Part shown: in pieces, positions 1 through 32,000 of the stretch | How the letters are laid out: each line of letters begins with the position of its first letter | How positions within the stretch are numbered: the stretch's first letter is position 1 | From: Dubosiella newyorkensis | GTDB lineage: Bacteria; Bacillota_I; Bacilli_A; Erysipelotrichales; Erysipelotrichaceae | Assembly: GCF_001945605.1 (NCBI RefSeq) | Contig: NZ_MPKA01000034.1 | Location: forward strand, 1-32,000 | Length of the DNA: 32,000 nt | Direction of reading: 5' to 3' | Made by a program: the position numbers and the translations under genes | Notes under the pieces: generated by a model | Database searches by the model: none | What the model was told of the DNA's origin: nothing | Seen by the model: only the letters and a program-made list of their open reading frames with translations

Positions 1-53
1 CCGCTAAATATATGCTTCCGATCAACAATTTCGTTCTGAAGAAGAAGCAAATT

Positions 54-92
54 AAAACGATCTTGGAGAAAAATCTCTAAGATCGTTTTTTG
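54..92. terminator. Bidirectional rho-independent terminator
   Basis: Long hairpin: 54-69 AAAACGATCTTGGAGA pairs with 74-89 TCTCTAAGATCGTTTT (one G-U), with an AAAA loop. A T-run at 86-91 follows on the + strand and the A-run at 54-57 gives a T-run on the - strand. It sits just downstream of the - strand cassette ending at 130. Confidence 0.7.
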
Positions 93-129
93 AGTACTAT
101 AATTTCCTTTTAACTTGTAAAGTCAGGTT

Positions 130-327
130 TTAGTTATCATAAAATGAATAGGTCCATAAATCACTTTCTTTGACTTTCTGTTTTAGTTTCGGATACTCGA
201 AAAGTTCTTGCAAGGAATCAAACGAGAAGGATGGATCGCTTCCGATCAAATCCAAGCGATATTCATTTTCTCTAACCACATAAATGTTCTCTAGATCCGG
301 TTGATGGATAGGAAGATCGGCTTTCAT
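130..327 (-). CDS. Small acidic hypothetical protein (65 aa), last gene of the nuclease cassette
   Basis: Open frame from the ORF track. I prefer the ATG at 327 because it overlaps the TGA of the upstream ORF as ATGA (324-327); the track start at 339 is a TTG. No family recognised. Confidence 0.5.
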   Translation of the reverse strand: MKADLPIHQPDLENIYVVRENEYRLDLIGSDPSFSFDSLQELFEYPKLKQKVKESDLWTYSFYDN

Positions 328-731
328 GGCTTCTTGCAAAGCAGAACGATCTGATCAAGAAGCATTTCTTCTTCTTTTTCGCTTAAAGTATGGTATTTCT
401 TGAATTCCTTTAAAGAGAGTTCATTAGGATACAAAAGCTCGATCCGCCATCCAATCTCCTGCTGATTTTTCAAGACTTCATATTCTTCAAATTTTAACAA
501 ATGCGAATTTTCTGTTTGGATCAGCAACCGATCGATCTTTTTTTGTAAGTTTTTTAAAGAAGACAAGCTCTCTTCCTCGATCGTATTCAAGTCTTTTCCG
601 AGTCTTAAAGCATCGAAAACATCCAATTGTTCTTTCGGAAAGGAAATGGTCTTGCGCTTTTTGATCGTCTCGTTCACCAAAACAAGACTTTCTTGCGGAT
701 CTAGATCGACCAATTTTGTATACTTCATCAT
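324..731 (-). CDS. Acidic hypothetical protein (135 aa); possible nuclease inhibitor/immunity partner (inference only)
   Basis: Its start ATG overlaps the nuclease stop as ATGA (728-731). The protein is Glu/Leu/Lys-rich and lacks a signal peptide. No family recognised. Confidence 0.55.
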   Translation of the reverse strand: MMKYTKLVDLDPQESLVLVNETIKKRKTISFPKEQLDVFDALRLGKDLNTIEEESLSSLKNLQKKIDRLLIQTENSHLLKFEEYEVLKNQQEIGWRIELLYPNELSLKEFKKYHTLSEKEEEMLLDQIVLLCKKP

Positions 732-1597
732 TTTTTATTCTCCTTTATACATTGAGCATGAACTGAATACCCTTCTTGTTCAAGATGCTCGAGCGAGTCA
801 CGGACAAACTTTTTATTCTTGGTGTTCATTGATTTTACAGAAGAACAATCTGGACTATGGATCTTTTTGGTTTTTGTATTCAAAACAAACGTTTGTTCTT
901 TAGAACGATCGGATCGTGTTGGATTGCTTCCATCTTCCCAACTATCTCCATTGGCATAATCGATCTGGATCCCAGGCTGCACATTAAAACAATAGACATG
1001 AAAGGAAATCCCTTCCCCTTGATCTTCGACAGACAAGGCTTCCATTTCAACTCCTTTTGCGACTAGATTTGAGTCATCATAAATCGGGATCACTCGATAC
1101 ATGACGTGATTGCCTGTTTCTTTAATATAATCTCGAACCATGTTTTCAAAAGGAAGCATCCCTTTTGTATTCAAATACCGAGTTCCGGTGATCAAGTTGT
1201 TTGGATTTGCATCTTCGCCCGAAAGTGACCATGCGATCAAATGGCAGCGATTGTATAAACTGCCTCCCTCGACTTGATCATATCGTACCGATTGCCATCC
1301 GCTTGGCTTTACTTGATGAATATCGCCTCTCTCTTTTGTAGGAAGGAGATCTTTTCCTAAGCTTGCGAAAGCGCCCGTCGACCTTCCTAAGGAATCGAGC
1401 GGATAATAGGTTTCAAAGGATGTCGTAGTAATCTCATCTTCGTTGAAGGACGGGATATTGTCATCGATCGCAATATATGGGACATTGGAATAATCAGGAA
1501 GCGTATCAAGGGATACACTTGGCTTGATCTGGGCCTGACAAGCCGTGAATCCAAAGACGAGCCAAAAAGAAAGAAAGAGCTGTAGCCATTTTTTCAT
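728..1597 (-). CDS. Lipoprotein DNA/RNA non-specific endonuclease (EndA / DNA-entry-nuclease-like)
   Basis: N-terminal signal with lipobox-like FGFTAC. The core motif NRCHLIAWSLSGEDANPNNLITGTRYLN...FENMV resembles the (D/N)RGH-type catalytic motif of Endonuclease_NS_2/EndA nucleases. The C-terminal HSPDC...HAQC motif looks like a small metal-binding module. ATGA overlap occurs on both sides. Confidence 0.8.
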   Translation of the reverse strand: MKKWLQLFLSFWLVFGFTACQAQIKPSVSLDTLPDYSNVPYIAIDDNIPSFNEDEITTTSFETYYPLDSLGRSTGAFASLGKDLLPTKERGDIHQVKPSGWQSVRYDQVEGGSLYNRCHLIAWSLSGEDANPNNLITGTRYLNTKGMLPFENMVRDYIKETGNHVMYRVIPIYDDSNLVAKGVEMEALSVEDQGEGISFHVYCFNVQPGIQIDYANGDSWEDGSNPTRSDRSKEQTFVLNTKTKKIHSPDCSSVKSMNTKNKKFVRDSLEHLEQEGYSVHAQCIKENKK

Positions 1598-1971
1598 CGA
1601 ACGTACTCCTCTTTATCGATTCGCGGATGCGAATACCCTTCCAATGTCGTAACGTTTTTTAGAACCATCTTTTTAAGATCGAAAGTCAGCTTGATATCAC
1701 TTGGATAAAGCTCGTCAAAACGATAGAGTATCAACTCGTCGATCACCCAATCTTTCGGAATATCTTCTTCTAGAAACACAATAGGTTTATCGTCAAGATC
1801 CTCGCTTATTTTCGCTCCTTCATCATTTTCAAACATCTTTTTTGAATAAGAGCTCATCCAGATCTCTTCATTTTCTGCTTCGATTTGTTCGATCACGCGT
1901 CGATCTCGAGAAACACGACGATGATTGAACAAGATCCCGTTGTCTTGATCTACACAAATGATTACTTTCAT
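1594..1971 (-). CDS. Small DHFR-fold-like hypothetical protein (125 aa)
   Basis: The N-terminus MKVIICVDQDNGILFNHRRVSRD and the overall pattern resemble truncated dihydrofolate-reductase-like proteins. SD GGAGGA lies at 1974-1979. The stop overlaps the nuclease start (ATGA). Confidence 0.45.
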   Translation of the reverse strand: MKVIICVDQDNGILFNHRRVSRDRRVIEQIEAENEEIWMSSYSKKMFENDEGAKISEDLDDKPIVFLEEDIPKDWVIDELILYRFDELYPSDIKLTFDLKKMVLKNVTTLEGYSHPRIDKEEYVR

Positions 1972-1979
1972 ATTCCTCC

Positions 1980-2002
1980 AAAAAAAGCCAGTTTACCTGG
2001 CT
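1980..2002 (-). terminator. Rho-independent terminator after nagA
   Basis: The minus strand reads AGCCAG-GTAAA-CTGGCT followed by T7 (A-run 1980-1986 on +). It starts one nt after the nagA stop codon and its U-tract abuts the SD of the next gene. Confidence 0.7.
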
Positions 2003-3142
2003 TTAAAATGCTTTCTTTCCTTTTACATACGTCATTTTGACATCATAATTGTCTTCCAAAACAACAAGATCCGCGTCCTTGCCGGCTTGGATGCTTCCTT
2101 TATGGTCTTCGATGCCTAACATTCTTGCAGGATTGAGCGTACAGCTATTGATCGCTGAACGCCAAGGAACTCCCGCTTCTTCTACGACGATCTTCAATCC
2201 TTTGTTGACGTTGAGCGTCGAGCCTGCCAAGTTTCCAGCTCCCACTAAGTGAGCCGAACCATCTGGGAACAGTTCGATCTCGTTGCCTCCAAACAAAACG
2301 CGCGTTCCTACTGGAAGCGATTTGACCATCAAAGAATCTGTGATCAGCAATACGTGATCTTCGCCTTTTTCTTTATAGAAATTATTGATCGCCGCCAAAT
2401 GGGAATGGTTTCCATCCGTGATCAATTCTCCATAGACTTCTCTGAAACGATAAGCAGCGCCGACTAGACCAGGTTCACGATGCTGAAACTTACTCATGCC
2501 ATTATAAACGTGCGTCATGCTCATGGCTCCATTTGCGATCGCTTCGGCCGCTTGTTCATAGGTTGCGCCCGAATGTCCTTGCGATACAACGATTCCTTGC
2601 GAAACAAGGTAATGGAGCAGCTTATAGTCTTCATCGTGTTCGCAAGCCATCGTCACGATCTTGATCAAGTTGTCGCTCGCCTTTTGATACCGTTTGAATT
2701 GTTCTACATTTGGTTTTACGCAATATTGTTCTGGCTGTGCGCCTTTGAACACTTGATCCAAATAAGGACCTTCAAAGTGGATGCCTAAGATTTCTGCGCC
2801 ATCATACCCTTCTTTCACGACATTGGCGACATTCTTGACCGCGGCGGTCAAGACTTCTTCGCTTTGCGTGATCGTTGTTGGAAGCAAAGCGGTGACACCT
2901 TCCTTAACGATATTCTTGACCCAGTTTCTTAGTCCTTCAGGTGTGGCATCATTCGTATCCCATCCATAAGCGCCATGAGTATGACCGTCAATGAATCCAG
3001 GGACGATCCGCAGATCGCCATAATCTTCATCCACTGGTTTTTTTCCATAAGGATGGATCGACTTGATCTTGCCATCTTCTATTTCGATTTGAGCGGCCAT
3101 CCAGATATCCAACACCCAAACTCTTTTACTTTGTATGATCAT
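2003..3142 (-). CDS. nagA: N-acetylglucosamine-6-phosphate deacetylase
   Basis: NagA/amidohydrolase motifs are present: VPGFIDGHTHG, HFEGPYL, GHSGATYEQA, THVYNGM and DADLVVL. The start is moved to the second ATG (3142, MIIQSK...) because GGAGG lies 6 nt upstream of it (ggaggtaaagaaATG). Confidence 0.9.
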   Translation of the reverse strand: MIIQSKRVWVLDIWMAAQIEIEDGKIKSIHPYGKKPVDEDYGDLRIVPGFIDGHTHGAYGWDTNDATPEGLRNWVKNIVKEGVTALLPTTITQSEEVLTAAVKNVANVVKEGYDGAEILGIHFEGPYLDQVFKGAQPEQYCVKPNVEQFKRYQKASDNLIKIVTMACEHDEDYKLLHYLVSQGIVVSQGHSGATYEQAAEAIANGAMSMTHVYNGMSKFQHREPGLVGAAYRFREVYGELITDGNHSHLAAINNFYKEKGEDHVLLITDSLMVKSLPVGTRVLFGGNEIELFPDGSAHLVGAGNLAGSTLNVNKGLKIVVEEAGVPWRSAINSCTLNPARMLGIEDHKGSIQAGKDADLVVLEDNYDVKMTYVKGKKAF

Positions 3143-3196
3143 TTCTTTACCTCCAAAGATCATCTTTTTCTCTTTCCTTCAGTATAACATATTCAA

Positions 3197-4036
3197 TTAT
3201 ATTCGCTTTTCAAAATTACCTAGAATAGGACTAGCATCTGACAGGATCACAAATGCATGAGGATCGACTTTATGAATGATCTTTTTCAAATGTCTAACTT
3301 CATACTTATTTAGCATGCAAACGAGGATGTCTTGCCGAGAATTTGTATAGGCGCCATATCCTTCCCAATATGTAATTCCTCGTCCTGTCTGTTTCATGAT
3401 CTCCTCCTTCAATGTGGGTTCGTGCGAGAAGATCAAAGCTTGAATGCTGATGTTCTGATAATGGACACGGTCCGCGACCGCATAAGCGATAATGATAAAG
3501 ATGATCGAATACAAGGCAACTTGAACATCAAATAAATACGCGCTGATCCCAAGAACGACGGCGTTGAAGGCATACGATAGTTTTCCAACTGAAAAATCCG
3601 GTTTCGTCTTTGAAAAATAGACACCGAGAATATCTAGACCCCCTGCGCTTCCGCTCGACTGCAAGCAAAGTCCGATTCCTGCTCCATAAATCACACCGCC
3701 AATGATCGCATTGGCGATCACATCATACATCACAGGTTTGCTCAAAACAGGAATGAGCGAGAATCCCATCGTTTGAATGACCAAAGATAAAAGCGTCTTC
3801 ACGCAGAAACCTTTAGAAATCGTTCGAAAAGCGAGGATGAATAGAGGAATATTAAAACAAAAGTTAATGATTCCTGTCACATCCGTTTTGATCGGGAGCA
3901 AATAGCTAATGATTTGGGCAAGACCTACTAGACCACCCGCATTAAGTTTGACTGGCATGATAAATAAATTGACAGCCAATGGACATAAAATACTTCCAAT
4001 GATCAGCTTCACATACTTGATACTATTTGAATCCAT
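3197..4036 (-). CDS. YitT-family membrane protein with C-terminal DUF2179-like domain
   Basis: Multi-pass membrane N-terminus with GGLVGLAQI and SGSAGGLDILG motifs. The soluble C-terminal domain (GITYWEGYGAYT...ILVCMLNKYEV..LKKIIHKVDPHAFVI) is typical of YitT/DUF2179 proteins. Confidence 0.8.
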   Translation of the reverse strand: MDSNSIKYVKLIIGSILCPLAVNLFIMPVKLNAGGLVGLAQIISYLLPIKTDVTGIINFCFNIPLFILAFRTISKGFCVKTLLSLVIQTMGFSLIPVLSKPVMYDVIANAIIGGVIYGAGIGLCLQSSGSAGGLDILGVYFSKTKPDFSVGKLSYAFNAVVLGISAYLFDVQVALYSIIFIIIAYAVADRVHYQNISIQALIFSHEPTLKEEIMKQTGRGITYWEGYGAYTNSRQDILVCMLNKYEVRHLKKIIHKVDPHAFVILSDASPILGNFEKRI

Positions 4037-4044
4037 AATGCCTC

Positions 4045-5376
4045 CTATATCGAAAGGTGCGATTTAGGCAAAAAGCGCAGTCCTTTTGGCAATTTATTCG
4101 TTATGCGATTGCCATCGCTTTTTCCAAAGCCAAAGGGCGTTTGCTTGAAACAAAGAGCGACATACCCTTTGGCAGCGTTCTTCATCAAGACTTCGCCATG
4201 CATAAATCGATCCATTTCTTCTTCATCGATTTCCACTTTCGAAATTAAACCTTCTTTTTGGTCGGCTGCTAAAAAAAACGCGTGCTCTGGTTCGATCCTT
4301 CCTTTTTTTTGTTCTCCCATCAAAACACCTTGACGAAGTGTTTTGATCTTTCCAAAATCGATAAACGGATGATCCATCCCAAAAATCTTTTCGTCTTTTT
4401 TTAAAATATAAGGATACGTTTTTCGAGTCAGCTCGTGAAAAAACGCCGCCTCCTTCTTATTCAGCTTTTGATTCTTTAAAAAAAGCGGTTCTCCAAAGTC
4501 AGATCCTTTTTTTCGAAACTTCGCGACAAACTGTCCTTCTCCTCCTTCAATGGGGGTGATCCGCACAACTTTACTCGGATCCATTCCTAAAACAGAAACG
4601 CCTTTTCTTCCAAATCCAGCGTGGATCTCGACTTGCTCCATTTCAGGAAAATGTTCCAAGATCCAAGCTACGATCGCTTCATTTTCTTCGATTGCGTATG
4701 CACATGTTGAATAAACGAGTTCTCCACCACTTTTAAGCGCCTTGATTGCCCAAGGAAGGATCTCCTTTTGTCGAGAGGCGCAATGGTCGATATTTTCTAG
4801 CGACCAATCCTCTTTCACTTCTTCATGTTTTTTGATCATTCCTTCTCCAGAACAAGGAGCATCAACAAGCACTTTGTCAAAACAGGCGGGAAACCAAGAA
4901 CCGATTGTTTTCGGATCGCTGTTTGTTACCGCGAAATTCACCGCTCCCATTCTTTCCATATTCGAAAGCAAGACTTGTGCCCTCTTAGGATGGATTTCAT
5001 TGCTCACCAAAAATCCAGTTTCTAAAAAGTCCAAGATTTGTGTCGATTTGCTGCCTGGCGCCGCGCAAAGATCCAAAACAAGATCATTAGGCTGGATTCC
5101 TAAAAGCGGAACGACAGACGACGCGCTTGGCTCCTGCAAGTAGAGGGAGCCTGTACAATGAAAAGGGTTCAGCCCTGTGATCGAATCGTTATAGTATTCG
5201 TATCGATAAAAAGGGGTTGGCTGAGTCAAGCGAAGCATTTCGACAAGCGCTTCTGGCTCGCATTTTTTAGGATTCAACCGGACGCCTTTATAAAAAGGTC
5301 GTTCAAGAGAATCTAAGAATTGAGGATAGTCGTCGGCTAATATAGATTTCATTCTTTCAAGAAATTGATCGTTCAT
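4045..5376 (-). CDS. rRNA cytosine-C5 methyltransferase, RsmB/RsmF (NOL1/NOP2/Sun) family
   Basis: SAM-binding DLCAAPGSKSTQI and catalytic DAPCSGEGM and YSTCA motifs are present. The length and C-terminal extension fit RsmF-like proteins. Confidence 0.85.
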   Translation of the reverse strand: MNDQFLERMKSILADDYPQFLDSLERPFYKGVRLNPKKCEPEALVEMLRLTQPTPFYRYEYYNDSITGLNPFHCTGSLYLQEPSASSVVPLLGIQPNDLVLDLCAAPGSKSTQILDFLETGFLVSNEIHPKRAQVLLSNMERMGAVNFAVTNSDPKTIGSWFPACFDKVLVDAPCSGEGMIKKHEEVKEDWSLENIDHCASRQKEILPWAIKALKSGGELVYSTCAYAIEENEAIVAWILEHFPEMEQVEIHAGFGRKGVSVLGMDPSKVVRITPIEGGEGQFVAKFRKKGSDFGEPLFLKNQKLNKKEAAFFHELTRKTYPYILKKDEKIFGMDHPFIDFGKIKTLRQGVLMGEQKKGRIEPEHAFFLAADQKEGLISKVEIDEEEMDRFMHGEVLMKNAAKGYVALCFKQTPFGFGKSDGNRITNKLPKGLRFLPKSHLSI

Positions 5377-5388
5377 TCTTTTATCCTT

Positions 5389-6483
5389 TCAAAATATCGT
5401 TTCTGGCTGGATCCGACACGCGTATTCTGAACACGTATTGGCTTCGTCCCAACCATTCATCAAAGAAAAATCTGCTGTATCTTTAAAATAGGATATCACT
5501 TCTTCTATATCTTTGCTGAGAGAAAACACTTCAATATGTGTATGTGGTCCTGTGGAGTTGCCACTATTTCCAGAAAGCGCCAAAAGATCGCCTTGGTTTA
5601 CGCTTTGTCCTGCCCGGACATAGATCGTATTGGATAAATGCGCAAAACTCATCAAATAGCCTTTTCCATCCACAATTCCGATCATACAGATCGTATTTCC
5701 TCCTCCTGCTGGCCAACCGCAATAATTTCCTAGATATCCATTGTCAGAAGGCACAGGTGCGTTTGCGTATAGTATAAGGCCTGCAAAAGGCGCTTGGAGA
5801 GGAGAATACAGATCGACCGCAAAATCCATCCCTAAATGGAGTCCTCCTTGCGGATAGCTCCAAGTTCCTGCTGATACAATCGCATTTTCATATGGAGCCA
5901 AAAAAGAAGAAGAGGATGGGATCGTATTGAAGGAATCGAAGCCAACACAAGCGAGATCCACTTCGTCTTCATACATTCCGCCAATAGAAGGAAGATCTTG
6001 CATTCCGCTCAAGAGCGCTTCTTTGGAATAAGATCCATCGCTTCGAAAACCAGAAAGGGCCGGATTGGTTTCGAAGAGCTCTTTTTGTTTTTGTTGAAAT
6101 ACTTCTTTTTGACGACAGGCCTCTTCGTATTCGTTTTGGATCTTGGCGGATACTTTTTCAATTTTTTGATTGTGCTTGTCGTTTTTGTTTCGAATATAAA
6201 ACGCGGATTTGATCGTTTTTTCGTTCGTATACTGGGTTGACTTTCCTTGTTGTTGGCAAATAAGGTCGATTTTTCCTAATTCGATCGTTTGATTGGCTTC
6301 TTGAATGCTTCTGAGATTGGCTTCTTTTTTTTGTGCAAGATACTTCATCGCAGACCATGAAGACTTTTCCTTCTGGGTGTATTGCTGGACCTGTTGCGCA
6401 TAGAATCGAGATTGTTCAGCGACCGTTTGCGGGTTCGGAAAAAGCGCAAAAAAAAGACAGGCGCATTGAAAAAAAGGTTTCAT
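5389..6483 (-). CDS. Secreted M23-family metallopeptidase with N-terminal coiled-coil region
   Basis: Hydrophobic N-terminal signal, Q/K/E-rich coiled-coil segment, and a C-terminal LytM/M23 domain with GLHLGMDFA and SGNSGNSTGPHTHIEV motifs. Confidence 0.85.
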   Translation of the reverse strand: MKPFFQCACLFFALFPNPQTVAEQSRFYAQQVQQYTQKEKSSWSAMKYLAQKKEANLRSIQEANQTIELGKIDLICQQQGKSTQYTNEKTIKSAFYIRNKNDKHNQKIEKVSAKIQNEYEEACRQKEVFQQKQKELFETNPALSGFRSDGSYSKEALLSGMQDLPSIGGMYEDEVDLACVGFDSFNTIPSSSSFLAPYENAIVSAGTWSYPQGGLHLGMDFAVDLYSPLQAPFAGLILYANAPVPSDNGYLGNYCGWPAGGGNTICMIGIVDGKGYLMSFAHLSNTIYVRAGQSVNQGDLLALSGNSGNSTGPHTHIEVFSLSKDIEEVISYFKDTADFSLMNGWDEANTCSEYACRIQPETIF

Positions 6484-6510
6484 ATTTCTCCAATCTACTG
6501 TCTGTCTTGT

Positions 6511-7713
6511 TCAATGATTATAATCGATTTTTTTCGTTTTGAATAGAGGAAATTGAGCGGAGGCATTTAGGATCATCAAAAACAAACACCCTGTGGGCAA
6601 GAAATTCAAGGTCACATCCAATAAGCCGTGAATTAGCGCGATACAATAAAAACTTACGATTAGCGCGAATAAAGGATAATTCTTTTCGCGTTTATACATG
6701 TTGATCTGCTCATGGAGCAGCAATCCTACATATCCGATCAAAAGAAGGGTACCTAGGATCCCATAGGATAAGATACAATCGATCAAGATATTGTGAGCGT
6801 GCGGGGCTTTATGGGCGTGAAGCCGTCGATACACTAACGAATACGTTTGAGGACCTTGCCCGAACCAAGGATGTTCTTGGATGCCGATCCAGGATGCTTT
6901 CCAAATTTTGAGGCGCGATGAAAAAGTCGACATTTGATCAAAGCGCGGTATAAGCTGCGGCTTCCAGCTGATCAAAGCGGCCACGATCCCTTCTAAGAGC
7001 AAGGAGACGTAGAACCAGACTTTTTCTTTCGAAAGCAAGAAAAAGAGAGGGATGATGATCACGAAAGGCAATATAGCCGTCCTACAGCCAGTTAAATACA
7101 GCATAAACAAATTGAGGAAGCCAGTTCCAATATAAAAGGCTCGATGGATCGCTTTTTTATGAACGATAAAGCTATAGATACAAAAACAAAGGACAAATTC
7201 GATCATCGTCGCATAAAAATTCGCGTTATAAAAAGTAGCGGCGATTCGATCCTTCGGTTTATTCATGACCACAAAATCAAAAAAAGGATTCCCTAGACGT
7301 TTTGATATCCCATAAAATTCAACGAGTCCATAGATCGCGCATAGCCAAGATAGAAGCAAGACTTCGAGGATGATCATTTGAAAAAGTCTCATCGACAAAG
7401 CGCTTCGATAATAGGCGATAAATAAACCGATCAACAAAAAGCCAAAAACATTCAGCAAGCCGATCCAATTTTGATTGACGATCGATACGATGCATTCGAG
7501 GCCCACAAAGCTATAAAGCCATAATGCGCCTGGCTGATCCTTGATCCAAGCAAAGGAGCCCGTTTTGATCCATTCGTAAGCCAGGATCACTACGAGAAAA
7601 GCGCCACCGATCTGAAAGGGTAAAAACAAACAAAAAGTCGCGAACAAGATCGATCGTTCTTGTTTGTTCAATTCATTCCAAGTTTTCTGAAAAGTGTGTA
7701 AAATGTTTCCCAT
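6511..7713 (-). CDS. O-antigen ligase / Wzy_C-like polytopic membrane protein
   Basis: About 10 predicted TM segments with a Wzy_C-like loop (RTAILPF...,GQGPQTYSLVY, HAHNILID). The start is set to the ATG at 7713, because the longer track ORF begins at a GTG inside the tRNA-Thr terminator hairpin. Confidence 0.7.
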   Translation of the reverse strand: MGNILHTFQKTWNELNKQERSILFATFCLFLPFQIGGAFLVVILAYEWIKTGSFAWIKDQPGALWLYSFVGLECIVSIVNQNWIGLLNVFGFLLIGLFIAYYRSALSMRLFQMIILEVLLLSWLCAIYGLVEFYGISKRLGNPFFDFVVMNKPKDRIAATFYNANFYATMIEFVLCFCIYSFIVHKKAIHRAFYIGTGFLNLFMLYLTGCRTAILPFVIIIPLFFLLSKEKVWFYVSLLLEGIVAALISWKPQLIPRFDQMSTFSSRLKIWKASWIGIQEHPWFGQGPQTYSLVYRRLHAHKAPHAHNILIDCILSYGILGTLLLIGYVGLLLHEQINMYKREKNYPLFALIVSFYCIALIHGLLDVTLNFLPTGCLFLMILNASAQFPLFKTKKIDYNH

Positions 7714-7754
7714 GTCTTTTATTATTATCAATTTATAGTAAGAATGCAACTTAC

Positions 7755-7780
7755 GAAAAAAAGCCTTCCTCACGGAAGAC
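7755..7780 (-). terminator. Rho-independent terminator downstream of tRNA-Thr
   Basis: The minus strand reads CTTCC-GTGA-GGAAG followed by GC and T7 (A-run 7756-7762 on +). The stem is short, so confidence is moderate. Confidence 0.5.
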
Positions 7781-7793
7781 TTTAACGACTTGA

Positions 7794-7869
7794 TGGTGCC
7801 GACGATAGGACTTGAACCTACGACCTACGCGTTACGAGTGCGTTGCACTACCAACTGTGCTACGTCGGC
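7794..7869 (-). tRNA. tRNA-Thr (anticodon CGU)
   Basis: The reverse complement folds by hand into a 76-nt cloverleaf. Acceptor is GCCGACG/CGTCGGC, D-arm GCAC-AGTTGGTA-GTGC, anticodon loop CTCGTAA (CGT), T-arm GTAGG-TTCAAGT-CCTAT, and CCA is encoded. Confidence 0.92.
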
Positions 7870-7880
7870 ATCTGTTAGAT

Positions 7881-7909
7881 ATTCTAGCAGATGCCGAGTA
7901 TATTTTCAA
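7881..7909 (-). promoter_or_regulatory. Sigma-A type promoter for tRNA-Thr
   Basis: The minus strand has TTGAAA (7904-7909), a 17-nt spacer and TAGAAT (7881-7886). The -10 ends 11 nt upstream of the mature tRNA 5' end. Confidence 0.7.
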
Positions 7910-7923
7910 TGCTTAAAACAAAT

Positions 7924-9273
7924 TTATTGAATGGTGTTCAATTCATTTTGATACGCTTCAATTTGCTGCTGCAAATAAGAGATCGTTTGATTGTTCGTGT
8001 CGATCGCTGCCTGCACATCTTCTCCGGCCGCTTGATCTGCGAGCAAGGATGCGTTATAGGCTTGAGCGTCATTTAATTGCGAAGTCAGTGATTCGATTTG
8101 GGCTTCTAAATTTGCCTTGCGTTCTTCTTTAGCTGCTTGTGCTGCTTGATTGGCCGCCTCTTGATTGGCTGCGTCTTGAGTAGCGAGAAGTGTCGCGAAA
8201 CTTTGTTGCGACTGTTCGATCGCGATTTGGTCGATCTTTTGTTTGAGGGCGTCCGAGAGCGCGTTATACCGATCACGATAGTTGACGATATTTGCTTTAT
8301 CCGCGTCATCTTTTGTCGACCAGTTCGAAATATAGGCTACGAGCTCTTGATATTCTGGCTTCGTTTCATCCTCTTGCTGTGTCTTCAATTCTTTCATACT
8401 AGCAAGCTGACTCGTAAATGGCTGCGTCGTTTGTTCGATAAAATACTCGTTGATCTTTTTCTTTTGTTTTTCGAGCATCTCGTCATAGCTGGATTCTAGA
8501 TCGATGATTTCCATTTTCTCCGCTTCTGAAAGCATGTCCCATTCATCCGCGTATTCCACAAGTTTTTTGTAGGTCGCTTCTTGTTGCGCGTTGGTGATGT
8601 TGTTTGGATCATAAACAGCGACTTTATAGGTATAGCCTCCTAGCAACAGTACGAATACGATCACGAACGCGAAGATCTGCTTGCGGTAAGGTTTGAGGTT
8701 CTTGATCCATTCAGGGGGTTGTTTCGCTTTTTTTGGAGCTCCCTTTTCTTCTGCTTTCTTTTGTTCTTCTTTATTTTTTTCCGTTCTAGAGCGGATCGGC
8801 TGATCCAAGGCTTTATTTCTTTCTTTTTTGGTTTTTTCCTTTTTCTTTTTAACAGGTTTGAGATGAGTTGGCTTTTTCGATTCCTCTTTGTTTTTTTGTT
8901 CATGATGTTCTATAGAAGTATAGATCGAATTGAGCGCTTCATTGTTTTGGAGAGGATCTTTTCGGATCGAAGAAGAGGTGAATTCATCGATATCCTTCTC
9001 TTCATCAAAATCGGTTTCATTAGCATATTGTTTCTCTTCCTCTTCGATAGGAAGTTGTCCTCTTTCTTGGCGAAGCAGGTCAAGAGCACTCGAAAGCGTT
9101 TTTTCCACTTGTTTTTTTTGGGTCGACGAAAGTGGGCTGCTGTTTTTATTTTCGTTCTTTTCTTCTGGATATAGAGCCATTTCTGTCTTTTTATGAAGAA
9201 GAGCTTTTGCGAAGTCGTCGATCTGCTCTTGATTGTTTTTATTTTCTGGATTAGTGTTTTTATTCATCTGCAT
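7924..9273 (-). CDS. Lys/Glu-rich single-pass membrane protein with C-terminal coiled-coil ectodomain (hypothetical)
   Basis: 449-aa ORF. The N-terminal ~200 aa are low-complexity K/E/N-rich, followed by one TM helix (IFAFVIVFVLLLGGYTY). The C-terminal region is helical and Q/A/E-rich (AANQEAANQAAQAAKEERKANLEAQIESL...). SD GGAGGA lies upstream. No family recognised. Confidence 0.7.
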   Translation of the reverse strand: MQMNKNTNPENKNNQEQIDDFAKALLHKKTEMALYPEEKNENKNSSPLSSTQKKQVEKTLSSALDLLRQERGQLPIEEEEKQYANETDFDEEKDIDEFTSSSIRKDPLQNNEALNSIYTSIEHHEQKNKEESKKPTHLKPVKKKKEKTKKERNKALDQPIRSRTEKNKEEQKKAEEKGAPKKAKQPPEWIKNLKPYRKQIFAFVIVFVLLLGGYTYKVAVYDPNNITNAQQEATYKKLVEYADEWDMLSEAEKMEIIDLESSYDEMLEKQKKKINEYFIEQTTQPFTSQLASMKELKTQQEDETKPEYQELVAYISNWSTKDDADKANIVNYRDRYNALSDALKQKIDQIAIEQSQQSFATLLATQDAANQEAANQAAQAAKEERKANLEAQIESLTSQLNDAQAYNASLLADQAAGEDVQAAIDTNNQTISYLQQQIEAYQNELNTIQ

Positions 9274-9318
9274 TCCTCCGTTTTCTATTCTACCATACTC
9301 TCAAAACCAGAATAGAAA

Positions 9319-9350
9319 TAAAAAAACCTGAAATCGATAGACTTCAGGTT
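9319..9350 (-). terminator. Rho-independent terminator downstream of tRNA-Leu
   Basis: The minus strand reads AACCTGAA-GTCTATCGAT-TTCAGGTT followed by T7. Confidence 0.75.
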
Positions 9351-9360
9351 AAACTTCAAA

Positions 9361-9444
9361 TGGTGCGGGCGAAGGGACTCGAACCCCCACGCCGAAGGCG
9401 CCAGATCCTAAGTCTGGTGCGTCTGCCAATTTCGCCACGCCCGC
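9361..9444 (-). tRNA. tRNA-Leu (anticodon UAG), type II with long variable arm
   Basis: The reverse complement is GCGGGCGTGGCGAAATTGGCAGACGCACCAGACTTAGGATCTGGCGCCTTCGGCGTGGGGGTTCGAGTCCCTTCGCCCGCACCA. It has a 7-bp acceptor stem, anticodon stem CCAGA/TCTGG with loop CTTAGGA, variable-arm hairpin GCC-TTCG-GGC, a T-loop TTCGAGT and encoded CCA. Confidence 0.92.
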
Positions 9445-9455
9445 GTTACTCAAAT

Positions 9456-9484
9456 ATAATACCAACTGTTTTCTAAAAAATCAA
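9456..9484 (-). promoter_or_regulatory. Sigma-A type promoter for tRNA-Leu
   Basis: The minus strand has TTGATT (9479-9484), a 17-nt spacer and TATTAT (9456-9461), 11 nt upstream of the tRNA 5' end. Confidence 0.7.
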
Positions 9485-9487
9485 GTA

Positions 9488-9733
9488 TTAATGTAGAATT
9501 GTTGGATGCATCATATTCTCGATCTCGCATTGCAAATATTCTTCGATCTGCTTGATGTCTTCTGCGCTGATCTCGATATCCCCAACGATCATATCGTTCA
9601 TTTTTGGATCGACGACCAAATGCAGCTTCGGGACTTCCATCATCATCTCATCCGATTGTTCTTCCATTTTCCTCAATATTTCTAAGATCGGCTCGGCGAT
9701 CGCTCTCAATTCGTCATCTGTAAGCATGTTCAT
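9488..9733 (-). CDS. Small acidic hypothetical protein (81 aa)
   Basis: ORF-track frame with an ATG start. The composition is strongly acidic (E/D/M-rich). No recognisable family and no clear SD checked. Confidence 0.45.
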   Translation of the reverse strand: MNMLTDDELRAIAEPILEILRKMEEQSDEMMMEVPKLHLVVDPKMNDMIVGDIEISAEDIKQIEEYLQCEIENMMHPTILH

Positions 9734-9833
9734 ATTATATCAGGTTTTTTCCCTTCTGTAACGTCTTTGAAGCATCCTTAAAGAAAAAGAAAGAAAGAAC
9801 CGTTATACTTTCTTCAAAGAAAGGAAATCTTCC

Positions 9834-10580
9834 ATGAATCCAATTATTCAACAGTGCTTATATGCCTATTTTTACTTTATCCTCTATTCGTTTGGAGGAT
9901 GGGTGGTCCAAGGATTGTATGTAGGCTATAAACAACATAAATTCTTGAACACAGGTTTTTTCCACGGTCCTTACGTCCCTATTTTTGGGGTAGGCTGTCT
10001 TTTGATCATCTACATCGTCGATCCTTTGAGCCGAAATCCATTTTTAGTATTTATCAATACATTTTGGATCACGAGCGTGATCGAATACTGGACGAGCTGG
10101 TATTTACAGAAAAAATACCATCGTCTTTGGTGGGATTATTCCAACAAGCCATTCAATATCCATGGGCGTGTTTGTCTTTTGAATTCAACATTGTATGGGA
10201 TCGCCGGTCTTGTGATCACGTTTTTTGTCCAACCCTATGTTCAAAGAATGACGATCGATATGCCGATCCATGTTTTGATGAGCATAGAATTGATCTGGTC
10301 TTCTGTGTTCTGGACCGATGTGATCATAACCAATCTCGAGATGCATCATCATGTGCAAGCACTCGAAGAGCTACATGAGCATGTGAAACAAGCTTTGGCG
10401 GAAAAGAACGAAAAGCTCAAGACCGAATATGTGGAAATGGCAAAACTCAACCTGGAAAAGATGAAGAAGAATTCTCGCCATCTCAAAGCGTTTGTCCATC
10501 AGCGGCTTGAAAATCAATATGAAGAAAGCATCCAGCATTTAGAAAAGCTTCGATCTGAACTTCGTCCAAATCAAAAATAA
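9834..10580 (+). CDS. Membrane protein of the putative ABC-transporter type IV family (PF06541/DUF1113-like) with C-terminal coiled-coil tail
   Basis: N-terminal pattern YSFGGWVVQGLY...GPYVPIFGVG and about 5 TM segments are typical of this family. The C-terminal ~80 aa are charged and helical. SD AAAGGAAA lies upstream. Confidence 0.65.
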   Translation: MNPIIQQCLYAYFYFILYSFGGWVVQGLYVGYKQHKFLNTGFFHGPYVPIFGVGCLLIIYIVDPLSRNPFLVFINTFWITSVIEYWTSWYLQKKYHRLWWDYSNKPFNIHGRVCLLNSTLYGIAGLVITFFVQPYVQRMTIDMPIHVLMSIELIWSSVFWTDVIITNLEMHHHVQALEELHEHVKQALAEKNEKLKTEYVEMAKLNLEKMKKNSRHLKAFVHQRLENQYEESIQHLEKLRSELRPNQK

Positions 10581-10588
10581 ATCATTGT

Positions 10589-10627
10589 AAAAAGCTGTCA
10601 ACAATTCGATTCCGACAGCTTTTTTTT
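10589..10627. terminator. Bidirectional rho-independent terminator
   Basis: AAAAGCTGTC (10590-10599) pairs with GACAGCTTTT (10614-10623), flanked by an A-run on one side and T7 on the other. It sits between convergent stops at 10580 and 10631. Confidence 0.75.
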
Positions 10628-10630
10628 GAT

Positions 10631-11572
10631 TCATTCATTACTTTGTTCTACAAAATACGAGTACACGATTTCATTCATATCGCCTATGACAACTTCTCCA
10701 TAATCCCCTAAGACCGTGTCGATCACGATCGCATACGGATGGGTGTTGAAATTGATTCCTGCCGCATTATACGAATAATCGTATGAGCCATACTTTTGAG
10801 GAAAATAAACATTCAAATTTCGATCTAGAAATTCTCCTGGTTTTGATTTTTTTAAATCTTTGAGCAGCTTTTCAAATTCGTCCTTGTGTGAATAAAAATA
10901 TTTCAAAATATTTCCCATATTCTTTGGGGTAAATTCATTATCGTATGATATATACTTTTCATCGATTTTTTGAGTTGGATCGAATTTTTTTAACTCTTTT
11001 TTGAAAGCAGGCCATCCCCCTAAGTTCTCGTATAATATATGTGCGGCTGAATTGTCGGATTCAATGATCATCGCCTCTAAAAGCTCTTGGATCGATATAC
11101 TAGAGCCATACTCATAATCGGTTCCTATATGGCCTCCTTCTTCGTAGGTGTCTTCAAGAAAAACGAGCTCTTCATCGAGCTTGGCTTCTTGATCATTGAT
11201 TTTTTCGTACCAAACCATCGCTAATGGCAGTTTATAAGTGCTGGCAGCGTAAAAATAGGTATCCTCATTCGCGCCGATGGAATCGCCTGACAATAAATCG
11301 ATCACGACATAGCCTACCTCTTGGGCATCGATCTCATTTTCTTTCAAATAATCATCAAGCTTCTTTTTTAATGGTTGCAGATCTAGGGCTATTTCTTCCT
11401 CGCCTATTTTTTGATCTTCTATTTTGGACTCGTGTTCTTGTAAAGCGACCTTTTCACGGATAACGACTTCCTGTTTTTGGTCTTTTTTGTCTTTTACGAA
11501 AAAAAGGGTCAAGAAGGAAAAAAGAACGAGTATCATTAAAACAATGATTCTATTTTTTTTATTCATTTTCAT
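10631..11572 (-). CDS. Membrane-anchored class A beta-lactamase-like serine hydrolase
   Basis: N-terminal TM anchor (IIVLMILVLFSFLTLFFV), an SxxK motif (ASTYKLP) and an SDN motif (ESDNSAA). Confidence 0.7.
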   Translation of the reverse strand: MKMNKKNRIIVLMILVLFSFLTLFFVKDKKDQKQEVVIREKVALQEHESKIEDQKIGEEEIALDLQPLKKKLDDYLKENEIDAQEVGYVVIDLLSGDSIGANEDTYFYAASTYKLPLAMVWYEKINDQEAKLDEELVFLEDTYEEGGHIGTDYEYGSSISIQELLEAMIIESDNSAAHILYENLGGWPAFKKELKKFDPTQKIDEKYISYDNEFTPKNMGNILKYFYSHKDEFEKLLKDLKKSKPGEFLDRNLNVYFPQKYGSYDYSYNAAGINFNTHPYAIVIDTVLGDYGEVVIGDMNEIVYSYFVEQSNE

Positions 11573-11658
11573 CCCCCTTCTCTTCTTGTAATGATATGAT
11601 AGTAGTACAAAATTCGTGAAAAAGGAACATTTATCTACAAATTTCTTTCTCTTTTTCT

Positions 11659-11668
11659 ATGGTATAAT
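11659..11668 (+). promoter_or_regulatory. Extended -10 promoter element upstream of the xpaC-like/telA pair
   Basis: TGGTATAAT (TGn + TATAAT at 11663-11668) lies about 24 nt upstream of the SD GAGGTGA and the ATG at 11692. The -35 is weak. Confidence 0.5.
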
Positions 11669-11691
11669 GAAACAATGAAAGAGGTGAGAAT

Positions 11692-12843
11692 ATGAGTTCA
11701 CAGCCGGATTGGAAAGATATAGGAAGAAGCTTTTCGCACGCGATGAAAAACGCGATGAATACTTTGGATTTCAGCGAACTGAATCAATCGATCGAAAAGA
11801 CGGTAAAAGCCACCTCTTCCCTGATCAACGATAAGATCCAGTCGTATTCCAAGGCAAAGCCCAGTTCAATCAAAGCCAAATACAATGTCCAAATCATAAG
11901 CGATTTAGAAAAATCGAGCAGCCGAAAATTAAAGATCAATCAGTGGATCAAAAATTTCGGGATCTTTCTAGTCGCCTTTTCCCTGCTGCTCGTTTTATTA
12001 TTGCTGGTTTCTTTAGGCCGCTATGCCCTTCCTGGTATTTTAGGCGCGATGTTCATCTTTATTCCAGGTTTGATCGCTTTGATCGGTGGTACAGGCGGAA
12101 TGAGCAGCGCGCGGAAAATGATCGCGTATTTAAAAAAATTCCACTTGTATTCTTCTGTGATCGGAGATCGCTCGATGGCTTCTCTAGATTCCTTATCGGC
12201 GATCGTCCCTGAAACAAAAAAAGAAACGATCGCTACACTTAAAGAGATGATCGCGGATCGTTTTTTTCTGCAAGGTCATATCAATGAAAAAAAGGAAACG
12301 TTTTACGTAACGAATGAAGCGTATGAAGCGAGTCTTCTGCCAAATGTGCCGAATCAAAAAAGCGCAAAAGAACTTTTTGATGAAGATCCTGAGACGATCC
12401 TGCCTCCTGAAGTACGGGAAGTTATCCGACAAGGCGAAGAATCGCTTGTGAAGATCAAATACTACAACGAAAAAATTCCTGATCCGATCATCACGCAAAA
12501 GCTTTCTGATCTAGAAAACAACATTCGACATATTCTTGGGTATCTTGAAGAGCATCCTGAAAATGTGGATGATACCAAAAATATGACAAAATATTATCTT
12601 CCGACTATCGATAAGCTCTTGGATACGTATATCGAACTGAATGCCTATCCAAATCCGGGGGAAAATATTCGAAAGTCGAAGAAAGAGATCGAAGATACTC
12701 TTGATACGTTGAATTACGCTTTCGCCAAGCTCTACGACGATCTATTCCAAATGACTTCGATAGAAGTCGCTTCGGATATTTCGGTTTTAGAAACATTGCT
12801 TGCGAAGGAAGGATTGACAAAAGAAAAAATAAAAGTTCGATAA
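11692..12843 (+). CDS. XpaC-like (5-bromo-4-chloroindolyl phosphate hydrolysis family) membrane protein
   Basis: Two central TM helices and a helical C-terminal domain (KYYLPTIDKLLDTYIEL...), located immediately upstream of a TelA-family gene as in the B. subtilis xpaC-yaaN pair. Family assignment rests on architecture and context. Confidence 0.55.
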   Translation: MSSQPDWKDIGRSFSHAMKNAMNTLDFSELNQSIEKTVKATSSLINDKIQSYSKAKPSSIKAKYNVQIISDLEKSSSRKLKINQWIKNFGIFLVAFSLLLVLLLLVSLGRYALPGILGAMFIFIPGLIALIGGTGGMSSARKMIAYLKKFHLYSSVIGDRSMASLDSLSAIVPETKKETIATLKEMIADRFFLQGHINEKKETFYVTNEAYEASLLPNVPNQKSAKELFDEDPETILPPEVREVIRQGEESLVKIKYYNEKIPDPIITQKLSDLENNIRHILGYLEEHPENVDDTKNMTKYYLPTIDKLLDTYIELNAYPNPGENIRKSKKEIEDTLDTLNYAFAKLYDDLFQMTSIEVASDISVLETLLAKEGLTKEKIKVR

Positions 12844-12863
12844 CGAACAGAAAGGATCCTCTT

Positions 12864-14039
12864 ATGAGTGAAGAAAACAAAGAAACGATCACATTGACAC
12901 TTGATCCAGAAAGCGAAGCCACTACAACCGTTTTGACAGAGCCCATTTTAACGTCTCCAAAACAAGAAATCGAAAAACCATCGGAGCCTCTTGCGGACAT
13001 CAAGATCGATCCAGGCCTTTTCAATGAACAAGAAATGAAGGCGATCGACGATTTTGCGCAAAAGATCAACATCAAAGACACGAATCAAATCATTCAATAT
13101 GGAAGCGCTCCGCAAAAAAAGCTGGCGGATTTCTCAGAAAAAACGTTAGAAAGCGTAAAAACGAAAGACCTTGGCGAGGTTGGCGAGCTTTTGAGTTCTG
13201 TCGTCATCGAGCTAAAAGAAACCGATATCGATGATGAAGAGAAAAAAGGCATTTTCGGCTTGTTCAATAAAGGAAAAAACAAGTTGGAAGTCATGAAGAC
13301 CCGTTACGCGAAAGCGGAAACGAATGTAGAAAAAGTGGCTGAAAACTTGGAAAACCAGCAAGTCGTGCTGATCAAGGACAATGCGATGCTCGATCAAATG
13401 TACAACTTGAACGCCCAATATTTTAAAGAGCTTTCGATGTATATTTTAGCAGGAAAGAAAAAGCTCCAGGAAGTCGAAGCCAAAGATCTTCCAGAAGCAA
13501 AAGCCAAGGCGGAAAGGACCCAATTGCCAGAAGACGCCCAAGCCTATCAAGATCTTGTTTCCTTTGTCGATCGATTTGAGAAAAAACTATACGACCTTGA
13601 GCTTTCCAGAATGATCGCGATCCAGACAGCTCCACAATTAAGGATGCTTCAAAGTTCAAATTCTGTCATGATCGACAAGATCCAAACCACTCTTGTGAAT
13701 ACGATTCCGCTATGGAAAAATCAGCTTGTGCTCGCTTTTGGCTTGAATCACGCTAAGCAAGCTGCCAAAGCTCAACGCGAAGTTACAAATATGACCAACG
13801 AGTTGTTGAAGAAAAACGCCGATACTCTCCATCTTGCCGCCACCGAAACCGCAAAAGAAACGAATCGGGGCATCGTGGATATCGAGACGCTTCAGCATAC
13901 CAATGAAAAGCTCATCCAAACCTTTGATGAAGTTCTCCAGATCCAGGCGGAAGGCAGAAAAAAACGCCAAGAAGCCGAATCTCAAATGTTGGCGATGGAA
14001 CAACAGCTCAAACAAAAAATGTTGGAAATTCGTCGATAA
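12864..14039 (+). CDS. telA: TelA/YaaN-family toxic anion resistance protein
   Basis: Characteristic TelA pattern (QIIQYGSAPQKKLADFSEKTLESVKTKDLGEVGELLSSVV...,MLDQMYNLN..YFKEL..YI.AGK) in an all-helical ~390 aa protein. SD AAAGGA. Confidence 0.85.
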   Translation: MSEENKETITLTLDPESEATTTVLTEPILTSPKQEIEKPSEPLADIKIDPGLFNEQEMKAIDDFAQKINIKDTNQIIQYGSAPQKKLADFSEKTLESVKTKDLGEVGELLSSVVIELKETDIDDEEKKGIFGLFNKGKNKLEVMKTRYAKAETNVEKVAENLENQQVVLIKDNAMLDQMYNLNAQYFKELSMYILAGKKKLQEVEAKDLPEAKAKAERTQLPEDAQAYQDLVSFVDRFEKKLYDLELSRMIAIQTAPQLRMLQSSNSVMIDKIQTTLVNTIPLWKNQLVLAFGLNHAKQAAKAQREVTNMTNELLKKNADTLHLAATETAKETNRGIVDIETLQHTNEKLIQTFDEVLQIQAEGRKKRQEAESQMLAMEQQLKQKMLEIRR

Positions 14040-14046
14040 CACGCTA

Positions 14047-14078
14047 CCGCAAAACCTTAGGTTTTGCGGTTTTATTTT
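14047..14078 (+). terminator. Rho-independent terminator after telA
   Basis: CCGCAAAAC / GTTTTGCGG stem with a short loop, followed by TTTTATTTT. Confidence 0.8.
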
Positions 14079-14081
14079 AAT

Positions 14082-14110
14082 AAAAAAAGAGATGTCCATT
14101 GAACATCTCT
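14082..14110 (-). terminator. Rho-independent terminator after the ABC importer operon
   Basis: The minus strand reads AGAGATGT-TCAATGG-ACATCTCT followed by T7. The stem overlaps the stop codon of the ATPase gene. Confidence 0.75.
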
Positions 14111-14903
14111 AAATCAAAACAGCTCGATCATCACTGAATTCCGCTCCAGAAGCTTCTTGGAACTTTTGATGGAGCATTTCAACTGTTAATTTTTTCTTCT
14201 CTTCATCACGAACGTCGAAAATGATCTTTCCGTTATACATCATGATCAAACGATTTCCGATCTGGATCGCATCCTTCATATTATGGGTGATCATGATCGT
14301 CGTTAAATTTTGTTCTTCTACGATCTCTTTTGTCAAATCAAGAACTTTCTTTGCCGTCAATGGATCGAGGGCCGCTGTGTGCTCATCCAAAAGCAGCAGT
14401 TTTGGACGCTGTAAAGTCGCCATCAGTAGCGTCAGCGCTTGACGCTGACCTCCAGAAAGAAGACCGACCTTCGTGCTCATTCGATTCTCTAAGCCCAGTC
14501 CTAAGCGCTGCAATTCCTTTTGATAATCTACGCTTTCTTCTTTTTTACATCCCCAGCGAAGCGTTCTTGGTTTTCCTCTACGCTTTGCGAGCGCAAGATT
14601 CTCTGTGATCATCATATCCGCTGCTGTTCCCATCAAAGGATCTTGGAAAACACGACCAATTTGTTTGGCACGTTTGAATTCTGGTTGTTGCGAAAGTTCT
14701 TCGCCATCCAATAGGATATGTCCAGAATCGATCGGATAGACCCCGGCAATCATATTCAGCAAAGTCGATTTACCCGCGCCATTTCCTCCGATTACTGTCA
14801 CAAAGTCGCCATCTTCCAATTTCAAAGAAAGACGATCCAAGGCCTTCTTTTCATTGACTGTTCCTATATTGAACGTTTTCGATACATTTTTAATCTCTAG
14901 CAT
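14109..14903 (-). CDS. ABC transporter ATP-binding protein
   Basis: Walker A GGNGAGKST, signature LSGGQRQ, Walker B LLLLDEHTAALD and H-loop ITHN. A 14-nt overlap links it to the upstream permease gene. Confidence 0.9.
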   Translation of the reverse strand: MLEIKNVSKTFNIGTVNEKKALDRLSLKLEDGDFVTVIGGNGAGKSTLLNMIAGVYPIDSGHILLDGEELSQQPEFKRAKQIGRVFQDPLMGTAADMMITENLALAKRRGKPRTLRWGCKKEESVDYQKELQRLGLGLENRMSTKVGLLSGGQRQALTLLMATLQRPKLLLLDEHTAALDPLTAKKVLDLTKEIVEEQNLTTIMITHNMKDAIQIGNRLIMMYNGKIIFDVRDEEKKKLTVEMLHQKFQEASGAEFSDDRAVLI

Positions 14904-15861
14904 GAAATGGCTCCTCTATCGCATCGACTTCCGCCGTTAATTTTTTATACATCTTTTTTTGTTTGGAACTTTCCATCATGATCGGAATAGATAGCGCCAC
15001 CCCAACCAAGATCGCAGTGAACAATTTCAAGTTATCTGCGTTTAAACCAAGCTGCAGCACGACGGCTACAATGATCCGGTAGCAGATCGACCCGATCACA
15101 ATCGAGATCAAACGCCTAGCGAATCCGCCTTTTCTTCCAAAGAGCACTTCACCTAACACGATGGACGCTAGCGCCATGACGATCGCGCCGATCCCCATCT
15201 TGACATCCGAATACCCTTGTTGTTGAGCGACCAAAGCCCCCGAAAAGGCGTTGAGCGCATTTGAGAGCATCAAAGCAAGAATGATCGTGACATTCGTTGA
15301 GATCCCGTTGGCTCGAACCATATTCGCATTGTTTCCCGTCGCGCGGATAGCTGAACCGATCTCCGTTCCAAAAAACCAATAGAGAACTCCGATCACCAGC
15401 GCCGCGATCAAGATCCCGATCAGAAGAACGACTAAATTGTTTGTTGAGATCCATACGCTCACGCTCCGTGGCAGATCGATCACATCGGCGACCTTTGAAA
15501 ATATCGTTTCCGTATTCAGCAAAGGCAAATTACTCTTTTGCATGATCATCAAGTTGATGGAATACAAACCAATCTGGGTCAATATTCCTGCTAAAATTGC
15601 TGGGATCTTGCAAATCGTATTCAAGATTCCCGTCACAGCTCCCGCTAAGGCGCCCGCGATCAATGCAAACAGCAAAGAAAGCCATGGATCCATCCCATTG
15701 ACGATCAAGATCGCGCTCACTGCGCCTCCTGTCGCAAAGCTCCCGTCGACCGTTAAATCCGCAAAATCGAGGAGACGAAAGGTGATATAGACACCTAACG
15801 CCATGATCCCCCATAAGATCCCTTGACCGATCGCGCCCTCTATTGATAATAAAATTGACAT
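14890..15861 (-). CDS. ABC transporter permease (pairs with the PF04392-type binding protein)
   Basis: Polytopic membrane protein (about 8-9 TM). It starts 1 nt after the binding-protein gene and overlaps the ATPase gene. Confidence 0.85.
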   Translation of the reverse strand: MSILLSIEGAIGQGILWGIMALGVYITFRLLDFADLTVDGSFATGGAVSAILIVNGMDPWLSLLFALIAGALAGAVTGILNTICKIPAILAGILTQIGLYSINLMIMQKSNLPLLNTETIFSKVADVIDLPRSVSVWISTNNLVVLLIGILIAALVIGVLYWFFGTEIGSAIRATGNNANMVRANGISTNVTIILALMLSNALNAFSGALVAQQQGYSDVKMGIGAIVMALASIVLGEVLFGRKGGFARRLISIVIGSICYRIIVAVVLQLGLNADNLKLFTAILVGVALSIPIMMESSKQKKMYKKLTAEVDAIEEPFHARD

Positions 15862-15862
15862 A

Positions 15863-16846
15863 CTATTCGATGATTTCCGCTTCTTCTTTCAAATCACTTG
15901 GAATTTCAATACCGATTTCTTCGACTGTTTTGCCGTTGATCGTAAGTTTACATTTTTCATTTGGCAAATATTCGATAGCCATCGTCTTTGGATCGCTTTC
16001 GCCCTTTAAAATTTCTGCGGCTTGCTTGCCCGCCATTTTTCCAAGCTCATAGTAATCCAGCCCATAAGTCGCAAGCCCTCCATTGGCAACCATTCCCTCT
16101 TCGCCAACGATCGTGGGGATCTTGTTCGCATTCGTCACTTGTGTAAGCGAAGCCATTCCTTCAGCGAGCAGGTTGTCTGTAGGAACATAGATCGCGTCGA
16201 CTTTTCCAACGAGCGATTCAGTCACTTGCTGAATCTGATTGGAATCAGTAACAGTTGCTTCAACGACTTCTAGATCAAGATCTTCTGCTTTCTTCTTCGC
16301 TAGATCTGCCTGAAAGCGGGAATTATCTTCCGCGTTGCAATACATGATCGCGATCTTCTTGGCATTTGGAACCATCTGCTTGAGCAGATCGATCTGCGCG
16401 TCGATCGGATTCAAATCCGAAGTTCCTGTCACGTTCGTATCTGGCTTGTCATTTGATTTTACAAGACCGGATGTTTGAGGATCCGTCACAGCGGATACGA
16501 CGATTGGAATATCTTTCGTCTCGTTGGCAGCTGCTTGGGCCGAAGGTGTCGCGATCGCATAGATCAGATCTACATTATCATTGACAAATGTGTTCGCGAT
16601 CGTTTTATTGTTAGATTGATCGCCTTGTGCGTTTTTATAATCGATCTCGACCGCATCCGTGTCGTATCCATTTTCTTTCAAGCCCTCCACAAAACCTTCA
16701 TACGCTTGGTCTAAAGCAGGGTGTTCGGCATATTGAATGATCCCGATATTCGCTTTTTCGCCTTCTCCTTCCGTTTGGCCTTGAGAACAGCCGACCATAG
16801 CGAGCGCCATCGTGGCGGCTGCACACGATTTTAAAAATTTGTTCAT
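15863..16846 (-). CDS. ABC transporter substrate-binding lipoprotein (ABC_sub_bind / PF04392-like)
   Basis: Lipoprotein signal MALAMVGCSQ. The IGIIQYAEHPALDQ..GF pattern and periplasmic-binding-fold layout match the family sometimes annotated as TrpX-like, but the substrate is not inferable here. Confidence 0.8.
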   Translation of the reverse strand: MNKFLKSCAAATMALAMVGCSQGQTEGEGEKANIGIIQYAEHPALDQAYEGFVEGLKENGYDTDAVEIDYKNAQGDQSNNKTIANTFVNDNVDLIYAIATPSAQAAANETKDIPIVVSAVTDPQTSGLVKSNDKPDTNVTGTSDLNPIDAQIDLLKQMVPNAKKIAIMYCNAEDNSRFQADLAKKKAEDLDLEVVEATVTDSNQIQQVTESLVGKVDAIYVPTDNLLAEGMASLTQVTNANKIPTIVGEEGMVANGGLATYGLDYYELGKMAGKQAAEILKGESDPKTMAIEYLPNEKCKLTINGKTVEEIGIEIPSDLKEEAEIIE

Positions 16847-16915
16847 TGTATTTCTCCTTTCGATTTTCTCTCTATTGCCTCATTTTACACTAAATATAAC
16901 AGAATGAAAAGAATG

Positions 16916-16943
16916 AAAAAAAATGAAACTCAGCGAGTTTCAT
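16916..16943 (-). terminator. Rho-independent terminator after the DUF4317-like/3-TM operon
   Basis: The minus strand reads ATGAAACT-CGCTG-AGTTTCAT followed by T8. The stem includes the stop codon at 16940-16942. Confidence 0.75.
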
Positions 16944-17488
16944 CCTAATACATTTTCAATCACGACTTTCATTACGTATAAAACAGTGGAAATCGTTAAC
17001 AAACGAACAGCCCCATTGTACATCGCTTGCTTATAGTCGAGCTCTTTTCGAAAAGAATCGATGACAAGACATAGATCGTCGATCATTTTTTGGGCCACTT
17101 CACTTGCAGGAAGTTTGTAAAGAGAAGGGATATTGAAACGAGTCGCATCGAGTTCATGTTCTCTTTTGGTCACTGAGATCTTGAGCGCGATAAAGGTTGT
17201 CAAAAGCATCCCAAGAAGCGAGGCGAGCGACAAGATTTGATACAACCCTGTGTGAATAAAAGCGATAAGAGAGCTTAGATCCCAACCTCGAAACATTTCC
17301 TTCCATTTCATATCATTGACGACCACGATCAATAAAGCCGCCATGAACGCGATCAAGATCGATACTTTCGTATAAATATCATCTTCGATCTTGATCAAGC
17401 GCTTATATTGAGTATCGCATAAAAATGCGACCATCAAATAAGAAGGTTCTACTGTTGACTGGAGAAGGTCTTCCGAATACTTATTCAT
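16940..17488 (-). CDS. Small three-TM membrane protein (hypothetical, 182 aa)
   Basis: TM1 is VSILIAFMAALLIVVV and TM2 is LIAFIHTGLYQILSLASLLGMLLTTFIAL. A ~55-aa charged helical segment follows, then TM3 (AVRLLTISTVLYVMKVVI) at the extreme C-terminus. A strong SD (GAAGGAGAG) lies 10 nt after the upstream stop. Confidence 0.7.
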   Translation of the reverse strand: MNKYSEDLLQSTVEPSYLMVAFLCDTQYKRLIKIEDDIYTKVSILIAFMAALLIVVVNDMKWKEMFRGWDLSSLIAFIHTGLYQILSLASLLGMLLTTFIALKISVTKREHELDATRFNIPSLYKLPASEVAQKMIDDLCLVIDSFRKELDYKQAMYNGAVRLLTISTVLYVMKVVIENVLG

Positions 17489-17498
17489 AATCTCTCCT

Positions 17499-18635
17499 TC
17501 ATGGCTTCATTTCGATCCCATTGATCTCAACGGAATCATCCAGCTCGATCACTAAGCACTTTCTGCCATTTACGATTTCAGTCTTCACTTTTGTATCTCC
17601 GCCATTTTTGACATTTACTGTAATATCCGGCACCTTGATCGCCATCTTCTGCACATTCGTCATGTTCACGGCCTTCAACTCTTGATCATCCAAGATGCTT
17701 TTATAGACGGCATCAAAATGTTCCATCGATACAGGATCGGCTCCTGAATATTCAAGAAGCTTTTTTACATCGCTTTTTGAATAGACGATCGAGCTTGGCT
17801 CTTCTTCGCTTTCTGCGATCGAATCATAAATGTTTTCATGGATATTCGTGAGGACTTCCATCGACAAGCGGTCCTCGAACATTCCGATGAGCACTTGAGC
17901 AAAACGGCTCTCTTCATCAAGTGGAGACAGCGAATAGTCTACATCTAATACATTTTCAATAAAAAAAGGATTGATCGATTTTGTATTCTTGGCATGATAG
18001 AGCACATGATTGACATCGCTTGCTCTTTCTGAAAAACACGGATATAAAAACGCATCCACTGGATCGGCTTTGATTTCCATATCAATATTGACTTTACGTT
18101 CTACTTGATTGTTTTCTCGATTATAATACAATCCGATCTTTGTTTGATCGACCGGACAGATCGAAACCAGCATGAAGCGATAGGTATATCCATCTTCATA
18201 GCTCGCTTCTAGATTTTTTGATTTAAGAGGAACGGAATATTCACCGAAAGCCATCGTGATGAACACAGTATTGGAGTAATGCCCTTCCTCTATGATTTTT
18301 TGGACTAAGCTTCGAAAGGAGTCTTCATCCTCTAATTGGTTTTTTACGATCTCGTACAGTTGTTCTTGCATTGGATTTGGCTTTCCATCCACTCTAGGAA
18401 AACCAAATTCCAGCAAATTCTTGCCTAAGGTTCCGGCCAAGGATTTTTTGAAAATCTCAATATATAGATCGCCTTCCTCTTGCGATAAAAGACTAAAATC
18501 TTTCATATCATAGCTCAAGATTTTTTTTTGTTCCGAATTGATCAAGGCATACGCGCTAGCGACTTTTGAAATATAGAGCAGTTCGTTTTCCCAAGTGATT
18601 TGTCGCTTTAGTTCTGCAAGTTCTTTTTTATTCAT
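17499..18635 (-). CDS. DUF4317-like cytoplasmic protein (378 aa)
   Basis: The N-terminus MNKKELAELKRQ... and overall size and composition resemble DUF4317-family proteins of Clostridia/Erysipelotrichia. This is recognised from memory, not verified. SD GGAGGA. Confidence 0.6.
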   Translation of the reverse strand: MNKKELAELKRQITWENELLYISKVASAYALINSEQKKILSYDMKDFSLLSQEEGDLYIEIFKKSLAGTLGKNLLEFGFPRVDGKPNPMQEQLYEIVKNQLEDEDSFRSLVQKIIEEGHYSNTVFITMAFGEYSVPLKSKNLEASYEDGYTYRFMLVSICPVDQTKIGLYYNRENNQVERKVNIDMEIKADPVDAFLYPCFSERASDVNHVLYHAKNTKSINPFFIENVLDVDYSLSPLDEESRFAQVLIGMFEDRLSMEVLTNIHENIYDSIAESEEEPSSIVYSKSDVKKLLEYSGADPVSMEHFDAVYKSILDDQELKAVNMTNVQKMAIKVPDITVNVKNGGDTKVKTEIVNGRKCLVIELDDSVEINGIEMKP

Positions 18636-18749
18636 CTCTATCCTCCATTGATCTCATTGCCTATTATACATTTTTTCTAGAAAGTTTGAGATCTAGAAAG
18701 CAGAAGCACATAACGCGTTTTCAATATAGAAGCGTGATAGGGTGAAGTT

Positions 18750-19451
18750 ATGACGATCAGTAAACAAGAATTCTTAAGACAGTGCACCGAATTCGAGAAT
18801 TTGATGCGCCATAAGTACAAGCTTCAGGAAAACGAGTCTCCTTATTATGAATTTGCGCATCTGCCTGAATTCAAAGAATATATTGACGATATTAATGTGA
18901 TCCGGATCTTGCGCAACACTTATGTCCACAATAATACTTTGATCAATGGAGAAGAAGCGTTCGAGATCAAGCCTGTGATCGAAAACGCATTGAACGAGAT
19001 CATGGAAAAGCTAAAAAATCCTCCGATCGTTCAAAGCATATATACTTCGAAGGTGATCAGCGCCAAACCAAATGATCGAGTCTGGACTACGATGTATACG
19101 ATGAAAGAAAAAGGCATTTCTTATGTACCCGTCTTGGAAAACAAACATGTTATTGGTGTCTTCAGCAAAACAACGATCTTCGACGCCTTGATCGACCACA
19201 CCGTCATCAAAAAGAACGAAACGATTGGCGACTTGCTCAGATTCTTGCCCAACGATTCTGATTCCTATCAAGAATATGATTTTATAGGGATCCACGATTC
19301 GATCGAACATGCGCGGCAAATGTTTATGAAACTGAGAAAAAAGCCGCTCGAATTGTTGTTTGTCACCCAGAATGGTTCGAAAAACGAGCCACTGATAGGG
19401 GTTCTTAGTCCGTATGATCTTTTGAAGGATCGTAGCGAAGATCAAATATAG
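18750..19451 (+). CDS. HEPN-like (Rx4H) N-terminal domain fused to a CBS-pair domain
   Basis: Residues 1-90 are helical and carry IRILRNTYVHNN (R55-N-x3-H60, nt 18912-18929), which matches the HEPN Rx4-6H motif. Residues ~95-233 show two CBS-like repeats (VISAKPNDRVWTTMYTMKEKGISYVPVLENKHVIGVFS; ...LELLFVTQNGSKNEPLIGVLSPYDLL). SD AGGGTGA. Confidence 0.65.
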   Translation: MTISKQEFLRQCTEFENLMRHKYKLQENESPYYEFAHLPEFKEYIDDINVIRILRNTYVHNNTLINGEEAFEIKPVIENALNEIMEKLKNPPIVQSIYTSKVISAKPNDRVWTTMYTMKEKGISYVPVLENKHVIGVFSKTTIFDALIDHTVIKKNETIGDLLRFLPNDSDSYQEYDFIGIHDSIEHARQMFMKLRKKPLELLFVTQNGSKNEPLIGVLSPYDLLKDRSEDQI

Positions 19452-20010
19452 AAGCCTCTTCATTCAAGATCCGAGTTTTATAGAGCAGAAAGCCGTTATG
19501 GAGATATTTCTGCTTTTTATGTTCTTCATCCGTTTCAATGATGCAAAGGCATCCTCTTTCCTTCGCCATTTCTTTGGCGTCTTTGAGCAAGCGGCTCATA
19601 TATCCGTGATTCCACGCCTCTTGTTTGACGGCGAGCAATTCGATATGGATAAAAGACTTCCCTTCTTTCCTCAATTGGATTTCTTGCGAACTGCCTCCTC
19701 TTGAGCCAAACTCCATATTTTTATAAAGATCCTTCCATCCTAGGATCTTGATCATGCCAATCAGTAGTCGAAAATACGCGAAAATAGGCGTTACACTTTT
19801 CTCATCGGAGATCAGCATGACTGCTTGATCATCCAACGAATAAATTGCACAATATTCAAGCATAACCGATATATTCAATAAAATATATCGTTCGATCTTT
19901 TCTTTGTTTTTGAAATGATAAAAAGAGGCGCTTGGATACGGGTAGAAGGCAAATGCTTTTGCGATCCAAGCTCTCTCTTGCGTACCTAACGTTAACTTTC
20001 TTATAGCCAT
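19405..20010 (-). CDS. GNAT-family N-acetyltransferase
   Basis: Acetyl-CoA binding region LLAVKQEAWNHGYMSRLLKDAKEMAKERG and the C-terminal ETD....YLHNGF pattern. The 3' end overlaps the convergent CBS gene by 47 nt. No obvious SD. Confidence 0.7.
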   Translation of the reverse strand: MAIRKLTLGTQERAWIAKAFAFYPYPSASFYHFKNKEKIERYILLNISVMLEYCAIYSLDDQAVMLISDEKSVTPIFAYFRLLIGMIKILGWKDLYKNMEFGSRGGSSQEIQLRKEGKSFIHIELLAVKQEAWNHGYMSRLLKDAKEMAKERGCLCIIETDEEHKKQKYLHNGFLLYKTRILNEEASIFDLRYDPSKDHTD

Positions 20011-20089
20011 GCTTTAAGAATAACGAAAAATCAGCAAAAAATGTAGCACAAATGAAGCATTTGTAGACGAAAGAAAATATAATGAAACT

Positions 20090-21160
20090 ATGAAACGATA
20101 TTCCTTAAGAAAAGCAAGCGTCCTATTGATGGCGGCTATGATCGGACTAGCGCCTCAATATCTCTATGCTGCTGAAAAAGAAAAAAGTGAGCCGACCAAC
20201 ACAAATGCGGCTCTATTTAAAACACTGGATGAGCAAAAAGAAGCTCTGAAAGAATACCCGATCCTTTTTTCAGCTGGATTTAACGCGTTCAAAAACCAAA
20301 CCGATGATGGAACCTATATCATTCCTGGGCTACTACATACCCAAAGTCTCAGCAAAGAAGGTAAAGTGAGCGAATGCGATGAAATGACACCACAAGGTGT
20401 GGCTGTCGTGGATGATTATATTATGATCAGCGCGTATTGTTATGAGCATGAACACAACAGCGTCATTTATGTTTTGGATCGAAAAAATCACAACTATTTA
20501 AAAACGCTCGTTTTAAATGGTATGCCGCATGCCGGAAGTATCGCCTACGATCCTTTGAACCGTAATCTTTGGATCGCCACAAAAAATGAAAAAAGAGATC
20601 GTGGTGCATTGTCCTACATCAGTCTTGCGAAAATCGATACGTATGATTTTGCTCATGATAAGCGTGCGATCCTATACGACTATACCCTCGAGATCCCGAC
20701 TTTAAAAGATGTCTCTTTCATGACTTACTATAAAAATCAAGTTTTTTGTGGATATTTTTCAAACGATGATAAGAATTTGAAAGTTTATACCTATGATATT
20801 GATCCGATGACAGGCAATCTTGTCACCAACAAGCATCATACGGCGATCGCGAAAGGCATCGATCATATCGGTAATTATTGCCAAGGGATCGCGATCAATG
20901 ATGAATACATCGTTCTTGCTGCTTCCGACGGCCCTGATTTGCAATCAAAACTCAGTTTTTATAGTCGAAAAGAAAATTATTTGCTCCCAAATACAGCAGA
21001 AGAAGTCATCGATCTGCCTCCTCGTCTTGAACAGATCTACTTCAATGGCGGCAATACGCTAATCTTGAATTTCGAATCGGCGGCAAAACACTATCGAGAT
21101 GAAGGGATCTATCATATCGATCGTCTATTGAGTTTAAATGTGGATGATTTAATGAAATAG
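20090..21160 (+). CDS. Secreted hypothetical protein (356 aa)
   Basis: Signal peptide MKRYSLRKASVLLMAAMIGLAPQYLYAAE. Repeated beta-strand-rich segments (PQGVAVVDDYIMISA, GSIAYDPLNRNLWIA, CQGIAINDEYIVLAA) suggest a propeller-like fold. No family recognised. Confidence 0.65.
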   Translation: MKRYSLRKASVLLMAAMIGLAPQYLYAAEKEKSEPTNTNAALFKTLDEQKEALKEYPILFSAGFNAFKNQTDDGTYIIPGLLHTQSLSKEGKVSECDEMTPQGVAVVDDYIMISAYCYEHEHNSVIYVLDRKNHNYLKTLVLNGMPHAGSIAYDPLNRNLWIATKNEKRDRGALSYISLAKIDTYDFAHDKRAILYDYTLEIPTLKDVSFMTYYKNQVFCGYFSNDDKNLKVYTYDIDPMTGNLVTNKHHTAIAKGIDHIGNYCQGIAINDEYIVLAASDGPDLQSKLSFYSRKENYLLPNTAEEVIDLPPRLEQIYFNGGNTLILNFESAAKHYRDEGIYHIDRLLSLNVDDLMK

Positions 21161-21171
21161 ATTTTTTGGTT

Positions 21172-21218
21172 CCTCTTTCCGTGTTATGATTAAGTCTAAA
21201 CGGAAAGGGGAATTTTTT
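21172..21218 (+). terminator. Terminator-like hairpin whose 3' arm contains the SD of the NSS transporter gene
   Basis: CCTCTTTCCG (21172-21181) pairs with CGGAAAGGGG (21201-21210) with one G-U and a 19-nt loop, followed by AATTTTTT. The AAAGGGGA SD for the ATG at 21221 lies inside the 3' arm. Confidence 0.55.
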
Positions 21219-21220
21219 AT

Positions 21221-22579
21221 ATGGAACGAGAGAAACTCAGCTCCCGTTTAGGTTTTATTTTGATTTCTGCTGGTTGTGCGATCGGGATCGGAAATGTTTG
21301 GAAATTTCCATATGTGGCTGGCCAAAATGGTGGGGCTATCTTTATTTTGATCTATTTATTGTTTTTGATCCTTTTAGGAATTCCCATCATGACGATGGAA
21401 TTTTCTATGGGGCGGGCTTCTAGACGATCTCCTGCACGGATCTACGAACAATTAGAGCGCCCAGGAACCCATTGGCATTATCATGGAAAGATTGCAGTCG
21501 CAGGTAATTATTTATTAATGATGTTTTATACGACTGTAGCTGGCTGGATGTTGAAATATTTTTTAGATTTTACGTTTGGGTGGATCGATATGTCTTCGCC
21601 TGAATCCGTCGCAATGCATTTTGAAGCGATGAACAAAGATCCTTTCACTCTTGTATCGATGATGGCGATCGTCGTTGTTTTAGGTTTTGGGATCTGCGCT
21701 CTAGGTCTGCAGTCAGGCTTGGAGAAATTCAGCAAATGGATGATGTCTTCTTTATTGCTGATCATGCTCGTCTTAGCGATCAATTCGATTTTTCTAGAAG
21801 GCGCGCAAGAAGGATTGCGGTTTTATTTGCTGCCTAACTTGGATCGTTTTCTTGCAGCGGGTCCTTTTCAAGTGATCGTATCTGCTATGAATCAAGCGTT
21901 CTTCACTCTCTCTTTAGGAATTGGCGCCATGGCAATCTTTGGCTCCTATATTGACAAAAAGCATACTCTGTTGAGTGAATCGATCAATGTCGCTTTTCTT
22001 GATACATTTGTTGCGATCACGGCTGGCTTGATCATCATTCCCGCTTGTTTTGCTTTCAATATAGAGGTGGGAGCAGGTCCATCCTTGATCTTTATCACTT
22101 TGCCAAATTTATTCCACAACATGCCGTTTGGTCGGCTATGGGGCGCTTTGTTTTTTGTTTTTATGTCTTTCGCTGCTTTTTCTACCGTTTTAGCTGTCTT
22201 TGAAAATATCATCTCAAGCACGATGGACCTATTTTCGGTTTCTAGAAAAAAAGCGTGTTTATATAATGTATTCATTGTTTTTCTTTTATCGCTTCCATGC
22301 GCTCTAGGATTCAATCTTTTAGAACAGATCGCCCCTCTAGGCACTGGAACGACGATATTGGATCTCGAGGATTTTATCGTATCCAATCTGATTCTTCCGT
22401 TAGGCAGTTTTGTTTTTGTGCTTTTCTGTACATGGAAGCTTGGCTGGGGATGGAACTCGTTTGTGCAAGAAGCCAACCAAGGAAAAGGGATCAAAGTTCA
22501 GCCATGGATGAAAAACTACTGTAAGTTCGTTTTGCCTCTTGCGATCCTCTTTATCTTTCTTGCTGGTTTTTTCGCTTGA
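21221..22579 (+). CDS. Sodium-dependent transporter, NSS/SNF family
   Basis: The N-terminal signature SRLGFILISAGCAIGIGNVWKFPY, 11-12 TM segments and ~450 aa length fit the family. Confidence 0.9.
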   Translation: MEREKLSSRLGFILISAGCAIGIGNVWKFPYVAGQNGGAIFILIYLLFLILLGIPIMTMEFSMGRASRRSPARIYEQLERPGTHWHYHGKIAVAGNYLLMMFYTTVAGWMLKYFLDFTFGWIDMSSPESVAMHFEAMNKDPFTLVSMMAIVVVLGFGICALGLQSGLEKFSKWMMSSLLLIMLVLAINSIFLEGAQEGLRFYLLPNLDRFLAAGPFQVIVSAMNQAFFTLSLGIGAMAIFGSYIDKKHTLLSESINVAFLDTFVAITAGLIIIPACFAFNIEVGAGPSLIFITLPNLFHNMPFGRLWGALFFVFMSFAAFSTVLAVFENIISSTMDLFSVSRKKACLYNVFIVFLLSLPCALGFNLLEQIAPLGTGTTILDLEDFIVSNLILPLGSFVFVLFCTWKLGWGWNSFVQEANQGKGIKVQPWMKNYCKFVLPLAILFIFLAGFFA

Positions 22580-22585
22580 TCTTTT

Positions 22586-22609
22586 ACTCCCGGTCTGGGA
22601 GTTTTTTTT
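22586..22609 (+). terminator. Rho-independent terminator after the NSS transporter gene
   Basis: ACTCCC-GGTCT-GGGAGT followed by T8. Confidence 0.8.
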
Positions 22610-22611
22610 AT

Positions 22612-22635
22612 AAAAAAATACCGGAGCCCCGGTAT
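22612..22635 (-). terminator. Rho-independent terminator after the gamma-CA-like gene
   Basis: The minus strand reads ATACCGG-GGCT-CCGGTAT followed by T7. Confidence 0.75.
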
Positions 22636-23120
22636 TAATATTGATCCTTTTTATATGCTTTAGCGAGTTCAGCATATTCTGCGGCGCTTAAAGCGTTTGC
22701 CTCGATTTCTTCTGGCGTGAGTTTACGGATAGCTTTGGCTGGCGAGCCTAAAATAAGCATTCCTTCCTCGTATTCTTTATTTTGTGGAACGAGAGAGCCA
22801 GCTGCGACGATCGAATTTTTTTTGATTTTCGCTCCATTCAATACGATCGCTCCCATTCCGATCAGCGTGTTTTTTTCGATCGTACAGCCATGCAAGATCG
22901 CGCCATGTCCGACCGTGCATCCTTCAGAGACGATCGTATCATACCCTTCGTCGCAGTGGATGACGCAGTGATCTTGAATATTGCTTTCTTTCTTGATCAA
23001 GATCTTTGCGTGTTCAGCTCGAAGCACGCTCTGAAACCAAATGCTTGCGTTGGCTTCGATTTCTACATTTCCTTTAATTGTCGCATTGGGTGCGATCCAT
23101 GCGTTGTCATTAATTTTCAT
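22635..23120 (-). CDS. Gamma-carbonic-anhydrase-like / hexapeptide-repeat (LbH) protein (YrdA/PaaY/CaiE type)
   Basis: Left-handed beta-helix hexapeptide repeats (IAPNATIKGNVEIEANASIWFQSVLRAE....,VGHGAILHGCTIEKNTLIGMGAIVLNGAKI) in a protein of ~160 aa. Confidence 0.85.
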   Translation of the reverse strand: MKINDNAWIAPNATIKGNVEIEANASIWFQSVLRAEHAKILIKKESNIQDHCVIHCDEGYDTIVSEGCTVGHGAILHGCTIEKNTLIGMGAIVLNGAKIKKNSIVAAGSLVPQNKEYEEGMLILGSPAKAIRKLTPEEIEANALSAAEYAELAKAYKKDQY

Positions 23121-23135
23121 CCTATTCTCATTCTC

Positions 23136-23837
23136 CTATATTGGCATGAGCCAAACTTGTTCGGCTTCCGTTTGGGAAAGATACCCATTTTCGACCATCG
23201 CCTCCAGAACGAGACGCTGTCTATTTTTTGCTTTATCAAAATGGGTGACTAGATCATAATTGGCGGGCGATTGAGGGATCCCGGCTAAAATCGCGCATTG
23301 CCCTTCATTCATCTGTTGTGGATATAATCCAAAATATCCACTCGACGCTTCATAGATCCCAGTGTACCCATTTCCGTAATTGATAATATTGACATAGAGG
23401 GCAAAGATCTCTTCTTTGCTGCAAGTGTTTTCTAGATCGTTGGCTAGAAAGATTTCCGCGACCTTTCTTTGAAGAGAAAAATCGAATAATCCATACATGT
23501 TTTTTACAGTTTGTTGACTGATCGTGCTTCCTCCGCTCTCTAGCATCCCTGGAACGAATTGGGAAGCCACTGCTCGAACGATCCCGATATAGTCAACGCC
23601 ATGATGATAGAAAAACCTTCGATCCTCGATCGCGACTGTCGCGTCCACGAGAGTTTTGGGAAGCTGTTCATACGGAATAAAATCAGGGGACGCTTCGATC
23701 GTTTCGACGATTTGTGCCACGTTTTTATTCGATGTCAGATCTTTGTATTGCTTGTAGCCTGAATAGCCAAAAAAAGCACCAGCGCAAAGAAAAAACAAAA
23801 GAACACATTTTACGATGAATTTTATGAATCTTTTCAT
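23136..23837 (-). CDS. Monofunctional peptidoglycan glycosyltransferase (GT51)
   Basis: N-terminal TM anchor plus the GT51 motifs AIEDRRFFYHHGVD, GGSTISQQTVKN and RKVAE. No transpeptidase domain. Confidence 0.85.
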   Translation of the reverse strand: MKRFIKFIVKCVLLFFLCAGAFFGYSGYKQYKDLTSNKNVAQIVETIEASPDFIPYEQLPKTLVDATVAIEDRRFFYHHGVDYIGIVRAVASQFVPGMLESGGSTISQQTVKNMYGLFDFSLQRKVAEIFLANDLENTCSKEEIFALYVNIINYGNGYTGIYEASSGYFGLYPQQMNEGQCAILAGIPQSPANYDLVTHFDKAKNRQRLVLEAMVENGYLSQTEAEQVWLMPI

Positions 23838-23903
23838 ACTTTCCTCCTGGCACTTTCACAATAGCATGAATCATGATTTCTTTCCTTTCATTCCCGTAAT
23901 CTA

Positions 23904-25079
23904 CTAGACGAGCTTTGCTTCGAAAAGAAAGCGGATTTGGTCGTTGTCACAGTGTACTCGCAAATTCAAATCGTTTCGTCTGCTGATCTCTTTTGCGATC
24001 GCTAGACCTAAACCATAGCTTTCAGAATTCGTGCGCGAAGAATCTACTTTATAAAACCGTTCAAAGATCTTTTCTTGTTCCTCTTTAGACAGAGTTCCAG
24101 GATTTGCGATCGAAAAAAGCGCGTTTGAATCCGCTTTTTGCACATTGAATTCGATCCTTCCCTCTTTAGGTGTATATTTTTGAGCGTTGTCCATTAAGAT
24201 CAAGACTAGATCTTCTAGATCATGCTGATTGGCTTTGATAAAGAGATGGTCTTGGATCTTCGCTTCAAGTTCGATCCCTTGCTCATACAAACCTTCTTCT
24301 TTTTCTAAAATGATTTTTTGACATAATGAAGAAAAATCAAATCGTTCTTTCTCTTCTTTCGGATTGGATTCCAATCGAGCGAGCTCTAGCAAGCGAAAGA
24401 TCAAGCGTTGCATTCGATTGGTTTCTTCATAGAGCGATAAGAAGATTTCATTGTTTGGTTCTTGTTCTAGTAGAGATTGCGTATCCGCTTTTAAGATCGT
24501 TAATGGCGTTTTGAGTTCATGAGACGCGTCGGATACAAATTGTTTTTGTTTTTCCCACGCGATCCAAACGGGTTTCAAGATCCAGCGGCTCGCGAACCAT
24601 GAAGCGGTCCCAAATAACAATAAAATAAAAATAAAAGATTGAACGCATTGAAAGATGAGTGTATGGAGCTGTTCGCTCAGCATTTCCGTTTCGACAAAGC
24701 CTGTGATATATCCACGTCTTGTTTCGTGCTTCTCATAGATGAGATCATCTTTTTTTTCTCGTTGATCGATTTTGGCTTGTTCTGCTAGCTCGATCAATTG
24801 GACTTTATCGATCAAAACGTTGCGTTCATCACCAAACAAGGTGTAGCTTTCATCCCAAGCATCATAAATTAACGTATATGTTGGTACGCCCGGTGATTTA
24901 TGATTTCTTAAAGGGGTAAGCTCCAAGGCCCATTCTAAACTTTGTTCGATTTCTTGTTCATTGGATCGATAGGAAGCAAAGCAGATCGAGAAAAAAATCG
25001 CGAGCATGAGAAGAGCTACAAAACCGAGTGTAAATCCAAAAAGCTTCCACCGCAATGTTTTGATGACGTTATTGTTCAA
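23904..25079 (-). CDS. Sensor histidine kinase (two TM segments, HisKA + HATPase_c)
   Basis: H-box SDASHELKTPLT, N-box LMDNAQKYTP and G-box GLGLAIAKEI. It overlaps the response regulator gene by 11 nt. Confidence 0.9.
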   Translation of the reverse strand: MNNNVIKTLRWKLFGFTLGFVALLMLAIFFSICFASYRSNEQEIEQSLEWALELTPLRNHKSPGVPTYTLIYDAWDESYTLFGDERNVLIDKVQLIELAEQAKIDQREKKDDLIYEKHETRRGYITGFVETEMLSEQLHTLIFQCVQSFIFILLLFGTASWFASRWILKPVWIAWEKQKQFVSDASHELKTPLTILKADTQSLLEQEPNNEIFLSLYEETNRMQRLIFRLLELARLESNPKEEKERFDFSSLCQKIILEKEEGLYEQGIELEAKIQDHLFIKANQHDLEDLVLILMDNAQKYTPKEGRIEFNVQKADSNALFSIANPGTLSKEEQEKIFERFYKVDSSRTNSESYGLGLAIAKEISRRNDLNLRVHCDNDQIRFLFEAKLV

Positions 25080-25737
25080 GGCGATACCCTCGCTTGCGAA
25101 GTGTCTGGATCTTGACGTTCGAGTCTAAAAACGCGAGTTTTTTTCGAAGAAATGATATATACACTTCGACATTATTATCAAGGGCTTCGCTGTCCATTCC
25201 CCAAACAAAATGGAGCAGATCCTCTTTTGAGAAGATGCGTAAGGGCTCTTTAAGAAAGCGTTTCATGATTTCAAATTCTTTATACCCTAAATGAACGTTT
25301 TTTTCCTTGGTTTTCAGATTTCCGTTTTGTAGATCTAAGCTTAAATCTCCATAGCATAATTCTTGGAGCACGACTTCCCCTTTTCTTCGAGTCAAAACTT
25401 TGATGCGGGCAAGTAGCTCGGCTGGAGCGAATGGTTTGGTCATATAATCATCCGCGCCTAGATCTAAGCCTTTAACTTTATCTTCAACTTCATCTTTGGC
25501 CGAAAGCATCAAAACAGGGGTCTCATCTTTTCTTTGCCGGATTTCTTGAAGCACTTCATAGCCGGACCGTTTTGGGAGCATCAAATCAAGGATCACGAGA
25601 TCAAATCGGCTTAATTCTAAATAGTCGAGCGCTTCTTGTCCATCATAGACGATCGTAGTCTGATAGGAGTGCTTTTTAAGGATCCTTGATATCGAGGCCG
25701 CTAAATTTTTTTCGTCTTCAACGATCAAGATCTGCAT
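25069..25737 (-). CDS. OmpR-family response regulator
   Basis: Receiver motifs MQILIVEDE, DLVILDLMLP and SAKDE..DKV.GLDLGADDYMTKPF, plus a winged-helix C-terminus (LGYKEFEIMKRF...RGYRL). The start is set at the canonical MQILIVEDE ATG (25737) rather than the longer track ORF. Confidence 0.88.
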   Translation of the reverse strand: MQILIVEDEKNLAASISRILKKHSYQTTIVYDGQEALDYLELSRFDLVILDLMLPKRSGYEVLQEIRQRKDETPVLMLSAKDEVEDKVKGLDLGADDYMTKPFAPAELLARIKVLTRRKGEVVLQELCYGDLSLDLQNGNLKTKEKNVHLGYKEFEIMKRFLKEPLRIFSKEDLLHFVWGMDSEALDNNVEVYISFLRKKLAFLDSNVKIQTLRKRGYRLEQ

Positions 25738-26281
25738 AATATTTTTGATATTCAGCAATATAGGAAAGGATTTCTTCGATCGAATCCGAAATAAAATACA
25801 TCCGCAAAACATCTTCCTTCATAAAACCATTCTCGACGCCTTCGATCAGCAGCGTGTTGAGAGGATCGAGGGAGTGGTCGATGTTATAAAGACAAATCGG
25901 CTTATCGAGCTGTTCGAGCTGCTTCAAAGTCAAGATCTCGAAAAACTCTTCGAAGGTTCCTATCCCTCCTGGCGTGACGATAAAACCGTCTGCCAATTGT
26001 TCCATTTTTTCTTTTCGCTCGCGCATCGTATTTGTATAAATAAATTCAGTGCAAGAGTCGGATAGCGCTTCCCATTTTTTGAAAAACGTAGGAGCGACTC
26101 CAATGCTTTTTCCATTCTTTTTATTAACGCCTTGAATAAAAGCGCCCATCATGCCTGTCGAACCGCCTCCAAAAACGAGTGTCCAGCCTTTTTCAGCTAG
26201 CGCTTCGCCTAATTGGACTCCTTTCTTGATATAGAGCGGCTTAATTTCATTGCTGCTTGCTCCGTAAATACAAACTTTCAT
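25718..26281 (-). CDS. LOG-family (TIGR00730) Rossmann-fold nucleotide-binding protein
   Basis: GGGSTGMMG and the LOG signature PGGIGTFEEFFE are present in ~187 aa. The 3' end overlaps the response regulator start by 20 nt, and the 5' end overlaps the upstream membrane-protein gene (ATGA). Confidence 0.85.
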   Translation of the reverse strand: MKVCIYGASSNEIKPLYIKKGVQLGEALAEKGWTLVFGGGSTGMMGAFIQGVNKKNGKSIGVAPTFFKKWEALSDSCTEFIYTNTMRERKEKMEQLADGFIVTPGGIGTFEEFFEILTLKQLEQLDKPICLYNIDHSLDPLNTLLIEGVENGFMKEDVLRMYFISDSIEEILSYIAEYQKYYADLDR

Positions 26282-26856
26282 AAATTATCCTCCTTATATG
26301 TCCATAGATTCCATAGATAAAGTGCGATGATGATCGCCCAAAATGAGCGACCAAACAATACAAATGTCAAAAACAATTGAGTCCAAGCGATCTCGTTTCG
26401 AGCGCCTGAAAAAAAGTAGATAAACAAACCTCCGATAAGCAAGCTTCCGCAGCCGGCTAGAAAAGAATCAAGGATCAAAAACAAGGAAACGATCCATATC
26501 GTCTGTACAAGACAGATCAGCCCTTGGTCTTTGAAGCTTTTTATTTGAAATGGAGGAATGTGAAAGGGCCAGATTGTTTGATAAACAATAGATATCCCTA
26601 GTCCATACGCTAGACAGATCGAAACTTCCATCGCTTCGGGTGCTATGCTTGCGATCATCAAAAGCATTCCTATTCCAAACAAGGAATAGGAGCGCAAGAC
26701 CTTTTCTCCGATCAACATTCCTGAACTACAATATAGAAGGATTTGTCTTAGGTCAGGAACTTTGAGGAGATGAGGCGCGTGATTTACGAAAACGACAAAG
26801 CCCAAAATACAAAAAAGAAAAGAAAGAAACCACTGTCGGGTTCTTTGAGTTTGCAT
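26278..26856 (-). CDS. Polytopic membrane protein (hypothetical, 192 aa)
   Basis: About 6 hydrophobic segments. It is the first gene of the membrane protein-LOG-RR-HK string. No family recognised. Confidence 0.6.
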   Translation of the reverse strand: MQTQRTRQWFLSFLFCILGFVVFVNHAPHLLKVPDLRQILLYCSSGMLIGEKVLRSYSLFGIGMLLMIASIAPEAMEVSICLAYGLGISIVYQTIWPFHIPPFQIKSFKDQGLICLVQTIWIVSLFLILDSFLAGCGSLLIGGLFIYFFSGARNEIAWTQLFLTFVLFGRSFWAIIIALYLWNLWTYKEDNL

Positions 26857-26902
26857 ACCAATTTCCCCTTATTGAACGGAGTTATTTTATCATGAACTCA
26901 GA

Positions 26903-26926
26903 GAAAAAGAGGGTTTAATCCCTCTT
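26903..26926 (-). terminator. Rho-independent terminator after lgt
   Basis: The minus strand reads AGAGGG-ATTAAA-CCCTCT followed by T5. The lgt stop codon lies in the loop. Confidence 0.65.
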
Positions 26927-27679
26927 TTCTCGCTTTTTTAATATAAACCATAAAATCAGCGCACTTGCGAACAAGAGCAACGAAATGATTTGCGATGTGG
27001 AAAAGCTTCCAATTTCCCCCCGAACAAGATCGCCTCGAAAATATTCGATGATAAATCGTCCTATACTATACGCAAACAAATACCATAGGCCAACTTCTCC
27101 ATGGAACGTATTCTTTTTCTCTTTGACTAGCCAGATCAATACGAAGAAAAGCAAGAAGTCAAAAGCTGAAGAAATCAACTGCGTCGGAAATAAAGGGATT
27201 CCCGCTGGAGCGAGGGAGCCTTCTGGAAAGACAAGTCCAATCGGAAGATGGGTCTCTACTCCATAACAGCATCCTGCAAAGAAACAGCCTAATCGGCCAA
27301 ACCCTTGGGCTAAAGCGACGGAAGGGATGATCAAATCGACTTGTTCTAAAAAATTAAGATGATACTTTTTACAATAAAGATAGCCTCCAAGCAATCCTCC
27401 AAGGATTCCTCCATATACGACCCAACCACTCACTAGATCGAACAAGATCGCTGGATCCTGCAAAACTTCTTGAAATCGTGTGATACAATAAAGCAGTTTG
27501 GCTCCGATAAACCCTGTGATCACGAAAAAGATCGCCATAGGTTCTAGATGAGATATGTCGATACCGAGTTTTTTTCCTCTTTTTTCGGTAACAAAGAATG
27601 CGGATATTATACCGATCACATAAAACAGTCCATATGTATGGGCCGTGAATGGTCCTATCGTAAATAAATCATTATACAT
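26915..27679 (-). CDS. lgt: Prolipoprotein diacylglyceryl transferase
   Basis: Lgt signature GRLGCFFAGCCYG plus the YGLFYVIGI and PTQL motifs. The start is set at the ATG at 27679 (MYNDLF...), which is preceded by GAGGTG. Confidence 0.9.
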   Translation of the reverse strand: MYNDLFTIGPFTAHTYGLFYVIGIISAFFVTEKRGKKLGIDISHLEPMAIFFVITGFIGAKLLYCITRFQEVLQDPAILFDLVSGWVVYGGILGGLLGGYLYCKKYHLNFLEQVDLIIPSVALAQGFGRLGCFFAGCCYGVETHLPIGLVFPEGSLAPAGIPLFPTQLISSAFDFLLFFVLIWLVKEKKNTFHGEVGLWYLFAYSIGRFIIEYFRGDLVRGEIGSFSTSQIISLLLFASALILWFILKKREKRD

Positions 27680-27787
27680 TGATTCACCTCTTTTCGATGA
27701 TTCAAATTTTACAGAATTGAATTTATAAAGCAAGCAGTTTTTATTTCCTCTTCGATTTACGTATCATTATTAGAAAGGGAGTCTATT

Positions 27788-28711
27788 ATGCATTCAAACA
27801 ATCGATCGTCTATTTTATATGCTGGTATCTTTTTGTTTCTTTATTCGCTGTTCGCTTTGATCTTGATGCTTCGATCCTCGCTGTTTCCTGGTCTTACCAT
27901 TTTACAAGTTTCTATCGTAGTCGTTTTAAGTGATTTTACGATCCTTCTTTTCGCCAAGAATCATAAGATCGCATGGATTTTTTATGGATTGATCCTGATC
28001 TTGATCAGTGTGTTCATTTCACGTCTTTACATTGTAGACCAAGAACTGAAAGTTTTGCAACCAAGTATAGCAAACCAATTTGAAATTCGTACGCTTTACG
28101 CAAAAACCCAAGATCCTGTATTAAATACGATTGGCTTTCTTAGCCAAGATGAGAAGGAATTAGAGGAACGTTCTGCTCTGTTTTCAAATATTGAACGTAT
28201 TTCTTTCTCTTCAAAGAAAGAGTTATTCGATGCGCTTGATCAAAATAAGATCCAGGGTGTTGTGATCGATCCTTCTCAAAGCGAAAAAGGACTTGTTGCT
28301 TTGGAGAGCTTCGCCTATTCGATCCCTGAATTTGGGCCCGTGAAAAATGTGGACCTTCTCAAGAATATATCCACGATCTTGATCAAAGATAAAAATGGAT
28401 TCAGCTTGTTGCAGATCGATCCGAGTCATCATTCACTTCTAGTGAGAAAGCACTTAAGCTCTTTTGATCAAAAGAGCTGTCAAAATAGCTTAGGCTCGAT
28501 GCAGGCTTGCAGCGAAGAAGAACTTGCTCTTCCGATCAATTATGCGATCGATCTTAAGATCGAAGAGCTTGATTTTTTCCAGTGGCAAAGGATCCCGTTA
28601 TTTTGGAATCCTAATCTTGATCAGGAAAACGTATTAACGAATATGAGCGCTTCTTCTATGAAAGATCTGTTTTTATTGCCGCTCGATACGTACTCTAATA
28701 TCACACGGTAA
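27788..28711 (+). CDS. Membrane protein with LCP (LytR-CpsA-Psr)-like but apparently degenerate ectodomain (tentative)
   Basis: Three N-terminal TM segments. Segments ILIKDKNGFSLLQIDPSHHSLLV and INYAIDLKIEELDFF resemble the LCP core strands, but the usual Arg/Asp residues (SiPRD) are not evident. SD AAGGGAG. Confidence 0.45.
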   Translation: MHSNNRSSILYAGIFLFLYSLFALILMLRSSLFPGLTILQVSIVVVLSDFTILLFAKNHKIAWIFYGLILILISVFISRLYIVDQELKVLQPSIANQFEIRTLYAKTQDPVLNTIGFLSQDEKELEERSALFSNIERISFSSKKELFDALDQNKIQGVVIDPSQSEKGLVALESFAYSIPEFGPVKNVDLLKNISTILIKDKNGFSLLQIDPSHHSLLVRKHLSSFDQKSCQNSLGSMQACSEEELALPINYAIDLKIEELDFFQWQRIPLFWNPNLDQENVLTNMSASSMKDLFLLPLDTYSNITR

Positions 28712-28800
28712 ATGAATCGGCGCGAAATTCGACAATTTCATAGGAACGATCTCGATGGAAGCTTGCTGTTGTTTCATTTTTAAAATTTATTTCAACAAAG

Positions 28801-28826
28801 AAAGTGGATGTGAACCACTTTTTTTA
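28801..28826 (+). terminator. Rho-independent terminator
   Basis: AAGTGG-ATGTGAA-CCACTT followed by a T-run, about 90 nt after the stop at 28711. Confidence 0.65.
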
Positions 28827-28928
28827 TATTCATAATTTGAAACAATGGATTTTAGGGATGTTTTTCTTTTATCTATAAGTTAAAGAATACATTATTATAA
28901 GATTTTATAATTGGATGCAACAGTTTAA

Positions 28929-28937
28929 TGATATAAT
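28929..28937 (+). promoter_or_regulatory. Extended -10 element upstream of the regulator gene
   Basis: TGATATAAT (TGn + TATAAT at 28932-28937) lies in a very AT-rich intergenic region, ahead of GGAGAAGGA/GGTGG SD-like sequence and the ATG at 28960. Confidence 0.4.
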
Positions 28938-28959
28938 CGTGGAGAAGGATGGTGGTTTA

Positions 28960-30124
28960 ATGATCGATATTCCAAAAGATGAAAAAGTACAGGTTGGAAA
29001 AGCCATCGATTTTTTACGAAAGAAAGAGTTTAAGAAAAATCCTTCTTTTAAAATCGAATGCTTTATCGAAACCATTTGTTCTAAAGCCACCTATGTCAAG
29101 CTTAGAAAAATCCCATTAAAGGAAAGTGAGATTTATGATTCTCTTTTAGCAAAATTGAATCTTATTTATCCTTATGATCCTCGAGAGCAGACGAAGCTTT
29201 TTCATACTGAGAAACTCATGGAAGATGCATTCATCCATAGAGACCCCGACGAAAAAAAAGCTTCTAGATTCATTGATCAACTATTATTCTACTTCCCATT
29301 CGGTCTATGACCGGCTAAAGTATATTGCTTTTAAGGATTCCGCTATGTCTGTTCCTGAATTACTGGCGATTTACGAAATTGTCCAATCGCCGATCAGAGA
29401 AGTGATCATGAACAGGATCATTGACGTTCTTGAAAGCATGCCTCCTTCTGCAATGTCTGACTATATTCAAAGCCGTCTTCATTTCCATACGATTCGCAAT
29501 CAGATCGATTACCTGTTTCTGATTATTCGAAACAAGCATTATTATCAAGCTGTCGCTTTGTGCGAATCTTTATTACGTTCTGCTACTCTCCCGATCGATC
29601 GAGCAAAGATCCGGATTGCCAAACTAATTTTGCTTCACCAAATTGACCCTCGCCATTTTGATTTGGAAGCTCAAGCTCTTTCTAACGATCCTTCCTTCCC
29701 TTTGGTCAGAGAGGATTGGATCCATATTTGCGCTTTTCATGCCTACAATCAAAACGATTATGATCGAGCCCAGCTGCTTTTTGAAGAAGAGATCAAAAAC
29801 CAAAAAACTTTTTTTCCTGCTATTTTGTTTCTTGCCCATATGCATGATCCCAAAATAGAATTTAGTCAAGAAGTTTTTTGTCGTTACAACATCCAAGATT
29901 ATCCAGTCGCATATCAACACTTATACACATATTTCAAAATGAAATTTTCGCACAGTTCTTTCTCTATCCTCGAAAGTTACTTATGGAACATTTGCCGAAA
30001 AGAAATCAAAGAGTTTTATCCAGAAAATATCATCATCCGATTGATTCACGATGAACTGGAATGGATCAGCGAAAATACAGGAAACAGGACAAAACTATAT
30101 ATGTTCCATCAACAGTTTGATTAA
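28960..30124 (+). pseudogene. HTH + helical-repeat (RRNPP/Rgg/NprR-style) transcriptional regulator interrupted by a frameshift in an A8 tract
   Basis: Frame 1 (to the stop at 29308-29310) encodes an XRE-like HTH N-terminus (VGKAIDFLRKKEFKKNPSFKIECFIETICSKATYVKLRK). Frame 2 is open from 29159 to 30124 and encodes a TPR-like helical domain. The frames overlap around the A8 run at 29252-29259, and removing one A would join ...HRDPDEKK to LLDSLINYYSTS... into a ~387-aa protein. Confidence 0.65.
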
Positions 30125-30230
30125 ACTTTTTTTATAAAATCATATAATTTATATGTTTTATTTTTTTCCGTTCAATTTTTTTCCTATTCATTTTTTTCTT
30201 TTAGAATCAAATTGTAAGGAGGAAAGAAAA

Positions 30231-30413
30231 ATGGAATTAGTTTTTATCGGCGATAGTTTAAAGACAAATATTGTTAATGTTGCTTGTCAGTATATATTTA
30301 GTAAGAAATGCCCCTTATTATATATAAAAAATCCAAACTATCGATGTAATAGAAAGAAAATGATTGATGATTTCAGTGAAATAGTGTTTGCGTTGTTTGA
30401 TTCGGAGAATTAA
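30231..30413 (+). CDS. Small Cys-containing peptide/protein (60 aa), candidate exported or signalling peptide precursor
   Basis: Near-ideal SD AAGGAGG (30216-30222) lies 8 nt before the ATG at 30231. Sequence: MELVFIGDSLKTNIVNVACQYIFSKKCPLLYIKNPNYRCNRKKMIDDFSEIVFALFDSEN. The stop lies 2 nt before the ABC exporter start, and the exporter SD (GGAGAA) sits inside its last codons. Confidence 0.55.
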   Translation: MELVFIGDSLKTNIVNVACQYIFSKKCPLLYIKNPNYRCNRKKMIDDFSEIVFALFDSEN

Positions 30414-30415
30414 AC

Positions 30416-32000
30416 ATGAAAGTGCTTAATATTCGGAGAATACAAATATTCACCTTGTTTTTTTCTATTCTAGATTTGCTGTGTTTATACGGATTCATCC
30501 AGGCGATCCAGATCTTTATGGATCGTTTGATCGCAGGCCATCGAATTGACCAAAAAGACCTACTAATTTTTTTAAGTTTACTGAGCGGAATGATACTTTG
30601 TGGTTTGTGCTCTCAATATGGATTTAATTTGCTACCCGTACTAGGCAAGAAAAAGCTGATCATTCAATATGAAACTCAGCTTATGAAAGAGGATCATTCT
30701 TTCTTCGACCAGCACTCTACAGCCTTTCTAATGTCACTATTTCAAAATGAAATCAGTCTTCTAGGTCAACAAAAAGCGATATTTCCGGTCGTTTTTCTCT
30801 ATCAAAGCATTGCGCTGACGGTTGGTACTGCTTTTTTGCTGATTAACGAATGGAGACTAGCCCTTGTCCTATTCGCCATTATTGGATTTTGTTTTGTGCT
30901 CACTCGTATATTGTCAAAAAAAATCGCAGACAATACCCAGAAAGTTTATAAAGAAAAGAACAATCTCTTTCAGGTTCTCCACGAAGATATCACAATGCAT
31001 CGGCTAATCCGTTTTTTAAATAAAGAAGATTATTTCTCTTTGCGTTTTAGAAAGGTACTAAATGATCGACTGATCCCGATTGAAAAGAAACAAGCAAATC
31101 TTTCTACACAGTATATCACGATCTATTCTGTCCTTTCTCGAGCTCTTCCTCTTTTAGGCGCTGGAATCGGATTGATCTTCATGTCGTTAGAGGGGATGGA
31201 GCCCGGAAAAATTCTTTCCACTTACGCGCTGATTTCTTTGATTCAGGAACCGATCATGCAGCTGGCAGAAACAAGGACCCAAAAAAATACGATCAATACT
31301 CTTCAAGAAGCGATCAAACAAGTTTTTATACAACATCAAAAAGACAGGAGAGTTGTTGATTCGTTCGGATCTATCCAAAAAACCGATATCCAGATCGAAC
31401 AGTTTCAATATCCTGATTCTTCAGTGATTCTGACTGGTCTTTGTTTTTCGATCCTGCGTGGTCAACATACAAAAATTGCCGGACCTAGCGGGGTAGGAAA
31501 AAGTACATTGATGGAGTTGTTGATGGGAGTCCAAGGTGGAAGAAATACCCATATCTTGTTCAATGAAACAGAAAACTCAATGTTTTCCCGAAAATGGTAT
31601 TCACAACACATTTTGATGGTTGACCAAAAACCGAAGATTTTCAAAATGTCTATTCTTGAAAATATCACATTGGGAGATACGTTTTCCAAAATCGATCTTG
31701 ATGAGATCTTGTATACTTGTATCCTTCAGAACATTATTGATGAACATCAAGATCAGATTGTCGATGATGAAAATGGATTAAGTCTTGGGCAGGCTCAACG
31801 AGTATCGATCGCCCGAATGCTTATTCGTAAGCCTGATGTTCTGATACTTGACGAACCGGTAAGCGCCCTCGATGAAGTCACGACATCTTTGATGATTGAT
31901 CGTCTCAAACAATTTATTGAACGTTATCATATCACTTTGATCATCTCATCCCATAATCCAGCTATAAACACTCTATGTCTACAAACGATCGACTTGAAGA
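30416..32000 (+). CDS. Fused TMD-NBD ABC exporter (type I exporter fold), 3' partial
   Basis: This ORF is not in the ORF track because it runs off the window. My hand translation from the ATG at 30416 found no stop through 32000. It has ~6 TM segments in the first ~300 aa, then Walker A GPSGVGKST, Q-loop MVDQKP, variant signature LSLGQAQR, Walker B VLILDEP and H-loop SSHN. There is no N-terminal C39 peptidase domain. Confidence 0.85.
   Translation, partial: MKVLNIRRIQIFTLFFSILDLLCLYGFIQAIQIFMDRLIAGHRIDQKDLLIFLSLLSGMILCGLCSQYGFNLLPVLGKKKLIIQYETQLMKEDHSFFDQHSTAFLMSLFQNEISLLGQQKAIFPVVFLYQSIALTVGTAFLLINEWRLALVLFAIIGFCFVLTRILSKKIADNTQKVYKEKNNLFQVLHEDITMHRLIRFLNKEDYFSLRFRKVLNDRLIPIEKKQANLSTQYITIYSVLSRALPLLGAGIGLIFMSLEGMEPGKILSTYALISLIQEPIMQLAETRTQKNTINTLQEAIKQVFIQHQKDRRVVDSFGSIQKTDIQIEQFQYPDSSVILTGLCFSILRGQHTKIAGPSGVGKSTLMELLMGVQGGRNTHILFNETENSMFSRKWYSQHILMVDQKPKIFKMSILENITLGDTFSKIDLDEILYTCILQNIIDEHQDQIVDDENGLSLGQAQRVSIARMLIRKPDVLILDEPVSALDEVTTSLMIDRLKQFIERYHITLIISSHNPAINTLCLQTIDLK

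Follow-up and report, generated by a model that had tools for sequence, protein, structure and literature searches.

The gene at positions 18750..19451 (plus strand, stop codon included) of the DNA analysed here, a 32,000-nucleotide stretch from Dubosiella newyorkensis that we call the window, encodes a protein of 233 amino acids in which a probable HEPN domain precedes a pair of CBS domains. We judge it likely that this HEPN-CBS gene specifies a stand-alone, self-regulated endoribonuclease. An earlier reading made without database searches (the sequence-only reading) had proposed that the protein is a ligand-gated RNase created by fusion of these two domains, and that interpretation is supported by the present analysis and appears to be largely right. 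The HEPN-CBS composition stood, whereas the novelty claimed for the concept did not, since Anantharaman, Makarova, Burroughs, Koonin and Aravind had already described HEPN-CBS fusions in 2013 and drawn the same conclusion about their function (PMC3710099). The HEPN-CBS kind itself is thus known; the present family is set apart by being unannotated, by having HEPN as its first domain, by a protein length of ~230 amino acids, and by a housekeeping gene context without a conserved partner.

Results

Organization of the HEPN-CBS locus

The open reading frame begins at an ATG codon and was found exactly where the sequence-only reading had placed it, with a ribosome-binding site, AGGGTGA, ~6 nt 5' of the start codon. 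The neighbouring genes also proved to be as described. An intergenic region read from the sequence (18636..18749, no strand assigned) separates the HEPN-CBS gene from a divergent DUF4317 gene (17499-18635; E=9e-95), beyond which lies a hydrophobic open reading frame of 182 amino acids. Within the intergenic region are the palindrome TTTCTAGAAA and a near-repeat, and a simple scan of the same interval revealed no consensus sigma-70 promoter. Rfam searches and promoter/terminator scans around the HEPN-CBS gene yielded nothing relevant. At its 3' end the gene overlaps a convergent GNAT gene on the minus strand (19405-20010) by 47 nt. The C-terminal tail of the protein (residues 227-233; 19428..19451 on the plus strand, stop codon included) falls inside this overlap and is not conserved, most homologues ending near residue 226 without it.

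Gene calling on an ENA contig yields the same gene, and three further metagenome contigs of the species have it intact, with protein identities of 97.9-99.6%. Four independent samples of the species carry it intact at the same locus. Codon differences relative to two of the same-species contigs comprise eight synonymous and five non-synonymous changes, none of which lies in the HEPN domain. The gene is under purifying selection.

A family with a single architecture

An exhaustive search of representative sequences recovered 932 representatives with E<=1e-3 and 282 with E<=1e-10. Conservation was counted in 150 listed full-length homologues, each representing one 50%-identity cluster; nearly all of these are 225-245 amino acids long and were matched over their full length. 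The HEPN-CBS family is real and keeps a single architecture. Its named members belong to Clostridia, Erysipelotrichaceae, Lachnospiraceae, Fusobacterium and Flexilinea, and they are labelled in the databases only as 'CBS domain-containing protein'. A word-indexed search with the single protein recovered only the query itself, and one with the N-terminal alignment returned only six family fragments, which were truncated. The single protein found no relative in a search of GTDB genomes for related loci, and a locus search by way of the DUF4317 neighbour returned two loci only, both from the same species.

A near-invariant R-N-x3-H motif in a four-helix domain

Residues 1-92 (18750..19025, plus strand) form a predicted four-helix domain that is probably a minimal HEPN domain of the Swt1-like type. 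The motif from which the HEPN assignment had been proposed is present: at the end of helix 3 the peptide IRILRNTYVHNN holds R55, N56 and H60, in the order R55-N56-T-Y-V-H60 (nt 18912-18929, plus strand). The pattern R[NHDQ]xxxH alone is not significant, being expected by chance ~0.05 times per protein of such size and composition and occurring one further time in 9,378 amino acids of the other tabulated main open reading frames of the window. Its significance comes through conservation. R55 is kept in 149 of the 150 cluster representatives, N56 in 146 and H60 in all 150, so that the conservation of R55 and H60, by which the sequence-only reading had proposed to be judged, holds across the family. 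The Rx4-6H of HEPN domains, with a polar residue directly after the arginine, is therefore found family-wide. The upstream acidic residue of HEPN domains, in the pattern E-x3-[KR], has its counterpart in E16-x3-R20 of helix 1; E16 is kept in 132 of 150 homologues and is Asp in 14 more, and position 20 is Arg or Lys in 82 of 150. F8 and P91 are further conserved N-terminal residues in the family alignment. The near-invariance of Arg, Asn and His, together with the upstream Glu, is the pattern expected of an active site.

An AlphaFold2 model based on an alignment of 141 sequences (mean pLDDT 94.2, pTM 0.85) places helices at residues 5-23, 31-36, 39-60 and 75-89, bearing out the helical N terminus that had been predicted; a single-sequence model was unusable (pLDDT 44). 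Helix 39-60 ends in the motif, residues 55-60, which is followed by a beta-hairpin (residues 64-73) and then by helix 75-89. Agreement with the HEPN four-helix layout is at the level of secondary structure, since Foldseek returned CBS pairs only for the whole model. A Foldseek search of the full-length model against BFVD gave nothing meaningful.

Profile searches point to HEPN families

Profile searches, by which the placement of the N-terminal domain could be checked, led to HEPN families in Pfam, in PADLOC and in hhalign comparisons with the anti-phage protein DS-11 (below), every match to a named HEPN family being below the curated threshold. Weak Pfam matches of 60 family N termini were to DUF6548 (24 N termini), DUF4145 (9), HEPN_RiboL-PSP (8), HepT-like, KEN, Abi_2 and HEPN_Swt1 (4 each), HEPN_Cthe2314 (3), and HEPN_MAE_28990 and DUF3644 (2 each). 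Nine of the 11 Pfam families that matched at least two of the 60 N termini, all at sub-threshold scores, are HEPN families. Weak matches in PADLOC were to Cas13b/c, CARF-HEPN, AbiD and RT-HEPN proteins; HEPN families thus recur among the weak matches in two independent libraries. A control scan of the N termini against NCBIfam gave scattered single matches, with no family matched by more than one member.

The best single scores among family members were E=0.002 for HEPN_Swt1, 0.0013 for HEPN_RiboL-PSP and 0.0025 for DUF4145, and no match to a named HEPN family reaches its curated threshold. The window protein alone matched only HEPN_Cthe2314 (E=0.047) among the HEPN families of Pfam. For the Swt1-like HEPN family (PF18731; gathering threshold 27.5 bits) it gives no match, and both the best member (P0154; 18.8 bits, E=0.002) and the family consensus (13 bits) fall below the threshold. 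DUF6548 (PF20185) was both the most frequent and the best-scoring Pfam match, with a best E of 2.5e-6. Against a DUF6548 cut-off of 27.3 bits, the family consensus reaches 22 bits in an alignment to positions 2-92 of the 164-position profile, four of ten individually scanned full-length members appear, all below the cut-off, and the window protein gives no match; the C-terminal third of the DUF6548 profile is left unmatched by the HEPN-first family. We found no mention of DUF6548 in the literature. By sequence comparison, the N-terminal domain, which lies at the edge of DUF6548, should probably be recognised as HEPN.

The top PDB profile match of the N-terminal domain was the HepT toxin 6m6w, aligned on RN...H with E=0.63, and hhalign against a shallow four-sequence HepT/DUF86 alignment from Bacillus plasmids gave P=0.07 over the motif only. 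Two other kinds of match were rejected. Designed PPR repeats, a PDB match of the family consensus, are a repeat artefact, and matches to protein A (E=1.4e-5) are sums over repeats in which each stretch has an i-E of at least 9.

The C-terminal region is a CBS pair

Residues 93-226 (19026..19427, plus strand) constitute a Bateman module according to Pfam, PDB profiles, Foldseek and hhalign. The two CBS-like repeats that had been noted are a true CBS pair: Pfam CBS (PF00571) matches in two stretches with E=7.7e-13 and 49 bits against a cut-off of 24, PDB profile matches to CBS proteins extend down to E=3.8e-20, and the top Foldseek matches are CBS pairs, headed by MJ0922 (E=3.5e-9, TM 0.78) and followed by AcuB and CBSX2. 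In the closest solved CBS pairs found by Foldseek, AMP, ADP, ATP or Ap4A is bound.

The adenosyl-ligand site of CBS domains has the signature G-h-h-[TS]-x-x-[DN]. CBS2 (~residues 175-226) carries the canonical ribose-binding G217-x-x-S/T220-x-x-D223, present in the window protein as G217-V-L-S220-P-Y-D223 and predicted to be such a site; G217 and T/S220 are each kept in 143 of 150 homologues and D223 in 138. CBS1 (~residues 94-148) carries G136-V-F-S139-x-x-T142, in which Thr takes the place of Asp at the last signature position. Near the ligand site several residues of the window protein differ from those of the family consensus, with I123 for Tyr or Phe (either of which occupies this position in 114 of 150 members), D171 for His, Q174 for Glu and P199 for Arg. 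Because of these departures, its response to ligand may differ or be weaker.

Gene neighbourhoods are variable and housekeeping in character

Twelve look-ups yielded 11 distinct neighbourhoods. Mapping them revealed a variable context of housekeeping genes, including those for ribosomal proteins, tRNA synthetases, EF-G, RNase III/J and GMP synthase, and no partner gene is conserved across the 11. In the other 10 neighbourhoods the GNAT gene is not conserved, nor are the remaining neighbours seen in the window, and all 11 lack an adjacent MNT gene. The flanking genes shown include no restriction-modification, Abi or mobile-element genes. In Fusobacterium nucleatum the HEPN-CBS gene adjoins a DUF1016/YhcG nuclease-like gene. 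The window contains no cas genes.

Comparison with DS-11 and other HEPN systems

DS-11 (E. coli WP_000257686.1; NCBIfam NF053863, 'CBS domain-containing anti-phage protein') is a one-protein CBS+HEPN anti-phage system validated in 2026 (DefensePredictor, Science 2026, PMC13092281). The mutants R330A, H335A and Y157A were made (PMC13092281, supplement file 6), and both Y157A and the substitutions of HEPN catalytic residues are reported there to abolish phage defence. DS-11 is found outside defence islands, and the nucleotide read by its CBS pair was left open (PMC13092281). With the DS-11 sequence taken from the supplement of that paper, hhalign aligned the family N terminus to the DS-11 HEPN domain (79 sequences) at P=4.1e-4, placing R55/H60 on R330/H335. 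The score of 24.0 was reached by none of 120 column shuffles, which gave 11.0 +/- 2.2. When the alignment was taken by parts, helix 4 alone beat all 60 shuffles and helix 1 alone was not significant (16 of 60 shuffles reached its score), with most of the likeness residing in the motif helix and helix 4. At a relaxed threshold E16-x3-R20 aligns with DS-11 E255-x3-R259, a sub-alignment that is not significant alone. The CBS pairs of the family and of DS-11 align with a probability of 96.9%, position 123 falling on DS-11 Y157.

The two proteins have much in common. Each combines in one polypeptide a CBS pair and a Swt1-like HEPN domain with R-N-x3-H, and neither has a partner gene. The adenine-contacting Y157 of DS-11 corresponds to the Y/F position 123 of the HEPN-first family. 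By reading of the sequences, both have Ser/Thr in CBS1 and Asp in CBS2 at the ribose-binding position, and both have a Glu-x3-Arg upstream of the motif, E255 of DS-11 being kept in 70 of 79 sequences. However, DS-11 is 365 rather than 233 amino acids long and is arranged as N-terminal region, CBS pair and HEPN, whereas the HEPN domain precedes the CBS pair in our family. The window protein lacks the ~120-residue N-terminal region of DS-11. In its HEPN domain the stretch from helix 1 to helix 3 is shorter by ~30 residues, and a beta-hairpin follows the motif. The listed relatives of DS-11 are mostly from Proteobacteria, Acidobacteria and Cyanobacteria, unlike the named members of the HEPN-first family. 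A DS-11 protein is defined by a score of at least 260 bits and by a CBS pair followed by a C-terminal HEPN; the window protein has the opposite order and scores 15.2 bits with the NF053863 model against that cut-off of 260, over CBS residues 100-151 only.

The HEPN-CBS(-HD) fusions described in 2013 belong to the Abi2/Swt1 clade and are exemplified by alr3009 and by gi 118580987 of Pelobacter propionicus (PMC3710099). They share with the present family the domain combination and the functional inference, and the best named HEPN match here is likewise Swt1-like; some of them have an additional HD phosphohydrolase domain. The Nostoc relatives of DS-11 hint that the alr3009 type may belong to the DS-11 lineage.

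CARF-HEPN proteins (Csm6/Csx1) and the HepT toxins of HepT-MNT type VII systems are HEPN RNases with an Rx4-6H site under nucleotide-related restraint, as the window protein is predicted to be, and both groups gave weak PADLOC or Pfam matches from the HEPN-first family. Restraint is exerted by a cyclic-oligoadenylate sensor domain in CARF-HEPN proteins and through AMPylation by MNT in HepT systems. The sensor of the window protein is a CBS pair rather than CARF, and CRISPR or Cas10 context is absent. The CBS pair is its sole non-HEPN domain, where a CARF-HEPN protein would have an N-terminal CARF Rossmann-like domain; likewise, none of its 11 neighbourhoods provides the MNT gene that stands next to the DUF86-type HEPN gene of HepT-MNT systems.

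Discussion

We propose that the N-terminal ~90 residues are a minimal Swt1/Abi2-like HEPN domain, in which the conserved residues would create an RNase site that needs no metal and that, like the sites of other HEPN enzymes, probably draws on both subunits of a homodimer. The CBS pair has the fold of a Bateman module, and its one canonical ribose-binding site probably binds an adenosine-containing ligand, for example ATP/ADP/AMP, Ap4A, c-di-AMP or SAM. The pair probably also dimerises, and ligand binding may change its hold on the two HEPN domains, turning RNA cleavage either on or off. Gating by a fused CBS pair would explain how a potentially toxic RNase can be encoded without an antitoxin gene. 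Least certain is the biological role, which may be the tuning of RNA stability or translation to the energy or stress state of the cell; the core housekeeping neighbours and the lack of a conserved one favour this role. In a fuller form, which we regard as possible rather than probable, the HEPN-first ~230-residue family would be the core-genome counterpart of DS-11 and would serve physiology, not defence: in anaerobic Bacillota, in Fusobacteria and in some Chloroflexota it would act as a housekeeping RNase whose CBS pair senses either an alarmone (Ap4A, c-di-AMP) or the adenylate energy charge and switches global cleavage of mRNA, tRNA or rRNA on or off.

An abortive-infection role like that of DS-11 may come a close second to the tuning of RNA to energy or stress. 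The molecular machine would be the same, a single-gene abortive-infection or anti-phage system in which a nucleotide signal linked to infection, whether produced or depleted, acts on the CBS pair to unleash the HEPN RNase. DS-11 is a one-protein CBS+HEPN system in which Y157 and R330/H335 are needed for defence (PMC13092281), and both modules of our family align with those of DS-11. The weak PADLOC matches are all to defence HEPN proteins, the F. nucleatum gene adjoins the DUF1016/YhcG gene, and DS-11 itself lies outside defence islands, so that a housekeeping context does not exclude defence. However, the full window protein has no PADLOC match, and the NCBIfam DS-11 model stays at 15 bits against its cut-off of 260 and covers one CBS motif only. 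The domain order is reversed and the ~120-residue N-terminal region of DS-11 is absent. Furthermore, core genes surround the gene in 11 distinct neighbourhoods, where the flanking genes shown include none for restriction-modification, Abi or mobile elements, and four independent samples of the species have an intact copy at this locus. We consider a role in phage defence a serious possibility that nevertheless falls short of being probable.

It is considerably less probable that the N-terminal domain is a non-catalytic HEPN-like module, acting in RNA or nucleotide binding or in dimerisation, and that the protein is a CBS signalling adaptor that regulates a partner in the manner of DarB or CBSX. 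Several HEPN families are indeed non-catalytic binders (PMC3710099), and stand-alone CBS proteins such as DarB/YkuL are among the PDB matches. The non-catalytic HEPN domains named in that survey, however, have lost Rx4-6H (PMC3710099), whereas Arg, the polar Asn and His are kept in 146-150 of 150 clusters here, together with the upstream Glu.

A transcription factor like CcpN, with an N-terminal DNA-binding domain and an ATP/ADP-sensing CBS pair, has a similar size and layout, a small N-terminal domain being joined to a CBS pair. The window protein has a weak NCBIfam match to CcpN (E=0.025), and a palindrome lies in the gene's own upstream region. We nevertheless rejected this identity as very improbable: the CcpN match spans CBS residues 100-149 only, no helix-turn-helix family is among the 25 most recurrent Pfam families of the 60 N termini, the AlphaFold2 helices are long (19-22 residues) and unlike those of a helix-turn-helix, and the invariant residues are those of R-N-x3-H rather than of a recognition helix. 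Scarcely credible, and likewise rejected, is a toxin of a two-gene pair of the HepT/MNT kind with the convergent GNAT gene or another neighbour as antitoxin, for although HEPN toxins commonly need an antitoxin, control HepT loci have an adjacent nucleotidyltransferase, and the 3' end shares 47 nt with the GNAT gene, conservation in the other 10 neighbourhoods extends neither to that gene nor to the remaining neighbours, no neighbourhood has an adjacent MNT gene, and the fused CBS pair would be a built-in regulator.

If the HEPN-CBS protein is a self-regulated endoribonuclease, many genes now labelled 'CBS domain-containing protein' would encode ligand-gated RNases, and the family would offer a compact (~230 amino acids) system for the control of a HEPN active site by a Bateman module. 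It could also help to identify the nucleotide that is read, the question left open for DS-11 (PMC13092281). The housekeeping context would then let one ask whether physiology, and not only phage defence, makes use of CBS-HEPN switches. Should the family prove to be the core-genome counterpart of DS-11, it would represent a direct route of signalling from nucleotides to RNA decay, which was postulated, though not shown, in 2013. The practical gain at present is the annotation of the N-terminal domain as HEPN. Additionally, the family of 932 representative clusters includes proteins of F. nucleatum, a genetically tractable pathogen.

The proposed HEPN-CBS protein and its family

The HEPN-CBS gene occupies positions 18750-19451 on the plus strand, begins with ATG immediately downstream of a ribosome-binding site (AGGGTGA, by sequence inspection) and encodes 233 amino acids; a metagenome contig in ENA carries an identical call. 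The product contains the peptide IRILRNTYVHNN, which holds R55, N56 and H60, and both the open reading frame and the motif are as the sequence-only reading described them. By chance, a motif of the form R[NHDQ]xxxH is expected about 0.05 times in a protein with such a composition, and the window's other main ORFs tabulated contain one more; taken apart from its conservation, the R-N-x3-H motif means little. Pfam recognizes the two CBS-like repeats noted earlier as a CBS pair in two stretches (E=7.7e-13) and gives a weak match to HEPN_Cthe2314 at residues 35-68 (E=0.047). A PADLOC scan of the full-length protein gave no match, and its NCBIfam matches were restricted to the CBS part.

A word-indexed homologue search returned only the protein itself. 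An exhaustive search covering 1.84 billion cluster representatives identified 932 relatives at E<=1e-3 and 282 at E<=1e-10. Because nearly all of the 150 relatives listed are 225-245 amino acids long and matched over their full length, the HEPN-CBS fusion is a fixed, widespread architecture. Conservation was read from alignments of 141-150 relatives, each representing one 50%-identity cluster. The sequence-only reading had made conservation of R55 and H60 a check on its proposal; they are retained in 149/150 and 150/150 members, and N56 in 146/150. Also conserved in the N-terminal part are F8 (141/150), E16 (132/150), an Arg or Lys at position 20 (82/150) and, at the domain junction, P91 (127/150). 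Within the CBS pair, M118, P127, G136, F138, F178, T206, G209, G217 and D223 are each kept in at least 138 of the 150. The named members are proteins of Fusobacterium nucleatum (WP_032884806.1), Erysipelotrichaceae, Clostridia, Lachnospiraceae, Clostridium and Flexilinea. All sources label them 'CBS domain-containing protein', 'CBS domain protein', 'CBS protein' or 'hypothetical protein', and their precomputed Pfam annotation is CBS alone.

Predicted structure and HEPN-family matches of the N-terminal domain

An AlphaFold2 model built from a 141-sequence alignment (mean pLDDT 94.2, pTM 0.85) bears out the helical N-terminus predicted earlier, with helices at residues 5-23, 31-36, 39-60 and 75-89 and a short hairpin at 64-73, followed by the CBS pair. 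The R-N-x3-H motif closes the third helix on its C-terminal side; the HEPN definition also calls for E-x3-[KR] further upstream and for a polar residue following the Arg (PMC3710099). Foldseek searches with the whole model retrieved CBS pairs only (MJ0922, AcuB with AMP, ADP, ATP or Ap4A, CBSX2 and a CBS regulatory domain), and nothing from the viral library.

Sixty family N-terminal domains were scanned individually against Pfam, PADLOC and NCBIfam. The Pfam families matched by at least two were DUF6548 (24), DUF4145 (9), HEPN_RiboL-PSP (8), HepT-like, Ribonuc_2-5A/KEN, Abi_2 and HEPN_Swt1 (4 each), HEPN_Cthe2314 (3), and HEPN_MAE_28990, DUF3644 and Talin_IBS2B (2 each). All of these 11 except DUF6548 and Talin_IBS2B are HEPN families (PMC3710099). 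PADLOC matches were to Cas13b, Cas13c, several CARF-HEPN models, Csx1, AbiD, RT-HEPN and Cas13-ApeA; in the NCBIfam control scan no family was matched by more than one member. The lowest single E-values were 0.0013 (RiboL-PSP-HEPN) and 0.002 (HEPN_Swt1). A PDB profile search with the N-terminal domain ranked the HepT toxin 6m6w first, aligned on RN...H (E=0.63), and hhalign against a shallow HepT alignment gave P=0.07.

Comparison with DS-11

DS-11 is an anti-phage system of E. coli consisting of a single protein with CBS and HEPN domains, and its defence is abolished by alanine substitution of Y157 in the CBS part and likewise by mutation of the catalytic HEPN residues (PMC13092281; the supplement's strain list gives R330A, H335A and Y157A). 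Its authors assigned residues 252-359 to HEPN_Swt1 by HHpred, with probability 0.98 (PMC13092281). With the sequence from that supplement we found 247 relatives in the GTDB species set (40-96% identity); among the matches listed are Proteobacteria, Acidobacteriota, Cyanobacteria, Chloroflexota, Verrucomicrobiota, Bacteroidota and one Halobacteriota MAG. In an alignment built from 80 of these relatives (79 sequences aligned), R330, N331 and H335 do not vary, and 70/79 sequences keep E255.

When the whole N-terminal domain was compared with the DS-11 HEPN domain, hhalign placed R55 and H60 on R330 and H335, and helix 4 on helix 4, over 40 columns (P=4.1e-4; reversed control, P=0.48). Column-shuffled templates scored 11.0 +/- 2.2 with a maximum of 18.2, and the observed 24.0 was reached by 0/120. 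The helix-4 segment alone exceeded 60/60 shuffles; the helix-1 segment alone, which sets E16-x3-R20 on E255-x3-R259, was not significant, its score being reached by 16/60. The earlier HEPN assignment, offered as tentative, gains from this alignment and from the recurrent HEPN-family matches, but none of the matches to a named HEPN family reaches its curated cut-off. The N-terminal domain is probably a trimmed Swt1/Abi2-like HEPN.

The two CBS pairs align with an hhalign probability of 96.9%, as expected of CBS pairs generally. Because the NCBIfam DS-11 model scores 15 bits on our protein against a cut-off of 260, the two families, judged by sequence, are not orthologous. In both proteins CBS2 has the canonical G-h-h-[TS]-x-x-D and CBS1 has Ser/Thr replacing Asp. 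The predicted adenine contact of DS-11, Y157, aligns with position 123, where 114/150 members of the family have Tyr or Phe. The window protein has Ile there, and it also departs from the family consensus at H171D, E174Q and R199P.

Genomic context and proposed role

Twelve neighbourhood look-ups gave 11 distinct neighbourhoods, two having returned one locus in related genomes, and no neighbour gene recurs across them. The neighbours have core functions, among them translation (ribosomal proteins L13/S9, EF-G, Met- and Glu/Gln-tRNA synthetases), RNase III, RNase J, GMP synthase, thiamine genes, PTS components and ABC transporters. Two cases depart in part from this pattern: F. nucleatum has a DUF1016/YhcG nuclease-like gene upstream, and in one lineage (loci L009 and L010, 4851-6699 in each) an AAA ATPase gene (PF00004 and AAA_lid_6) overlaps the HEPN-CBS start by 8 nt, which suggests a lineage-specific operon absent from the other neighbourhoods.

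In the window, the neighbours described previously were all found: a divergent DUF4317 gene (E=9e-95), beyond it an ORF of 182 aa that has several hydrophobic segments and matches no Pfam family, and a convergent GNAT gene whose overlap is 47 nt. The DUF4317/182-aa pair (16940-18635, minus strand) is retained in same-species contigs. Within 18670-18705, the divergent intergenic region contains a perfect palindrome, TTTCTAGAAA, followed about 8 nt later by a near-copy, ATCTAGAAAG; together they may be an operator. A simple promoter scan of this region found no consensus sigma-70 site. Three further same-species metagenome contigs carry the HEPN-CBS gene intact at this locus (98-99.7% nucleotide identity). 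The gene differs from two of them by 8 synonymous and 5 non-synonymous codons, all outside the HEPN domain, and is under purifying selection.

These comparisons show a conserved two-module protein in which the HEPN-type catalytic constellation and an adenosyl-type CBS site are both intact, and which has no partner gene. By analogy with established HEPN and CBS biology and with DS-11, the protein would homodimerise, its two R-N-x3-H motifs forming a composite metal-independent RNase site, and nucleotide bound to the Bateman module would exert allosteric control. Because of the core-gene context, we tentatively favour an energy- or stress-responsive RNase over a somewhat less likely DS-11-like abortive-infection device, with which it would share this molecular mechanism.

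The concept of a nucleotide-regulated HEPN-CBS RNase, raised in the sequence-only reading, agrees with a published inference and is therefore not new: a 2013 paper described HEPN-CBS(-HD) fusions of the Swt1 clade and explicitly suggested ligand-regulated RNA degradation (PMC3710099). DS-11 provides genetic validation of it (PMC13092281). A search of the literature library used here found no mention of 'HEPN-CBS', 'CBS-HEPN' or DUF6548. The novelty is modest and lies in a distinct, large, unannotated family with reversed domain order, whose HEPN domain is minimal and whose genes stand in a housekeeping context.

Other genes in the window

Elsewhere the window has the content of ordinary chromosome, including RsmF, Lgt, a transglycosylase and a two-component system. 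Three tightly overlapping ORFs lie at 324-1971 on the minus strand; the middle one (728-1597) encodes a DNA/RNA non-specific endonuclease (Endonuclea_NS_2, E=2e-23), and those on either side encode 135 and 125 amino acids with no Pfam match, an arrangement like that of a nuclease toxin and its immunity or accessory genes. Two tRNA genes (7797-7869 and 9364-9444, minus strand) flank a 449-aa ORF (7924-9273) with no Pfam match. A plus-strand gene at 20090-21160, which has the GNAT gene on one side and an SNF-family sodium symporter on the other, encodes a protein of 356 amino acids that carries a signal-like hydrophobic segment at its N-terminus and matches no Pfam family. At 11692-14039 (plus strand) an XpaC-like gene (PF10112, 5-bromo-4-chloroindolyl phosphate hydrolysis protein) adjoins a TelA gene, and a TelA gene also lies near the HEPN-CBS gene at an unrelated locus (L006).

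Follow-up and report, generated by a model that had tools for sequence, protein, structure and literature searches.

The window (the whole 32,000-nucleotide stretch analysed) ends with a regulator-like gene, a 60-residue open reading frame (ORF) and a gene encoding a fused TMD–NBD ABC exporter. This gene order agrees with the preliminary description, the ORF at 30231–30413 giving exactly the 60 residues quoted there, and the AAGGAGG Shine–Dalgarno (SD) sequence with 8 nt spacing, the exporter start 2 nt after the stop codon of the ORF and the exporter SD within the last codons were likewise found as described. The features of the locus, all on the + strand, are as follows.

28960..30124, + strand: regulator-like gene of an HTH/TPR-like family, a pseudogene here through a +1 frameshift (387 aa and intact in other strains)
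29252..29259, + strand: A8 homopolymer, the frameshift site (A7 in intact alleles)
30125..30215, + strand: T-rich promoter region of the precursor gene, homologous in all lineages including the distant L031
30216..30222, + strand: AAGGAGG SD, 8 nt before the ATG, the native SD of the precursor gene
30231..30413, + strand: chimeric 60-aa ORF, identified from the ORF list, its translation and alignment to an intact cluster as the product of a deletion scar
30231..30289, + strand: RiPP precursor remnant, codons 1–19 (MELVFIGDSLKTNIVNVAC), including the NxxC motif N16-V-A-C19 (blastn to L025)
30290..30301, + strand: 12-nt junction in place of 1,229 bp (gap between two blastn segments)
30302..30413, + strand: 3' remnant of a radical-SAM/SPASM maturase, last 36 codons (KKCPLLYIKNPNYRCNRKKMIDDFSEIVFALFDSEN) and new stop (tblastn)
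30404..30407, + strand: GGAG SD of the ABC gene, within the former maturase 3' end, supporting translational coupling
30416..32000, + strand: ABC exporter, fused TMD and NBD, 528 of 531 codons within the window

The regulator gene is covered by two ORFs (28915..29310 and 29174..30124) that overlap in different frames. Alignment with the alleles of L001/2/4/5, which carry A7 and an intact 387-aa ORF, bears out the frameshift and the A7 repair suggested earlier. An independent assembly (L003) shows A8 together with the same SNP haplotype as the window, and A8 is a real strain allele. The region had been taken to begin at 28915, but the true start is the ATG at 28960 (MIDIPKDEK...); in other strains a stop codon comes after the ATG at 28915.

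No Pfam or NCBIfam family and none of the described RRNPP models (Rgg, PlcR, NprR, Rap, PrgX and AimR) matched the regulator. An AF2 model (pLDDT 80) consists of an all-helical TPR-like superhelix, with four short helices at the N-terminus (residues 12–65, pLDDT 36–68). Foldseek matched this model to TPR superhelices, and its best global matches were NprR (5dbk and 4gpk; TM 0.47–0.50) and AimR (6hp3), the NprR/AimR matches having TM scores of 0.40–0.50, weak E-values (0.005–0.06) and ∼10–12% identity. A profile of the regulator family (A4) matched consensus TPR proteins over profile positions 270–300 (E = 3e-16 to 1e-5). Among 27 family members scanned, only TPR and HTH_31 were found, in one member each: the remote member P0060 has TPR_1 above the gathering score (32.7 versus 27.8 bits) and the remote member P0054 has HTH_31 at residues 16–74 (E = 0.0034, below threshold). 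A third remote member, P0057, gave an HTH_3 match with E = 0.087. Searches against solved structures returned no HTH protein for a profile of the N-terminal 80 residues (A5) and only noise for profile A2. The regulator is predicted to have a TPR-like C-terminal superhelix, with putative peptide binding, and its description as RRNPP-style holds for the TPR-like fold and the structural matches and fails at the level of sequence models. Since the regulator profile found 2 and 3 loci in the genome and metagenome collections, respectively, the family is narrow.

The AAGGAGG heptamer upstream of the 60-aa ORF is its sole occurrence on the + strand of the window. The preceding promoter region, which a consensus promoter scan of the window did not call, holds a −10-like TAGAAT and a conserved GTTCAATTTT element that is the candidate operator of the regulator. 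The exact ORF sequence recurs in public assemblies (∼100 blocks). Whether related loci conserve the small ORF had been proposed as the test of its being a peptide gene, and here the proposal did not survive: a search of 5.8 billion proteins produced two matches only, both from the same species (one named Dubosiella newyorkensis, the other being the L020 allele), and five related regulator–exporter lineages have no ORF at this site. As an ORF it is an orphan. Family scans assigned it to no Pfam or NCBIfam family, and the peptide lacks a double-glycine motif.

The exporter gene ends 11 nt past the window. Its product contains ABC_membrane from residue 12 followed by ABC_tran, and a domain scan found no C39 peptidase domain, as had been noted. 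NCBIfam exporter models, including PCAT, gave generic TMD–NBD coverage only, with scores far below the cut-offs. All relatives resemble the window in having the exporter gene immediately downstream and coupled. Maturation enzymes or a second ABC half had been expected past nt 32000; the exporter is instead followed by convergent housekeeping genes on the opposite strand (UPF0154, EamA, ParC and ParE).

Comparison with a sister species (L025) accounts for the 60-aa ORF in two separate segments. By blastn, window 30001–30289 aligns with L025 2308–2597 and window 30302–30520 with L025 3827–4047, each with 84% identity, and the 1,229 bp lost between them comprise the precursor stop, a hairpin and maturase codons 1 to ∼385. 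A tblastn search aligned maturase residues 386–421 with window 30303–30410 (86% identity, E = 9e-16) and found no further maturase homologue in the 32-kb window or in L001, the analysis having covered this window and 20-kb loci; ORF residues 25–60 are homologous to the 3' end of the sister-species maturase. On these alignments the 60-aa ORF reads as an in-frame fusion of precursor codons 1–19 to the last 36 maturase codons. Cys19 corresponds to the precursor core Cys, and Cys27 and Cys39 to the C-terminal Cys-rich (SPASM-like) region of the maturase. The three Cys residues, basic core and acidic-hydrophobic C-terminus had been read as possible marks of a modified or signalling peptide, but two of the Cys residues and both of these regions are maturase tail. 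Derivation of MELVFIGDSL from the N-terminus of a GDSL hydrolase was considered and rejected, the sister-species homologue being a complete 22-aa gene.

Intact clusters are found in the sister species (L025–L029), which encode a regulator of 387 aa, a radical-SAM protein of 427 aa (PF04055, Fer4_12) and an ABC protein of 531 aa. The precursor, of 22 aa (MELIFIGDSLKTNVVNVVCHIK, followed by a stop), lies together with the hairpin inside a 242-nt gap after the regulator; the hairpin is probably a leaky terminator. The maturase carries the motifs CNFRCLYC and GGEPLL and the C-terminus ...CKTCNLRPLCEDKKCPLLYIKNPNYRCDRKKMIDDFAEILLVLFDSENSKYERT, and its end overlaps the ABC start by 14 nt. The same four-gene order occurs in L031 (31% regulator identity; maturase and exporter 38% and 37% identical, respectively, to those of the sister species), with a 24-aa precursor, MELLETKIKTLEDQELNIGCIIIH. 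The 22-aa and 24-aa precursors share MEL... and ...NxxC... and end 3–4 residues after the Cys. All three precursors contain a single Cys and, a few residues from the C-terminus, the NxxC motif, which reads NVAC in the remnant within the window, NVVC in the sister-species precursor and NIGC in that of L031. An insertion of the small ORF between the exporter SD and ATG had also been entertained and was dropped, because the intact L025-type and L031 clusters show that the ORF-less loci are derived. The window's own species yielded no intact cluster, and its ancestral state is therefore reconstructed from the sister species and L031. An ORF downstream in L015 was identified as the maturase through longer contigs and a weak CefB match, a homology search with its first 69 residues having returned nothing. 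The upstream 307-aa gene seemingly common to the window and the sister species was rejected, the two 307-aa proteins being unrelated.

Sequence homology, the breakpoints, the way the intact clusters are arranged and the repeated, independent losses of the maturase are shown directly, and they make it very probable that a four-gene radical-SAM RiPP (RaS-RiPP) cluster has decayed at this locus, leaving the 60-aa ORF as a deletion-scar fusion. The ancestral cluster would have consisted of the regulator, a promoter with a strong SD, a 22–24-aa NxxC precursor, the hairpin, the maturase and the coupled exporter. The regulator may have controlled the promoter, the maturase may have formed a Cys–Asn thioether on the NxxC motif, and the exporter may have exported the product or protected against it. 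A single 1,229-bp deletion would then have removed the precursor stop codon, the hairpin and maturase residues 1–385, joining the precursor start in frame to the maturase tail. The fusion ORF may still be translated, mainly handing ribosomes on to the exporter gene. The ORF is preceded by a strong SD because that SD belongs to the precursor gene; the 2-nt spacing and the SD in its last codons are those of the old maturase–exporter junction; and its three Cys residues and purifying-selection signal arise from the fusion of precursor and maturase ends. The modified peptide cannot be made at the window locus, where the regulator is also frameshifted and the exporter is intact. The earlier suggestion of a RiPP-like peptide fits the ancestral locus and not the ORF in the window, which is a fusion with the tail of the deleted maturase.

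The maturase has been lost repeatedly and independently, by deletion (three different ones), IS insertion and frameshift, while the regulator–exporter pair persists. Besides the window allele, close relatives show further inactivations: AAAATG microhomology mediated the loss of 1,346 bp in L010, and L020 has a different scar allele with an 88-nt filler, for which no source was found; L021 and L022 contain IS21 insertions, L023 an IS1595 replacement and L024 a frameshift. In each of the three deletion alleles the reading frame stays open as far as the exporter start (60 aa in the window, 64 aa in L020 and 23 aa in L010), which hints that the fusion ORF is perhaps not wholly neutral. Relative to the sister species, dN/dS is 0.094 for the ORF tail and ∼0.14 for the precursor part, whose differences from the sister precursor are 5 synonymous and 4 non-synonymous; the regulator has a value of 0.129 and the exporter one of 0.114. 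The purifying-selection signal of the 60-aa ORF is inherited from its parent genes. Within the species, the exporter has 4 non-synonymous and 5 synonymous changes, fewer non-synonymous changes than expected under neutrality (one-sided binomial p = 0.03).

The strong SD, the tight coupling to the exporter, the resemblance of the regulator fold to NprR and AimR and the recurrence of the exact ORF across many assemblies speak for a genuine precursor or signalling peptide, which the RRNPP-style regulator would sense and the ABC transporter export, and a real small peptide was indeed encoded from this start codon in the ancestral locus. However, two different genes contributed to the ORF, the maturase is absent from the window, homologues are confined to the species, the alleles at the site differ grossly in length, five related regulator–exporter loci lack the ORF, and the real precursor is far shorter and ends soon after its Cys. 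A genuine peptide is consequently very unlikely, and the C-terminal signalling peptide of the preliminary description gives way to a two-gene fusion. A small ORF directly 5' of an ABC exporter gene also recalls BmrB, the leader peptide upstream of bmrCD in Bacillus subtilis that controls an ABC exporter through ribosome-mediated attenuation. This resemblance is one of position; the 2 nt between the stop and the exporter start leave no room for a terminator or antiterminator, a terminator scan found no terminator-like site between the two genes, the RNA fold of the ORF region is no more stable than that of shuffled sequence (z = −0.17), and the origin of the ORF as a two-gene fusion is documented, making a regulatory leader peptide extremely unlikely. 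An origin of the junction in faulty assembly or sequencing is barely conceivable, as it recurs in assemblies from ENA, Logan, JGI and NCBI that are independent of one another, with the exact ORF in the ∼100 blocks mentioned above, and the A8 frameshift is common to an independent assembly of the same haplotype.

A further proposal would add to the deletion-scar account rather than replace it, namely that the frame of the fusion ORF is under selection as an upstream ORF whose sequence is irrelevant. The ancestral exporter would have had no promoter or strong SD of its own and would have needed ribosomes terminating beside its start. Three independent deletion alleles are in frame from the precursor ATG to the maturase stop (the chance of the frame being kept in all three is ∼1 in 27), and both the 14-nt overlap in the intact cluster and the deficit of non-synonymous changes in the exporter are consistent with such coupling. 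Against this, the alleles number only three, the exporter ATG is preceded by a well-spaced GGAG and the region has no RNA structure beyond chance; moreover, in the lineages that have lost both precursor and maturase the precursor SD is joined to the exporter ATG and itself serves the ABC gene, whose translation can thus do without an upstream ORF. Selection on the frame is a possible but unlikely refinement. Similarly tentative is the idea that Dubosiella lineages, once the biosynthetic genes are gone, keep the regulator and exporter as an orphan 'sense-and-export' module that would guard non-producers against, or let them eavesdrop on, an NxxC-type radical-SAM peptide of co-resident relatives, the scars remaining in frame since translation of the exporter needs upstream ribosomes. 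If it were true, the locus would show, as a natural series in a gut commensal, producers turning into immune cheaters.

For annotation, a Cys-containing small ORF with a perfect SD proves to be a gene-fusion scar, which removes a false lead and shows that such scars can mimic peptide genes, down to an inherited signal of purifying selection. The retention of the regulator–exporter pair, sometimes over long evolutionary times, while the maturase is repeatedly destroyed offers a testable case of production being lost and export or immunity retained in a mouse-gut commensal. What remains at the window locus is a decayed cluster of an already known kind; the radical-SAM peptide cluster of Dubosiella-like Erysipelotrichaceae itself is previously undescribed, and its regulator family lies outside Pfam and NCBIfam.

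Streptococcal RaS-RiPP clusters under quorum-sensing control, such as the streptide str cluster and ∼600 shp/rgg-linked clusters (PMC9389541, PMC13361665), consist of a regulator, a short precursor, a radical-SAM enzyme and a transporter, exactly the order seen in L025 and L031. The regulators are alike in their RRNPP-like helical-repeat fold, but sequence models of Rgg, PlcR and NprR do not recognise the present one; a separate gene for an shp-like pheromone was not seen, the transporter has no peptidase domain and the hosts are Erysipelotrichaceae from gut metagenomes instead of streptococci. The enzyme is encoded in L025–L029 and L031; in the window only its last 36 codons remain and the cluster is dead. 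The precursor there keeps codons 1–19 with the NxxC motif and has lost its native C-terminus and stop, and the transporter is present in the window and in all relatives. The motif that defines the streptococcal NxxC RaS-RiPP subfamily (PMC13361665), Asn-x-x-Cys, occurs in all three precursors, although it has only two fixed residues and the chemistry would follow by analogy.

The best NCBIfam matches of the sister-species maturase are the radical-SAM/SPASM RiPP maturases CefB (1e-45), TIGR04463 (1e-35) and PapB (5e-25), which form thioethers in ranthipeptides and sactipeptides, with all scores far below the family cut-offs. The CefB match is full length (residues 1–398 of 427; score 156 against a 600-bit cut-off). 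The CxxxCxxC motif and the C-terminal Cys-rich SPASM-like region are shared with these enzymes, whereas the substrate is a 22-aa single-Cys peptide and not a Cys-rich repeat peptide. The peptidase domain and double-glycine leader of C39/PCAT systems are both absent, as is the terminator/antiterminator of BmrB/BmrCD-type control. As in the NprR and AimR receptors, the regulator model begins with a region of four helices and continues into a TPR-like superhelix. In contrast to those systems, the small gene adjoining the regulator is not a classical exported pheromone gene: in the window it is the two-gene fusion, and in the intact relatives it lies directly 5' of the radical-SAM maturase, the position of a RiPP precursor.

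The 60-aa open reading frame near the 3' end of the window, which a preliminary description placed at the centre of a peptide signalling or export locus, is the scar of a deletion that joined two genes, and the locus is a decayed cluster of a known type, in which radical-SAM RiPP genes are accompanied by a regulator and a transporter. The reading was partly supported: the ancestral locus was of RiPP type, but the ORF itself is a fusion. Its described anatomy is borne out, with a strong Shine–Dalgarno (SD) sequence and an exporter whose own SD lies in the last codons of the small ORF:

28915..29310 and 29174..30124, overlapping ORF pair, two halves of one frameshifted regulator-like gene
30216-30222, SD sequence AAGGAGG, 8 nt upstream of the ATG of the 60-aa ORF
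30231-30413, the 60-aa ORF, ending in TAA
30404-30407, GGAG, the exporter SD, within the last codons of the 60-aa ORF
from 30416, ABC exporter, starting 2 nt past the TAA

In the exporter an ABC_membrane domain starts at residue 12 and precedes ABC_tran, and a domain scan found no C39 peptidase domain, as had been noted. An 11-nt direct repeat, ATTCGGAGAAT, flanks its start codon (30400-30410 and 30440-30450), one copy containing the SD and the other lying within codons 9-12; the second copy in the sister species is ATTCGAACAAT. Roughly 100 blocks of public assembly data encode the identical 60-aa product.

In a sister lineage with a regulator 78% identical to that of the window, the parts of the 60-aa ORF lie in separate places. 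Only a sequence beginning MIDDFAEILFVLFDSEN follows the SD in the sister-lineage locus L010; in L015 it is only MELIFIGDSLKTNVVNVVCHIK and a stop, then a hairpin and a new ORF. Alignment by blastn pairs window 30001-30289 with 2308-2597 of L025, a sister-species contig with an intact cluster, and window 30302-30520 with 3827-4047 (both 84% identical), and tblastn matches maturase residues 386-421 to window 30303-30410 (E = 9e-16). These breakpoints resolve the 60-aa ORF into precursor codons 1-19, a 12-nt junction and the last 36 codons of the maturase, a 1,229-bp deletion having taken out the stop codon of the precursor, the hairpin after it and residues 1-385 of the maturase. No further maturase homologue was found by tblastn in the window or in L001, another contig of the species. 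The strong SD is thus explained as that of the precursor and the tight junction with the exporter as the old maturase–exporter junction; Cys19 is the sole cysteine of the precursor, and the maturase tail supplies the other two cysteines (Cys27 and Cys39) as well as the basic stretch and the acidic-hydrophobic end.

The intact arrangement is found in five sister-species contigs (L025-L029) and, in the same gene order, in L031 (GCA_963631155.1), a distant relative with a regulator 31% identical:

L025-L029, regulator (387 aa), 22-aa ORF at the SD, hairpin, radical-SAM protein (427 aa), exporter (531 aa)
L025 2626-2650, terminator-like hairpin between the 22-aa ORF and the radical-SAM gene
L031, regulator, SD, 24-aa ORF MELLETKIKTLEDQELNIGCIIIH, hairpin, radical-SAM gene in three ORFs, exporter (529 aa)

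The 22-aa precursor of the sister species is the same MELIFIGDSLKTNVVNVVCHIK, and the exporter and radical-SAM genes of L025-L029 share a 14-nt overlap. The 427-aa protein contains PF04055 and Fer4_12, the motifs CNFRCLYC and GGEPLL, and a C-terminus ending in CKTCNLRPLCEDKKCPLLYIKNPNYRCDRKKMIDDFAEILLVLFDSENSKYERT. Its NCBIfam matches to CefB (1e-45, full length), TIGR04463 (1e-35) and PapB (5e-25), all under the family cut-offs, place it among the radical-SAM/SPASM RiPP maturases. The L031 radical-SAM region (7399-8655) is split into ORFs of 233, 59 and 120 aa, so that this gene is probably decaying too, unless the MAG contains frameshift errors. Identities of L031 to the sister species of 38% for the maturase and 37% for the exporter are in line with the divergence of the regulator, which argues that the four genes have travelled together. 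An Asn-x-x-Cys motif lies near the C-terminus of all three precursors (NVAC, NVVC and NIGC), and chemistry of the type found in streptococcal NxxC RaS-RiPPs is a reasonable guess for them; the likeness lies in this motif.

The small ORF had been expected to be conserved among related loci, which is not the case. A search with the 60-aa sequence against 5.8 billion proteins gave only two matches: the sole named one is a D. newyorkensis fragment at 98% identity, and the other is a 64-aa allele whose N-terminal half differs. The regulator belongs to a small family (eight 90% clusters; 40 representative 50% clusters), and the named members of this family are from Dubosiella. Lineages with regulators 52-61% identical to that of the window, including D. 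muris and Firmicutes bacterium M10-2, have about 105 nt with the same T-rich region and a AAGGAGGA SD after the regulator, followed directly by the exporter ATG. A signal of purifying selection is present between the species of the window and the sister species, both in the 36-codon maturase tail (dN/dS 0.094; nine synonymous and six non-synonymous differences) and in the 19 precursor codons (dN/dS about 0.14; five and four), but it comes from the two parent genes and is uninformative on the fusion product. The same comparison gives dN/dS values of 0.129 for the regulator and 0.114 for the exporter. Two scar-carrying strains of the window's species differ in the exporter by five synonymous and four non-synonymous changes, where neutrality would make about 78% of the changes non-synonymous (one-sided binomial p = 0.03); this weakly supports continued constraint on the exporter within the species.

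Homology of the promoter and SD region extends to every lineage, and in those with regulator and exporter only, the precursor promoter and SD are joined to the exporter ATG. In a neighbour-joining tree rooted on the L031 regulator these lineages form a ladder below the pair of window and sister species, with bootstrap values of 98-100 at key nodes. The full four-gene cluster thus appears, by comparison of the loci, to be the ancestral state, and given vertical inheritance the ladder implies several independent complete losses, an estimate that depends on a distance tree with a single outgroup. L010 has a 1,346-bp deletion via AAAATG microhomology and is 95-97% identical to L025, so that the deletion is recent. 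A third scar allele, in the D. newyorkensis-like L020, has an 88-nt filler (545-632, equivalent to window 30238-30312) through which the ORF reads without a stop (64 aa) and which codes for a transmembrane-like stretch, YIVFIIGIMVIMLIGFYIF; none of the retrieved sequences contained a source for this filler. Elsewhere in the sister lineage the maturase gene is interrupted by IS21 (IstA/IstB) at two different sites (L021 11165-14020 and L022 11165-14152), an IS1595 transposase and an aminoglycoside-nucleotidyltransferase-like gene (PF10706) take the place of the whole downstream part (L023 2759-4422), or there is a frameshift (L024). The most interesting point is that production has been lost repeatedly while the regulator–exporter pair has been kept. 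The region just 3' of the regulator is a mobile-element hotspot in sister-species strains.

In the window's strain the regulator is broken as well. Alignment with six contigs carrying the ORF shows A8 in the homopolymer at 29252-29259 and A7 in most strains, in which, as the preliminary description supposed for the A7 version, the regulator is intact (387 aa from the ATG at 28960). The independent assembly L003 shares both the A8 allele and the SNP haplotype of the window; the frameshift thus represents true variation between strains, and the regulator is a pseudogene in this strain. The A-run at this site is only A6 in the sister species. Truncated regulator ORFs there (P0013, P0015, P0017, P0019, P0021 and P0023, in the cluster of P0002), of 259 aa from M129, 238-240 aa, or 288 aa with a foreign C-terminus, occur in dozens of contigs, which suggests that its regulator is also often disrupted.

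The regulator matches no Pfam or NCBIfam family. Its AF2 model (pLDDT 80, pTM 0.76) has four short low-confidence N-terminal helices and a long helical-repeat domain; Foldseek against the PDB matches TPR superhelices, the best global matches being the RRNPP receptors NprR (5dbk and 4gpk; TM 0.43-0.50) and AimR (6hp3), at E values of only 0.005-0.06. A profile built from 27 members of the family finds consensus TPR proteins (E down to 3e-16); TPR_1 is passed by one member, and a second has a sub-threshold match to HTH_31 over residues 16-74 (E = 0.0034). A TPR-like assignment with a putative HTH is thus supported, whereas placement in any described RRNPP family is not. The interval from the regulator stop to the SD (30125-30215) contains GTTCAATTTT and TA(N)AAT elements, kept in all lineages compared (window, L025, L007, L009, L012, L017 and even L031), which form a putative operator–promoter at which the regulator could act; a simple sigma-70 scan called no promoter there.

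In the intact cluster the regulator would act on the conserved stretch preceding the precursor promoter, the hairpin would allow the precursor to be produced in excess, the maturase would modify it and the exporter would secrete the product or give immunity. The window's locus cannot make the peptide product. Firing of the promoter probably still leads to translation of the fusion ORF, whose main plausible role is to bring ribosomes to the exporter start codon. The frame is open up to the exporter in all three scar alleles (window, L010 and L020), which is suggestive, three alleles being too few for certainty. A terminator scan and folding of the region gave no attenuator-like RNA structure. 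The taxon and regulator family are a setting in which such a cluster was previously undescribed, and a literature search on Dubosiella with radical SAM or RiPP gave no paper on such a cluster among the ten top-ranked matches.

Overlapping public contigs give the exporter a full length of 531 aa, with its stop 11 nt beyond the window. A maturation enzyme or second ABC subunit had been suggested as possible past nt 32000; the extended contigs show instead, on the opposite strand, UPF0154, EamA, ParC and ParE, then PlsY, a ComK-like gene and FtsK, with no maturation enzyme, protease, second ABC half or immunity gene. Beside lgt are membrane-protein-like ORFs of 307 aa (27788-28711, forward strand) and 192 aa (26278-26856, reverse strand) that match no Pfam or NCBIfam family. 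The regulator–exporter module occurs in at least five unrelated neighbourhoods (window 26915-28711 and L001 11940-17484 versus L025, L007/L009, L017 and L018), which points either to movement of the module or to heavy rearrangement of the genomes. The flanks on both sides differ between window and sister species, and the upstream 307-aa proteins of the two are of the same length and unrelated.
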